From assembly GCA_017654855.1 (NCBI GenBank), contig CM030335.1, positions 3,472,001 to 3,536,000 on the forward strand: DNA of 64,000 bases, given 5' to 3'. Positions 1 to 64,000 of the stretch are shown here, piece by piece. This DNA comes from Podospora anserina. Lineage: Eukaryota. How positions within the stretch are numbered: position 1 is the first letter of the stretch; each line of letters begins with the position of its first letter. The translations under genes and the position numbers were made by a program. Below the pieces are notes generated by a model that had not been told where the DNA came from, made no database searches, and was given only the letters and a program-made list of their open reading frames with translations.

Positions 1-1
1 T

Positions 2-145
2 GGATTCATTCGGATCTACAAGGCCGAGCAAAACGTGCCTCCTGTCACCACAACTTCAACCGCCGGCACTGTCAGTTCGACGAGCACATCTACTTCTGGC
101 GCGAAGCGTAACTTAGATGCTATCAAAAACATGGGTATATTCTAG
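2..145 (+). CDS. 3' end of a gene entering from the left (Ser/Thr-rich C-terminus), product unknown
   Basis: Open frame from base 2, GFIRIYKAEQNVPPVTTTSTAGTVSSTSTSTSGAKRNLDAIKNMGIF, ending at TAG 143-145; coding-like composition. Confidence 0.4.
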   Translation, partial: GFIRIYKAEQNVPPVTTTSTAGTVSSTSTSTSGAKRNLDAIKNMGIF

Positions 146-1214
146 ACGCGAGGTACTCAGTTGATTGATATGGCTTCACGACGGATAATGGCAAAATGTT
201 GAGGTTAGGGGTGATTTGTCCAGGTACTCTGCTACCATGTACCTTAGGTTTAGATATCTTAGCTAGCTCTTTTCTTGGGTACATAGCAATTCGAAGACCA
301 AGATTGATATTACCAGGCATCATTTGTGAATCTGCCGCTTTGTGTCATGTTCGCCAGGTTGCTGGAAGACACTCATGGACCGACACAGGGAAAAGTCTCC
401 ACCCCTTGCCATTGATGTCTCCGGTTTGCGCGCCTATTGTGTCCCTTCACCGTTCTTCCCAACAGCACCTAATGGGACACCGAACATGTCTTGGCACCCG
501 ACAGGCTCCAACATAGGAAGTCTTTTGGTTATCCTGAACCTCGGTCGTCCGAGCCCTCCATAGACATAGTGTGGCACAGCCGATGGAATATAGCACTATA
601 CCTTTCCCCCGCCAGTGGAATGTAACATTAGACGTGATGCATTAGGCGGTGCGCTGCGCCACCTGAACATGCGGGACTCGTTTGGTAATCTCGGCCCGCA
701 ACAAGCAAGTATACACTTCCAAGTTCCAGCCATGTGATTGTAACTTCGGCCGGTATGTTGCCTACCGCTACCCTGGCTATAATTTTCGCCTTGATGGTTG
801 TTGGGTCAGCGCAACACTGAGGACTAAGCCTCGCCTTCACATACCTTACACTTTATTGATGAGACTCGCTTCGAAGATTGCTACCTTATAGGCCCAAACC
901 TCCTTGGCACCCTCTTCACAGAATAGTTGGCACCGCAAATAAAGAACCCCATCTTAAACGGTGAACTATGCCTCAAGGTCGAGTGCAAACTCTATTGCGG
1001 AGCACAACAGTGGTATTATAGAAGGCCAGTGCTATAAATACAGAAGGTCACCCACTATTACTCTGTTATACAGCGCTGTAAAGCGCTGGAGCCTATGCAG
1101 ACCCAGAAGTGAGGTACAAGCACCGTGTCACGAGTTTCCGCTGCACCGTGAGCACCAAAGTGCATTACTACTACAAGGCCTTGAGGCTTGTATATGGGAC
1201 CTTAACCTTTCAAT

Positions 1215-1400
1215 ATAAATTAAGTAAGGTAATTAACCAAATGATCGAGGATAAAAGATTAATAGAAATTTGAAAAATATTAAATAAATTAATTTTAAAA
1301 AAATGTAAATAACAATTTAAATGACTATCAAAATAATATTTAAAGTTAATCAACAATTATATAATATAGATTCAACCCTTTTTTGAGTGCCAATTATTTT
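1215..1400. other. Sharply bounded, very AT-rich island (RIP relic or organellar/plasmid-derived insertion)
   Basis: Runs such as aaaaatattaaataaattaattttaaaaaaatgtaaataacaatttaaatg contrast with flanks of roughly balanced GC. Confidence 0.5.
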
Positions 1401-1955
1401 GTGGTGAGAGTGCTTAGGTCCCTACATCGTGTAAGCTCGACAGCAGAGACGCAAGTCTCATGAATTAATAGCTAGCCAAGAAGCTAGGGTCATCGAATAC
1501 TTTGTGAACGGCCGAGAAAAGCTACGAGGGTGGTACTGTTACTTCACTACAAAGTATCGTACCTATCTACCAGTGTTCCGTCCTGATACAACGATGCTGG
1601 CCCCATGTGAACCTGCATGGGTCTTGTGTCCAACTGCCCAACCTAAATGCAATGCAGGTACGGCTTCGCAAGGATCACACATCCACTGCTACGGTAAACA
1701 GATGTTGGCTTTTGGCGAGGCTCGAGGCCCAGGCAACCACCACGAATATTTTCACGTTCTTGTTGAGTTAACGTTGCAGCGGTCAGGCTGAGCAGGCTTA
1801 CGCTGTAGTTAGTCTCTCGCCAATACAACCATTCCTGTTCCGCCAGCCTATATAGCAAGTCAGATCCCTCTGCAATCTGGACCCGAAGAGTGGTTCACCA
1901 GGCTTACGCTTTAATCCGAGTCCCTCCGGCCGCCATCCATCCATTGCAGATCACC

Positions 1956-3391
1956 ATGTTGTCCTCGACATCCACCCTTGTCCTCCTTGGCGGTCTTTTC
2001 TCGGCTGTGGCCGCTGGAAAACCTGCCTCTGTGGTAAAGGCTCGCGACGGCCTCACGCCGTCGCTTCCCTATGACCCAAACACGACAAGCCAGTGTTTTT
2101 GGTGGGCTGATATCACCTCAGCCACCACCTGCGACACCATTGTCAGGGACAACTACATCACCCTGGAAGAACTGAGGCGCTGGGTAAGAAATCTGCAGTG
2201 CTAGCTAGACCAAATCTGACCGGAGTCACTTACCATATCCTTTAGAACCCATCGCTTGCTAGCACATCAGGCTGTACCTTGCAGGTCGGAAGGTCGTACT
2301 GCGTTGAGGCCATTGATGACTCGGAGCCTTCGCCAGGACCCTCGTCGACCTCAACCTCGAGCACGAGCGTGTCTTCTGCCTTAAGTTCCAGTTCCAGCAC
2401 TGTCGTTGTGACCACCTCCACTTCCTCTTCATCTACTGTCGCTCCCCCAGTAACAACCACGAAGCCCGGAAATGGTATCACCACGCCTACCCCCACGCAG
2501 GCCACCATTGTTGACAACTGTGACGCTTTCCACTTTGTCACGGCCGGCCAGACCTGCGAGGTGGTTGCTTCGCTCTACCGGATCTCTCAGGATCAGTTCA
2601 AAGCGTGGAACCCCAGCGTGGGTGCTTCTTGCACCGGACTGTGGGCTAATGCTTACGCTTGTGTATCCATCATCGGCCATGAGCCGTCGCCCACCACACC
2701 CGGCAACGGCATCACCACCCCTACCCCAACTCAGGCCACCATTGCCAACAACTGCGATGAGTTCTATTTCGTCGCGAGCGGTGACACTTGCGAGAGTGTA
2801 GCAGCAAAGCACGGCATCACCCAGGCTCAGTTCCTCAGCTGGAACCCAAGCGTAGGCTCAACCTGCACTGGACTCTGGGCCAATGCCTACGCCTGCGTCT
2901 CCATCATCGGCCACACCCCTACCAAGCCTACCACCACCACTAGCGCCGGCAATGGCATCGCCACCCCTACCCCTATCCAACCCAACATGGTCAAGAACTG
3001 CGATCTTTTCTACAAGGTCAAGTCGGGAGACACCTGTGCCGCTATCGCCGCGTCAAAGGGAATCACCGTGGCCCAGTTTACCTCTTGGAATCCCTATGTT
3101 GGGTCTGGCTGCACTCTCTTGTGGTTGGATTATTATGTTTGCATCTCCATTGTTGGACACACCCCCACGCCTGTCAACCCGGGCAATGGTATTCAGACGC
3201 CTACCCCGTATCAGGATGGAATGACTAGCTCGTGCAAGACCTTCCACTTTGTCCAGTCTGGCCAGACTTGCCAGACCATCACTCAGCGCTACGGGATTAC
3301 TCAGGCAAACTTTGTGAGGTGGAATCCGGCTGTTAGGAACGACTGCACTGGCATGTGGGCCAATGCCTATGTCTGTGTTGCTGTTTTGTAG
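1956..3391 (+). CDS. Secreted multi-LysM chitin-binding protein (5 Cys-containing fungal-type LysM domains), about 457 aa
   Basis: ATG 1956 with signal peptide MLSSTSTLVLLGGLFSAVAA. Intron 2184-2245 (GTAAGA...TTTAG) joins W to NPSL. Repeated C..F..V..G.TC..(I/V)A....I....F..WNP.VG..C..LW...Y.CV modules are separated by TPTPTQ linkers. Confidence 0.93.
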
Positions 3392-4094
3392 ATAGGGGGT
3401 CGACGTGTAGATGTGTTAGGGATAGGGTCTGGCTCAATCTGGGGAATAGATCTCTTGTAACGCAGTTAGGTAGATATCCAAAGGTCCTCATGTAATTAGT
3501 TTTGAACAATCGAACTGTGAAAGACAAGGGTCCAAAAGGAGCCAGCCAACGGCCATAATACTGAGAAGCACTGTGGTCAACGATGTGATTTGAGACCTGT
3601 TTGTGAGATATCTAGGACTTACATGAGGAGGGTGATGGCTGAATATATACAGGATGCCCCTGAATACCTCAGAGACACAGTATGACCTGGGGGCAACGAC
3701 CCTGCTTTCAAATACACGCAAGCTTTCGGTACAGACTACTCCTACTATTTAGTATCGACTCCACCCTGTTTCGTTGCCTGCGACAGCCGTCTTTCAAATG
3801 ACCTGCACGCTTTCCGAGCTGCATAAGACCCGTGTGACCCTCCCGGCCTTGCCCTTGTTAGCTGCTCTGGTTCGACCGACGGAATAGTTGAGTTGTCATT
3901 GCGTGCAGTACTCTGCACTCCGCCACAGCAGGCAGCCCAGAGTCAGTGGCACTGGGAACCCCCGCTCTTTTCTTCCCGACAACCCCGTTAGATTCGAAGA
4001 CTGTCTTCTGCATCTATCATCCCGCATCGACTCTTGCTAAAGATTTTCAAGCTACCCACTTTACCTTGCATCATCGCGCACTTTCTTTGGCATC

Positions 4095-7000
4095 ATGGCC
4101 GACGCTGGCCGTTAGTGGCCTGGCCGCTAGTATTATTTCACTCGGTATTCAGGTTGGTGGCGGCATTATCAAGTATCTCGATGCGATTTAAAGCACGGGA
4201 TGAAAATATCGGTACGCGAATTTTATGGACGCCATGGTTGATCGAAACATGAATCTCTAACCCAATTTGTTAGCCTGTATTCGGCGGCTTGTTGACAGTC
4301 TTACGGAGAACTTGCGAATTCTCGAAGGGTGCTCGACATCCCTTGAACCAAGCTACCCGGTTCCAACAACGGCCTTGATGCGTAATCTCACGAATGTTGC
4401 GGCAGAGCTGAAATCTTCAGAGGAGCTTCTTGCCCATTTCACTACGCATGGCCAATCATCGAAGCGACAGGACACGATCGAGCGTTCTATGACCTATCCT
4501 TTGGAGCGCTCAAAGCTCACGCAGCTGCTGGATCGTCTGCTTCCAGTCAGCCAAGCCTTGAATCTCGCGGCACAGACCTTGGGGCTGTAAGTAATCGACC
4601 GCTCATTCCTTAGTGCTTAGTATTTGAGGCACTGACATCAATTGTAATAGGCAAGTCTCCGGCTTCATTTCGAGCAAGCTGGCGGATGTCGAGTCCAACA
4701 CCCATGCCAATTCCTCCAAACAAGATGCAATTCAATCTCAAGTTCTGGCTCTCAACGTTTCCATCAATGATGGGAAGGCTGCACTGAGCTCGGCGGTTTC
4801 ATCGATTCGTGACAGCAACCATGATCTTGGCAATCGTATTCAGGATTCCCATTGTCAACAGGCCGCGAATCACCTCCAAGTCACAGACCAACTGCTTGCC
4901 ATTCAGAATTCGCAACACGTTTATGCCGACACCTTCGATGCCCTCAAGTCTCAAGCGACATCGCATCACATCGAGCTCATCGAGAAGCGTCAAGCCACAG
5001 CGCAGAGGCAAATCGAACTCGGGATTCAACTTCTTAATGAAGTCAGTCAACTGAGAGAGATCACTCGGAATTTCATCAAGGACCATGACAGCGGTAGTGT
5101 TAAGAAGGGCAAGAATGTATAGTGATCTGCCTTGCATGCGTGACAGGGTGGAGAAAACTGACCTCAACACCTAGACTACACTCCATCTTGCAGCCGACAC
5201 TACCATCCACCGACTTCTCTCGAAACCCAACGCCTTGAGAACCATCTGTGATTCGAGTTTGCCTTCTAGAAAAACACACAATCAAGTCTCAGACGGTGTG
5301 ACTTCGCATGGATCAACGTCAAACAGCCCAGGGTTTGAAGAACTCGTAAGCTCACTGTTAGCCGCAAGCTTGCAGTGCCAGTGTCGCCCGCGTACGTGGC
5401 GCATGCGAAAGGACTGGCAGTTTAGCCACTTTGGCTCTTTGTTCAAAATCATCGACGTTGAAGAGTCGCACTTTCGAGGTTGTTCCTTTAACAAATCATC
5501 ACGTCTTACAACACGGGAACGGCAAGTAGGTATCAGATTCACAGGCTTGAGACGACTTTGCCAAAAGGCCATACAGATGTCAGTTTCCTTGGCCTATGGA
5601 GCTGGTGGCTACAGTATGGGGAAGGCAGCCTCGACTTGGTTCCCCATGGTGGACGCCAGGATTGCACCAGCTTGGAGGATAGTGGGAGTATTGGCGTCTT
5701 TGGCAGCGCATTTGCTCGAACCTCGGATGTGGTCTGAAACAACTTTAATGCGGTGGAAAGCTTTTGCCGCATTAGCATTCGCTAAGATATTGTGGTTGTT
5801 TCGCACAAACGCAGCATCACCTTTGGACGTGAATGAGAATAACCAGTCATTGATTTGTGAACTCCTCGATAGCGTAAGTTTATATTTTCTTTACGTACGT
5901 GCGGGCCACAATGCAGACACTTTGCAATACGGTGTTAGCTCACATTCGCTTTTGTTTACCTAGATCGCTTGGGAATTCGGAAGTGATTGGAATTCTCAAA
6001 AAGAAGGCGTCAATCTTGAAGTTGCCCCCTCTTTAATTTGCTTCATCAAATCGTTACTCGACTCTGGAATCCTCCTAACAATGTACCTATATTCACCAAC
6101 TCTCAAAACCATAGGACCATCGATCAATCGCGTTTTGACTAACATACACCCAAAAAGGTCGCCGCTGGGTTCTTTCATCAACCATTTCAATTCTTCCTAC
6201 ACTCTTATATTCTCAGACATCATGGACCTGGTTATTTCCCAAATTCGGCCGAGGTAGTCACCAGTGATCAAATCGATGAATTTCCTTCCAAGCTGGTCGG
6301 TTTCCCGATCCGTGGCTCGGTGTTTAGAGCTGCCGTGGTGCTCACCCCATATGGGAGAAGGTGGGTACCTTATTTCCGTACCTCCGTGAGCAGACTAGGT
6401 GTCTTTGAGAAAATCTAAGCAAAAGAAGTGTTCAAGCAGCAGAAGAAATTTGATATGCCTAGGTACTGACTGACTGTTGTAGTCTTGGGTTGCAACGCAC
6501 TGAGCGAAGCCATCATCACCGATAACGTACACCAGGTTGAACTTTTTGCGACCCAGTACCTTTATATGCTAAGGGAATATAACGTCTTGGGCCAAACTCC
6601 ATTTCATCTCGCTGTTGGCAATCCGGAATGTTTACGTTTACTACTCGCTGCAACAAAAGAAACGTCGCTTTTCGATGAGATAGACAACCACGGTCAGACG
6701 CCACTAGCATGTGCCCTTTACCTTAGCGGTAGAAAGTGCAAAAATCGCACTGCACCATCTCAATGTACCGATCGCATTTGTTCCCAATCAGTACTTCTTC
6801 TCCTGGAAGCCGGGGCATCGCTTCATCTTTTCCGGGACGGTGGCCCAAGCCGACTAGGCCAAACATATTATTTGCAAGGCTTCCTATCACAGACCTCTGA
6901 GCGAGGAAAATGGACTTATGCAGAATATGTCAAGCGGCAGAGAGAAGTCCTGAAGACTTTTGCGCTTCAGTCTCTTCCGCGCAGCAAGTGGGATGTTTTG

Positions 7001-8230
7001 GGCCTCACCAATCCTAATGTCCTGGACGTCAAGATTCCAGCTGTGGTCCAAGCCCTTAACGAACAGGGCACCGAGATACCTGATTTCGCGGAAAACTTCA
7101 AAACTGGCACCTACGAAGACCCGGGATACTACTTATCGTTGTATATGCTGCTAGGCAATCCTCACGACGCCGATATTTTCTGGGATCTCGGCTTTAGGGA
7201 TACATGCTTGCCATTGTTTCCAGGCTACGGGCATGACGGCTACAATTCACTCGACTATCTGTGCTGGCTTCATAACCACGGGGTAAATTTTCATTCACCT
7301 ATTATTGGTCCCTCTCTCGATGGCAGGATTTCTTTCCGTGCACATTTGGTGCTCTATGAGCTTGGATACTCACTCTCGTTTGACGATTCGCGGGTCGGAT
7401 TTGGTAATAAGCACTGGTTTCACCACATTCTCACCAACGTACCATCTGAGTCGACTCTTTCCAGAGACAATTGCCAATGTCGCTGTACCCGCCAAGGCTG
7501 CACATCTCTGACCTTTCTGTTAAAGGGTTTTCACGCTCGTACGATCCGTCCACTTCCCGTTGGCTCCCCTCCCATCACTTTCCTGCGACATTCGGAAGGA
7601 ATTTTTGAGAGGGCTCAGCACCAGGAGGTTCTCCGGTTTGTGACCTTCCAGGCCTTTCAACTACCACACACTTGCTGTTATCCACGCCATGATTGCCTTT
7701 GCCATGTACCATACCCATTAAACTCAAGCCCTTCGAGTTCTTGTCAGGACGGCAGATGCAGGTGGAAGCCACAATGCTCAGAAGAGTTATCTGAAATTGA
7801 AGCCGAACATCGTTTTGAATTCGCTTGCTTCGAGAAACTTCTTGGTGAGCTCGAAACGGAACTTGAAATGATACTTGAGAATCCCAAAAAGAGCAATGAG
7901 GATATCCTTAATTTTTGGCAAATGGTCTAAGAACCCAGAATTATCAACGCCTTGGAGCAGCTCAACGGGAATAACTTGACAGATGATGAAATCCCAAGGG
8001 GGGAAAGTCTTGGTGTAGTGTGGGGTCCAGAACCTAACACAGAGATGTATGGCTGGGACCGAGACACCAATCCTTACGAGCATGATCAGTTTTCTGAGAC
8101 TATGGATTATTGGTTCTACAATCTAGATCGTTTAGTTCCAGAGGTTCCCTGGACAGGATATAGTCGGTCGCCTCAACATGATATTGAAGAGTGGAACAAG
8201 GATAGAAAGGCCAAGGAAGGGTTGAAGTAA
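4095..8230 (+). pseudogene. Degenerate gene: HeLo-like/SesA-type fungal N-terminal domain, ankyrin repeats and Cys-rich C-terminal domain
   Basis: The N-terminus MAD-LAVSGLAASIISLGIQVGGGIIKYLDAI-KARDENI needs frameshifts near 4104 and 4189. YPLERSKL...LNLAAQTLGL motif, introns 4212-4273 and about 4587-4650, and ankyrin motifs GQTPFHLAV and GQTPLACA are present. The CQCRCTRQGC and LRFVTFQAFQLPHTCC motifs follow. Further frame breaks occur at about 6240-6360, plus an in-frame TAA at 7928-7930. Confidence 0.7.
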
Positions 8231-9337
8231 CTGTTGTTGTTGACGCGCAGAGTTAAAACATGTATCCAGCAAGAGCTAAAATTTTCAGGGTCATAACCTT
8301 GGGTATCACGAGAGACGCAAAACAGAATGTTAGAGCTTTCTATCTACTCACTTGACCAACGACGATCTACTGTGAATATGTGAGGCATGAAGAAGGTTAC
8401 CAGTCCTCGCCGGGTTCGCAAAGCCCATGTTCAAGGGCCTCCGGATACCAAGAGGTACCTAAGTAGGTAACTCAGTGTAATACGCGGTAACTTTCCCGAA
8501 CATTCCGCAGTACGTAATAGAGACTCTTCTAGTTTGTCTTGGGTTGTTTCCCTAGCATTCGCTTCCCAAAGATCCTGCAGCAGGCATTCCATTCTATGCA
8601 ACATGACAGATCTTGGCCTTGAGAATTCTGCCCCACGCTCTGCCTCGAGCTCGAAACTAAACGTAACAAGTGCAAAAAACTCGCGATGATAGCCACGTGT
8701 AGAAAGCAATACTACAATACCCTCTAGCTTTAACCACAGTTCCGGTATACACTCCCAAAAATTCCTGGGTTGGCACTCGCGAACAATTCTCGAGCAATGC
8801 TAACAAGGCAAACTTGGAAATAATGATCGATGCTGCTCTGTGGCTTAATTCATGTATTTACTTGTCTTAAACAGTTTTGTGACCGGTTGGGTCACCCACC
8901 CGGCAACAACAATCAATGACTAGGAAACAACAGTCAAAAACTTGGATGTAACCCTAAGGTACCTTTGCCTTACCCTCTGTATGTATATATTCGGCTCTGG
9001 TACATTTTGGACACCATAAATGTATTCTTGGCTATCCATCTATACCTGACAGCCACCCGCCATGTAACTTGAGGAATTCGATAGCCTCACTTCCAGCTGT
9101 ACACATGATGCCATCTTCTCTTTGGCCTCCTTGGCTTGTTACACAGCCAACTTCAACACCACATTATGTCTGGTTACGGGCATCTGAATTGTCCGGCTCA
9201 ATACCGACTTCGGAGAAAGAACCAAGCGAAGATAAATACCTGGCAAATAGCCATCACCTTCAGCTGCCAAGTCATCCCTCAGTATCCTTCATCATCTCTC
9301 TCCATCCTGTCCCAAAAGGCAACCTTCAGCCACAACC

Positions 9338-9790
9338 ATGAAGCTCACCACCCTCGTCCTCCTCGCTACCGGCGCTCTCGCCCTTCCCAACCCTATCCCT
9401 GCCCCTGAGGCCGCTTTTGAGGTCGTCAACATCACCGAGCGCGACATCGAGCCCCGCGCTGCATACTGGTAAGCGCCTTTTCCTATCCTCTCCTCTTTTC
9501 CACCCCAATCAACTAACCATACATCTTCAAGGACTTGGACCCCCTACAACGGCGCGTCCTCCTGCACCGGCACCCCCACAGCAGGCGGCGTGGTGGGCTA
9601 CTCCAGCTCCCCCTGCCGCAACCAATACGGTGCCATCTCCCGCGTCAAGATCACGTCCGACTTCTGCACCGTCACCGCCTACAACAGCCCCAACTGCCCC
9701 AGCCGCGAGTTCGGTACCACCTACGGCTATGGCACCAACATTTGCGCTGGCGGAGTGGCATATCAGAGCTTCAAGGTCAACTGCGTTTGA
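9338..9790 (+). CDS. Small secreted cysteine-rich protein (129 aa; signal peptide, propeptide ending IEPR, 6-Cys mature domain)
   Basis: ATG 9338 MKLTTLVLLATGALA. Intron 9469-9531 (GTAAGC...CTAAC...AAG). Mature part AAYWTWTPYNGASSC...CTVTAYNSPNCPSREFGTTYGYGTNICAGGVAYQSFKVNCV*. Confidence 0.88.
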
Positions 9791-9908
9791 GAGATAGACA
9801 TATGGCAAACCATAATGATAGCACATGATAGATGGAACGTTCATATCCAACTCAAATACCCAACTATTTACCATTCGTATATGTATTGCTCGTGCCAACC
9901 TCCTCCCC

Positions 9909-11715
9909 TTAATCACTCCTAGGCCTCAACCTACAATTAACCCCCTTCGTCCTGTAAAACCACCGACTGCTATACCACCAAACCTCATTCGGGTCCTCCA
10001 GCTCAATGTCAAACGTCGACAGCAACGTAGGCACAAGCTTGTACACCTCCATCATACTCAAGTTCCTCCCAAGGCAGATCCTAGACCCACCACCAAATTG
10101 AAGCATGGCTTGATTCCACAGCTGCATCCTTTCCTTGTACTGCTCGTCATTCTCCCCATCCCGCTGCAGCCACCGGTCAGGGTAAAAGTCATCGGCGTTC
10201 TCACCAAAGACCTTCTTGTTACGACCGACAATGTAAGGGTTCATACCGACCATTTGGCCACCTGGGACGACAGAGCCATCAGGGAGGACGAGGCCACCTT
10301 CGGGGACGATGCGCTCCATGATCATGGAAACAGCAGGGTGGTAACGGAGTGTTTCGTTGACAACGGCATCCAAGTAGGGGAGGGCACGGGCTTTGCTGTG
10401 GGCCGCGGGTTCGAAGGCCTTGAAGACAGAGCGGACTTCGGATTCGAGCTTTTTCCACACACGCTGGTCCTTGAGGGTGTAGTAGAAGAGGGCGCGCAGC
10501 GTGATGGCTGTGGTGTCGGCACCGGCGATCACTGTGGGGTAGATCGTGTTAGCATCGAATTTCAAGGCAAGGTACATGACATGGGAGCGAGTGGAGACAT
10601 ACAGTTCAAAAGAAGATAACCAATAATCTTGCCCTCGTCAACGATCTCCGGGTGGGTCGACTTGGACTCGATAAAGTACTGCAGGAAATCGGGCTTCTCG
10701 GGGTTGAACACCTTGTCTTCGCCCTTGAGACGGGCCGTCATCTTCTGGATGGCAATGTTGGTCACGTTGGAGATGTTGGGTGGGCCGAGAGGGTAGATGG
10801 GGTTCTTGTCGAGGATGTAGTCGGTCCAGGGCATTTGGCCGCAGAGAGCCAGATAGTCGATGGACTGGTCGGCAACAGCGAGGGTGCCATCAAAGTCGTA
10901 GCCCTTTTCCATGTAGCCGAACTTGGTGCTGAAGGTGACGATACCGAGGAAATCCCAGGCATCTGAGCGTGTTAGAGTATGTTCATAGCCAGAAAGGCGA
11001 TGGCGGGGTCCAGACTCACAGTATCCTAGCCAGTCGCCAAAGTTGCAGACCTTCCTGGGCTCAACAAAACGTTTCTTGAGGTGTTGGAGCAAGTCGGCCA
11101 CCACCTTGTCCATGTGTGCCTCCATAGCCAGCACGGCCGGGACCGAGTAGTGGCGCACAACAGGTCTCTTCAGTCTGGCATGCTCGACATTGTTGGTCTC
11201 GCTAAACATGTGGTAGGTGATCTTGCCATCGATGATGGAGCTGCTGTTTTTGTAGAAGTCGGACTTGACCCATTTGCCATCGGTGTTGTAGATGGTGCGA
11301 GAAAGCTCAGGGAAGTCAAGGTCCAGGAGATTTGGTCCTATCCTGACAATGGGGCCGTATTTCTCATGTAACTTCTTCATTGTCTGGGCATACTCGGCCC
11401 CGTAGACCTTGGATAACCGCCACAGATTTGTCCATCCTGGTCAAGACATGTCAGCTGTCATTCTGACGGGAACAATGACGTGCATTTGCTTGTGCTTGAG
11501 GGAGCCGACAAACCTGCTAAAAATGGCCCGGGATACTTCTTCAACGGTGAGGTCTGGTAGGCGACAAAGAACCACAAAAAGCAAGCGATGGAAGGGGCAA
11601 CCACCAGAAGGGTCAGCTTGCTGCTTTGAGCAGCGGTGAGGACAGTGTTCCAATCCCAGTCCAGCGTTGCGCCGGTTGGCACGGGGCCGCTGGCTGATGA
11701 CGAAGCTGAAGCCAT
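9909..11715 (-). CDS. Cytochrome P450 (pisatin-demethylase-like group)
   Basis: N-terminal TM plus PLKKYPGP, AGADTT I-helix, ETLR, PDRW and heme motif FGGGSRICLG; three introns join ORFs 11458-11898, 10562-11380 and 9909-10577. Confidence 0.93.
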
Positions 11716-14250
11716 GGTTCCTCCCTGTTCGAAAATGTCTCGAGAGAAAAGGGTGAGGGAGAGACGGGGAGGCCGGTAGCGAGTTTTGTGACCGGGCAGC
11801 CGTGTGGGCTCGGGGATGTTATGAAGGTTCATCAGGGAGACAGCATTCGGATGCGGGGGTCCCAACAGGAACTGGCCATCTTCTTGGCCTGCCCCCAATT
11901 TGTGCTCTAGTGTATTAAAGTATTGGATGGGTGGATGGATGGATGGTGTTGCAATGCAGCCCGACTCCAGTTTGGAAAGGTCGACCTGGTGGAATCATTG
12001 ATCGTCGTCGGGAAGTGTGGCCGCGGTGGATGGATATCATTTGCAGTTGGACGCACTGTGTGGCGTTGTGCAACCCTGCCCCGGTTAGTTGTTGATTTAA
12101 ACTGTCAGCGGCTGCTAACCAACGGCCCCACAAGCCGACCGACGGCGGGATCCAATTCCCGGGCCTTGGTGGATAATAAACTTTCTTTTCCCAGCTGTGC
12201 CAGTATAATTCGGGCAAGGCTCCCCTCTCGCCGAGCCATGGGGGTGGCGGAAGCGAAAAGACCAGCCCAAAAGAGACTCCCCTTTCAGGGCTTAGTGTTC
12301 GATAGCGGATTGGCACTGTGGCCTGTATGGATAGCCATCTCATTATCTCGTGTTTCTGATGTGTCGAGGAAAATGCCGATCCGATGGTGCTTTTGTGTAC
12401 AGATACCTCGTGAAGAAATGGAGACGATATGGCCCATATGTTATGATGAGATACTGTGAAACAGAAGGCCATAACATGACATTCATCATCCCACGTGGAA
12501 AGAACGTCAGAACCATAGATCCGGGTACTGCGGGGGAGATAACTTAAACAGCACACAGCAAATTGGGAACATGTGCTTCCCCTCGGAAATCCATTGGCCA
12601 AATCTGAAATGTCCCGGCCGGTTGTCGGAAAGAGGAAAGGGGCCCAAGAGGCTGGGAGAGGGTTTCAGTCTCGCTTTCATCTCCCAGCCGTGCCACCGGT
12701 TTTTTTTTCCGGCACGGCATTTTCACTCACCACCCATGTGCTGCGCCGCCTGACTGCTGCGGTACCGTAGCATCTGTCTCTTGCAGGTCGGCACTGTGCT
12801 TTATGCGTCCATATCTTCACCACCTATTGTCTCTGATGCGGGCTGGATCATGGATGTCATGTCGTTTGAGTCCCTCCCTCCGCCATCCGGTCTGGACCTC
12901 ACAATCTCACTAGTCTCGTAATGTCTGTGGTCATCGTGCCAATAAAAACAGAGCAGATACGGAGTACTGCGCTATCAGCTCGGGGTGCACGGGTGGCTTT
13001 CGTGGGAGCTTACCGTTGGCCCGGACGATCCGTTCCTGGACCCAGCCGGGTGCTCTGCCGGGATGGGGCCTGTCGTGCAACCTGTCATGACAATGGAACG
13101 TCGTTGTCTGAGCGCAATCCCCAGACGGAAGAGGACGAGCAAGTCAGTATGAAATTGGAGACGATCAATGCACCGCTATTCACATGAAGATGCTCAGGTT
13201 TAGGTTTTTCATCGGGCATACAGGATCGATAGGTCTATTCGCAGGAAGGAGCATGAATTTCACTCACCGACATTTGATGGTTCTTCAGTGGCGGTTGGAG
13301 AAATGTCCGACATCCTGGCCTGCAGAAACGTAAACCAATGATTTAGTCAGTCACCATTCGTGCTTCTGCAACACCTTTCTTTTTCACCTGCACCAGAATA
13401 ATGCCAGAAGACTCCAGGGGGTCAAGCCACGTACTGGTCACTCGTGGGGGGTCTGACTGGCCGCTGACAGTCTCTTCAAGCCACAGGCCAGCTTGGCGAC
13501 CTCATGCGTTTGGCAGCATACAGAGAGCACCACGTTGACCTTCAGGCACGGGATTGATGGTCTGGACCCTGAAAATGGCGCCATCTTCAAAGGCTCAGCA
13601 CCCTCTCCACTAGTTCCACTATGCCTGGGGCTGGTTGTCTTTGCGAGGTCGTCGACAGTAGGTACAGATGATGCTGAAGGTCGATTCTTCTACGGATATG
13701 ATGAAGGCCGTAGTGGACCACAGCACTCTCCCCAGAACGACCAGGCGTCCCGCAAGTCAAGACAGGTTCGCTCGGAACCCAACCCCGGTGCCAAACCCTT
13801 GGTATTCGCATTTCACGCCCCCCTGCCAGTGCAACACGCCCAAGTTGATCGACACCGAATTCGAGAGCAAAAGCAACACAAGCAAGCCGGAGAAGACACG
13901 GCCTGCATGTTTCGAAACTCGCAAAGAGTTCCTCCGCCGCCCGCCTGCTTCTTGAACCTCTCTTCTGTGAGGCTGATCCCCCCCTTTCTGGCCGTTGAGC
14001 CATATGTAAACCCAACCTAATCTTCAGACATTGCGTGCCTGGGTTTGGGGGTCCAATGGTGGCGTTCGGTGTCTTATTTCTTTACCTTCGCATGCGACAC
14101 TCGTGGGCGCTTGGATGAGGCTCTATTAACCCGGGCACTCCTCCCGCGTTTTGTCACAATTGGTCTCGACTCGTTAGAGACTTGTTACTCGTCTTTGTTC
14201 AGTTTCCTCGCTCCTTGAATCTGACATTGTCTCCCATTCCATTAGTTGCG

Positions 14251-15718
14251 ATGACGCTCAAAGGTGACGCCGTGTGGGCGTTGGGGGTGATGTGGTTTTT
14301 GTGTACCCTGGTGTTCTTGCTGATGTGCCTCCGACTATACACCCGCATCGTCTGCTTGTCGTCTTATGGACTTGACGACCACATCTACATTGTGGCCTTT
14401 GTAAGTGGACTTTCTGATCGTGTGGAATGATAGACATAGACTAACGATTCCACTACTTAGATCTTTCTCCTCATCTTCACCATCTTTATCCACCTCTCGG
14501 GAACCGTGGGCTTTGGGCAGACGATGGAGGAAATCGGCGACATGGAACTAGTAGTGAAAGCCACTTTGTACGAGTGTATCGGTCAAGGCTTTGCCATCGT
14601 CGGTATGGCCATCGCCAAGGCGTCTCTGGGTACTTTCTTGCTCCGTCTCGTCACTGTGAGGTGGCACAGAATCGCCATTTGGTCAGCCCTGGGGCTCGTG
14701 AGCGGCGCCTCCATTGCCCAAGTTCTGTGCTTCTGGCTTTCATGCGTTCCCGTCAACTACGTCTACGACCGCCGCATCGAGGGGGGCTACTGCCCCATCG
14801 ACACAAGGCCGACTTCTTATCTTCTCTGCAGTATGTCTTGACCACTTGAACTGATGTAGTGCAGAAAAATGTTGACCTGTGCACCTACCTTTAGCTTCCA
14901 CCATCGTCGTCGACTTCTTTTTCGCTCTCTTTCCCTGGTTAATCGTTATGCCCTTACAAATGCCCAAACGCGAAAAGTTCACCATCGCCGGTAGCATGAG
15001 TCTCGGCTTGATGTAAGTTCACCCCTCACCCAGGGCACCTGGCTCGGAGTCCTCTGACCTTTCTGTTCTCAGTGCTGCCGCAGCTGGCATCGTTCGCACC
15101 TTCGAAGTCGAAGGCCTCTACACAGCCTCGTACCTCAAGGACTCCGTCGGTCTCATCGTCTGGTCCTCCGCCGAGATGGCCATCACCCTCATCTGCATCG
15201 GCATTCCCGTCTGTCGTCCCCTCTACAAGCGCGCCTTCCGACGTCTCCTCGGCGAGAGCACCAGCGGCTACCACAAGCAATCCGGCGGCAAGGACGGTCA
15301 AGGGTCCTCTCACGCTCTGCAAACCATCGGCGGTGGCGTTCTGGGCTCCGACGGCAAACCGATCTCAAAGAAGCTTGCGCAATCGCAGCAGGTATCTGCC
15401 AATAAGGATGGTCGCACCACGGTTACAGGGCAGAATGAGAGCACAGATGATATCAGCTTTACGGATGTCAAGTTGGGCGTTGATGGGCCCTTTACACGGA
15501 CAACGGTGGGGAGGGGGCGCGACGGGAGTGCAGGCAACGGGAACAGCTCTGATGAGGAGATCCTCAATGAGTACAGGCGGAGTCAGATGGACGACCACAA
15601 TGGGCGCGTGGTGAGGGTGGATGTTGAGAATGGAAGGGTGCAACATGGGGAGCACAGTCAGGCGCACAATCACAACGGTATCATGATTACAGAAACCTAC
15701 CGAGTGGAAAGGTCCTGA
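14251..15718 (+). CDS. PTH11-like (fungal rhodopsin-domain) integral membrane protein without CFEM
   Basis: Motifs LRLYTRIV...YGLDD, AKASLGTFLLRL, C.PV...YD....GGYC, DFFFALFPW..V..LQMPKREK and WSSAEMAITLICIGIPVCRPL across 4 exons. Confidence 0.9.
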
Positions 15719-16323
15719 CTGGAGATGAAAATGTCAGGGGAGAGAGAAGCACGGTCGTGGGTTGACGTGTGAGGCAGTCCGTCAACCTGCAGTGGGATGG
15801 CACAGGGAAAAAGGGCATGGGATATTCGGTCGTTACTTGAGGCATTATAGAGAGTTTGGAGTTTGCTAATATCGGGCACATGATACATACCTCACCTGCA
15901 TGGCTCTGGGGTTGTATGATTTAAACACACACGTAAACAGTACATATGGGAGACGCACCATTCCTCTCGTTGTCTCTTCCGTCTTCCTGATGCTTGTGGA
16001 AGGGCCCTCCAACACCGCATTCGTCGTAGCCCGTAGGTACGAGAATGGGGCGGTCGTGCCTGCATTTGACTTGCTCCAAAATCCTCAAGTGAACAAGAAC
16101 GCTCCTTTTTGGAGTCAATAATTCAATTTCTCGATTCACCTGGACTTCCAACATTACAAAAAGCACGCCGTCCCTTTCTAGTCCATCCTCACGGGCGTCA
16201 CGAACCAGAAAACCGCCCACACTCATCCTCATGTCAATCCCATCACACGAGCAACCATCACGACTCAAGACACAAGTTGAACCCCACCCTCAACACTCAC
16301 TTTACCATTGTTTACTCGACAAC

Positions 16324-16500
16324 ATGGCGATACTTGACCTCATTTACCTCTTGGTATTCTACGCATCTTTTGTATGGGTCATCGTCTACATTCTCCGCCA
16401 AGCCATGAAGTCCGAAGTAGCTCACGATCGGGGAACCGAAGAGATTCGGAAGGGTTACGCCGAATGGGCTGCCAAACGTGAGCAAAGAATTCACGCATAA
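16324..16500 (+). CDS. Putative 58-aa single-pass membrane microprotein
   Basis: ACAACATGG start context; hydrophobic LIYLLVFYASFVWVIVYIL followed by a charged tail RQAMKSEVAHDRGTEEIRKGYAEWAAKREQRIHA. Confidence 0.5.
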   Translation: MAILDLIYLLVFYASFVWVIVYILRQAMKSEVAHDRGTEEIRKGYAEWAAKREQRIHA

Positions 16501-17326
16501 CTGCCTGGTTGAGCCATGTCCTAACGTGAGCGCAGAAAAAAAAATATTCGAGGGATCGATGGAGTGACTGGATGGTCGCAGAGGTATTCATGGACCGATG
16601 AGGAGAACGGAGAGATCCTCACATAACAATTTCGTGGGATGATGAGTGCTAAGGATCCGCAGCAAGCTCGTTGGGTGATCGGGCACCTTTTTCTTGACAA
16701 ACGGAAGACAGCAAATACCAAGGACAGCCTTTGTGAGACATAAGCCTATCGTCAGCAGACAAAATCGGGTACGAGTGGCCTTCATTTCGACATGATCCCC
16801 CTTGTCACACTTGCACCCCTCGGATGGTTGACTGCCGTTGCCATCGAGTACTCTTTTTCGGACCTTCCGTAAGGTTCATTAGCAAGAGAGACGGGTTAAC
16901 TGCATGGCCCAAGCATCTGAAGTAAGAGGTGAGTGCGCTACAGAGTACGTAGAGCCTGAAGTAACCATCGTAGAGTTGGACTTTTTGTAGGTGGAATGAT
17001 TGATGCTCGGGGCAGCACGGATAAAGTCTCCTTGTATGATCAAACACTTTCTGATTTGAATCAAGAAACAAGTCATGCTGTATAGGTACTTTCTTGGTGC
17101 ATATCTGTGAGGTTGTGCATAGTTGTGAAGCTATGCATATCTATGAGCTTATGCGCATCTTGTGTATGGTGTGCACTACTATGTGGTGACATAAATAGAT
17201 GCTGTCGAATTACATACTGTCATAGCTTTGTGTATACGCTGCTGCATAATACTTATGAATATCATCCACCACCTTTTCTTTTGCCCAACCATTCTCTCTT
17301 GTCCTTGCGTGAGGCTAACCCGTCTC

Positions 17327-18514
17327 TCATTCGATTGTAATGCGCTCATACCCTTGACCTCGAGATCTCTCTCGTGAGTTACCAGTCTCGACGGGAGCAG
17401 CACCCTTCCCCCGTCTCAGAAACCTCAGTACGCGAGATGCTTCTTCATCAGTCCTTGGGTCGGTCCACATGCGGCGTTTGCGACTCTTGCTTCTGCCGGT
17501 GGGTATTTCCTGCATAACCCCGGAAATCTCATCCGCAGCGATTGTCTTTCCATTTACCTTGCTTTTCTTTTCCGTAGTTTTTGAGGCACCGACCACTGTG
17601 TCCTGGTCAGAGTCATACTCCGGCCGGCCGCTGTTGTCAAACATATCTTCTAGGTTCTTCCCGCTAGGTTTATGTCGAGATGGCAGCGGTGTCGGCATCG
17701 ACTCTTCAGCCATGGCTTCGAGGTCACTGGCAGGCATCACGCGCGGCTGGTCTTGTCTCTCAGCACCCCCACCAACCCGGAGCGCAGACACCGTTTGAAC
17801 CATCTTATCCACCAAATTCTTCAAGTTCATCGCCCCCAGCGTCTTCCCCTCCCCCTCCCCAGCCACCCCCCCTTTTTCCACCCCCATATCCCTCCCCTTC
17901 ACCGTCCTCGTCGACCCCACAGATGAACTCCTCCCCCTCCCCGTAGAGTCAAAGCTCCTCACACTCCCCGCCGGACTCACCCCCCTCCCCGGTCTACTTC
18001 TGCTCCTCCTCTTCCCCTCCCTCTCCTCCTCCCTACTCCTCCACCCATATCGACTCCTCCTCACAGTCTTGACCCCCGCAAACTCCATATTCTCCTCACA
18101 TTTCCCGCTGATACAAGCATCACACAGCCGTGAGGAAATAAACGCCTCCCTTTCATACGTCACTTGGTGGCCAGCAGGACACAGCCCGCCCATGTCGAAC
18201 ACATCGCCGGGGTTGAAGCCTTCGGAGTGGAGGTAGTCGTCGCAGAACTTGTAGGCGGCGCAGTGCTGGCTGTAGACGATGCTGTGGGAGCTTTTGGACA
18301 GGTGGGCTTTCAGAGGGTTGGTGGTGGGGCGGCGGGTGAAGGTGTAGTTGAAGTCGGGGGGGTGGATGTCGAATTGGAGGTAGAAGGAGGTTGAAGGGGC
18401 GTGGAAGATGCAGGGGCACCTGGGGAGGAAGTCAGCGGGCGATGGGGAGGAGAAGGAGAGTAAGTGGGGTGGGTGGCATCCATACCAAAAGTCGTAGATG
18501 GTTCCTTGACACAT
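17327..18514 (-). CDS. Hypothetical protein with Cys/His-rich N-terminus and Arg/Ser-rich low-complexity C-terminal half
   Basis: CAAAATG start at 18514 gives MCQGTIYDFW, then a 66-nt intron 18420-18485 (GTATGG...CTGAC...CAG), then CPCIFH; long ORF to 17327. Confidence 0.75.
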   Translation of the reverse strand: MCQGTIYDFWYGCHPPHLLSFSSPSPADFLPRCPCIFHAPSTSFYLQFDIHPPDFNYTFTRRPTTNPLKAHLSKSSHSIVYSQHCAAYKFCDDYLHSEGFNPGDVFDMGGLCPAGHQVTYEREAFISSRLCDACISGKCEENMEFAGVKTVRRSRYGWRSREEEREGKRRSRSRPGRGVSPAGSVRSFDSTGRGRSSSVGSTRTVKGRDMGVEKGGVAGEGEGKTLGAMNLKNLVDKMVQTVSALRVGGGAERQDQPRVMPASDLEAMAEESMPTPLPSRHKPSGKNLEDMFDNSGRPEYDSDQDTVVGASKTTEKKSKVNGKTIAADEISGVMQEIPTGRSKSRKRRMWTDPRTDEEASRVLRFLRRGKGAAPVETGNSRERSRGQGYERITIE

Positions 18515-19531
18515 TTTGAGGGTAGTTGTGATGAATGGGTGATGGACGTCTCTAAGGAAATGGGAGTCGCTCGTGATGTGAATGGAAGGGTCGAAAAGGG
18601 TCGAGGATGCCGGCCACAACGTGAAGAGGTCGAGTGCAACTCGATTGTTGAAGGTCTAGAAGGTAAAGTGCCTAATTTTTGCGGCTCGTAAAGCATCAAC
18701 GTTGGGACTGAGGATGTTGTTGAAGCTGTGAGATCCATCTGAGCGGCTTCAGGATGTGCGTAGAAGAAAAAAAGTCGCGGAAAGTCGCCATTCAAGTAAG
18801 ATGTTGAGATTGTTGGTCGAAAGTTGCTGTTGACCAGAAGTACGAGTGGTAGGCTTTTCGCGTCGTTCGATTCCAGTCGCCAAAGCATCTGCGACGAAGG
18901 CACTCGACACTCTGCAGCTCAATGCCTGACGCGAAGGATAACTTGAGCAACTGATTCCAGTGTCGCTAGGCCAAGTGACGCGGAGTCTCTCCTGCGTAGG
19001 TCATCAGGGCAGCGCGCGCGTCACAGGTGAATTCACTGTTTTCGCCAGGTTCTGACGAATAAGGCAGCAATGGGATTAATTGCGGCTTTGCAATGCGACT
19101 TGAGTACTGCTTGTCCAAGAAGTGAAAACTCTGTCTTGATTTCTCTTGGATGCGGGTCTGTGATATCTGAGTTTGATGGTATGCTTTCAAATTGCGTTTG
19201 AGTTAACAGCCCTATGGGGATATGGCTGGCATGGGAGGCGTGGGAGGCTTTTGTAGAACGCCATGTGGCCGAGCCCTCGTAATCTTTTCCTGGACTCTAG
19301 TACGGTGTTCATGGTTTGATCAATACCTATCCACAAACCTCAGCAACGCAGTGAGTCACACGATGATTCACCTGCTGTTCAAACAAGATGCGGACAGTCT
19401 TGGTTATACACACACACAATACGCTTTCACGATAGCAGTACGGAGCTGGAAACTTTACTTCATCATATCATTATTGATTGTCTGATAAAAGCTAAGCGAA
19501 ATGCAGTACCCATGTGCCCAAACTCAACCCT

Positions 19532-20838
19532 CTATTTCCTAAGAGCCTCCCTCCTGCTAGTGCTCTGAGGGTCGTAGTAAGGCTTCTCACCCAGACTGAC
19601 AGCTCTGCTCCCCTTGCGCTCGCCCAGCCCGTCCTCAAAAACATAATCGGGGGTGGCCGCGTGGTAAACACTCCTGTTGTCCCAAATGGCAACATCATTC
19701 ACATCCTTCCACTTGAAGCGGACTTGCAAATCATGGTTTTCGACGATGAGCTGGACGAACCAGTCAAGGAAGTGCTTGCTCTCCTCATCAGAGAGGCCAT
19801 GGATGCGCTTGACGTGGTGTCCGACAGCAAACACTGACTTCCAGCCGGTGACTGGGTTGGTGCGGATCACGGGGTGGATGGCCTCGAGGACATCGCCGAC
19901 ATTCTCGGGGGCGCCACGCTCGCCGGAGTAGATGCTGAAGCCGTTTCGCTTGGCGGCATCGGTGAAGAGTGGCTGGGCATAGTAGGCTGTGAGGGTATCG
20001 AGGAAGCCGCGGAGCTTGGGGGAGATTCTGTCGTAGAGCTCATAGCCAGAGGCCCAGAGGGTGTCTGTATTCATCCAGTCAGCGACATCTTTTGTGGCAT
20101 CTATGCAGTCCAGAGGTTTGCTTACCACCTCCGGTCTTGGGCAGCTGTGTCAGCTTGAGAAGAGCATAATCGCTGGGAATAGGCTCGAAGGTGATATCAG
20201 AGTGCCACTGGCCCTTTCCGGACTGACGATGTCTGCCACCGTTCCATGCGCTGGCGAAGCGATCGGCGTAGAGCTTCTTGGCTTGCTCTGAGGAGATGAC
20301 GCTGATCTCGTCGTCCTTGCCACCATGCTCACGGGCGGCGTTGCTGATGGGATGGATGTGAAGACCGGAAGTCTCTGGCTTTCCAGAAAGCTGGCCGAGA
20401 CGCTGGACCAACTCCTTTTGAAGATCGTCAGTCAAGCCCTCCTGTTTCCGAAAGAAGACAACACCACGTTGAGAGACTAATCTGGGTCAGCAACATGTTT
20501 CTCATCGGAGTCTCATGGATACGATACTCACTGGTAATGGCAAGATCACGAAGCAGCTCATCCGAGTTTGGAGCACGGAGGAGCTTGACGAGGTCGACGT
20601 TGGAATATTCCCTTCCGATCACAGGGGTAACATCGAAGGAGTCAAAGACCTCAAGCGCGCCACTGAGCTTCAAAGGCTCCTTGTGGTTCGTGTAGAGCTC
20701 TGGGAGTTCTTCCTCTTGAACTTGGACACCCTTGTCCTCGACAACCTCTGGCACTTGCTCCTTATTCTGGACTGGAATGACCTTCTCCTTGATCTCGTCC
20801 ACAGTTTGTTGGACTGTATCGACTGCCGAGGGAGACAT
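19532..20838 (-). CDS. TauD/TfdA-family alpha-ketoglutarate-dependent (sulfonate) dioxygenase
   Basis: DVTPVIGREY, RGVVFFRKQ, WHSDITFE (HxD), GGDTLWASGY, HPVIRTNPVTGWKS and WDNRSVYH motifs; two introns. Confidence 0.93.
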
Positions 20839-20938
20839 GATGAAGTGCGAGGTGCGTGGAGATTGATCAAGTTGAAACTTTGTGATGTGAAGCTTTGGGT
20901 TTGTTGGTGGATGGCAATCAGACGGATTAACTGCTGTC

Positions 20939-21417
20939 TTTATAGACGGACAGCATCCCATGGCCTCGAATACATCATAATGGCGTCAAAGAGACTCCTC
21001 TTCACGAGCCATCTTTATCTCCGAGATGGCACACTCGCAGAGCACGCCAGCCTGCGATATCACTCTGAAGATGTGCCTCTATCTGACACGGACCAATCGC
21101 ATGTTGAGAAGGGCCTCGCCCACTACTTCCTGACTGTATTCCTGGCTCTTAGTGGTCGAGCTCCCCAAAAATGCATGGTGTAAGACGCTTGCTCTCTGAC
21201 GTGCGGCGGAGTATGCTGGCACGGCGGCGACATGGTAATCGTGTGCGAATTTCCGTGCTGCTGGGACCGTACTGCGTATACTCCGTAGCATCAAGGCGTG
21301 CTTCCCCCCCCGTCCGTCTACCTTATATCGGCAGCATTGTTAGGGTTTGCCGAGGTGCCAATTGGCTGAACGTTGACTTTGGAGGTGTTGCGCAATGCTT
21401 GGAAATGATGGCGTCGT
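20939..21417 (-). promoter_or_regulatory. TauD promoter with TATA box and CYS-3/MetR-like bZIP sites
   Basis: TATAAA (minus strand) at 20939-20944. ATGGCGTCAA at 20980-20989 and ATGGCGTCGT at 21408-21417 each match ATGRYRYCAT at 9 of 10 positions. Confidence 0.4.
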
Positions 21418-24311
21418 CCGGGCATGCTGCCAAGGCTGTTAACTCCGTCGCCTTCCCCAACTGCCGGAGTCGTTTTGTTGAACAAAGATGGCAACAGGCG
21501 GGCCGTGGTCGGTCCCGACTATGCGGGCGGCATGTTTTCGGTACTCGGCGGGCGGGTCTGGTCGATTACGGCAACGACGACGGGGCGCAGAGGCTCGAAT
21601 CTGCCGCTCGGCAATAAGGGCTTTCGAGACGGCATCGAAAGACTTTGTTGCCAGCCATGTTCACCGTCTTGTAAGAGAGCGAGATAGGTCGAGGGTCTGG
21701 CGGATGGGAATGCTTGAAAGTCCAATGCTGGACCATAATCTCAGCGTCAGTCCATTAGAGTGGAAAGTCGGTGGTCTGCAGCTTGAGACTTACCAGCAAT
21801 CATCAAGACTTCACAGAAACATAAAGTTGGCAAAGTTGGCCCTTCACCTCTCGGGATTGAGAAAACAGCTTGCCGGAATTGCTGCCTGGCTCTTGTCAAC
21901 TGAGGAAAGAACACCCCACCTATTCTGCCTTTTCATCAGCCTGACAGCCATTCAGCCCGACACTCTCTGATCTAGGTAGGTATTTCCAATGTCCCCAAGA
22001 CGGATGGATCGGCAGTATGCACTCGATAAATGAATTGATCTCTGACAGCTGCGCCATCCCCCACAGCTGCATCTTCCCCACCGAGCCCCCCTCGAACACT
22101 GCTAGCTCGTCCCGCTCCACCACCACGCAGTGATGCCAAGGATCATCACACAAACAACGCGGCATCAGTCCTCGCCAACCGATAAGTACCGTCATGGTCA
22201 TTCTCCCACGTAAGATTTACAAACCTTAAAAGACCACCTGGTTCTTCTAGATTGGTTTACCCCAGACTGGCAACAGACCGTGTAGATCAGAAACCACCAT
22301 ATTTTTAGCACAGACATCTGATCTTCATCAACAACCACCCGCGCTGCAAAGCGTCGTGTAACTTACAGAAACGGGCCACGAGAGGCAACTGCTCACGCGA
22401 GACATTCCTCGTCCAAGCCCGCGGCGCAACGAGGTCTCGAGTCTCTTGACCGTCAAGACCACCAACTACCCCGTTTCAACGACATTGATATGTACACTGC
22501 AGCGATCCTAGACCAAGTGTCGAAGTTGCAGCAAATGTCACGCTCCTTTGCCGGCGGCACCTTAGATCCACTTGCCATGTCCCTTTTCTGACCGTCTCGT
22601 CGCAGTGAAACAAAGCACGGAGCCTCATCACCGCTCCCGTGGACGCGTACAAGACGGGCCTGGAAAACGGTTTGGGGTTTGTCGGTAATAAAACGGCCAC
22701 ACTCCGCTTCGACTTGCCTCGTCGGCTCCAGCTCCCCCTCGCTATATGCGCCGCAATTGGCGGGCTCGGGCCGCCAACGTCAACCTCTGGTGGATTCCAG
22801 GAACAAGCCGAAAGCAACTCTCCTGTTGGCGCTGCCTCTTTTTGGCTGGTGTTATCAGAAGTGCTGGACGCTAAACAGTCGGCTGGCACCTCCTCAAACA
22901 CCCAGATCTTCACCAAAGTCACCGGCCAATATTCCACACTGCTCCTATTCATCTCTTGCTCCTTTTCCCAAGAGGCGACCGATTGCCAGCAGATTTGATT
23001 TGTTGATGGTTGGTGTCGGTGACAGACTGGGAACCCATGATGGTTGGCCCACGGACATTTGCTGCCGGCAACCAACCCCTGGTCAATTCTGCAACCTCAC
23101 GGGGATTTTCTGTTTCACATTACAAAATGCCCCCCACGAACAAGCAATTCTGCCGAGGAAAATCCAGATACGTTTTGAGCTTGATGCTGTTTGGCAGTCG
23201 CGGCAGTCTTGGACTCTCCAATTTGCCCGTCACCAGAGGACTGTCTTGGCGCGTCATCCCACGACCTCCCGCCGTAAGGTCTGACAGCCCCGAGCAGATG
23301 TCGGATGAACAGGCAACGATTTGAGATGAACAGGTCTAGCCACGGCCAAGTTTCTCAAGTTTTTGGCCCCGAAATGAGTGGTGGCTGGCCAGTTATTCAG
23401 GCCTGTTGTTGATCGTAGTTGATGAGGCTCGTCGGCGCGGCAAGACGCCTCATCCCTTGGCCAGTGAGGTTCCCCAGACTTGGCCTGAGCGCCAAGGGGC
23501 CAGAACCCCAAACACGCTGGCAGGGTTCTTCGTCACTGCACCTCGACCCCTTTTCTTGGCGCAAAAGGTTGTCATCCGAACGCCCCCCACATGGGTTCCG
23601 TGAGGCCCCTTCTCCCTGTCGGTTGGTAAAACAATCATGATACTTCTTTGTCCATCGACAACCGGCGATAAACGAGGCAGCAGCAACAGACGCTACCCTG
23701 TGATCCAGCTCTGCTCCATCTGCCGCCCTGGCCCTGCTCCACCGACGGAGGAGCACCCGGACCGACTGCCACCACCTTTAAGACAAGGGTCTTATCATTT
23801 TTCACATCGGGGCCAAGGCTCAAACACTGGAGGTTGCGACTGCAGAATGATCGGCCCCTTTAACCGCATATAACGCCAACCACTTGGCAGCTACCTCGAC
23901 AGAGGCAGTGAGGAAACAGAATGACACAGCAGGTTGTCTGCCCAGAGTTGGCGTTATATGCGGTTAAAGGGTCTACTACCCGCCGAGACCCCGTAACCTG
24001 GTCCCAAGAGCGAAAACTACAAAGATCCACCCGCCTCCCGCCTGGAAGCGTGGCTTGTCATCGTACGATCTACTATTCCCTTCTCTTGTCTTGTACATTT
24101 CCTGTTTTTTTTGGGTTTTTTTCTGGTTCCGCTATCGAGGTCTGCGACCCTGTTTTCTTCTCTTCACTTCTGTTGTGTAATACCTTTATACATTGTTATC
24201 CACTTTGTGTGTACCTTCTCTAGTCTTATATTCCCTTTCTGTCCTCCTCGACCTGTCTCTTCTCTCTTCACTTTTTCCTGTGTATCTCTCTGCCCTCACA
24301 TATAATCCAAC

Positions 24312-25405
24312 ATGGGCAAGCTTTCTCAAATCCTCTTCCTTACGGCCTCGGCGGGGCGGGTCTTCGCCTCTTGCGCCTATGGAACACACCTGATGCCCAG
24401 AGCGGAGGAGGGTGAAGCTGTTCCAGTGGCTACCTTTGGGTATACTGGCATCACCGTAAGACACTCACATTTTGGAGGCGAGCAATCCGAGCTGACACAC
24501 ATATCAGGGCCCTCACAACTGGGCTGCCCTTGACAGCCCCGCGAACAATGTCTGTGCCACGGGCACCACACAATCGCCTATCGACATGGTGGACAGCGTC
24601 TTTGAGTTGATCGATGCCTCAGCCCTCTCAATAGAAGTCAACGACATGCCAGAGGGTGCCGACTTTGAGAACCTCGGGTCTACAGTCGAGGTCATCACCC
24701 AGGGTGGCACACTCTCTTTCGACAACAAGACCTTTGAGCTGCAGCAATTCCACTTCCATCTTCCCAGCGAGCATCTGGACAACGGCACAAGTCAAGCCAG
24801 TAGGTTTTTTTTTTTCCCTTCTTTGTACCGCGCAACACCCATGTAACCGTTGCTGACATGACGCGATAGTGGAAATGCACATGGTCTGGCAATCCGCCGA
24901 GGGAGAGATCGCCGTCGTTGGCGCCTACATCAACATCGCTACCGGGGCGGTCGCCTCGGCCTCGGTCAAGCGGGGCCTCAACACCCGCAGCCGCCTCTTC
25001 CAGAGACAAGCCGAAGCCAACGAGACTGCCCCCGTCGCCGGCACCGATGCCCCTACCGTCCTCCTCGAGACCATCTTCAGCGTCGTCGACCAGATCTCCA
25101 CCCCCGGCACCAAGGTCAAGACTCCCCCTCTCGTCATGTCCGAGGTGGTTGACCTCCTCAAGGCCGGCCAGTTCCAGGCTTACAGCGGATCCCTCACCAC
25201 CCCTCCGTGCAGCGAGGGCGTCAACTGGAGGGTGTCCACCTCCAAGCTGAGCATCTCGCCTTCCTCCTTCATCAAGGCTCGGGACGTCATCGGGTTCAAC
25301 TCGCGCTTCCCTCAGAACACGCCCGGCCAGCCGAACATCCTCATGATCTCTGCTTTGGGGGCCGCCGCCGCCGCGGTCTCGGCTGTCGGTGCGGGTGCTG
25401 CTTAA
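24312..25405 (+). CDS. Secreted alpha-class carbonic anhydrase
   Basis: Signal peptide, FGYTGITGPHNW, QSPID, QFHFHLPSEH and EMH zinc ligands, YSGSLTTPPCSEGVNW, NSRFPQ; introns 24456-24507 and 24800-24869. Confidence 0.93.
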
Positions 25406-26707
25406 CGTTCATGACGGGTCACGATTTTGTTTTGGGTACAGGTTTTTGGGCGGTTTGGAGCGGCTATTGTTTTGCATCAAAGATGGGAGCACAGGGGTAG
25501 AGTGGAAAGGGTCGAAAATAGATGAGACGGTGTTATTTTTGGGAGTTTTTTTTTTTATCATGCCGTCCCAAATGTGTTTTGGTGAAATGTGATGCTGTGT
25601 AACCTATCCTGTGTCAATCTTCCAGGAGAGTTCACTCCGTGCGGATAATGTGTCAAAATCTCCGACACATGACACACGAACTACTTACCCGGCAGACAGC
25701 TTCTAGACCGACAGCGGTTGTTAAACGGTCGTCAAGAGAGAAGCAGTCACATGTCGAACTTCCCCATTCGATTACATGATGGCGCGCATGGCCCGCAATG
25801 CATGATTGTAACGTTTGGCAGCAGCAGCATGTGCACAAGACATTTTCGTTCTGCCGTGCCCATCTACTGGGAGAGCCATGTCATGACAAGCTGTCAGGGT
25901 GGCAGTTGGACGCCACCACGAGAACCATGTGACAAGGGTTGGCAGGCACACCCGGCTCGGCGGGCTGGGCACCGAGCACTGCCGAATGGTGGGGCGCCGT
26001 TGCCCCGAGCCAAGATCTTGTGTCCGATATTGCTTCAAGCCACCCTCGACCAGCGCCCCGGATGGCAGCAAAGAAGTCTGGACCTGCTGGGAAGGTGACG
26101 CCGAGGACGAGAAATAAGTTGATAGGTAAGTATAACAAGACTCCCGTCAACGGTATATGCAATATACTGAAAACACGATATTAATTTGGGCGCATGAAGA
26201 TATATCACGCAAGCAAGCAGCGTTGCTGCCCAAAAGTTGGCTCGCTTGCCAGCACAATATGTACTCTTTCCTCACTGCGCGCCGTCCACCAGCCCCCTTC
26301 TTTCTCTGGTGGACCGGTCCTGCCTGTCGCATTCTCTACGAAATCCCCCCATCTCTACGTGTCAATCATCCATTCCCCTGACTTTTTCCTCTTCCCAAAA
26401 TCCCATGTCCGCCGCCCCCCTTCCCCCTTCCCCCGCAACCCCGCCGACCAAAAGCGGAGCACGGAGGGCGGAACTTGCGGGGAGCCGCACTGCCGGACCC
26501 CACTAGGCGCTCCGCTTTCCACCGTCATCACCGCAACCGCCACGCCTGAAAAAGCCACGATCATCGCTGTTATCCTTTTCAACGCCTTTACTTTTTTTCT
26601 TTTCCGTCTGATGAAACGACCATGACCACGTATACCATGTCAAACTGTGGATAATATGCACATAACCAAGAGAGCAAACGATGGGAGTCGACGCAGTGGA
26701 ACTGTGA

Positions 26708-26764
26708 TCCGAACACGTAAAAAAATCCGAACCGTAAAAATCCCAACCCGTAAAAAATCCGAAC
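26708..26764 (+). repeat. Short degenerate tandem repeat, about 3.5 copies of TCC(G/C)AAC(N)CGTAAAAA
   Basis: tccgaacacgtaaaaaaa / tccgaaccgtaaaaa / tcccaacccgtaaaaaa / tccgaac. Confidence 0.7.
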
Positions 26765-29700
26765 TCGAATTTTTCGGGAAGGTTTGTGGATGTCTGCATG
26801 GGTTATCGCTGGTTGATTCAACTCCTTCGGTAAGTACATATCGCGGAGGCGGATGTCTCTTCCGTTGCGATGGGTTGACCCCGCTCGGCTGGTTGGCAAG
26901 GATGAAGGGCGGCCGTGAGATCGGGCTGGGATTTGTGACGATTGTCGAGGAGCATGAGACTGGATTTTCTTTGGGTCGGCTCCGGGAATGTTGGGATCGG
27001 GATGTGGGAAAGTGAAGTTTGTATCAAAGGAAAGCCGAGCCGATGAGGGTTGGCCGGTGGTCGGGCCGGCCGTCGAACTCGGTGTGGTGGCTGGCGGGCC
27101 GCCGGTGCTGGCGGTGCGGCGTGGAAGAGGAAGAATCCTGACGCTGGGAAACTGGAACCGAAGATGGAAGAGGAAGCAAGAATCGTACGATGAAGGATTG
27201 GGATATGTGTGGTGGGTGGTTGCGGCCCGGACAGGCGTGAGTGTGGCGTAGACGGTCTCGAGTCACGCTCATCGAGTTTGAGAGAGAGACGTTCTACAAA
27301 GACAATTTTGAAGTATAAAGTTACCTCAGTGAATAGATGAAAGTAGAAGAATTGTTTTTGAGGATTTGTTGAACAAGAGATGTTTCTATTTGCTGAAGGA
27401 AAGTGCGGGACCTGACTTCCCTGAGGTAGCTGACCCATCACGACATCTAGAAGAAGTGCTACCCTAGAGCCCCTGAAGAATTTCCTTTCACCTTTTCACC
27501 TAACTCATTACTTGCTGGGGTAATATGATATCCTTAAAAGTACCGCTAACAAGAAACGTGCTTGCTTATTTATCTCTTATGTCACGGTAAATACCTAGGT
27601 CGGTTTCTTGTTTGTGGTTTCATGTTTGTATATTTTACATTCAAGTTCTTTCCTTTGTGCCATCGTACCTAACTGTTATCGATATCTTGAACTGTTTCTA
27701 AGAATCAGATAGGAGTTCCTGATAACTCTTGGGTCACGAACCAGCCATGCCTTATGCACTCAAGCAGCCTGCCGCTGCCGCTATAATCGGGGCCACTAAA
27801 CTTTGGTTCTCAAACTCCTGTCCACAGACGCCAAGCAGTTTTGAGTTCTTTGTCAAGCCAAGAATGAGGAGTAAGGTTGCATCAGAGTTCCTAGGTCTCT
27901 ATTTCTAGCATCCGAAGGATCGAGTTTCAATGGAAGAGGTCCGGAAATGCACAGAAACTGGGGAAGCAACGCCTCGGGCTTTGCCAAGAAGCCATTCCCA
28001 GAACAAGTATCCCGAGGCTCTCCGCCCAGGGACTAGACAAAGCCGTGGATGAGACATAGAGCTTTTTGAACAATGTGCTCCGGGCCCTTAGCCGAGACAG
28101 GTCCCAAGAGAAGCGCCAAGGGCGCCACACTTCTGACAGGTGTCACTGAACGGTAGTGGGTGCAGATCCAAGTATTTCATGATGTATGGGTGAAGAGGCA
28201 CTTTGTCTTATATGTATGGGGAATGGAAATCCTGCCGAACATGGTGATAAGCCTGACTCACAACGACTTGACCCCGTGAGGCGGAAGCTCAGCTTTTCCA
28301 TCATTCACAGTCTCGGATGTCTGTACCATCGTCCATCGTCTAGGGCGCTTGCCTACATGATGTAAGGGTAAAAAGGGCGTAGAGATAGTTACATGAACCG
28401 ATCTAGCCGACCACAACTCTTGGGAGCCTCCCGCCACACTCTATATCATTGTTCCATGGCCGATGTTACCTCATTGCTGAACATGACATCACAGTGGTCG
28501 ACATTCGAGGAGAATTCCCCGTCGGTTGGACCCGAGGTGTCCGTTTGCGCTTGGAGCCTCCTCAGGGGTACTAGAATAGACGCGTGCAGCAAAAGTGAAG
28601 CGATTCGTAGGGTAGTACGAGGTGGCTCCGAAGGATTGCCAAGTCAACGACGTGCGTTGATCTATCGATATATCAAGTCGGTGTAAAGATTGTGGTCAGT
28701 TATGATGGTGAAGTTTGGTACAGGCACAAGGGTAACCGCGGAACCTCGAAGTTGCCTGCCACGGCAATAATGTTTGGGCATCAAGACGTCGCCTGATGCT
28801 TTTCTTGGCGGCTAAGATGCCGTGTCTACACGCAGCGAAGCCCGGATGCCAGACCGGATATGATGCTCCATTGGGTATTGGCACACGTGGGATGAGACAG
28901 TTTTCTCAATGGTCTTGATCTGGAAAACGTTAGTAGCCAAATTTCAAGCTGTGGAGGGCGTCTACAGCCGCGAGAAGCGTCGAAAAGGCCTGCCCACAGA
29001 CCGGATAAGTAATGTAGGTACCCTTGGCCAGCTTTTCTGTGGAAGCCCAACATATCACGATTTCTCATAAAACCGGTCTGTCTTGCTTGTCAAGTCGATC
29101 AGAAGCCCGGTCTGGGTTCAAGACGTCTCGGCAATGTCGGAAGGCAGCCTGTCACTAGCGGCACAGGTCACACCATGTCTGAGTCAATTTCTGGATGGTA
29201 GGCAATCTGTCTGACCACTGGCAGCTAGCTAGTTAATGAGCCCAATGCAAGCCATCGCGCGGCGGCCCGGCTCACTCCCGAAACCCTAGAAAGGCCTAAG
29301 GATCAGGGCCCGCATGGTGATAGCAGGCGCAGGGTTGGATCGCTTGTTGACGGTCTTGGCAGTCAAGTCTGCGATGCTGTATGGTGGGATGATGACGAAC
29401 GGGAGGGGAAGAGAAGAGGGGCCCAGAGGGGTCTGGACGGTGTGTGAAAGGGCGGGAGTTGTGACGGGAAGTGGTGGAGGTGCCAAAAATGCCAAAAAAT
29501 TGCCAGCCCTGACCTGGACAGACCCAAGTACCGGCGGCCCAATCGACCAGAGAAGAGCTGTGATGCTGCAGCACACTACCTACGTGCTGCGTGGCATCTC
29601 ACCAGATGGGCAACCCGGACGCAACTCATTGGAGTCTACCATCTTCCACCCCCACCGGCCACCTCACGCTTTTCCTTTCTTTCTCATCGAGATGCAAGCT

Positions 29701-30302
29701 TTTCACACCGGTGCGGGACTGATGTGACTCTCTCGACGCACCTGGTCATTTATTACCGCAACAGGTCAAGAAACATCGTCAACCATCTTTAAGTTTTGGT
29801 GTGAGGATATGTCTTATCTCACACACTGCCGATGGCACAGACCTCATCCAGGCACGCAAGATGGCTTTGTCTAACCATGCCATGGCCCTGACTGGAGCTT
29901 GGCTGCTAGTCCTCGGTCTTGTCCACACACCCACAAAGCCCAACCCTCCAATGACAGACCCGGAGCTCCTTGAGCCCAACCAACAGAGATCTCACGATGG
30001 CTCTCGACTGACCCTGGGCTCCATGACTCGGTTGTCTCAACTTCTGGCAGTTTTGGAATACCCTTTCTTCTCTCGGGCCAAAGGCAGAGGAGAAAATCAG
30101 AAGCAGTGACCTGCCTGATCTTTCAGATGTCTATAAAAATGCACACAGAGCCCATCTCGACAAGTGCACATTTTGCTGTTCTTGTGTAACAAACACCAAA
30201 CACTTGTTCCCACCACACGATCACCTACCACCTGCTTTCTCACGTCAGATCCCAAATCTCAAGCCAACCATTCACCAGCTACCAACAACTCCTTGGCTCA
30301 TC

Positions 30303-30581
30303 ATGTTGCCCCTCCAGTTCTCGCCTCTTCTCTCTGACCAAGACTTTGTGTTTGGTCCTGGCCCCCTCAGCTCCCAAGGGGAAGGCATCAGAACTTTACC
30401 GGTAAGTCTGGCAACGAAGGAACAACATCTAAAACTAACGCGACATCAGATTCCAGGAGTTCTTTGTCCAACATGCGCCGCCAACGGCAGCGAGGTCTGG
30501 GTCATCCCGGGGCGGCAGTGCGGCTACTGCCGCACCCCTGCCCCTGATGAAGATTCCTGCGATGGTGACCACGACCATTGA
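30303..30581 (+). CDS. 76-aa protein with CxxC...CxxC putative zinc ribbon
   Basis: TATAAAA near 30132, ATG 30303, canonical 48-nt intron 30402-30449 (GTAAGT...CTAAC...CAG); exon 2 encodes IPGVLCPTCAANGSEVWVIPGRQCGYCRTP. Confidence 0.8.
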   Translation: MLPLQFSPLLSDQDFVFGPGPLSSQGEGIRTLPVSLATKEQHLKLTRHQIPGVLCPTCAANGSEVWVIPGRQCGYCRTPAPDEDSCDGDHDH

Positions 30582-32096
30582 TTAGCTCTCGAAACCTACG
30601 ACAATATCGATACCCTTTTTTCAACATGGCGAAGAGGAGTTGGCGGTTCTTTATGCGTTTTCAGTTGGGGGTTTTACACACTCGTTGGGCTCGTCACGTT
30701 TTCACCTATTTCAATGACCATCGAATTTTCTCGCTCACTTTGGTTTATGTTCGGCTCGGATGCTCTTTACTGCAGGGCAACGTGGGGCTTTGTGAGGTGT
30801 CATACTCGACCGCCGTCTTCACCTTCCTTGTAGGCGAGCATCTCCTCGGCGGTACCTCAATAGACTGCAAAGTGCGGTTTTGTCTTGAGCACGAGTGCTG
30901 CCAACCATCGTTCCTGTTTCTGTAGCTCGGAGCTGCCGGTTGGTCCGGAACAGGGCCCCGCAGAAATGCATGCCACCGCATCTCTGCGGCACTGGCATGT
31001 CATCAATATCACGGGCTTCGTCCAAGTATTCCAAGTGCAGGGGGACTCGCTGCGGTGCTGCTGCTATTATTACCTAACCCTTCGGTGAACTACCTGTATG
31101 CTGTGAGACCACCATGTTATTCCTCTCACTTGTGAGCCAAATCCGATCAACATCACACCTTCGCAGACCTAGCTATCAGCATTCTACCCGGTAGGTACTC
31201 ATACTTGATAGACAAATCACGAGTTTCCTATAACGATGTATCACAAAACCAACAGCTTTTCATCTTGGAAAAACGCTACAATACGTCAGAATGAGAGCAC
31301 TTGGCCCAACAACACCATGAAACCGGGCTGAACGCCATGAGCTCCGATTTGATGTACCAAACAATCGAACGTTTACTCTGGCTTCTCTCTCTCCGGTCTC
31401 TGTCACAAGTAGCGGTCAGCATACCAGATTGCTTACCTCATGACGACTGGGATGACACTGCAACAAATCGACGGCCGCATTGTCCCCTGCATCGTAGCAT
31501 TGGTGCTGCCGGCCGCGAGAACGTGGCGGGGATGATCGGAAGTTGAGCTCCGGCGCCGAGCCGCTCTTGATGCAGGGCTCATGTTCCATGACCTCTGGGA
31601 CGGATCGGACTGTCTGGCTTTTACCTATACCACCAAAGTTCACACAAGCTAGGTTTCTTTCTGGAAACTCTTTCGACTTTCGCAAGATCTTTATACTGTC
31701 CCACCTAAGCACTTGACCACCCATCTCCTTCAAACACTCTCGCATACCATATATTGGCTTACTACCTCAGGGTAAAATACCTAGGTACAGTGTTGTTGTT
31801 TGCTGGAAACCTACTCACCAGCCCACAACTGCCCGCATGCTGCAAGTCAGCAGCATGCTTCCAAGCACGCGAGATTTCACCAGTTGAATGTGAACCGGAT
31901 ACAGCAACAAACGAATCTGAATTCTGACAAGAAGAATAAAGTAGGTATCATGATGTTCCACCCTGCTGTTCAAATGTCCCCCAAAACGCCCGAATATGCC
32001 TGTGGAGATCAAGCCTGATATGACAGCCCCAATGAAAAGTATTAGCCAAGTTTGTCTACCACAACCGTAAGATCAGCATGCAAAGCCAACCCCTTC

Positions 32097-33632
32097 TCAG
32101 TTCGGTGTGACCACAACCACCTCAACCCCCTTCTTCCCCCCCTCCTCAACCACCGCCGTCTCCCCGCTCAGCCCCGAAGACAACGAATTCCTCTCCGACC
32201 TTTCCCCATCACCAGCCAAACACACCTCCACCATAGCCCCAAACACCGGTCCCCACCCCCACTCCCCATCCAACCTCTCCAGCCGTTCTCTCACCCCCCT
32301 GCCTACCCCCCTCCCCCCCTCCCTCAAACCCGCCTGCCTAAGCAACGCCCCAACTACAGCTACATGCCCCCTCCTCCCATGCCCGTTCTCCAAGTGTTTC
32401 ACCACCCTCCCCAGCACATCCCCCACCACCTCCGCCTTCTCCCCCTCCTTCATATACCCCATCAGCAACTCCATCAAGCCAACATCATACCCGTACTCGG
32501 CCGCCCAATGAAGCGGCGTCTTGCCTTGCCGATCCCTCGCCAGCGGATCAGCGCCATACTCGAGCAACACAGTCGCGCAGGCGGTGTCAGTGTGGGCAGC
32601 CCAGTGTAGCGGGCTGACTGACGGACCGTTCTTGCCCGTCGACAAAGGGTTGGGATTTGCGTTGCCGTAGCCCAGCAGAAATGACAGGGCAGTTGGGTTG
32701 GAGCACAATGTGGCGATGTGAAGAGCTGTCTGTCTGGTTGTTTTCCCGGTGGATGTCCCCCCTAGGGGTGATGGGATGGGTAGGTCAGCGGCTGCTCCCT
32801 TGTCGAGGAGGAGCTTGAGGATGGCCTCGGTTTGCTCAGGTGATAGGGAGTTGAGAGAGCAAGCTACGCTTAGCGGGGTGGAGGGATCTGACGGCCCGGT
32901 GGAGGGGAGGTTAGGGTTGGCGCCGCTTTCGAGGAGGAACTTGACAAAGGCTAGGTGGGCTTTTGGCCGGGTCTTTGCTAATGGGGAGCGGAGGGCGCAG
33001 ATCAGGGGGGTGAAGCCGAGGTGGTTGGGGCTGTTGATGGGGATTTTGTGGCCGTGGAGGTAGGTGAACACCCTGGGAGCGTCGAGCTCGGAGCAGCCGT
33101 TGCAGAGGTCGGCGAGGTGTTGGACGGAGATGATGTTGGGATGGTGGGCCTGTTTCCCACCGAGGTTGGATGGAGTTAGAGAGGAGAGGAGGCGGGTGAG
33201 AAGAATGGATGACCGGGAACGCTTGTGGGATGGCTTCTTGGCCTTGGTTGAGACCGTGGAGATGGATACCTCTGCTTCAAGCTTGAGACGAGCCCGATAC
33301 GTGGTCGAGAGTGTGGTGATGGTGTTGGCGAGGGCCTCATCCTGACGCTCGCGCTCGACCTCGTCTTGGGTGCAACGGCAACGGGGGGTGTGCACCCATA
33401 TTGATGGGGTCGCAAGTTTGTTGCTCCGACTTGGTTTGATGATCTCACGACAGTTATATTGACGAGGAACTCTGGTCTTTGGTTGCCATCCCATTCTCAC
33501 AAATGGTTCTGGGATGGGCTTGGAGGTGTAGTAGTGGAGCCCCGTGGGGGACTGGGTCCTTGGTGAAGACCAAGGGGACTCGTCCCATGGCTGCTGTTGT
33601 TGCCTGACGGTGAGTGCTGATGGTTCTGGCAT
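32097..33632 (-). CDS. Ankyrin-repeat protein
   Basis: 511-aa ORF with GFTPLICA, STPLSVAC, QTALHIA, VSPLHWAA and GKTPLHWAA repeats and LLESGANPN, LLEYGADPLARD motifs. Confidence 0.88.
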   Translation of the reverse strand: MPEPSALTVRQQQQPWDESPWSSPRTQSPTGLHYYTSKPIPEPFVRMGWQPKTRVPRQYNCREIIKPSRSNKLATPSIWVHTPRCRCTQDEVERERQDEALANTITTLSTTYRARLKLEAEVSISTVSTKAKKPSHKRSRSSILLTRLLSSLTPSNLGGKQAHHPNIISVQHLADLCNGCSELDAPRVFTYLHGHKIPINSPNHLGFTPLICALRSPLAKTRPKAHLAFVKFLLESGANPNLPSTGPSDPSTPLSVACSLNSLSPEQTEAILKLLLDKGAAADLPIPSPLGGTSTGKTTRQTALHIATLCSNPTALSFLLGYGNANPNPLSTGKNGPSVSPLHWAAHTDTACATVLLEYGADPLARDRQGKTPLHWAAEYGYDVGLMELLMGYMKEGEKAEVVGDVLGRVVKHLENGHGRRGHVAVVGALLRQAGLREGGRGVGRGVRERLERLDGEWGWGPVFGAMVEVCLAGDGERSERNSLSSGLSGETAVVEEGGKKGVEVVVVTPN

Positions 33633-34678
33633 GGTTTTGTTCTGGTACCTTATCTGGCCTGTCCTTTCCGAACAGACACTGCCCTGGAAGAGGAGGGCAA
33701 TCTCTCAGGTATATACCCCTCGATCAGCATCGTGCATCCCTTCCTTCTTGCCGGAGTATTAAATTCCGCCATTGTTCGACATGTCCAAAGCCACACACTA
33801 CCCGCCAATAATTAGACTTGGCGCACAGCTACCAAAGCGCTGGGACACGTCGTTCGGCGGTTGGTTTTGGGCACCGATCACGCTCGCCGAGCCATTAACA
33901 TGGCTCAGCTCTACCCTGCTGTAACACTCTCTCAGGCCCCAGCTGAGAGGCAGCCAGCCCTCCACTCCCCAAAAGAGGAAATGGCTGCGAAACCTGGCCG
34001 CCACATGTCGCTTTTGCACACCTGAGAACTTTTGAGAAGACAATAATTGCCCTTCTATTCCAGTGACAACTCATCTTACACCAAACTCAGCCTGAGCCAG
34101 CCCTTCTCTGAATGGCAATGTTGAACTGGCCGCAGTTGATGATTTTTCCTCAGGGTTCCCTTCATGCCTGCTAGCGCCCTGGGTAAGGGTTAAACTAACC
34201 ACTTCCCACCCCCTCCATTCCTCCCGTCTCTCTGCCTCCCGCCCATGCCCAGCAACACAAGGAAAAAAAACTTTATCTTGATCGCTACCGCACAGTCCCG
34301 TAGTCCCTTGCCTCTCTCTGTCTCAACAGACACGCAAACTCTTTTCTTCTCCTTGCCAGCCCCGCGAGGCCATACCGCTCTTCTCCGAAACCCTTTGCGT
34401 GACGGAAATTGTGGTCGGGGTGACGCGGGACATCCGATGACGCACGCACTCCCGCAACAGCAACAGTGATCAAAGTCAGCTGAGCTGAGAGCAAGTCGGA
34501 CGAAAAAAGAGATGTTGTGGTAAAGTCTCGGACCGGGCCGTCAGTGATCAACGACGTTTTCTTCTGCTTTTCGGTGAAACATTACCCAACGTTTAGCGCA
34601 CACCGACGGCACCGACGGCACGCACCACACCGCTGCCAGCAAAAAGTCACTGTGCACCAAAAGTGATGCAAAAGTGTA

Positions 34679-34760
34679 CTCTCCCGCCGGGAATTGAACC
34701 CGGGTCTCGAGCGTTGTTAGTAATGACAAGCTCACATACTGACCACTATACTACGGAAGA
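34679..34760 (-). tRNA. tRNA-Asp(GTC): tRNA-Asp (anticodon GTC) with a 10-nt intron
   Basis: Acceptor stem TCTTCCG/CGGGAGA, D-arm TAGTATAGTGGTCAGTAT, anticodon arm TGAGC-TTGTCA[ttactaacaa]C-GCTCG, T-arm CCGGGTTCAATTCCCGG, followed by a TTTT run. Confidence 0.95.
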
Positions 34761-35099
34761 TTTGCAGGTGTGGGCACCTGTCGTAGGCTGTGGATTGGTT
34801 GGAAGCAGCTGCGGGAAAACTCCTCATATGGGTGGCTTGAATGGGAAACGCAGCGGAGTTTATGATATCTTCGCTGTTTCCTTGTTAACGGCCTCTTGGC
34901 CCAGCAAGTGGAGTCCTCACCGTCGAAAAGGAGAATGGCAACACCCGCCCCTGAATCACCCGCCGCATGGGGGAAAACAGCATATGACGAACTGACGCTC
35001 CTCAATGACGACGCGCCCCATCACAAACACCTCTACAAACATCCACCGAGACAAGCCTCCAGCTGTTAACCCGAACACCCGAATCCAAAACCCGCAGGC

Positions 35100-35630
35100 T
35101 CAACTCCCACCCAACTCCCTCACCCTCCCAAATGCCTCCAGTATCCCCCTCGCCAACTCCCCATAAGCAAACTCAATCCCCCCCTCCCTCACCTCCTCCT
35201 CAGTTGCCCACCTCCAATCCCTATGCTCCCTCTCCTCCAGCCTCACCACCGGCAGCCCCTCTTCCCCCCCGACGATCCTCACCAAAAACACCACCTTCCT
35301 CCACCACAACCCCGTCTTTGGCTCCTCCCACTCCGTGAAACCACCCCCCACAGTCCCCAGGATGTCCTTTTCGGGATCAACATCAAGCCCGGTCTCTTCT
35401 TTTACTTCCCTCGCCGCAGCTGACAGGATCGACGCGTCAAAGTCTTCTATGCCGCCTCCGGGCGTCTCCCATTTGAGGGGGAAGCCATCTTTCAGCGCGC
35501 GCTGGATGATGAGTGTACGGGCGACGTTTGTGGGAGAGGTGTGGATGATGACTGCCGAGACGACGAGGCCGCCGGTGATGGAGGGGTGTTTGGGAAGGTA
35601 GGTTGAAAGGGGCTGGTGGTATTCTTCCAT
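35100..35630 (-). CDS. Nudix hydrolase
   Basis: Nudix box WETPGGGIEDFDASILSAAAREVKEETGL and C-terminal EH.DW.W motif. Confidence 0.9.
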   Translation of the reverse strand: MEEYHQPLSTYLPKHPSITGGLVVSAVIIHTSPTNVARTLIIQRALKDGFPLKWETPGGGIEDFDASILSAAAREVKEETGLDVDPEKDILGTVGGGFTEWEEPKTGLWWRKVVFLVRIVGGEEGLPVVRLEEREHRDWRWATEEEVREGGIEFAYGELARGILEAFGRVRELGGS

Positions 35631-36085
35631 GGTGTTGCAGGTGTTGGCGGGTTGGGTTTCGAGCTATAAATTGGTAGCTGAGTTGACTTCACGTGGCGCT
35701 GATGGGTGCTTGACTTCTACGGCGAAATCTCGTATTATTTGTCCCCTCCTTTTGAGGCTCTTTGAGACCAAACCGATGAAAATGCCGCGTCATCAAAAGT
35801 GACGTAAGGTTGTACGTACTGAGGTTAGGCAGACGTCGCGGGGATGGGTAAACTGACAAGCCACCTTCATCGCTGCCTGGAGATGCCAAATAAGCGCGGA
35901 GGAATACAGTAACCCAACACGACGCAAGCTGGCTCAAAATTGGAAAAATAGTGATATTGACAAGCTCTGTGAGTAGATCTTCAGTCTTTAGATCTTTGCA
36001 TCCTTCGTCGTCAGACAGCATCCACAAATGAACAGCCAGTCTCGCAACTCCTTCCCCTCCACAAACCACCCGTCCAAGGTTTACC

Positions 36086-37351
36086 TTACTTGTAAGTGAC
36101 GGGCATGCCACCGGGAAGCTCCGAAAGCCCTAAGAAAAGACACGTCAGTACCCATGCTATTAACCCCTAGCAAGGTTAAACTTACAGCCCTCGGTCTCTT
36201 CCGCAATCGTCTGCTGCTTCAAGCAAGCAACGGCTTGCTCGGCACTCTGAGTCTTGAGCTGACTGCACCTATCGCCGCTGCACCTGGCATCAAGCGCACG
36301 TTGCAAGGAATCGCCCTTCCAGCCAAAGACGTAGTCACCGTGCTGGCCATAACCGGTACTGGAGTTTTTATTAGCTGGATGTGTGACACAGGAGACAGGA
36401 AAGGGGATGCCTACCCGTCACCCATCGAGTACACAAGAGGTTGCCCCTTCTCAGGCCAGATGCTCTTATCGTTGAATGGTCTGGTATCCCACATAACCTC
36501 GTACATCAACTGCGGTAAGCGGACAGGATGGCTAGCGGGGCATGGTCCGGTCGACTCGAAAGAACCCGTCTGGGGATAAGAGACGTGGGACTTGTGGTCC
36601 GGGCTGTCAACATTCTTGCCATCCCAGCAGCTATTTCCGCCTGTTAGCAAAGCTGCTCCCATAAAGAGATGTAACCAAGACCATCACTCACGTGGGGAAT
36701 GTGATGGTAGTCCTGATACCGCCAGGGCAAATCTTGTTGGGGAAGGAGGCGGTGTCTTCGCCCGTGCAGGGCGCGCCACCGAAGGGGTTCTGCTCAATGT
36801 TGTGTTCGCAGCGGTGGCAGATCTGCTTTTGCATGCCGCGCTGGTTGCGGAGGCTGGGGTCACCGACAAGCATGCGGAAGCCCTGGCATGAACATTAGCA
36901 CCGATCCACATATCCAGCAACCAAATAAAACACCTACTGGCTTGAAGGCTGTGACCTTCGTCTTGCCATCGTACGGTGGGATGTAGTAGACTGTCACGCC
37001 ACCCTTGCCCCTGAGCCCCAGGTTGACCATCTGTGGCACACGCTTGAAGCTACCGTTCTTGGCCTTGAAGTATACGTTGGCCGTCCAGTAGTTGGAAAAG
37101 TCCTCCGAGAAGGAGCAGGTCGTGCATGTTGACTGCGTGGAAGGATCGTACTCTCCTGGAGGCATGCTGGCGTTGAACGAGTTACCTCCCACGATCTGGT
37201 GCAGATGAGGAGACTGCAACGCGCCAGGATTGACGAGAGGATCGAGACGCTCAATGACCAGTTGACTGCACTGGAAGCGCATCATGGCGGCCTGGCCGGA
37301 GACATGGCGCACCCAGAGGGCAGCCGCCGTAGCGAGAAGGGAGGACTTCAT
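36086..37351 (-). CDS. Secreted DUF1996-domain protein
   Basis: Signal peptide, [10 protein letters not shown]...[60 protein letters not shown]; several introns, last exon [14 protein letters not shown]. Confidence 0.9.
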
Positions 37352-38170
37352 CCTGGTTCGAGATGGCGGTACTCGTCTCTGGCTGGAAAGAAAAAGCAGA
37401 ACTTTGCAGACGTAAACCGAAGAGGGGTGTTATATGCCAAGTTGGCCGCGGCTGGCTGTTGACTTATATCTCATTTCACACACTCCCATCCATTCACATA
37501 CCGTTGCCGAACTCCGTGAGAGATAGACTGAAGTACCGCCCCGGACCAAACTGCCGTATATTGGAGCCAATCTTGACTGGATATATCCCGTGTGGGTAAA
37601 CTGCCTTTGTTGTCAATCTGCCGCGTCTCGCCGACTTTGCTGGCCGTGCCGCACCTATTGGAGAAGCAGGATGAGGAGCAATATAAACCCAAATGAACAT
37701 TTGCGCGGACCCCACTTTCGACTTCATCTTTTTGACAGGACCATAACCAGCGATTGGTGCCTGTCAATGATCGTTCACTCTTTTCAGACAGCTTGGTGGC
37801 ATTGCCACATGGACCTGGGTCCCTGTCTGGTATTTCCAAACCCTGAAGGCGAATTCACAGGACCTGGTAGTCCCACTCTCGGCAAGCCTCCCGGATGCTG
37901 GTGGCGTCTGTTGGTTCACGGTAGTTGGCGTGTCATCGCACAAGCAAAGAGCTTATCTCAACCTCAAGTTACAGCAGATGACACCGATTTGCTATTAATA
38001 AGTCGAGCATGGATATCTCGGCAGTCTTGTCATCTCGTGTGAATGCTGCCTCGTTCTGGGCGGGTTCGGATCGTGGGTTCGCTTCTGCATCTTGTATGCA
38101 GTTGTGTCTGAGAGGGGAAAGATCATCGGGTTTTCAAAGTCTGCGCTATCGCCGGGCTTGCGGCGTCATA

Positions 38171-40283
38171 CTAGCTTTCTGGGATGTCCCTATAAGTGGC
38201 TGAGGTATCGTCCTCGCCGAGCAAAGCAGAATTGGCTCTTGGTCTGCAGCGAGCCTATTAATAAACGCTCATCGGCGAGTTCTTCTGATGCCTAGCTGGT
38301 GAGCTTACCTCTTGAGTTTCCTTTCCGCAATCCGCAAAGCAATACACATGACAATGACCAACAACCAAAAGACGATCGAGAGCTGCCAGGCATATGCATC
38401 TACGCCATTGCTGTTAGCACTGGGCTTGAGGTACCTAAGTCGGGGATCAACCATACAATACGGCGCCTGCGAAGCCGGCCAGATGAGAACCTGGGACCAT
38501 GACAGCACAGCATAAACACCAGCAATCGAATACCCAATAATCAGTGTGCGAGCTTCGGAGTCCTGAGGAAGCCTGTTTGCTAGTCAGCACGTGACCCAGT
38601 CTCTTCCCAATTAGACAACACCAACAGCTCAGACAGCCAGGACATGACCAACGGTGCAGTTCCTAGACTTAGATAGGTCATCAGGTAACTAGCATAGGCT
38701 GATGATAATGGTGTTGTATCCGGATGTGAGGTCCACACACTCATAATCGTGCAAGGGATTAGTCCGATGATAGCTTGGGCGACGACAAGAGTCCATCTTG
38801 TTTGAAATACATCGGACAGGATTGCCCATATCCAGACTGATTAAAGTCAGCATGACGATGACAGCCCCGCACACAAGAATCGAGAGACTCACCGCACACG
38901 ATATTGATAGCTCCTCCGGCGATGGGAATTGCATTTACCTCCTCTGTGGTCCATGTCGGTGTCCCGTCAGGGTTTTTCAAGCTCTTGAGAAACAGGTTGA
39001 AGTAGTTGTATCCGTACGGAGCCAAAACAGTGGCGATGTAAAGGGCAGGAATGAAGTAGGCAATCCACATAGAGAAGGTCCGTTTGGCACTGTCCCAGGT
39101 GATGCGCTTGGTGTCAGACCGGCCATGCCGATCGAGGCGCACAGTGGCCATGGCAGCATGGTCAGCGCTGAGCCAGAATGCTCCGGGGTTTGGCAGCTTT
39201 GGGTAGTCAGGGATCATGAAGAAGCCGGCGAGACCAATGGCCAAAGTCATGATGCCGTTGATAATAAAGAGCCAGCTGTTGTTGGTTAGTACGCGACATC
39301 TGTGAGAAAATAGTCAGACATACCGCCATCCCCGAAGGCCCCAGGTCCCCTCTAGTGTCTCGAGAATTGCTACCTGGAGGGCTCCAGACATCATCGATCC
39401 AAGGGCTTGGCATGAGTGGTAGAACCCCATGCGTTTTGCAAGCTCCATCGGTGTGTACCAGTACACTGCAGACGTGTTAGTAAAGCGCCCCATGGGGTAA
39501 GACTGAGTGCTCACGCACTGAAGAGGGTCATCATCCCCGGCCACGCACTGCTCTCAAAGAGACCAAGCAAGACTCTCAGTGCATAAACTTGACGGGCATT
39601 TTGAGTGAAGGCGATGAAGGCGGTGACAAAGCCCCAGCCAATTTCCAGTCCCGGCAACCAGTAACTTGGACGTACGTAGGTAATGATGACTTGGGATGGG
39701 ATAAGCATGAGGCAATATGAGATGCTGAAGAAGGTGGTGAAGCTGTGGGCGGCCAGGACATTAGTTTTCCATCTTCCTGGACCGGAGATGGTGGAGCATG
39801 ACGTACTAGTTGAGTTCATCACCATACAGCTCGAGATCTTCCTTCATGCCGGAGACATATGCCGAGCTGATGTTTGTTTGGTCAAGATATCTGTGTGATT
39901 GTCAACTTGAATCCTTGCATTGGTCATATTTCGGTTACCCCATTGCTCACTTTATTACTTGACGAAAGCCGGTCAGAACGATGCGGTATAGCTCTCATGG
40001 CATGGCACTCACCCTGAGATATGCACCCAAATGTCATCAAAAAGATATCCAGCCGCCGAACCAAGTCTTGCTCCAGTGGGGAGCTCTTGACGCTGGTCGT
40101 CGGTGGCGGCCAAAAAGCGACCCTCTGTGTAGCTTTTCCCAGCCATGACAGTTGCCCATTGCCGCCGACAGTCTCGCTGCTCTCGTTCAAGGAGACAGTG
40201 TCGTTGTGGTCACTGTCGTGGTGGGGGTCTTGTGGCGCATCGCGAGCTGATAAGGCGCGATAGCGCGCGGCTGATGATGACAT
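38171..40283 (-). CDS. MFS transporter, allantoate/pantothenate (Liz1/Fen2-like, ACS) family
   Basis: LVRRLD...[60 protein letters not shown] motifs; many short introns. The 3' end is inferred. Confidence 0.88.
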
Positions 40284-40595
40284 ATTCGGCAATCCAAAAC
40301 AATAAGAGATACTCACTGAACAAGTATCATCTCGTAAGCGAAGTGAAATCACAGCTTTACTCCTTCCAACACAGAGTTAGTTGTTGAAACGACAAATTCG
40401 CGTTGTTTGATGGAATGAATGTCTTGAACTTATCGCTAGTCAGATGACAGATGATAGCGCCCCACCACCGCCAGCTGCGAGCGGCTATCCGCGGCTGGCA
40501 GCGCACGCCAAAAGCCCCTGAACGAATCCCTAAACGATTCACTTCCTCCATTTTTTATCTACCATCGGCACGACTAGGTAGATAATCCCCCCGTC

Positions 40596-42127
40596 TCACC
40601 CCCTCAAATCCCCCACCAACCTCTCCAGCACCGTATCAGTAAAAATCCACAAACTCGTACTCAAATGCACCCCCAAACTCGCCCCCGTATACCACGTCCC
40701 CCTCCTCCCCTGCAGCCCATTCAACCGTTGGATGAACCCGCCCTCCAGCTTCTCCTTCGTGACATACGCACTCACCAACCCATGCGGCTCAAACATGTGG
40801 AACGTCAACCTCTGCGCAGGACTCGTCTGGTTCACCACCCCGCCCTCCACCAGCTTGTCAAACGAGTCCTCAATCACCTTCTTGGCCTGGGCAGCAGTGA
40901 ACGTCTGGTCGCCCACAGCAATGAGCCGGAAGTAGGACGAGTCGGCGTAGTTCTCGAAGCGGGTGTTGTAGGGGTAATCGGGAATCGCCTCGGGCCAGTT
41001 GGCTGGCTGGGCCGAGGCGGGAATATTGACGAGGGATTTGTTGAGGGGTAAAGAAGGGTGAGAGACAACTCCGACGTAGCTGGCGCTGTAGTTAAACTCG
41101 CCGAGCGTGGACCTTTCCTCACGGTCGAGGTCAAGAGGCGAGGTGTTTGCCTCGCTGGGGATGGCTGTGTAGAGCAGTCTTTTGGCGACGATCCTCGTCT
41201 TGACACCAGTGGCAGAGTTTCTCACGATCAAAGTCACGCCCTTGCGGGAGGAGCGCTCCTCGGTGGATATCACCGTGGTGGATGTCAAGGCGTCAGCGCC
41301 GAGGGAGGTGAGGATACGGTCGTAGAGGTCTTGGTTCTTGCGGGAGACGGGTACGATGCTGGTTTCGATGCCCAACAGGACCCGGACGAGGTTGACGTTG
41401 AAGGAGCGCATGAACCAGACCGTCAAGTGACCCATCATGTCATGGATACCAAAGCCGGTCGTGGCGTGGAACATGGGTACAGCAGCCGTCAGGTTGTATT
41501 TGGCAACAAAGTCGCGGAATGGCAGCAGCAGATCGGCTGGGATGTCTTGTGGCAGGGGGAATGTCCACCATCCAGGCTCCAATACTGGGAGGAAGGACTC
41601 GGCGACTTCGAGATACCTCTGCAGCGCAGCGGTTCTATCAGCTGCAGACGGCGGGCTGTAATTGGTCAACTTCTCGCCGTTGGTGAAGTCGATAGACACT
41701 GTCTCGGCTGTCGATCGAACATTGGGCTGCATTTCGACTCCGAATCTTTCAAAGAAAGCTCGTGCTCCACCAATCTCGATCCAGTTTTGGACTCCGCAAT
41801 CAAAGCCACGCCCTGTTACAGGATCAATGAATGTGTTGACATGTCCTCCCTAAGGTATGGTAAACTTCTCGTCAGCGCCGTCAGTGAGTCGAGGACGATG
41901 AAACTTACAAGATTGGAGTTCTTCTCAATAACAACCACACTGACGTTGTAATCTTCCCTCAGCCTAACAGCTGAGTAAGAGCCTGAAGCACCACCCCCGA
42001 TGATAGCAACATCTTTGTAGATGGTCCGGATACGATCATTGCCCTTGCCCTTGCCTTTGCCTTTCCCATCGGCCAAAGTGAGCACGAAACCACTCAAGGC
42101 CACAGTAGCAAGAACCGTGCTCCGCAT
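40596..42127 (-). CDS. Secreted FAD-dependent oxidoreductase (flavin amine-oxidase-like)
   Basis: Signal peptide MRSTVLATVALSGFVLTLA, Rossmann motif DVAIIGGGASGSYSAVRL...VVVIEK, then after one intron GGHVNT, and C-terminal LQGRRGTWYTGA. Confidence 0.88.
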
Positions 42128-42763
42128 TTTGACGACGAGATGACAGGAAACAATAAAAAGTCCCAGTCCCAGTCGGAGATTCATCAAGTACCTATTTATC
42201 CTGCAGAAACATGGGACTCCCCGCAGCGGGAGAATCCCACCACCCGACCACGTAACTCTCCAATGCAAGGGCCATCTTACTTTTCTCGGGCACCTGTCGT
42301 GTAACCATAAAGTAGAGTGAGCTACCACACCTGCTGGACAGCTCTGTCAAATTTGCTGACCAACATGCGATGAGTTTGTTGGTTCTGCCTTGGTGTAAGG
42401 TACCAAGCGTGCGAATGAGGGTCGGCAATCCAGTGCCCTAATGTAAGCCAAGGCGGTAACGAGGCAGACGTGGCGTGCAATAATGCAGTGCAAGCAGATT
42501 GTTGTTTTGACTCCAAGCTAAAGAGGCGGCTTTTCCACAACCATCGACAATGAGAGTGGAAAAAGGATGATCGATTAGATTGTAGGGAAAACAATATCTC
42601 AACTACGCTAATCAGTACGTCTGCAACCTCAATTGGCAATCCCCTCATCAAACTCAAGAGAAACAAGGAAGGACAACCGTGGACCAAGAATCCTGGTCAC
42701 TGATTATGTCCTTTAGAGCCCTTGCAAAACTCGCCGTAACCGTCGCCTCTTCACAGTTTCCCT

Positions 42764-44260
42764 TCACATCATGGATTGTAGCCATCTCTCATGAGTCCTC
42801 TGGCCAACACTCTTAAGCCAGCCTGCTGTTTTTACGGCAGACAAAGCGGCCAAGGTGAGGTACTCCTCGCGGTCCGTCATCAGCTTTTCCAAAGCCTCCT
42901 CCCAAGGTCCAATATCTTGATCTGGAATGATGTAGTCCCCATTCTCATCTCGCTGATGACCGGTGACAGGGTTGATGGGAATGATGGGAGGGACGTTGAC
43001 CTTGGCCTCAGGGAGCCCGCCAGAATTGGAAGCAATGACAGGTATACCACGAAGCTGCGCCTCCGTGACAATAAGCCCCCAGGCTTCGTGCCAGATAGAT
43101 GGGGCGAGAAGAATCTTGATGCGGTCCCAAATGTCGTCGGTGTTCGGGGTAGTCGCCTCGATGCTGTCATCCATGGGTTAGTGTCATGCACTCCACCGCA
43201 CAGTAGCTAAAGAAAAAACACACCGGATATTGGGATAAGCCTTTATTCTCTCAATGTGTCGAGGTTTGGACCCCCAGCTAGTCCATGTGACAAACTTCAT
43301 GTGTGGGAACTTGGCAGCTAGGCCAAGCACAATATCCAAGCCTTTGATGGGGGCCGGGTTGACCATACCAATCTCCTCCTTGTCGACATTGTTTCGAATA
43401 GCCGGCATCCTACCAGTGTCAACATCGAGAAAAGTCCAAGGTGTGTGCGCCAGAAACTTGGTCTGAAGCCTGCCATGCTCCCATGCGTAACGTTGAATGG
43501 CCTTGGACACGGACCAGACCCCGTCCAACTTGCGCAGCATTTCATTTTCCACCTTGGCGGAGATACAGTGGCCCTCTACACCTGCACAGTAGGGACCAAA
43601 AGGAACTTGTTCCGCCGAGTGCACAATACACACCCGTTTGAACGTCTCCCGAAGAGCATGACCAGCTGTGAGCTTCATGGTGAGGGAATCGTTGAAAAGA
43701 ACGTGGGTAGGTCTGAAGTCGGTTATAGCTCTGGAGTATACTCCAGTAAGGCCCTTGATGCGGCTGCTGAGATCATCGTTCTACAGTTGAGCACAAAGGG
43801 CAGTTAGCTTCAGGGTAGCAACAAGAGACAGTGAGAGGAGCCCTACTTCCAAATACGCCCGCGATTCCACCTAGAACTCGCCGGCTGGATAGGCAGCTTT
43901 GAACTCATGACGCGCAATGGTGGTGTTGAGTATCCCCCACTCGTCGGTAAACTCGTTGATATGGAGCTTGTGCTCCTGGTTCTTGCCATCGGTGACAATG
44001 ACAGGTTCCAAGCCTATCACGCCAGGATAGACTCCCTTGGCCTTGGCTCTCCTAGCATATTTATCGAGCTCCTCGGGGAAGGCATAGCAGACCTGGGCAG
44101 TGGCATGGCCCAGCCTGCTCAGGTTGCGTAGGAGACAGACATTCGCCTTGTAGCCGCCCGAAGAAGGAGTCAGGCCATGAGCCGTCTGGACAAGCAGCAA
44201 GCGCATTCTCGGACCGCCCCCGGGGGTATATCCTTCAAGTTGAAGCTGAGGATAATGCAT
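42764..44260 (-). CDS. Glycosyltransferase family 4 (GT-B) gene interrupted by a single in-frame TAG (43871-43873); 456 aa if read through
   Basis: MRLLLVQTAHGL..SSGGYKAN, PTHVLFND, IVHSAEQVPFGP, GMVNP..IKG and LLAPSIWHEAWGLIVTEA (E-x7-E) motifs. Canonical introns 43781-43846 and 43164-43223; exons of 414+557+400 nt stay in frame. Confidence 0.85.
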
Positions 44261-45552
44261 CTGGGCTGATGGGTGTCGTTGAGAATGCGTGGTATAGAAG
44301 GTATAAGACGAAACTGCCGCAAAGCGATGAGGTCGAAGACAGGGTTGTCGATCGAGAGAAGAGTTGATATCCAATGCTGAAATAGGTCAAAGACGGTCTT
44401 TTATATAGGAAAAGAGAAGAGGCGGGCTACATGACGTTCTGGTCACCGGTTGAGCGAGTTATTTTCCAAGAACTCGAATCCAGATGCTGGTGACCAGAAG
44501 GGAGCAAGACAGGGCTGCACGAGATCGTCGTCCAATGTCCTCGTTTGTCCGTTTTACGTGGAGTTTGATTTCGTGACACTTTTGGTAAATTGAATAACGA
44601 TAACTAGTGCCAAGAAAAGCGCGCAAAAGGAAATTGAAGGACGATACCGTGATGCCGTCGTCAAAGCCGTCGGGGATTTGGTTGGGTGGTGGGTTGTATT
44701 TGGGTCAGGTGGGCAAGAAACTGATGGGGTCTGCAAACAGACAGCTTGACCCTCTGCCTTCCCCCTGTGCAAGAGGAAGGAACGAATGATGACCTCTCCG
44801 GGGACTCGGTCAGTGGAAACCGGAAATCATAAAGTTCCTGCTCCGATTCGCAAGCCGCCAGATAAGCCGTACCTTCCTCTGATTCAAGGTAGATCACGAG
44901 CCCATGTGAAACATGCGAGTATTTTATTTAAACACCACATAATGTAGAGATACCCTTTAATACGCCCAATGGTGTTTCATTTGAACCCGGGTTTCTCTCA
45001 AGGACGCAACAGACCCCACCGTAGATTTGGTAGAGTGCCACCTGCCATCCACTATGCAAACAAACTGGGCACGACATAATTCATCTCAAATACCTATTAT
45101 CGTCCATGCTTTTCAATGGCATTTTGGCTCATCGGCCTTCATGAGGGCAGTTGAAACTGACAATCACTGCTGCAACAACACCGGAGAAACATTCACACCC
45201 GAAACTATTGGAGGGCCTGGCAGGTTCAGGGGCATGAACCTCTCGTATTAATGACGAACACCACCCTCGGACCCTCCCGCCGTCAATAGCCAGTGCACAC
45301 CAACACCCATGACGTTGATTCTGTGGCTTGTGACCCTTCTCTGTGTGTTTTGTCCAACACGGACACATCTGTGCGCCCACCCATCCCCGGATCATGATGA
45401 CATACCGGCCTCTGCAAACAAAACCACTGCCCTTTCCGCTCTTCCGCTCTCAACCTCTCATTTCCTTGCAACCTTACCTTACACTTTTGGTTTTTGACAA
45501 CTTTCCCATGTCCTATACAGCATCAGCCAAGCAAATCGGCGACAAAGTAAAC

Positions 45553-46065
45553 ATGTCCTACGCCGGAAACTCCAAGGTTGGGTTCCCTAACATCTATGAG
45601 GACTCCAACCAGAAGAACATCAAGAAATCCGAGATTGACGAGATGACGAGGCACTCGGGGGAGAATGTCAAGGGTTTCATGCCAAGTATTCCCAACATTT
45701 CCGTCTTCTCCGCCATGCACACTGACATATATGCTCCAGAGGATCAACCTGGCGAGGTGAACAGATTGTACGAGGAGAAGGTATGACACGATCCATTGTT
45801 GCCCAGCCAGAGTTATACTGACAAGGTCTCCTCCACAGTTCAAGAGAGAGAGGGCCGACGCCCTAAAGAATGACCCAACCTTAGCGGTACCTTGACTTGC
45901 CCCTTATCACTCGACGCGGATTGGACTGACAACAGTTGCCAGGCGACCCTCAACAACAACAAGCCTTCGAAAGGTGCGATAATTGACAAGGAGATTGAGG
46001 AAGAAGAGCGGGCGATGCTTGAGAAGAAGAAGGGCAAGGGCATGACAGGGGAGAGCCACTACTAG
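45553..46065 (+). CDS. Small hydrophilic fungal protein of unknown function (3 introns)
   Basis: Spliced product MSYAGNSKVGFPNIYEDSNQ...DPTLA-ATLNNNKPSKGAIIDKEIEEEERAMLEKKK...HY*; GT-AG introns with CTGAC branch sites. Confidence 0.8.
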
Positions 46066-46101
46066 CAAGCATCCCGACTCCAATCTAGAATAGCCATCTA
46101 T

Positions 46102-47100
46102 CTAGTCGCCATCCAGCTCCCACAATTCATCCATGCTCTCTGACAGCTTCTCGGGGTTATTGTAGTCAAAGAACCAATCATTCATGATGTGCTCCCAGTC
46201 GAGGATCTCACTTCTTGGTGAGTCGTGTAAAATAGCCTCAAGTCGATGGTGGGGTAGCCGGTGGCCATCTCTGCAAATGGCCGCGGAATCTCTGCGACGG
46301 TTGACGGGGAATTCATTGCGCGTGGTGTAATTATCATCAAATGACCACTGATCGATCATCTGGGCCACCTGTATATTTCTTTGGTAACTCTGATGTGGCC
46401 ACTTCCTCCTGTTGCTGCCCAAGTTCTTGATCCTCCTTTTCTTCGAACTCGCACAACTCATCAGGTTGGTAACCCCGTTCCACCGCCCCCTGATAACCCT
46501 TGTCCTCCATCCATTCCTTGATCTTCTTCACTGGACCAACAAAAGGTAGCAGAAAGGCGCCCAGTAGATCATAATCGGACCAACTCTGCTTTTTAGCTGT
46601 GATCCCTGGTGGGTTGGTGGTAAGAAAGTGCGTGCATCCAACTCGCGCACATTGACACCGAGTCTGGCCCAAACCAGCCACCCCCGACGACAACATTCCC
46701 ATCGTCATCAAAATGACTATGCCAATTTCCGTCACAAAGAGAATACTCCCAATCGTGTTCCCACCTGGCGTGCTCGAGTTCGTTGTAGACGTTGACAAAT
46801 GTGCCGCCTCGGTAGGCACGATAGTCCCAACTTCCACCCGCGAACCCGTTCTTCAACACGACCGTTCTGTCCTCCCTCGACGACGCAACCGCCCATTGTT
46901 CCACCTTGAAAATAATCTTCTCCCTCCACTCCTGGATGGCAATTCCATGCTGCCTCCAGGAAGGATGTAAATACCTCCCATAATTATCCCGCGGAAAGAA
47001 CAACACCGGCTGAATCTCCACAACCTTCTCCTCTGCAGTTCTCAGTCGTCTCAACGTCAAAACACCACCCAGATTCCTCCCCGCTCAACCCCGCCCTGGT
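46102..47100 (-). pseudogene. Frameshifted coding-like region of unknown family
   Basis: Three overlapping minus-strand ORFs in different frames (46593-47060, 46337-46837, 46102-46461), each protein-like only in part; no clear splice signals or start codon. Confidence 0.45.
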
Positions 47101-47557
47101 GAACTGCCCCCTCAACCCAGCCGCCACCCCCTCCCAGAACCCTTCAGAAGAAGATCATGACGGGGGATGAAGGTTTGGCTCGATGAGGTCAGGGGCAGGT
47201 CAAGTGTGTGTTAGATGGTCACAACATGTCTTTCGCGTGGAGAAGTGGCAATGAGCCCAGTGAATTGGTGGGTTGGACGTCGCAAGGCAAGCACTGGAAC
47301 AGGCAGATAGCGGACCAAACATTATTCTCCTTCGACCGGTGACTCGGGCAAAATAAAGAGAACAGGTGAAGCTTGCAGTAACTGTGCCTTGTACAAAGCT
47401 CGCCTCAGACAAACCACATCCTGAGCAACATTGACTGGATTCTACACACAAACCTGACACTGACCGAAACCTACCTTGCCTAGCCAAACCTAAAACAAAA
47501 GAAACAAACCAAACACCAACCCTACGCATTTTAGCCCTCAGACGCAAACCACCTACC

Positions 47558-49963
47558 TCAATCCTCATCGTCATCACCATCCCGAATGTAGCACCTACCT
47601 ACACACTGGACAGCCAGCTTCGGTGCTCGATCATAGTACATGCCGTCCCTGGAGAAAAGCTGCGCCCTTATCGCACTCGTCATGTTGTTGCGTGCAAGGT
47701 TGCGCAGCACCTGATCCGCATATTCATCGACGTTGGTCCTGATGAGCTCCGCCCAACCATTCAAATCTGGCGAGTTCCTACTAAAGGGGTTGAGCAACGA
47801 GAGCGTCTCATGTTCATAGAATATATTGGCAGCCCTAAGGTTGGCAATGTACGCGCTGTTCGATGGTGCATGTCGTGGCAGGGTCAAAAGCAGTGGAACC
47901 TGGGGCGTACAATACTCTTCATCACCACCATCGGCCGCAGCAGCAAAGCGCCTCAACTCGTTGACTCGTCTCGTCAGGCTGCTACCCCGTCGCGGATTCT
48001 GGCGGGAAGCGCGCCAATGTCCACTGCCGGACGAAGAAAGCCCGAGACATCTGCAAAAGAACATCTTGGCCCGTAGAGATTCGTATCCAGGAGGCCCAAA
48101 CATGTCCCTCCGGCGAGCGCCTCGTTCTAGCAGAAGCCTTACCAGCCCGATATTTGCATTCTTGACAGCTAGTGCAATAGGTGCCCAGCCACCGATGGTC
48201 TGGGCGTGGATATCCGCACCGTTGTCGAGAAGAAGGCGTGCTGCCCTGACTTGCTCGTCGAGCTGGGTGGACAGACCAAAGAAACAGGCAAAGTGAAGCG
48301 GGGTCCAACCTACCACGTCACGGGCGTCGATTGCCAGGCCAGAAATCTCTGGACCGCCGAGAAACTCCACCAAAGGACGGACCCTGTCCCCCGAGGCAAA
48401 CATGGACGCGAAGTGAAGTGGTGTCATGCCTTCCGAGTCTCTTCTGTCCATGTCTGCTCCCATTGCAAGCAGAGAAGTGACGAGGGTGGAAGAACCAAGG
48501 AAGCCAAACGGCAGACAGACCCAGCGGAGCGCGGTCAAATCACTGGTCCACCAGGTCGAATTGTAGTTGTTGGATAAGTCTCGGGTGTCAACGGCGGCGG
48601 AGGATCTGCCGAACAGAGTCTCGCCGTCCGTCTCGCATGCTTCGCCCATGCGTCTTAGCAGGCCAGAGGTGATTTGAAGGAAGTCTGTAGCCGTGTGACC
48701 AAGCCCGTAGACAGTGGAGCAGTGTGTTATCCAGCGGTCGGTCAACTGAGTAACAGCCAGAAAAGGAGAAATCTCGCGTTGGGCGAAACTCACCATATCT
48801 AAGCCATGCGGCTGGGACAAGCTTAGGGCGAATATCCGGAAGACCTCGGGGGTTCTATTCATGTTATACCATGGGCACTCCTGATCGCTCGCGAGCATAG
48901 CAACTATACGTTGAGCATCACGACCAGCCCCATACTGCAACAGCAACCGCACCTTTTCTTCGTCAAAAGACCAAGTGTCCCCGCCACTGGACGCTAGATA
49001 TGCCATCAGGGGAGTAAGTTCACCATGCAGCCCGCTCGGATATGCATCCCTTGTTATGCCGGTCGTGATCACCGGGGCGGATACATCAGGGCGCGAGTTC
49101 AAGTGGAAAATCCTCTGGCACGTACCGTACTGTCCTTTGAGTAGCGGATCAGCCCCGTGTTGCAGGAGGAGTTGGACTGTTTCTGCCGGTACGGACGACT
49201 GCATTGCAAGTCCCAAAGGGAGCTCGTGCCGTGCGTTGTACGGGTACCGGCCATAAAAGCGCCAGGACCAGCCAGTGTACAGATTGGGGTCGGCGCCGGC
49301 CTCCAAAAGGGCCTGAACAATACGGGGGTTTCCGCGCTGAAGGCTGGGTGTGTCATCCATGGTGCGGTGGAGAGGGTATGAAGCTTTCAGTCGGTAGGCG
49401 TAGCAGTTGACCGAATAGCTGTCAGGAGAGTTGACGTCGGCGCCTCTCTGGCAAAGTGATCGCACCAGTAAGGCGTCGTCTATGCAGATGGCGAGCTTTA
49501 GTGGGGTGTTGAACATGCACTCGTGAAAATCGGGATCGCGGATGACCCAGGTACAGTCTACCGCGGTGCCGTGGTCGAATCGGTGGTTGACCGACGCGCC
49601 ATGGGAAAGGGCCCGGTCGAGCGTTTCTAGGAAGCTGAAGGTGCAGGCCCATCGGAGGGAGAGGCAGTCGAACTCGGCAACGTCGCGGGAGTACAAGGCG
49701 GGAATGGCAAGGTCGGCCAAGTAGCGGCAAGTGAGGGCGAGGTGGAAGAGGTCGGCCTGGTACAGATAGCAGAATATGAGGAGGTGCAGTTCGTGGGGGA
49801 GGCGGTTGAGCATGGACTTTGCCGGAGGCCAATGCGGGGGAGGCAAGTCGTAAGGTTGGGCACCGTTGCACCATCGATCGTACAATGTTGTGTATTCCTG
49901 CTTTCTAAGCTCGAGATACTCGGCAAGCATCGGGTTGGGACGGCCCTCGCGGAAGACTCTCAT
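47558..49963 (-). CDS. F-box plus ankyrin-repeat protein
   Basis: F-box-like LNRLPHELHLLIFCYL...DLFHLALTCR followed by ankyrin repeats (NTPLKLAI, GMTPLHFAS, GWTPLHFAC, GWAPIALAV); intronless ORF with uncertain start. Confidence 0.88.
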   Translation of the reverse strand: MRVFREGRPNPMLAEYLELRKQEYTTLYDRWCNGAQPYDLPPPHWPPAKSMLNRLPHELHLLIFCYLYQADLFHLALTCRYLADLAIPALYSRDVAEFDCLSLRWACTFSFLETLDRALSHGASVNHRFDHGTAVDCTWVIRDPDFHECMFNTPLKLAICIDDALLVRSLCQRGADVNSPDSYSVNCYAYRLKASYPLHRTMDDTPSLQRGNPRIVQALLEAGADPNLYTGWSWRFYGRYPYNARHELPLGLAMQSSVPAETVQLLLQHGADPLLKGQYGTCQRIFHLNSRPDVSAPVITTGITRDAYPSGLHGELTPLMAYLASSGGDTWSFDEEKVRLLLQYGAGRDAQRIVAMLASDQECPWYNMNRTPEVFRIFALSLSQPHGLDMVSFAQREISPFLAVTQLTDRWITHCSTVYGLGHTATDFLQITSGLLRRMGEACETDGETLFGRSSAAVDTRDLSNNYNSTWWTSDLTALRWVCLPFGFLGSSTLVTSLLAMGADMDRRDSEGMTPLHFASMFASGDRVRPLVEFLGGPEISGLAIDARDVVGWTPLHFACFFGLSTQLDEQVRAARLLLDNGADIHAQTIGGWAPIALAVKNANIGLVRLLLERGARRRDMFGPPGYESLRAKMFFCRCLGLSSSGSGHWRASRQNPRRGSSLTRRVNELRRFAAAADGGDEEYCTPQVPLLLTLPRHAPSNSAYIANLRAANIFYEHETLSLLNPFSRNSPDLNGWAELIRTNVDEYADQVLRNLARNNMTSAIRAQLFSRDGMYYDRAPKLAVQCVGRCYIRDGDDDED

Positions 49964-50172
49964 GGTCGCAGTCTCGGAAAAGGAGGAGAAGGTGCCAGGT
50001 CTGAGGTTGTGTACCTGTAGAGGGGCCGTTGCCTTTTGAACCGAAGCTGTCACGCTGTGCAACCAAGTCGCCAAGACAGAGGATCGCCAAGAATGAGGAC
50101 GGATGGGCGTCCTCACAGCGGGACCATTGGGTGGGTATCATTGATTCTTAGACATTCTACGTACCCATGGCC

Positions 50173-51066
50173 TTACTTTTGCCGTATGTTTTTAGGCTTG
50201 CGCTTTTTGAAAACAACCGCTGCAACAGCCGGCTCTTCGTTGCCGAGCTCCTGTTTGACCATGGCTGGAGGCGCCTCATCTTGGACAGCTTGGATGGCTT
50301 CCAGAGCAGGCCCGTCCTGGCTTTCCTCCTTCTTAACGACTGGAGCCTCGGGCACACCCTCCTCCCCCTTGACTTCGCCCTTAACCTCGGTGTCCTTCTC
50401 TTTCTTGGTCTTGACAATCGTCCCACTCAGCAGCTCCTCCAACTCTTTATCCTCTTCTTCTGGCATGCTTTTCGATCCAACCCCCCACCTCTTCCGTTTC
50501 TTGAACAGCCCATTCAGAGCCTCCTCTTGTTCCTTTTCTTCTTCTGTCCTTTCTCTTTCCCTCTTGACTCCCACCGCTCTGCCCTCATCTTTGGTATCAT
50601 CAGCAGTCTTATTGCCAGAATCTCCATCGTCAACGACCCTCGTAGAAGTGACGCTCCACTCCCCCACCATAGCCATATCCTTCCTCAGTTCGGTCGGGAT
50701 ATTCACCCCCAACTCGGCCAGCTGCTCCAGTTGTCTCTGTCGTTCAGCCTGTGATAGCTGCCCTGTTGGCGCTGCTGGTGGTGGCGCGCTGCTAGTGCTG
50801 CTGCCATGTTTCTTCGCCCCGGCGCCTCCACTCCCACTCCCTGACGCGGAAACAACTCCATTCAGCCTTTCCACCTCCCTCTTGGCCCTGTCCTTCTCTC
50901 GTTGTTCTTGCTCGGCGGATCTGTGGAGGTCGCGAAGGGAGCGCTTGATGGCGCCCTGATGTTTGCCCGTAGACTCGTGGTTGGCGCGCTCGAGCTTGGT
51001 GTCGCGGACGTAGACGGAGCAGTGTTTGCACCAGTACTTGGGGGTTGATTTCCAGTATTCCGACAT
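50173..51066 (-). CDS. U1-type/matrin zinc-finger protein (WBP4/FBP21-like splicing-associated)
   Basis: MSEYWKSTPKYWCKHCSVYVRDTKLERANHESTGKHQGAIKRSLR and C-terminal VFKKRK. Confidence 0.9.
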   Translation of the reverse strand: MSEYWKSTPKYWCKHCSVYVRDTKLERANHESTGKHQGAIKRSLRDLHRSAEQEQREKDRAKREVERLNGVVSASGSGSGGAGAKKHGSSTSSAPPPAAPTGQLSQAERQRQLEQLAELGVNIPTELRKDMAMVGEWSVTSTRVVDDGDSGNKTADDTKDEGRAVGVKRERERTEEEKEQEEALNGLFKKRKRWGVGSKSMPEEEDKELEELLSGTIVKTKKEKDTEVKGEVKGEEGVPEAPVVKKEESQDGPALEAIQAVQDEAPPAMVKQELGNEEPAVAAVVFKKRKPKNIRQK

Positions 51067-51921
51067 TGTGGGCGGTGTGTAGGCGTCAGATGTGTTGATG
51101 AGGATGGTCGTCGCAGAATGTTTGATGATGGCTGACAGCCAAGCAAATGGATAATGGATGCGGCAGGCCGGAAAAGTCCCGGAGTATGGGAGTCTTGGCA
51201 GCGAGCAAACAGTGCACGAACCATATGGCAGCCCCACCACACCACTGCAGGATCCCGTATGATTACCCAACACGACAGACGCCATCATCATCGCGACATG
51301 TCCGCGTCGACTTCATTCCACACCTCAGCTCTCATCGGTTTCATGTTTGACTCATCACTCAGACCGCCGATGGTGATGTCCTCGGAGTGGTGGGGTGAGA
51401 TCATGTCATGCCCTACCACACGACAGTGCGCCCAGAGTTATCGAGATATCTTTCTCCCATTGTATAAAGCTTGCCCTCCTCTCTCGAGAGCCCATCTACT
51501 TACAAAAAAGACGAAGCGTCGAAAAAGAAGATCGCCGCAGTAATAGAGAGTTATGTAATTATCACCTCCCCCTGATTACGTCCCATGTATCTTGTCCCCC
51601 CATGTCATCATGAACTGCAAAAGAAATCCCGAGAACAAAGCTGGAAAGAAGAAAACGACCTCAAATTGCCACCCACCTCAAAAGTAAACACAAGTGAAAT
51701 CTTCGTGTTAGCTTGCCTCCCCTAGCTTTCATCATTATCGTGCCCATGATTCCCCTTTCCCCCAGATCCCCCCGCTTTTTGATGACCCATTAAAAGGCGA
51801 GAAAACAACGCGCCTTGCCCGAAGAAAAGAAAAAGAATTAACAATGTAAAGGCGGTCAGGGTTCGTGAAAAAGATGGTCTGGTAGAGATGAGTTGCCGGT
51901 TAGGCTGGCGGTGGAAGGCGG

Positions 51922-52981
51922 TTAGAGAAGGCAGAAGATGCCGACGACTCCGACCAAAAGGGCGGAGGCCACTTGCAATCTGCCGGCAGAGTTGACGCCC
52001 GGAGCTCTAGTGGGGACGACGGCTGGCTCTGTGGGAACAACGCCGGGGGTTTGGAGGGTATCGTTGCTCGTTGGCGGGAGAGGGCCACCAGCCGCAGAAG
52101 GCGTGGGAGCGGGCTTCTGCGTAACTTGGATCTGTCCATCCGAGAACTGAGAGACAGGTGGGATGTTGACAGATGCGGCCGAAGAGGGAGGAACCGTCAG
52201 TGCCGCGCAGGGCGTGGTATGGCCCTGAATCTGGCCTGTTTGATGGGATTAGTGTTTGTCAACAGAGCAAAGAGTGGCGGAGCAACTTACCATCGCCGAT
52301 TTGGCAAATCGGGATTGGCACAGTGGTCGTGACAACCTGAGGCTGCCCATCCGCCAAGGGGATCACCACGGTGGTGGTGGCCATCTCGGTGCCGACTGTG
52401 CGCTGGCCATTGTCGACAGCGCCGGCACCACCGCAGGGCAAAACCAGAATCTCAACTGGAGAGCATTGCTCGGCCCAGTAACGATCGTACAGGTTGTAAA
52501 AGTTGCCAGAGCGGCACTGGTACCAAACAGCGGAGTCACCCAAAGCCAAGGAGCCGTTGGGACAGTGGGAGAAACCAGCCGTGTAGATGGCACCTGCCTG
52601 GGGGGGGTCGTCAAACTGAAACTGATAGTTGCTGGCGATGTAGCCAGTGCGACCGGCGGAATCGGTAATGACTCCATCGTTGAGTTCGGCAAGCAGGACA
52701 CCGTTGCCAGTGCAAGCGGTGCGCTTCTATTACAACGCAACAAGTAGGTTAGTTCTGTCACCCATTCATATGCCGACCCGACAACTAACCTTGTGCTCGA
52801 TAAAGTCGCGCTTCTGGACACTACCCGCATCCACGACGGCGATCTCGAATTTACCATCGATGGTGGGCTCACAGCCAGCGGCACCAGTGGCGGTCGGCGC
52901 AATCTTCTCGGTAACGCCTTGGGCCGCCACCACGGCCGGACCCAAGATGGCTGCGAGCAGGGTGATCACGTGGAACTTCAT
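51922..52981 (-). CDS. PIR/Cis3-like cell-wall protein with probable GPI signal
   Basis: Signal peptide, GRTGYIASNYQFQFDDPPQAGAIYTAGF, WYQCRSGNFYNLYD, PIR motifs QIGDGQIQ and SQFSDGQIQ, hydrophobic C-terminus ...VVGIFCLL*; two introns. Confidence 0.9.
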
Positions 52982-55211
52982 CCTTGCGATGATTCGAGTT
53001 GGGACCAGGCGAATAGAATGATCAGAAAGATGCGTCGCCTCGTTGTAGAGATTTCCTGAATTTTGAAGTGGTGGTTTGACACTCGGCCCTTGCGGTGGTG
53101 GTGGTGGTGGAAACGAAGGTTGGCGGTTTGGGTGTGTGTGAGGGAGGGGAAAAAGTTTGTGGGATCGAGGGAGAGGCGGAACCCAGAAAGAAATACCTCC
53201 CAAGTGGAATGGACCTCTCGATATATTGTGCTAGGTATGCTCGGCGTCATCCCATGCCCCCGTACACCCCTCCGTACACCCCCGTACGTACCGTACCTCC
53301 CGGGGGGCCTCAGGTGAGGTACATTACCAGAGCTCTGTGTTGCCCTGGGATCAAAGCTGCGATGCGGGTCCTTCTGGTACCCGCATACACACAATCTGCA
53401 GCGCACATGGATGGCCGTCATGTTCCCGCCACTGGATCCCTACCGGGGTTCAGTCTGTGTCTCTACTGTGTGGCATCTGAAGAGCGGCTTGGGAACAGGT
53501 TGAGATACGAGGTTGGGACGCGTTCCGCTCATCGCTTGTCAAAGATGGCAGGGCGGGCAGGGCGGTGATGTCAGAGACATATCTGAACGGTCTCCCTAGC
53601 CGGCATTCTTAGGTCCGGGTGTCTTGGGCCACCTCCAAGCAGTGTCAGGCCCCCTTATCAGCGTGATTCGTGTGTGTTCTTGTTTTCGTTCATCATTGAC
53701 CAGGAGATCAATCATCTTTTTTCTTCCGGCAAACATCCATTGATGGTGGAGACATGGAAGCCGGGTCCCTGCCGTGGAACCTTTTGTGCTGACTGGGAGT
53801 CAGGCACCTGCAGCTGCTCCGGGAAGCTGCCCAATCTCCGGATCGGACGCCCGCCCCGTTTCAGGGAGAGCCAGGCGAACTGCCCGCCCATTGATGGTTC
53901 ATACCCTTTAAGGCCGGAGATATCTCCATCCATCCATCCCAGCTTGTCACTCTACACAAAGGTATCCAACGTTGCGTCTGAGAGAGGAGCGTCACATGCC
54001 CCCCGCCGGGTGTCCTCCGAACAGCCATCGCGTGAGCCTCCTCGTGGAATGTTTCCGTGGGCCGAGTGGCCGACTCTGGTTTAGAATGTCTCTGTCATTC
54101 TCTGACAGCAGGCGAGCAGCAGTTTGGCTGTGCAGTGGACCACCCCGCGGCAGTTGCGTCGATCATACCCCCACCATTCTCCACTTCTTAACGGCACTTG
54201 GAAAAATAAGCATTTCGGCAGTGGTGCAGTGGATTTGAGTGGTGGGGAATGGAAGCCTCTCAGTCTCGTTTTAGTCCGTCGCACATGACTTTGGCGCAGC
54301 TGCATATAGATTGCCCCGGGGATTAGCAGGGACATCTGTCTCCAAAGCATACGCATACGTCAAAACGCCATGCGGCCCGAGATAATTAGTTCGCCTGTCA
54401 CGCCAGCAACCTTCTCGATCTTCTTCAGGCTCAGTCCTCAGATCTCGGAGCACATGGCCCAAGTCCATGAATGGAAACTGGTACCGCCGTTATGCCAAAC
54501 TCGCAAGTAACGGTTACTCGGCAGCAGGAACCAGCTACGACGTTTCACCAAATCTTGCTGATCTCGGCTTTTTGAAAGGGTGGCTGCCGACGCCTGTTGG
54601 ACATCCCTCGCACCGCAGCTTTCAAAACACAGCTCAATCTTGGGACCTTACACCATGGGGCACAGGGGTCCTCTTCTCAAGAAAAGCAAGAACAGCACGT
54701 CCATTTCCCCTGCTTTTGTCCTCTCACTACAGTGTTGACAGAGTGAGGAAGCAGTTCGAAGCCGAACTTTGACAGAGGCATTATCAAACCCATCGACCAT
54801 GCCATATGATATAGGTGCGCAACACACTCTCAGCAACAGCCGCACCTTCGACATGATACTCTGCAATCGACCCCTGTTCCTGACTTCCATTTCTCACGGC
54901 CGAACCGGGCCTCGGCTGCCTGCTACTCTCCCAAAAGACGACAACCGGCTTCCAGCAACTGTCTCACGCCGGGAACACAGGTGTTTTGGTTCAATTTTGG
55001 TTCGCTTCCTATTCTTCCATTTCAGCCTGGACAGACATGGGATGCTTCGTGGAAATTTTGGAGGTGTCATTCAAATGTGATCTCTACCATGGACGCCCAT
55101 AATTACAATAACGACCACCCCAAACGACGTATCACCCAACGTGTACCCAATATATATACCACATTACCCTCGCGTCTATTCATTCAACCATGGCAGTCCT
55201 CTTCACCATGT

Positions 55212-56385
55212 CTACTGCTGCGGTGGGTAATACGAATGTCCAGGAGCCTCCGCGGCCTGAGGGAACGAATGTCCAGGAGCCTCCGCGGCCTGAGGGTACG
55301 GATGTGGCTGCTGCTGCTGCTGCTGTTGCTGAGGATAGGCATAAGGCTGGGGGGTGCCCGTCGGCTGGGGCGTTTGATATTGCTGTTGATACGGGCTTGG
55401 GGTACCTACAGGGCTCGGTTGGAAGGGAGCCTGCGGTTGTTGATATTGCTGAGATGGCTGGGCAGTATATTGCTGTTGCTGCTGTGGTTGTTGCTGTGGT
55501 TGTTGTTGTTGTTGTTGTTGTTGCTGTTGCTGGGGGGGATACTGCTGGGGAAACTGGGTCTGGGGCTGGTACTGCTGCTGGGAGTTGTAGACTGGTCCAG
55601 GAGCAGGGGCGGCCTGTTGCTGTGTGGCAAGCATCGGGGCTCCTTGGGCATTCAGCTCGGCGTCAGCAGGCTTCTTGTTCGCCTGGTGCCAAAGCCGGAA
55701 TGTATGGCCATGGTACACAAGCGTGGCGATAAAGAGGAGCCTTCTTGGGCGTTAATTGAGTATCATCAAGGAACTGGAGAGGGTTACTCACCACATGAGC
55801 GCGCTCAGACCTGCGGCGCCGCTTGTCAAGCCGAGCCCCGTCTGGGTCAAGACGGCAGCGCGTTTCTCGAGGGCTCGCTTCACCGGATATACATCGCAAG
55901 TCTTGCTGGAGACAGCGGAACCGTCATCGCGGCAATTTGCAGTACTGACAGGCACGACGAATCGTGCCCGTCTGGCAGCAATGGAACCCAAGGCGGCGAG
56001 CCACAAAACCGCCATCAAGAAATCAAGCGACAGCACAGCCCAAATATTATACGCTTCACGCGCCCCTGACACCTTCTCGGTGATAAGAACGTAACCGATA
56101 ACAATCCACGTAAAGACAACCTAGGTAGCACAGGTCAGCGCATGTCGGCCAAGGCAAGCGGCTGGGTCGAGCACTCACGCAAGCGATCCCAAAGGCGAGC
56201 TCCTCAATCATCACGTCATGGATGACAGCGCCAGCCATGCCCAAGATTATGAGAGAAAAGAAAACCTGGGCGCCCCTGGTCACCACGATCCACACAGGCG
56301 TGTGCTGGACATAATGCTCCTGGCTTCCGGAGGGTGCAGCAACTGGCGCCGAAGCGTACTGAACTGGGGGCTTGACTTCGGACAT
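55212..56385 (-). CDS. MARVEL-like four-TM membrane protein with Gln/Pro-rich C-terminal tail
   Basis: RGAQVFFSLIILGM, YNIWAVLSLDFLMAVLWLAALG, GAAGLSALMW; two introns; polyQ tail. Confidence 0.85.
55232..55297. repeat. 33-bp tandem duplication within the coding tail (PQAAEAPGHS x2)
   Basis: acgaatgtccaggagcctccgcggcctgaggg occurs twice in tandem. Confidence 0.9.
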
Positions 56386-58679
56386 GTTGAAGACGGGCGG
56401 GTGTCTTGAGCGATACCCAATGTGGTGTCGTTTGGACGTGGTCCAGTTGGAGATGAAGGACCCAACAGGTGTGAAATCAAGAAAGGTCAATCAACAGACA
56501 AGAAGGAAGGGGGCCAGAAGGCTCTCGGTGGGGGGCCGTGGCTTTAAGGCAGAGGGTTACCCTGAACATCTGATAGCAGAGCCGCCCCAGTGCCAACTGG
56601 AGCCAGACGAGTTCCCTTCGCGCTCCGCATTGTGCCCAAGCGCGTTCGGAAGCGTTTGCAAGGCAGACTCGAAATCAGACCAGGGTCTTTCACCGTGGGA
56701 AAGCTCCAGGCCCATGGTCGTGAGGCCCAATGGGGTAAGTTTCTGGCCGCTTTTCGTTCAGCCGCACTTTCTTCGGCGTGACACCTCCGATGGACACTTT
56801 GGTTCAGCTCCCTGCCCGGCTTGGTTGCCCACGACCAAGGGCAAGATGGGGGGAGTCCAGACCCTGCTATTGAAGACCATCCCGGGTTTTCAGGTTCAAG
56901 AAAAAAAACACAACAGTAACAAAACGACATTTCCATTTACTCGATGCTTTCCAGACCAGTCTCAGCGTCCCAAAAAGCTTTGGGCATCACTCTTGTGAGC
57001 GAGCTGGCGAGCGAGGGAAGCAATATTGGTCTTGGCGACAGGGGTCGCTGCAGACACCACATTAACCGCTATGCCGCATACGAGACCGCTCCTCGTGCCA
57101 CGCTTGGCTATCTAATTGGTGGCAACCACTCACGAAGCTGTCGATAGGTTGGGTTGTTCTGCGGGAGTGGCTTTGAGATCCAGAAGTTGGACCCGAAGAA
57201 ATCATCACCTGTATGGAAGATGGAATATCCATCTGCGTTTAGAGCACCCGTCTAGAAAGCAATTCACCACTAAAACTACAACCGAGCTTTTCCCCAGCCG
57301 CTAGCATCCCAAAAAAGCAAATTCGTCTTTCAATTGGAAGTCCGCCAAGCTTAGAGCCTCGTCTGGTCAGCCGCTCGGAGACATCCGATCTCAGGATGCG
57401 GGGAAGTCTTTTCTTTCTTTCCCGCGCTGTGGCCGCTGCGGTCCCGAAATATCCCATCTTGTACCACCGAACAAAAAGATCAAATTGGGTCGTCTCTGCG
57501 AATGGGGAATTTTTATGCAGCCTGTTGCTAGTCCACCAGGACCACCATTTCGCTTCAGGCTTCTTATCGTAGATTTCCACCCACGTTTGTGAGGTTTGTG
57601 AGGTGTGGTAGCGAGAAGTTTGAAGGGGATAAAGATCGGAGCTGCAGCTCCTATTGGCTTCATATCGAGCTCCTGAGGCTTTCTTGGTGGGGGGGGGGCC
57701 GGGAGGGCGGTTGCAGCGGATAGCTTAACGCCTTTTGTAACGGCTTCGGCAAGAGGTAGGAAATATGGGGTGGTGGTTAGGTATCATGTAGGCTTTGGGG
57801 TTTGGCGTCGGCTGTGAGTCTTCGGGGATAGTAACGCCGTTTTGCTCGTGATGATGGCAAGTGAGGGGCTCTGTTGATGATGACTCCACTGGGGCCACCA
57901 GTGAGGGGAGGCTTTCCTCCCTTTTTCTTCATGAATGACATCGTGGGGGTATTACCTGCTACTTGATAGGTGCATTCTCTTGTTGTGGGATAAACAGTAC
58001 TCAAGAGCATCTTTGAGAGGTCAACTGGATACAAACCGTAGGCTTTAACCAGCAAACGCCCTACAAAGGGGCTGGTTCTTCAGAACGCCTCTCAGGAACC
58101 GGATAAATATTTTTTCGTGGTTGAAGGTTAAGAACTTATGATAACCTCAGCAAGCCTTGGCCTATTTCCAGCCTTAATTCCAAACTCAACACCTTGAGCG
58201 TTCACACCCACCGAACGCGGAGAAGTCTCAGCAAAAGGAGCCTCAACATGACTCGGATGATCTGGAGAGATAAAAGTCCGAATACTTCTGAAGTTGATCG
58301 GTGCTCTGTTGGTTTAATGGTCAACTATCTGTGTGGGCTACTGGTAGCAGGGAGGAGAGACGTGTTGTTTTGTGAAGATATATACCACCCGGCCTTCCCT
58401 GTGTGGAAGGACGACGTCCTTTCGGGAAGCTCGACCAGAATGCTTGTTTCAAATGAAATATCAAAATAATGATACTCCGTTTGCGCTTCCATGCATTACG
58501 ATTCTGGAAGATGGTTGGAACGCCCAGACAAATAAAACATCACACCATGTCTGGTACTCAATTCCCAGCAAGACAAATCAAACAGTATCGTCTCCTAGGA
58601 AGGTAGCATACATATATATAATTCGACGAAAGCTAAGGTCATCCTCCGTAACAACCACTGCAAGACAGTCAAAACCACA

Positions 58680-59630
58680 TCACTTTGACTGAGCCCATCC
58701 ACTCTTCTTCTGCAACCACTGCTCCATCGTCATCAGACCCGGGTAATCTCTTCTCCTCGCCTCAATATCAGCTGCATACCCATCGCTCGCAAACCACGCA
58801 ATCATGGTTCCCATCTCCTTCACCGCATACGTCAACGCACTGCCCAAAAACCAGTACGTGATCGGCGCAGGCTGTCCAGTAGCCTTGGTGAACGCCCTAC
58901 CCAGCTGCTCAACAGTCAACTCATCACCCGCCAGCCCAACCGCCTTCCTGTTCCACTTCTCAGGATCCTCGAATGCCATGGCAGCAAAGACACCAATGTC
59001 TGCCGTGGCAATCCACTGCAACGGCTTCCCATTGTCACCCAGCCAGTTCCTCAACGCAGCCATGAAAACCTTGGTAGGGAAGCCAGGGGCAAGGTTGTCC
59101 ATGAATGCCACTGGCCGCAAAATAGTCCACCCCATAGCAGCACCCGGCTTGCCCTCCTGGGCATCACGCAGGTGCGTCTCAATCTTCTGCTTGGACTGGA
59201 AATGGGGAATGGGGGTAGGGTTGTCCCACGACTTTTCATCACCGCCCCTTTCAACACTGGAGTAGACAAAGTGCTCGACTCCTGCCTCGAGGGCGCTGTC
59301 GATGAGAGCGGTGCCCTGCTTGACTTCACTTTCGACGGTGACACCGGGACCCATGGAGACCTGCACCGAGTAAACACCCCAGATGGGCTTGTTGTCGTTT
59401 GCCCTGAGGGCCTCTTCGAAGAGGGCAGGGACATCGTCAAGATCGCCTTTGACAAGCTTGATGTTGGGGCCGCGGGAGACCAGCCGCTTGGCAGAGGCGG
59501 AATCTGGATGGCGGGTGACGGCGAGGATGGTGAAAGGGGAGGAACCGGAGGCATCACGGTCGACGAGGGCGTCAATGACGGCTCCGCCTTGCTTGCCGGT
59601 TGCGCCGGTGATGAGGAGAGCTTTGGACAT
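58680..59630 (-). CDS. NmrA-like atypical SDR protein
   Basis: LITGATGKQGGAVI, GVEHFVYSSV, PHFQSKQKIE and WTILRPVAFMDN motifs. Confidence 0.93.
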   Translation of the reverse strand: MSKALLITGATGKQGGAVIDALVDRDASGSSPFTILAVTRHPDSASAKRLVSRGPNIKLVKGDLDDVPALFEEALRANDNKPIWGVYSVQVSMGPGVTVESEVKQGTALIDSALEAGVEHFVYSSVERGGDEKSWDNPTPIPHFQSKQKIETHLRDAQEGKPGAAMGWTILRPVAFMDNLAPGFPTKVFMAALRNWLGDNGKPLQWIATADIGVFAAMAFEDPEKWNRKAVGLAGDELTVEQLGRAFTKATGQPAPITYWFLGSALTYAVKEMGTMIAWFASDGYAADIEARRRDYPGLMTMEQWLQKKSGWAQSK

Positions 59631-60423
59631 GTTGGCGGGTGGATGTTCAGACGACCAGGGGGAGAAAGGCTTTAGAGTGCAGTTGCAGACTGGCGGTAGG
59701 ATATTTGAGGAGTGGTTATGCAGCGGTTGGGATGGCTATCTGAACCCCGCAGTCGAATGTTTTGGGTCGAAAGGGTTGAATGACGCGTGCAGACGTCACC
59801 GGCTGGATTTGAACGGGACTCGCTGCTGTCCCTATGTTGGAAGAGACGAGACGGGCAGATGCAAATACTTAACAAGATCCAGGGGCGAGAGACAATTAAA
59901 GTTGGGTCGAGTGCCTTGAAATACAAGCCATCGCAGCTTGCTTGCTCGCTAGGTGTGCATCGTCTTAGTTCTTGGTGCCGAGCCGGCTGGTGCTTTGTCA
60001 CCCATCGCGGGAGTCGAAGCAGCCACGAAAGCAACTCTTTGCCTGCCGTTGCTCGCATTTGTCATCCCTTAGGCAGTCTACGCCGTCATCACCCATAGCC
60101 GCGAGAGGTCCGGACTGACTCGATCCAATTTTGGAACAACGGGTGCAGCTAGTGACGAAATGAACTCAGGATGGCATCGTTCTCGCGAACATGTCTCGTC
60201 GCGGTGGCAACGGGAACGCGTGTTTCAGGACTGGAAAGAAGTATCGCGCGCAGAAGCAAGAATAGTTAATAGAATAGCATTGTGATGGGGAAGGGAATGA
60301 AAGACTGATAATAGACGATATCCCCAACATCTGATTATCATCACAGTGCCATCTTCGACATCACCGCCATCCATACCACATACACACCATCAACAATAAC
60401 GTGAATCGAAACAGTCAACCAAA

Positions 60424-60906
60424 ATGTCTTCCTCCCGCCTCCACACCATTCACGCCCTCCTCGACGGCTACTCTTCCCTCTCCGTCGACAAGATGACCGA
60501 GCGTCTCTCCAACGACTTCACCCACCACGTCCTCCCCGCCAGCCTTGACATGCCCCTCCGAAACAGAGACGAGTTCGCCCACCACGCCGGCGAGATCTTT
60601 TCCATCTTTCACACTTTCCACATGGTCCCTCTCACCATGTTTGAGGACGACAGGCAAAACATGGTCGTCATCAACGCCAGAATGGAGGGCATCCTCAAGA
60701 ACGGCGCCGAGTGGGTCAACGAGTGCGTCCTGATGGTGCGTCTGTCGAGGGACGGCCAGCAGGTCGTGGCCATCGAGGAGTTTGTCGACAGCTTCAAGGC
60801 CGTGGAGATGAAGAAGAGACATGCGCCCACGATGGATGTCCGCAGCACCGATATGGCTGGCAGCGCCAAGGAGGCCTTGTTTAGAAGTGTGGCTTTGTCT
60901 ACTTGA
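60424..60906 (+). CDS. SnoaL/NTF2-like protein (AusH/Trt14-like)
   Basis: 160-aa ORF with DFTHHVLPASL, WVNECVLMVRL and AIEEFVDS motifs; CAAAATG start. Confidence 0.8.
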   Translation: MSSSRLHTIHALLDGYSSLSVDKMTERLSNDFTHHVLPASLDMPLRNRDEFAHHAGEIFSIFHTFHMVPLTMFEDDRQNMVVINARMEGILKNGAEWVNECVLMVRLSRDGQQVVAIEEFVDSFKAVEMKKRHAPTMDVRSTDMAGSAKEALFRSVALST

Positions 60907-61347
60907 GTTTCTTCCTGCAGCACATCTTCTTCCTTCAATTCAATCGTGGGGGACTTTGTTTGCCGGAGTTTGATGAGCTTATGATAGACATGATTTTCGC
61001 TTTGTACTTGCTTCTTTCCGCAGCATTTATCTTCTCCTTTTTCATTATTTCTTGAATTATACGTTGGTGGCATTTCTTCAGTGGGAACAAGAGCGGGTTT
61101 GATCGAAACATTAACCACAGAACTCTGGCTCTTTGATAATTTCGTCTTTGTGGTTTGTTACAACTTTTAAGCCCCAGTTTCTTGCGGGCTCATGGTTTCA
61201 TCGTAGCATTTTTAATAGATTGGTGTCAGCAATTGATATAAACCCTTTGAATTTGTTCCACTTGACGACACAAACAATACCACTCCACCCCCAGACCCCT
61301 CTTTACCTTTGAATCTCTTGACCAATAATACCCTTTACACATCCAAT

Positions 61348-62019
61348 CTACACAATGACCCCCTTCACCGGCACCTCCTTCGCCCCCAAACTCTGCCACA
61401 GCCCCAAACTCCCCGCCACAAGCGGCATCAACGCCCTCACCAAGTTCAACTTGATCCACCTCCTAGCATAATACTCTGCCAAACTCACATCCACTCCCCC
61501 CTTCCCCTTACTCCCCGCCCCCTCGACAACCCCATCAGTCCTCTTGTTCCCCCCATCCACCACCTCTACCGCACTCAGACCCTCCAACTTCGCATTCAGC
61601 GGCTGCATGTTCAAGGCGCTATGAACAACAGTAACCAAGTGACACAGCGCGCAAACCCCCCAAATCTTCCAATTCCCCCTCTCCACCTGCCCATGCGCAG
61701 GCACGAGCGCGGTATGCCACCCGTTCTCCGCCGCCATGGCCGAGGCATATCTCCAGGCCGAGAAGGCAGTGTACCCATACCCGAGGATGCCAAGGGTGGA
61801 GATGGGCCGGAAGAACACATTGCCTACCTGCCAGAAGACAGGCCACTGGCGACCCAAGAGGCGGGCGGCGCGGGGGTGTTCGGGGGAGGATGGGCGGGGG
61901 AAGTCAATCAGGAGGGCGGGCACGCCCATGAAGGACTGCGTGATTGCGTTGCCGAGGAGGATGAAGGAGAAGGCGATTGTTGTGCCGGCTATGGCGTCCG
62001 GGGTGGGGAGGCTGACCAT
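61348..62019 (-). CDS. DUF1772/anthrone-oxygenase-like membrane protein
   Basis: QSFMGVPAL, RQWPVFWQVG, MQPLNAKL and RWIKLNLVRALMPLVAG motifs with hydrophobic helices. Confidence 0.75.
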   Translation of the reverse strand: MVSLPTPDAIAGTTIAFSFILLGNAITQSFMGVPALLIDFPRPSSPEHPRAARLLGRQWPVFWQVGNVFFRPISTLGILGYGYTAFSAWRYASAMAAENGWHTALVPAHGQVERGNWKIWGVCALCHLVTVVHSALNMQPLNAKLEGLSAVEVVDGGNKRTDGVVEGAGSKGKGGVDVSLAEYYARRWIKLNLVRALMPLVAGSLGLWQSLGAKEVPVKGVIV

Positions 62020-62026
62020 TTTTGCG

Positions 62027-62064
62027 GTGTGTGTGTGTGTGTGTGTGTGTGTGTCTGTGTGTGT
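62027..62064. repeat. (GT)n/(CA)n microsatellite immediately 5' of the DUF1772 start codon
   Basis: gtgtgtgt... run with one interruption. Confidence 0.95.
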
Positions 62065-62920
62065 ATGCGTTTGTGTGGATGAGGCGATGAGAAAGAAAGA
62101 GGAGGGGAAAACGAGGGCGTCGTGAAGTTGACAACTGAGATTTTGAGGGCAAAAAGGGGTAAATACTACACTAGGCTGAAGACGCAAAAACGAACCGACG
62201 ACATCATTGACGTCAATCCCGGGAGGAGCCTGACACGTTGTTTACGCTGTCGGTCTCGGCTGTTTACCACGCAATGTCTTGGGAGTCAGTCACGGCTTCA
62301 ATGTTTGTGGAAGTGTCTTGGCAGTGTTTCGGTGAAAAGTGATGTGCAATGGCGCTCATTATTACTGGTCTGGACCTCCGATGGGGAAGACATGTCTACT
62401 CTCGCCAAATCAAAAGTCATGAAGACGGGAGCAGCTCCCCTCTCCAAGCTGCCTACCTACCTTGCCTGCCGTGCTCCAGAGTCGGGAAAACTTAGCTCGA
62501 TCCGGCGCCTGCCATGCTTCTGTCCAACATAACCTAGCGTCCGGCCCGAGTCGTACAGGATGGAAACAGCTTGCCAGTAGGCCCAACCTTAACTCCAGGC
62601 CGGCCTTCATTGCCTTTCGCATCGCCAGTCTATCATCCCACGATACCTTTCTGTCACGTTGGCCTCCGGGCCATTCTCCTCTGTTCAGACTATTATATCG
62701 TCTTTCAATTGATAACCTAGAATATCGTCCGTCAAAACACTCGATCCCAGAATCCAAGTTACAAATGTCCAAAGAATCCTCCCAATCCTCCCTTCCAACA
62801 GCACCCAGCTGGGCAAGCAAGTATCCAGCTCGCCAGTTCGAACAAAACCTATGCCTACAAAGAGAAATTCTAATAACGCCTCATGATCCGACATTAACTG
62901 TCTATATCCAACGTGGCATG

Positions 62921-64000
62921 CTATACCTGCGGCCCGTAAGAGTTTACCCTTCTGATCTGTATTGAGGCTTCGTCCTTCTTCTCTGCAAGGACATCAAACA
63001 GACCATTGTCTGGCACAATTGCAGTCTGCTGTGCTAGCCTCGCTTCCTGGAAGAACTTGGCTCTGTCGGCACGATCTCGCGCATCTGACTCGGCCCAAAG
63101 ACGGAGTGCTTCCTCTTTTCTCTTCTCGCTTCTGGGCTCAAATGACATCTGGAAAGGATCTGGCTTGATGATGAGCAGCGAGTTGGACTTGTCAAGCGGT
63201 ACGGGATGGTTCATCCCAGTCGCTGGGTCATGCTTGGGCTTGAGGTTGAAGGTCCATGCCAAGGCACCGCAAGCAACGATCAACTCGTCTTGGGTGAGTG
63301 ACATGCCGAGACATTGGCGCTGGCCCCATCCGAACGATGTCATGCCCTTGATGGTTGGGAACTGTGTCAGGGGCGCTTGGAAGGTTGGCCAGCCAGGCTC
63401 CAACCAGCGTTCGGGCCGGAAGTTGTCAGGGTCAGGATACTTCTTGGGGTTGCGGAGGAATGCCCTGAAGAGTCATTAGCTTGTGCCCACAGTTTTCAAG
63501 CGCCGAGTCAATGGCTTACCAGTCCAGGGGCAAGAGGCGGGTGCCCTTGGGAATGAAGTAGCCGTTATAAACATCGTCCGCCTCCGTCTCGTGGGCGACA
63601 CCTGTCGGGACATTGGGCTTCCACCGCATGGTCTCCTTGATGCAAGCTCTCAAGATGGGTAGGTTAGGCGCATCCTCCAACGTAGGCATGCGCCCCTCGC
63701 ACTTTTCGTCAATCTCTTTCTGCACGGCGGCTTGCCATTCCGGATAGTGAACCATGGTAACCAGCCAGTACGAAAGCGGTCCGGCGACGGTGAAGATGCC
63801 GACCAGCGCGAGCATTCCAATGACGCAAGAGGCTTCATAATCACCAGAGATGTTGGTTTTCAACGAGGTCTTCTCAATGTATTGTCGTGTCCAGCAATTG
63901 CGGACCCGACCACCCTGTGCCATCTTGTCACGGGTTGTGAGGTATCGCTCCTGCCACCATGCCGACTGCTCATCATGACGCTTGCGCTCCGCCTTCTTCC
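62921..64000 (-). CDS. Cytochrome P450 (CYP64/OrdA-like), 5' part beyond the window
   Basis: KETMRWKP (ExxR), FRPERW and heme motif FGWGQRQCLG; intron near 63465-63519. Confidence 0.92.

Follow-up and report, generated by a model that had tools for sequence, protein, structure and literature searches.

How can a gene whose first exon carries an in-frame stop codon encode a complete enzyme? The question is raised by a locus of Podospora anserina lying within a stretch of 64,000 nucleotides (hereafter the window), for which an earlier note had proposed that a premature UAG, placed in a hairpin loop of an otherwise intact glycosyltransferase gene, is corrected to a Trp codon in the mRNA by A-to-I editing. 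Restorative editing of premature stop codons is established in Fusarium and Neurospora. The gene is built as follows.

42764 to 44260, minus strand: GT4 glycosyltransferase gene, Pa_4_5400-like, from ATG to TGA, with three exons and 456 codons if the TAG is taken as Trp.
43847 to 44260, minus strand: exon 1, the exon-1/2 joint lying at 43847 in RNA-derived contigs.
43871 to 43873, minus strand: in-frame TAG, codon 130 of 456, the proposed edited A being position 43872 (T-to-C on the plus strand).
43781 to 43846, minus strand: intron 1, 66 nt, phase 0, GTAGGG...CTAAC...TAG, its joint present in contigs of runs X15 and X16.
43224 to 43780, minus strand: exon 2, from RNA-derived contigs and splicing of the window's exons.
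43164 to 43223, minus strand: intron 2, 60 nt, its joint present in the X15 contig.
42764 to 43163, minus strand: exon 3, encoding the catalytic C-terminal domain and ending in the TGA stop, from an RNA-derived contig and a Pfam match.

On the minus strand the end of exon 1 reads exactly as described beforehand, AAYPAGEF followed by TAG, VESRAYLE and a GT donor. Counted from the ATG at 44260 (an alternative in-frame Met, opening MRLLLV, is found at 44206) the stop is codon 130, in agreement with the stated truncation from 456 to 129 residues, by which 327 of the 456 residues are deleted, the whole donor-binding/catalytic domain included. The remaining frame is intact as had been claimed, with zero further internal stops in the spliced coding sequence, and the phase-0 intron placed after exon 1 is spliced out precisely in the RNA-derived contigs of two runs, with GT and AG at its ends. 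The note had named a sequencing error as one way in which its proposal might fail; this is not borne out, a DNA contig of run X1 (18,290 nt) carrying the same TAG and showing 0 differences from the window over 1701 nt (42700-44400). Consequently, the TAG is no one-off assembly error, although X1 may come from the same strain. All sampled words of the locus are contained in 14 of the 24 listed sequencing runs, a list in which 0 runs are recorded as RNA and 6 are presumed to be RNA.

The neighbours of the gene, all on the minus strand, are an NAD/FAD-binding oxidoreductase-like gene (40596-42346), a gene for an F-box plus ankyrin-repeat protein (47558-50137) and one for a U1-type zinc-finger protein (50173-51312), and nothing in the neighbouring genes of the window points to a gene cluster with the transferase.

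The product of the full frame matches Pfam PF00534 (Glycos_transf_1, 31.8 bits for a cut-off of 26.4) and PF13692 (Glyco_trans_1_4, 33.5 bits for a cut-off of 27), the NCBIfam matches being far below their cut-offs and no close characterised relative having been found. The catalytic motif, said in the earlier note to be intact, is indeed so.

43061 to 43087, minus strand: E-x7-E motif, E350 to E358, both glutamates invariant among the 52 aligned relatives.

In the AlphaFold model, computed from 52 sequences (mean pLDDT 93.7, pTM 0.91), the protein is predicted to adopt a two-domain GT-B fold in which codon 130 sits in helix 126-139 of the N-terminal domain, and the best PDB matches returned by Foldseek are retaining transferases of GT4/GT5 (E 1e-16 to 1e-12, TM 0.5-0.75). 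Retaining GT-B enzymes of GT4 include MshA and BshA, and glycogen and starch synthases are related to them. The Podospora protein resembles these enzymes in its Pfam GT1-group domain, its E-x7-E motif and its predicted two-Rossmann fold, but differs from the solved GT4/GT5 chains that it matches in sharing only 10-16% identity with them. As judged from sequence and model, the product is a putative GT4 glycosyltransferase of retaining GT-B type. Its bacterial relatives P0069, P0079, P0082 and P0066 (about 28-30% identity) occur as fusions with thioesterase, condensation or sulfotransferase-type domains, and the UniRef name of the Neurospora crassa orthologue is 'thioesterase'; these fusions and this name hint that the gene originated in the glycosylation of natural products or glycolipids rather than in cell-wall synthesis.

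The sequences that bear most directly on the fate of the stop are derived from RNA. A search with exon 1 read through the stop retrieved P0001, a Logan ORF of 456 residues on a 1957-nt contig, which is identical to the product of the window's spliced coding sequence at 455 of 456 residues, the sole difference being W in place of the stop at codon 130. Since this ORF lacks introns and spans both intron positions, its contig derives from RNA. A second intron-less Logan ORF, P0101, present on three contigs, likewise has W at codon 130 and differs further from the window by I190V and K441E. Both ORFs thus correspond to the spliced window protein with Trp at the stop, which is what the core claim of a UAG corrected in the mRNA predicts; support for a G at 43872 lies here in the W of proteins predicted from Logan contigs, as distinct from read nucleotides. 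The two further differences of P0101 correspond to two more candidate sites.

43627, minus strand: second candidate edited A, ATT to GTT, I190V, from P0101 compared with the window, preceded by T.
42814, minus strand: third candidate edited A, AAG to GAG, K441E, from P0101 compared with the window, preceded by T.

All three differences of P0101 (3/3) require an A-to-G change at an A following a T, the background in the coding sequence being 48 such positions among 321 A's. In local minimum free energy (MFE) folds, 43627 is third in a predicted hairpin loop of 7 nt and 42814 third in one of 8 nt, with U before each. At the I190V position a DNA-derived model of Triangularia setosa has V.

Contigs of four runs (X1, X15, X16 and X17) were compared with positions 42700-44400. 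Both introns are absent from the 1182-nt X15 contig, which has 1 difference somewhere in the exon-1 piece 43847-44083, and intron 1 is absent from the 413-nt X16 contig, which has 0 differences; X17 gave an unspliced piece, also with 0 differences. The spliced X16 contig keeps the TAG, and therefore unedited spliced mRNA exists, an observation that fits a switch but is no proof of one.

The RNA contigs with Trp could also stem from a strain or sister species having TGG in its DNA, so that no editing would be needed. P0001 and P0101 are not tied to a TAG-bearing strain, DNA and RNA are not from one known strain, and the RNA basis consists of contigs instead of reads, all of which leaves room for such a polymorphism. 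It is unlikely, though, given that P0001 matches the window at every residue other than codon 130, that the two extra differences of P0101 are A-to-G after T as well and are predicted to lie in hairpin loops, that the 90% cluster contains no DNA-derived ORF with W (its genomic members end at ...GEF or are models in which the codon is bypassed), and that the TAG recurs in several members of the P. anserina species complex and also in 9 relatives that have diverged from it.

The deposited gene models treat the stop in another manner. Members of the 90% cluster include PODANS_4_5400 of Podospora anserina S mat+, named 'Putative Glycosyltransferase Family 4' and identical in P. comata, together with models of P. 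pseudocomata, P. bellae-mahoneyi and Cercophora samala, a membership that assigns the window to the P. anserina species complex. The P. anserina/P. comata model, of 432 residues, bypasses the stop through an intron of its own.

43767 to 43904, minus strand: 138-nt 'intron' of the deposited 432-aa model, removing the TAG and 24 codons, from P0099 mapped by eye.

For P. pseudocomata and P. bellae-mahoneyi two models have been deposited in place of one, the first of 111/113 residues ending at ...GEF and the second of 284 residues starting in exon 2, and an ORF of 111 residues terminating at ...GEF is recorded on 15 contigs. Among the 52 aligned family proteins, 23 have a gap at codon 130, nearly all of them annotated models (P0099, P0002, P0098, P0105, P0005 and others), and 6 of these 23 resume directly after the codon-130 column, as expected if the predictor took the AG of the TAG itself as acceptor.

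Such models would be correct if the stop were spliced out of the mRNA, either with the intron 43904-43767 or, as in Chaetomiaceae models, by using the AG of the TAG as acceptor, and the gapped proteins, with the 6 that resume just after the site, can be read in that sense. The RNA points the other way: the X15 and X16 contigs retain 43847-43904 and use the 66-nt intron, the joint of the 138-nt intron occurs in none of the RNA contigs compared, and use of the TAG as a 3' splice acceptor, which the earlier note had held to be fatal to its proposal, is not seen in those contigs. The gapped models, furthermore, disagree among themselves on donor and acceptor, and the 24 residues that would be skipped are conserved in relatives without the stop and include the confidently predicted helix 126-139. 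Removal of the stop by splicing is accordingly very unlikely as the general explanation, while a minor isoform may use the 138-nt intron. The gap in the 23 of 52 proteins is explained by the conserved TAG itself. Annotation pipelines have hidden the stop behind invented introns and split genes in many species, and similar recoding sites are therefore probably under-counted.

Conservation of the stop was followed in the protein alignment and in DNA. In the codon-130 column of the 52 fungal relatives, W occurs in 6 rows (the two Logan ORFs, Neurospora intermedia, Apodospora peruviana, Lasiosphaeria ovina and Podospora didyma), F in 5, other residues in 18 and a gap in 23, the gap rows being models from Podosporaceae and Chaetomiaceae. 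In the Neurospora cluster, an ORF from genomic DNA has W at this position and continues into the intron, which means that Trp is DNA-encoded there. Relatives were collected as DNA in a single metagenome scan with the N-terminal alignment, which yielded 33 loci, 30 of them spanning codon 130. The identical codon is TAG in 9 of these 30 loci (L004-L009, L019-L021), in the context AYPVREF, TAG and (E/D)D(T/I)R(A/D)YLE followed by a GT donor, and the other 21 have TTC (10), ACT (4), AGT/AGC (3), TTG, CTG (L011), CAC or GCC. The comparison of orthologues recommended in the note thus gave neither CAG nor a strain-specific nonsense codon, orthologues having the TAG at the same codon or else Trp and hydrophobic residues.

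A quick IQ-TREE phylogeny of 68 rows, made of 26 loci and 42 named or Logan proteins (L011, L019, L023, L024, L030, L032 and L033 were left out as cut or irregular), places the window and 8 TAG loci inside one clade of 28 rows (SH-aLRT 93), which comprises a Chaetomiaceae group (21 rows, 97) plus a Podospora/Triangularia/Cercophora group. The named models in this clade skip codon 130, except those of Podospora fimiseda and of a Cladorrhinum, which have Leu. Outside the clade the residue is W, F, I or another, with W in Neurospora, Sordaria, Apodospora, L. ovina and P. didyma. From these sequences, the simplest history would be a single origin of the TAG before the split of Podosporaceae and Chaetomiaceae and its retention since. 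The residue that preceded it may have been W or F, the deeper branching being ambiguous; the TAG probably derives from TGG by a G-to-A change, a polarity that stays inferential because the deeper branches are poorly settled and F is common too. For named Chaetomiaceae species the presence of the TAG is deduced from the gaps in their gene models. A search among short proteins for truncated N-terminal ORFs of other species gave 1 match, P0103, and the clusters of 10 relatives held no N-terminal fragments from Chaetomiaceae.

Two side observations were made in the same material. A second Chaetomiaceae paralogue clade (L022, L024-L030; P0030, P0033, P0034, P0038) has T, S, A or V at codon 130 and no stop, and is missing the hairpin described below (1-2 of 7 pairs). 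Locus L011:58-378, with Leu at codon 130, has another in-frame TAG earlier in exon 1 (YADS, TAG, EVGE) and a 13-residue gap; this earlier TAG could be another correctable stop or the mark of a real pseudogene.

The TAG might also be a plain nonsense mutation in a decaying pseudogene whose downstream part is no longer translated, as the extent of the predicted truncation, with the catalytic domain lost, would allow. What is found downstream contradicts this. The 9 TAG loci have one stop each in exon 1 and 0 in exons 2-3 (8 loci complete, L019 ending with its contig), so that no second lesion exists in the window or in these relatives, and Nei-Gojobori dN/dS over exons 2 and 3 is 0.10-0.42 in 28 of 28 pairs of the 8 complete loci, at dS of 0.15-1.97 (between the window and the metagenome TAG loci dS is saturated). 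The purifying selection that the note had proposed to look for downstream of the stop is thus observed. The stop is itself constrained, T31, A32 and G33 of the alignment being invariant in the 10 TAG sequences while third positions of the flanking codons vary. Decay of the gene is therefore extremely unlikely.

Readthrough of the UAG, or translation from a downstream start such as the Met of the 284-residue form in exon 2, could in principle yield a functional product from an unedited message, and it is true that unedited spliced mRNA exists and that the 284-residue exon-2 model has been deposited for two species. Exon 1 upstream of the stop is, however, also under constraint (dN/dS 0.07-0.39 in 28 pairs), the 284-residue form would, as modelled, be without most of the N-terminal Rossmann domain, and both the W-encoding transcripts and the conserved hairpin are left unexplained. 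There is accordingly only a slim chance that either process accounts for the locus, and correction of the UAG in the mRNA is the reading with which the hairpin is considered below.

43857 to 43885, minus strand: hairpin with the UAG in its loop, conserved core 43860-43882 (alignment columns 22-44).

The hairpin drawn in the earlier note holds as far as the loop position of the A is concerned, but its 6-nt loop does not, the MFE structure of the window having a loop of 4 nt (AGGU). The 49-nt stretch of the window has an MFE of -17.3 kcal/mol and leaves the A unpaired; taken alone it is not exceptional (z = -1.19, 30 of 200 shuffles folding equally well), and the hairpin exceeds chance only because it is conserved in relatives. 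The A is unpaired in the MFE structure of 10 of 10 TAG sequences. In their RNAalifold consensus a helix of four pairs is separated by a 1x1 internal loop from three further pairs, which close a 7-nt loop, C-U-A-G-G-N-G, with the A in third place; 96.8% of the cells of this consensus are paired, a share that drops to 38-67% if the 3' partners are shifted. The covariation signal is weak and not significant, with 1 compensatory pair (in the window), a number reached by 61 of 500 shuffles. Of the 7 pairs, 5-7 are formed in TAG sequences (mean 6.8, 9 distinct) versus 1-5 in non-TAG relatives (mean 2.6, 13 distinct), a difference for which the Mann-Whitney p of 3.7e-5 overstates independence, the TAG rows being one clade. 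The U at -1 of the proposed edited A is given by the TAG codon itself.

In fungi, A-to-I mRNA editing favours adenosines that follow a U and lie in hairpin loops, and consequently UAG is frequently edited (PMC11156358). It is carried out by Tad2/Tad3, the deaminase of A34 in tRNA, with stage-specific isoforms and the cofactors Ame1 and Fip5, and UAG-to-UGG correction is required by PUK1 and 70 other genes of F. graminearum (PMC11156358). Qi et al. 2024 describe 71 such pseudogenes, the stops of which are conserved more than comparable edited sites (PMC10776026). The Podospora site is like these F. graminearum pseudogenes with premature stop codons in having a UAG, probably corrected to UGG in the mRNA, in an intact conserved gene, with U at -1 and the stop retained across species, and is unlike them in being another gene, in the order Sordariales, with a stop common to two families; a glycosyltransferase has 0 mentions in the main text of PMC10776026. 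It also shares with Tad2/Tad3 editing (PMC11156358) the U at -1 and the hairpin-loop position. On our own reading, and in our own numbering, the U-A at loop positions 2-3 may be equivalent to U33-A34 of the tRNA anticodon loop, PMC11156358 itself stating, in the part available, only a likeness to A34 editing.

Taken together, the locus is very probably a functional GT4 gene in which a DNA-encoded UAG at codon 130 is corrected by A-to-I mRNA editing of the Tad2/Tad3 type, and the sequence features of premature-stop-correcting editing, namely an in-frame UAG in an intact frame, U at -1, a hairpin-loop position and a conserved stop with purifying selection downstream, are present at the site. The A at 43872 of the mRNA would be deaminated to inosine and the codon read as UGG (Trp), the edited mRNA giving the 456-residue enzyme and the unedited mRNA a 129-residue N-terminal stump without the catalytic domain. 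[quoted passage not shown] In Podospora the ADAT genes are differentially expressed during the sexual cycle (bioRxiv 10.1101/2024.12.09.627484). Editing of this site may belong to the sexual stage; the further ideas of the earlier note, that the full-length protein would be confined to fruiting bodies and might serve ascus or ascospore glycans, stand as conjecture. CHE1 of F. graminearum, in which a conserved premature stop is corrected by A-to-I editing (PMC11169179), is similar in the conservation of its stop but different in being edited in vegetative hyphae under oxidative stress, and sexual-stage timing is hence not to be simply assumed for the Podospora site. In the literature searched, no editing site is described for Podospora, and the identifiers of this gene occur in 0 papers.

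The adaptive value of restorative editing is still argued (PMC13431901, PMC13684035). To this question the site adds a case of long retention, the same TAG, hairpin and constrained gene being found in the window and in nine relatives that have diverged from it, where sister lineages have Trp encoded directly, and it offers a deeply conserved test case for restorative editing that is open to TGG and TAA allele swaps in a model fungus that is not a pathogen. It can be suggested, as a tentative but serious possibility, that the stop is an obligatory developmental gate which predates the family split and is maintained by selection, that the anticodon-loop mimic recruits the tRNA deaminase, and that the stop is favoured over TGG because the enzyme would be costly in vegetative hyphae and would be present only when editing is on. 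If this is true, few recoding stops in fungi would be as deeply conserved as this TAG, and P. anserina would be a tractable organism in which to address the disputed adaptiveness of restorative editing.
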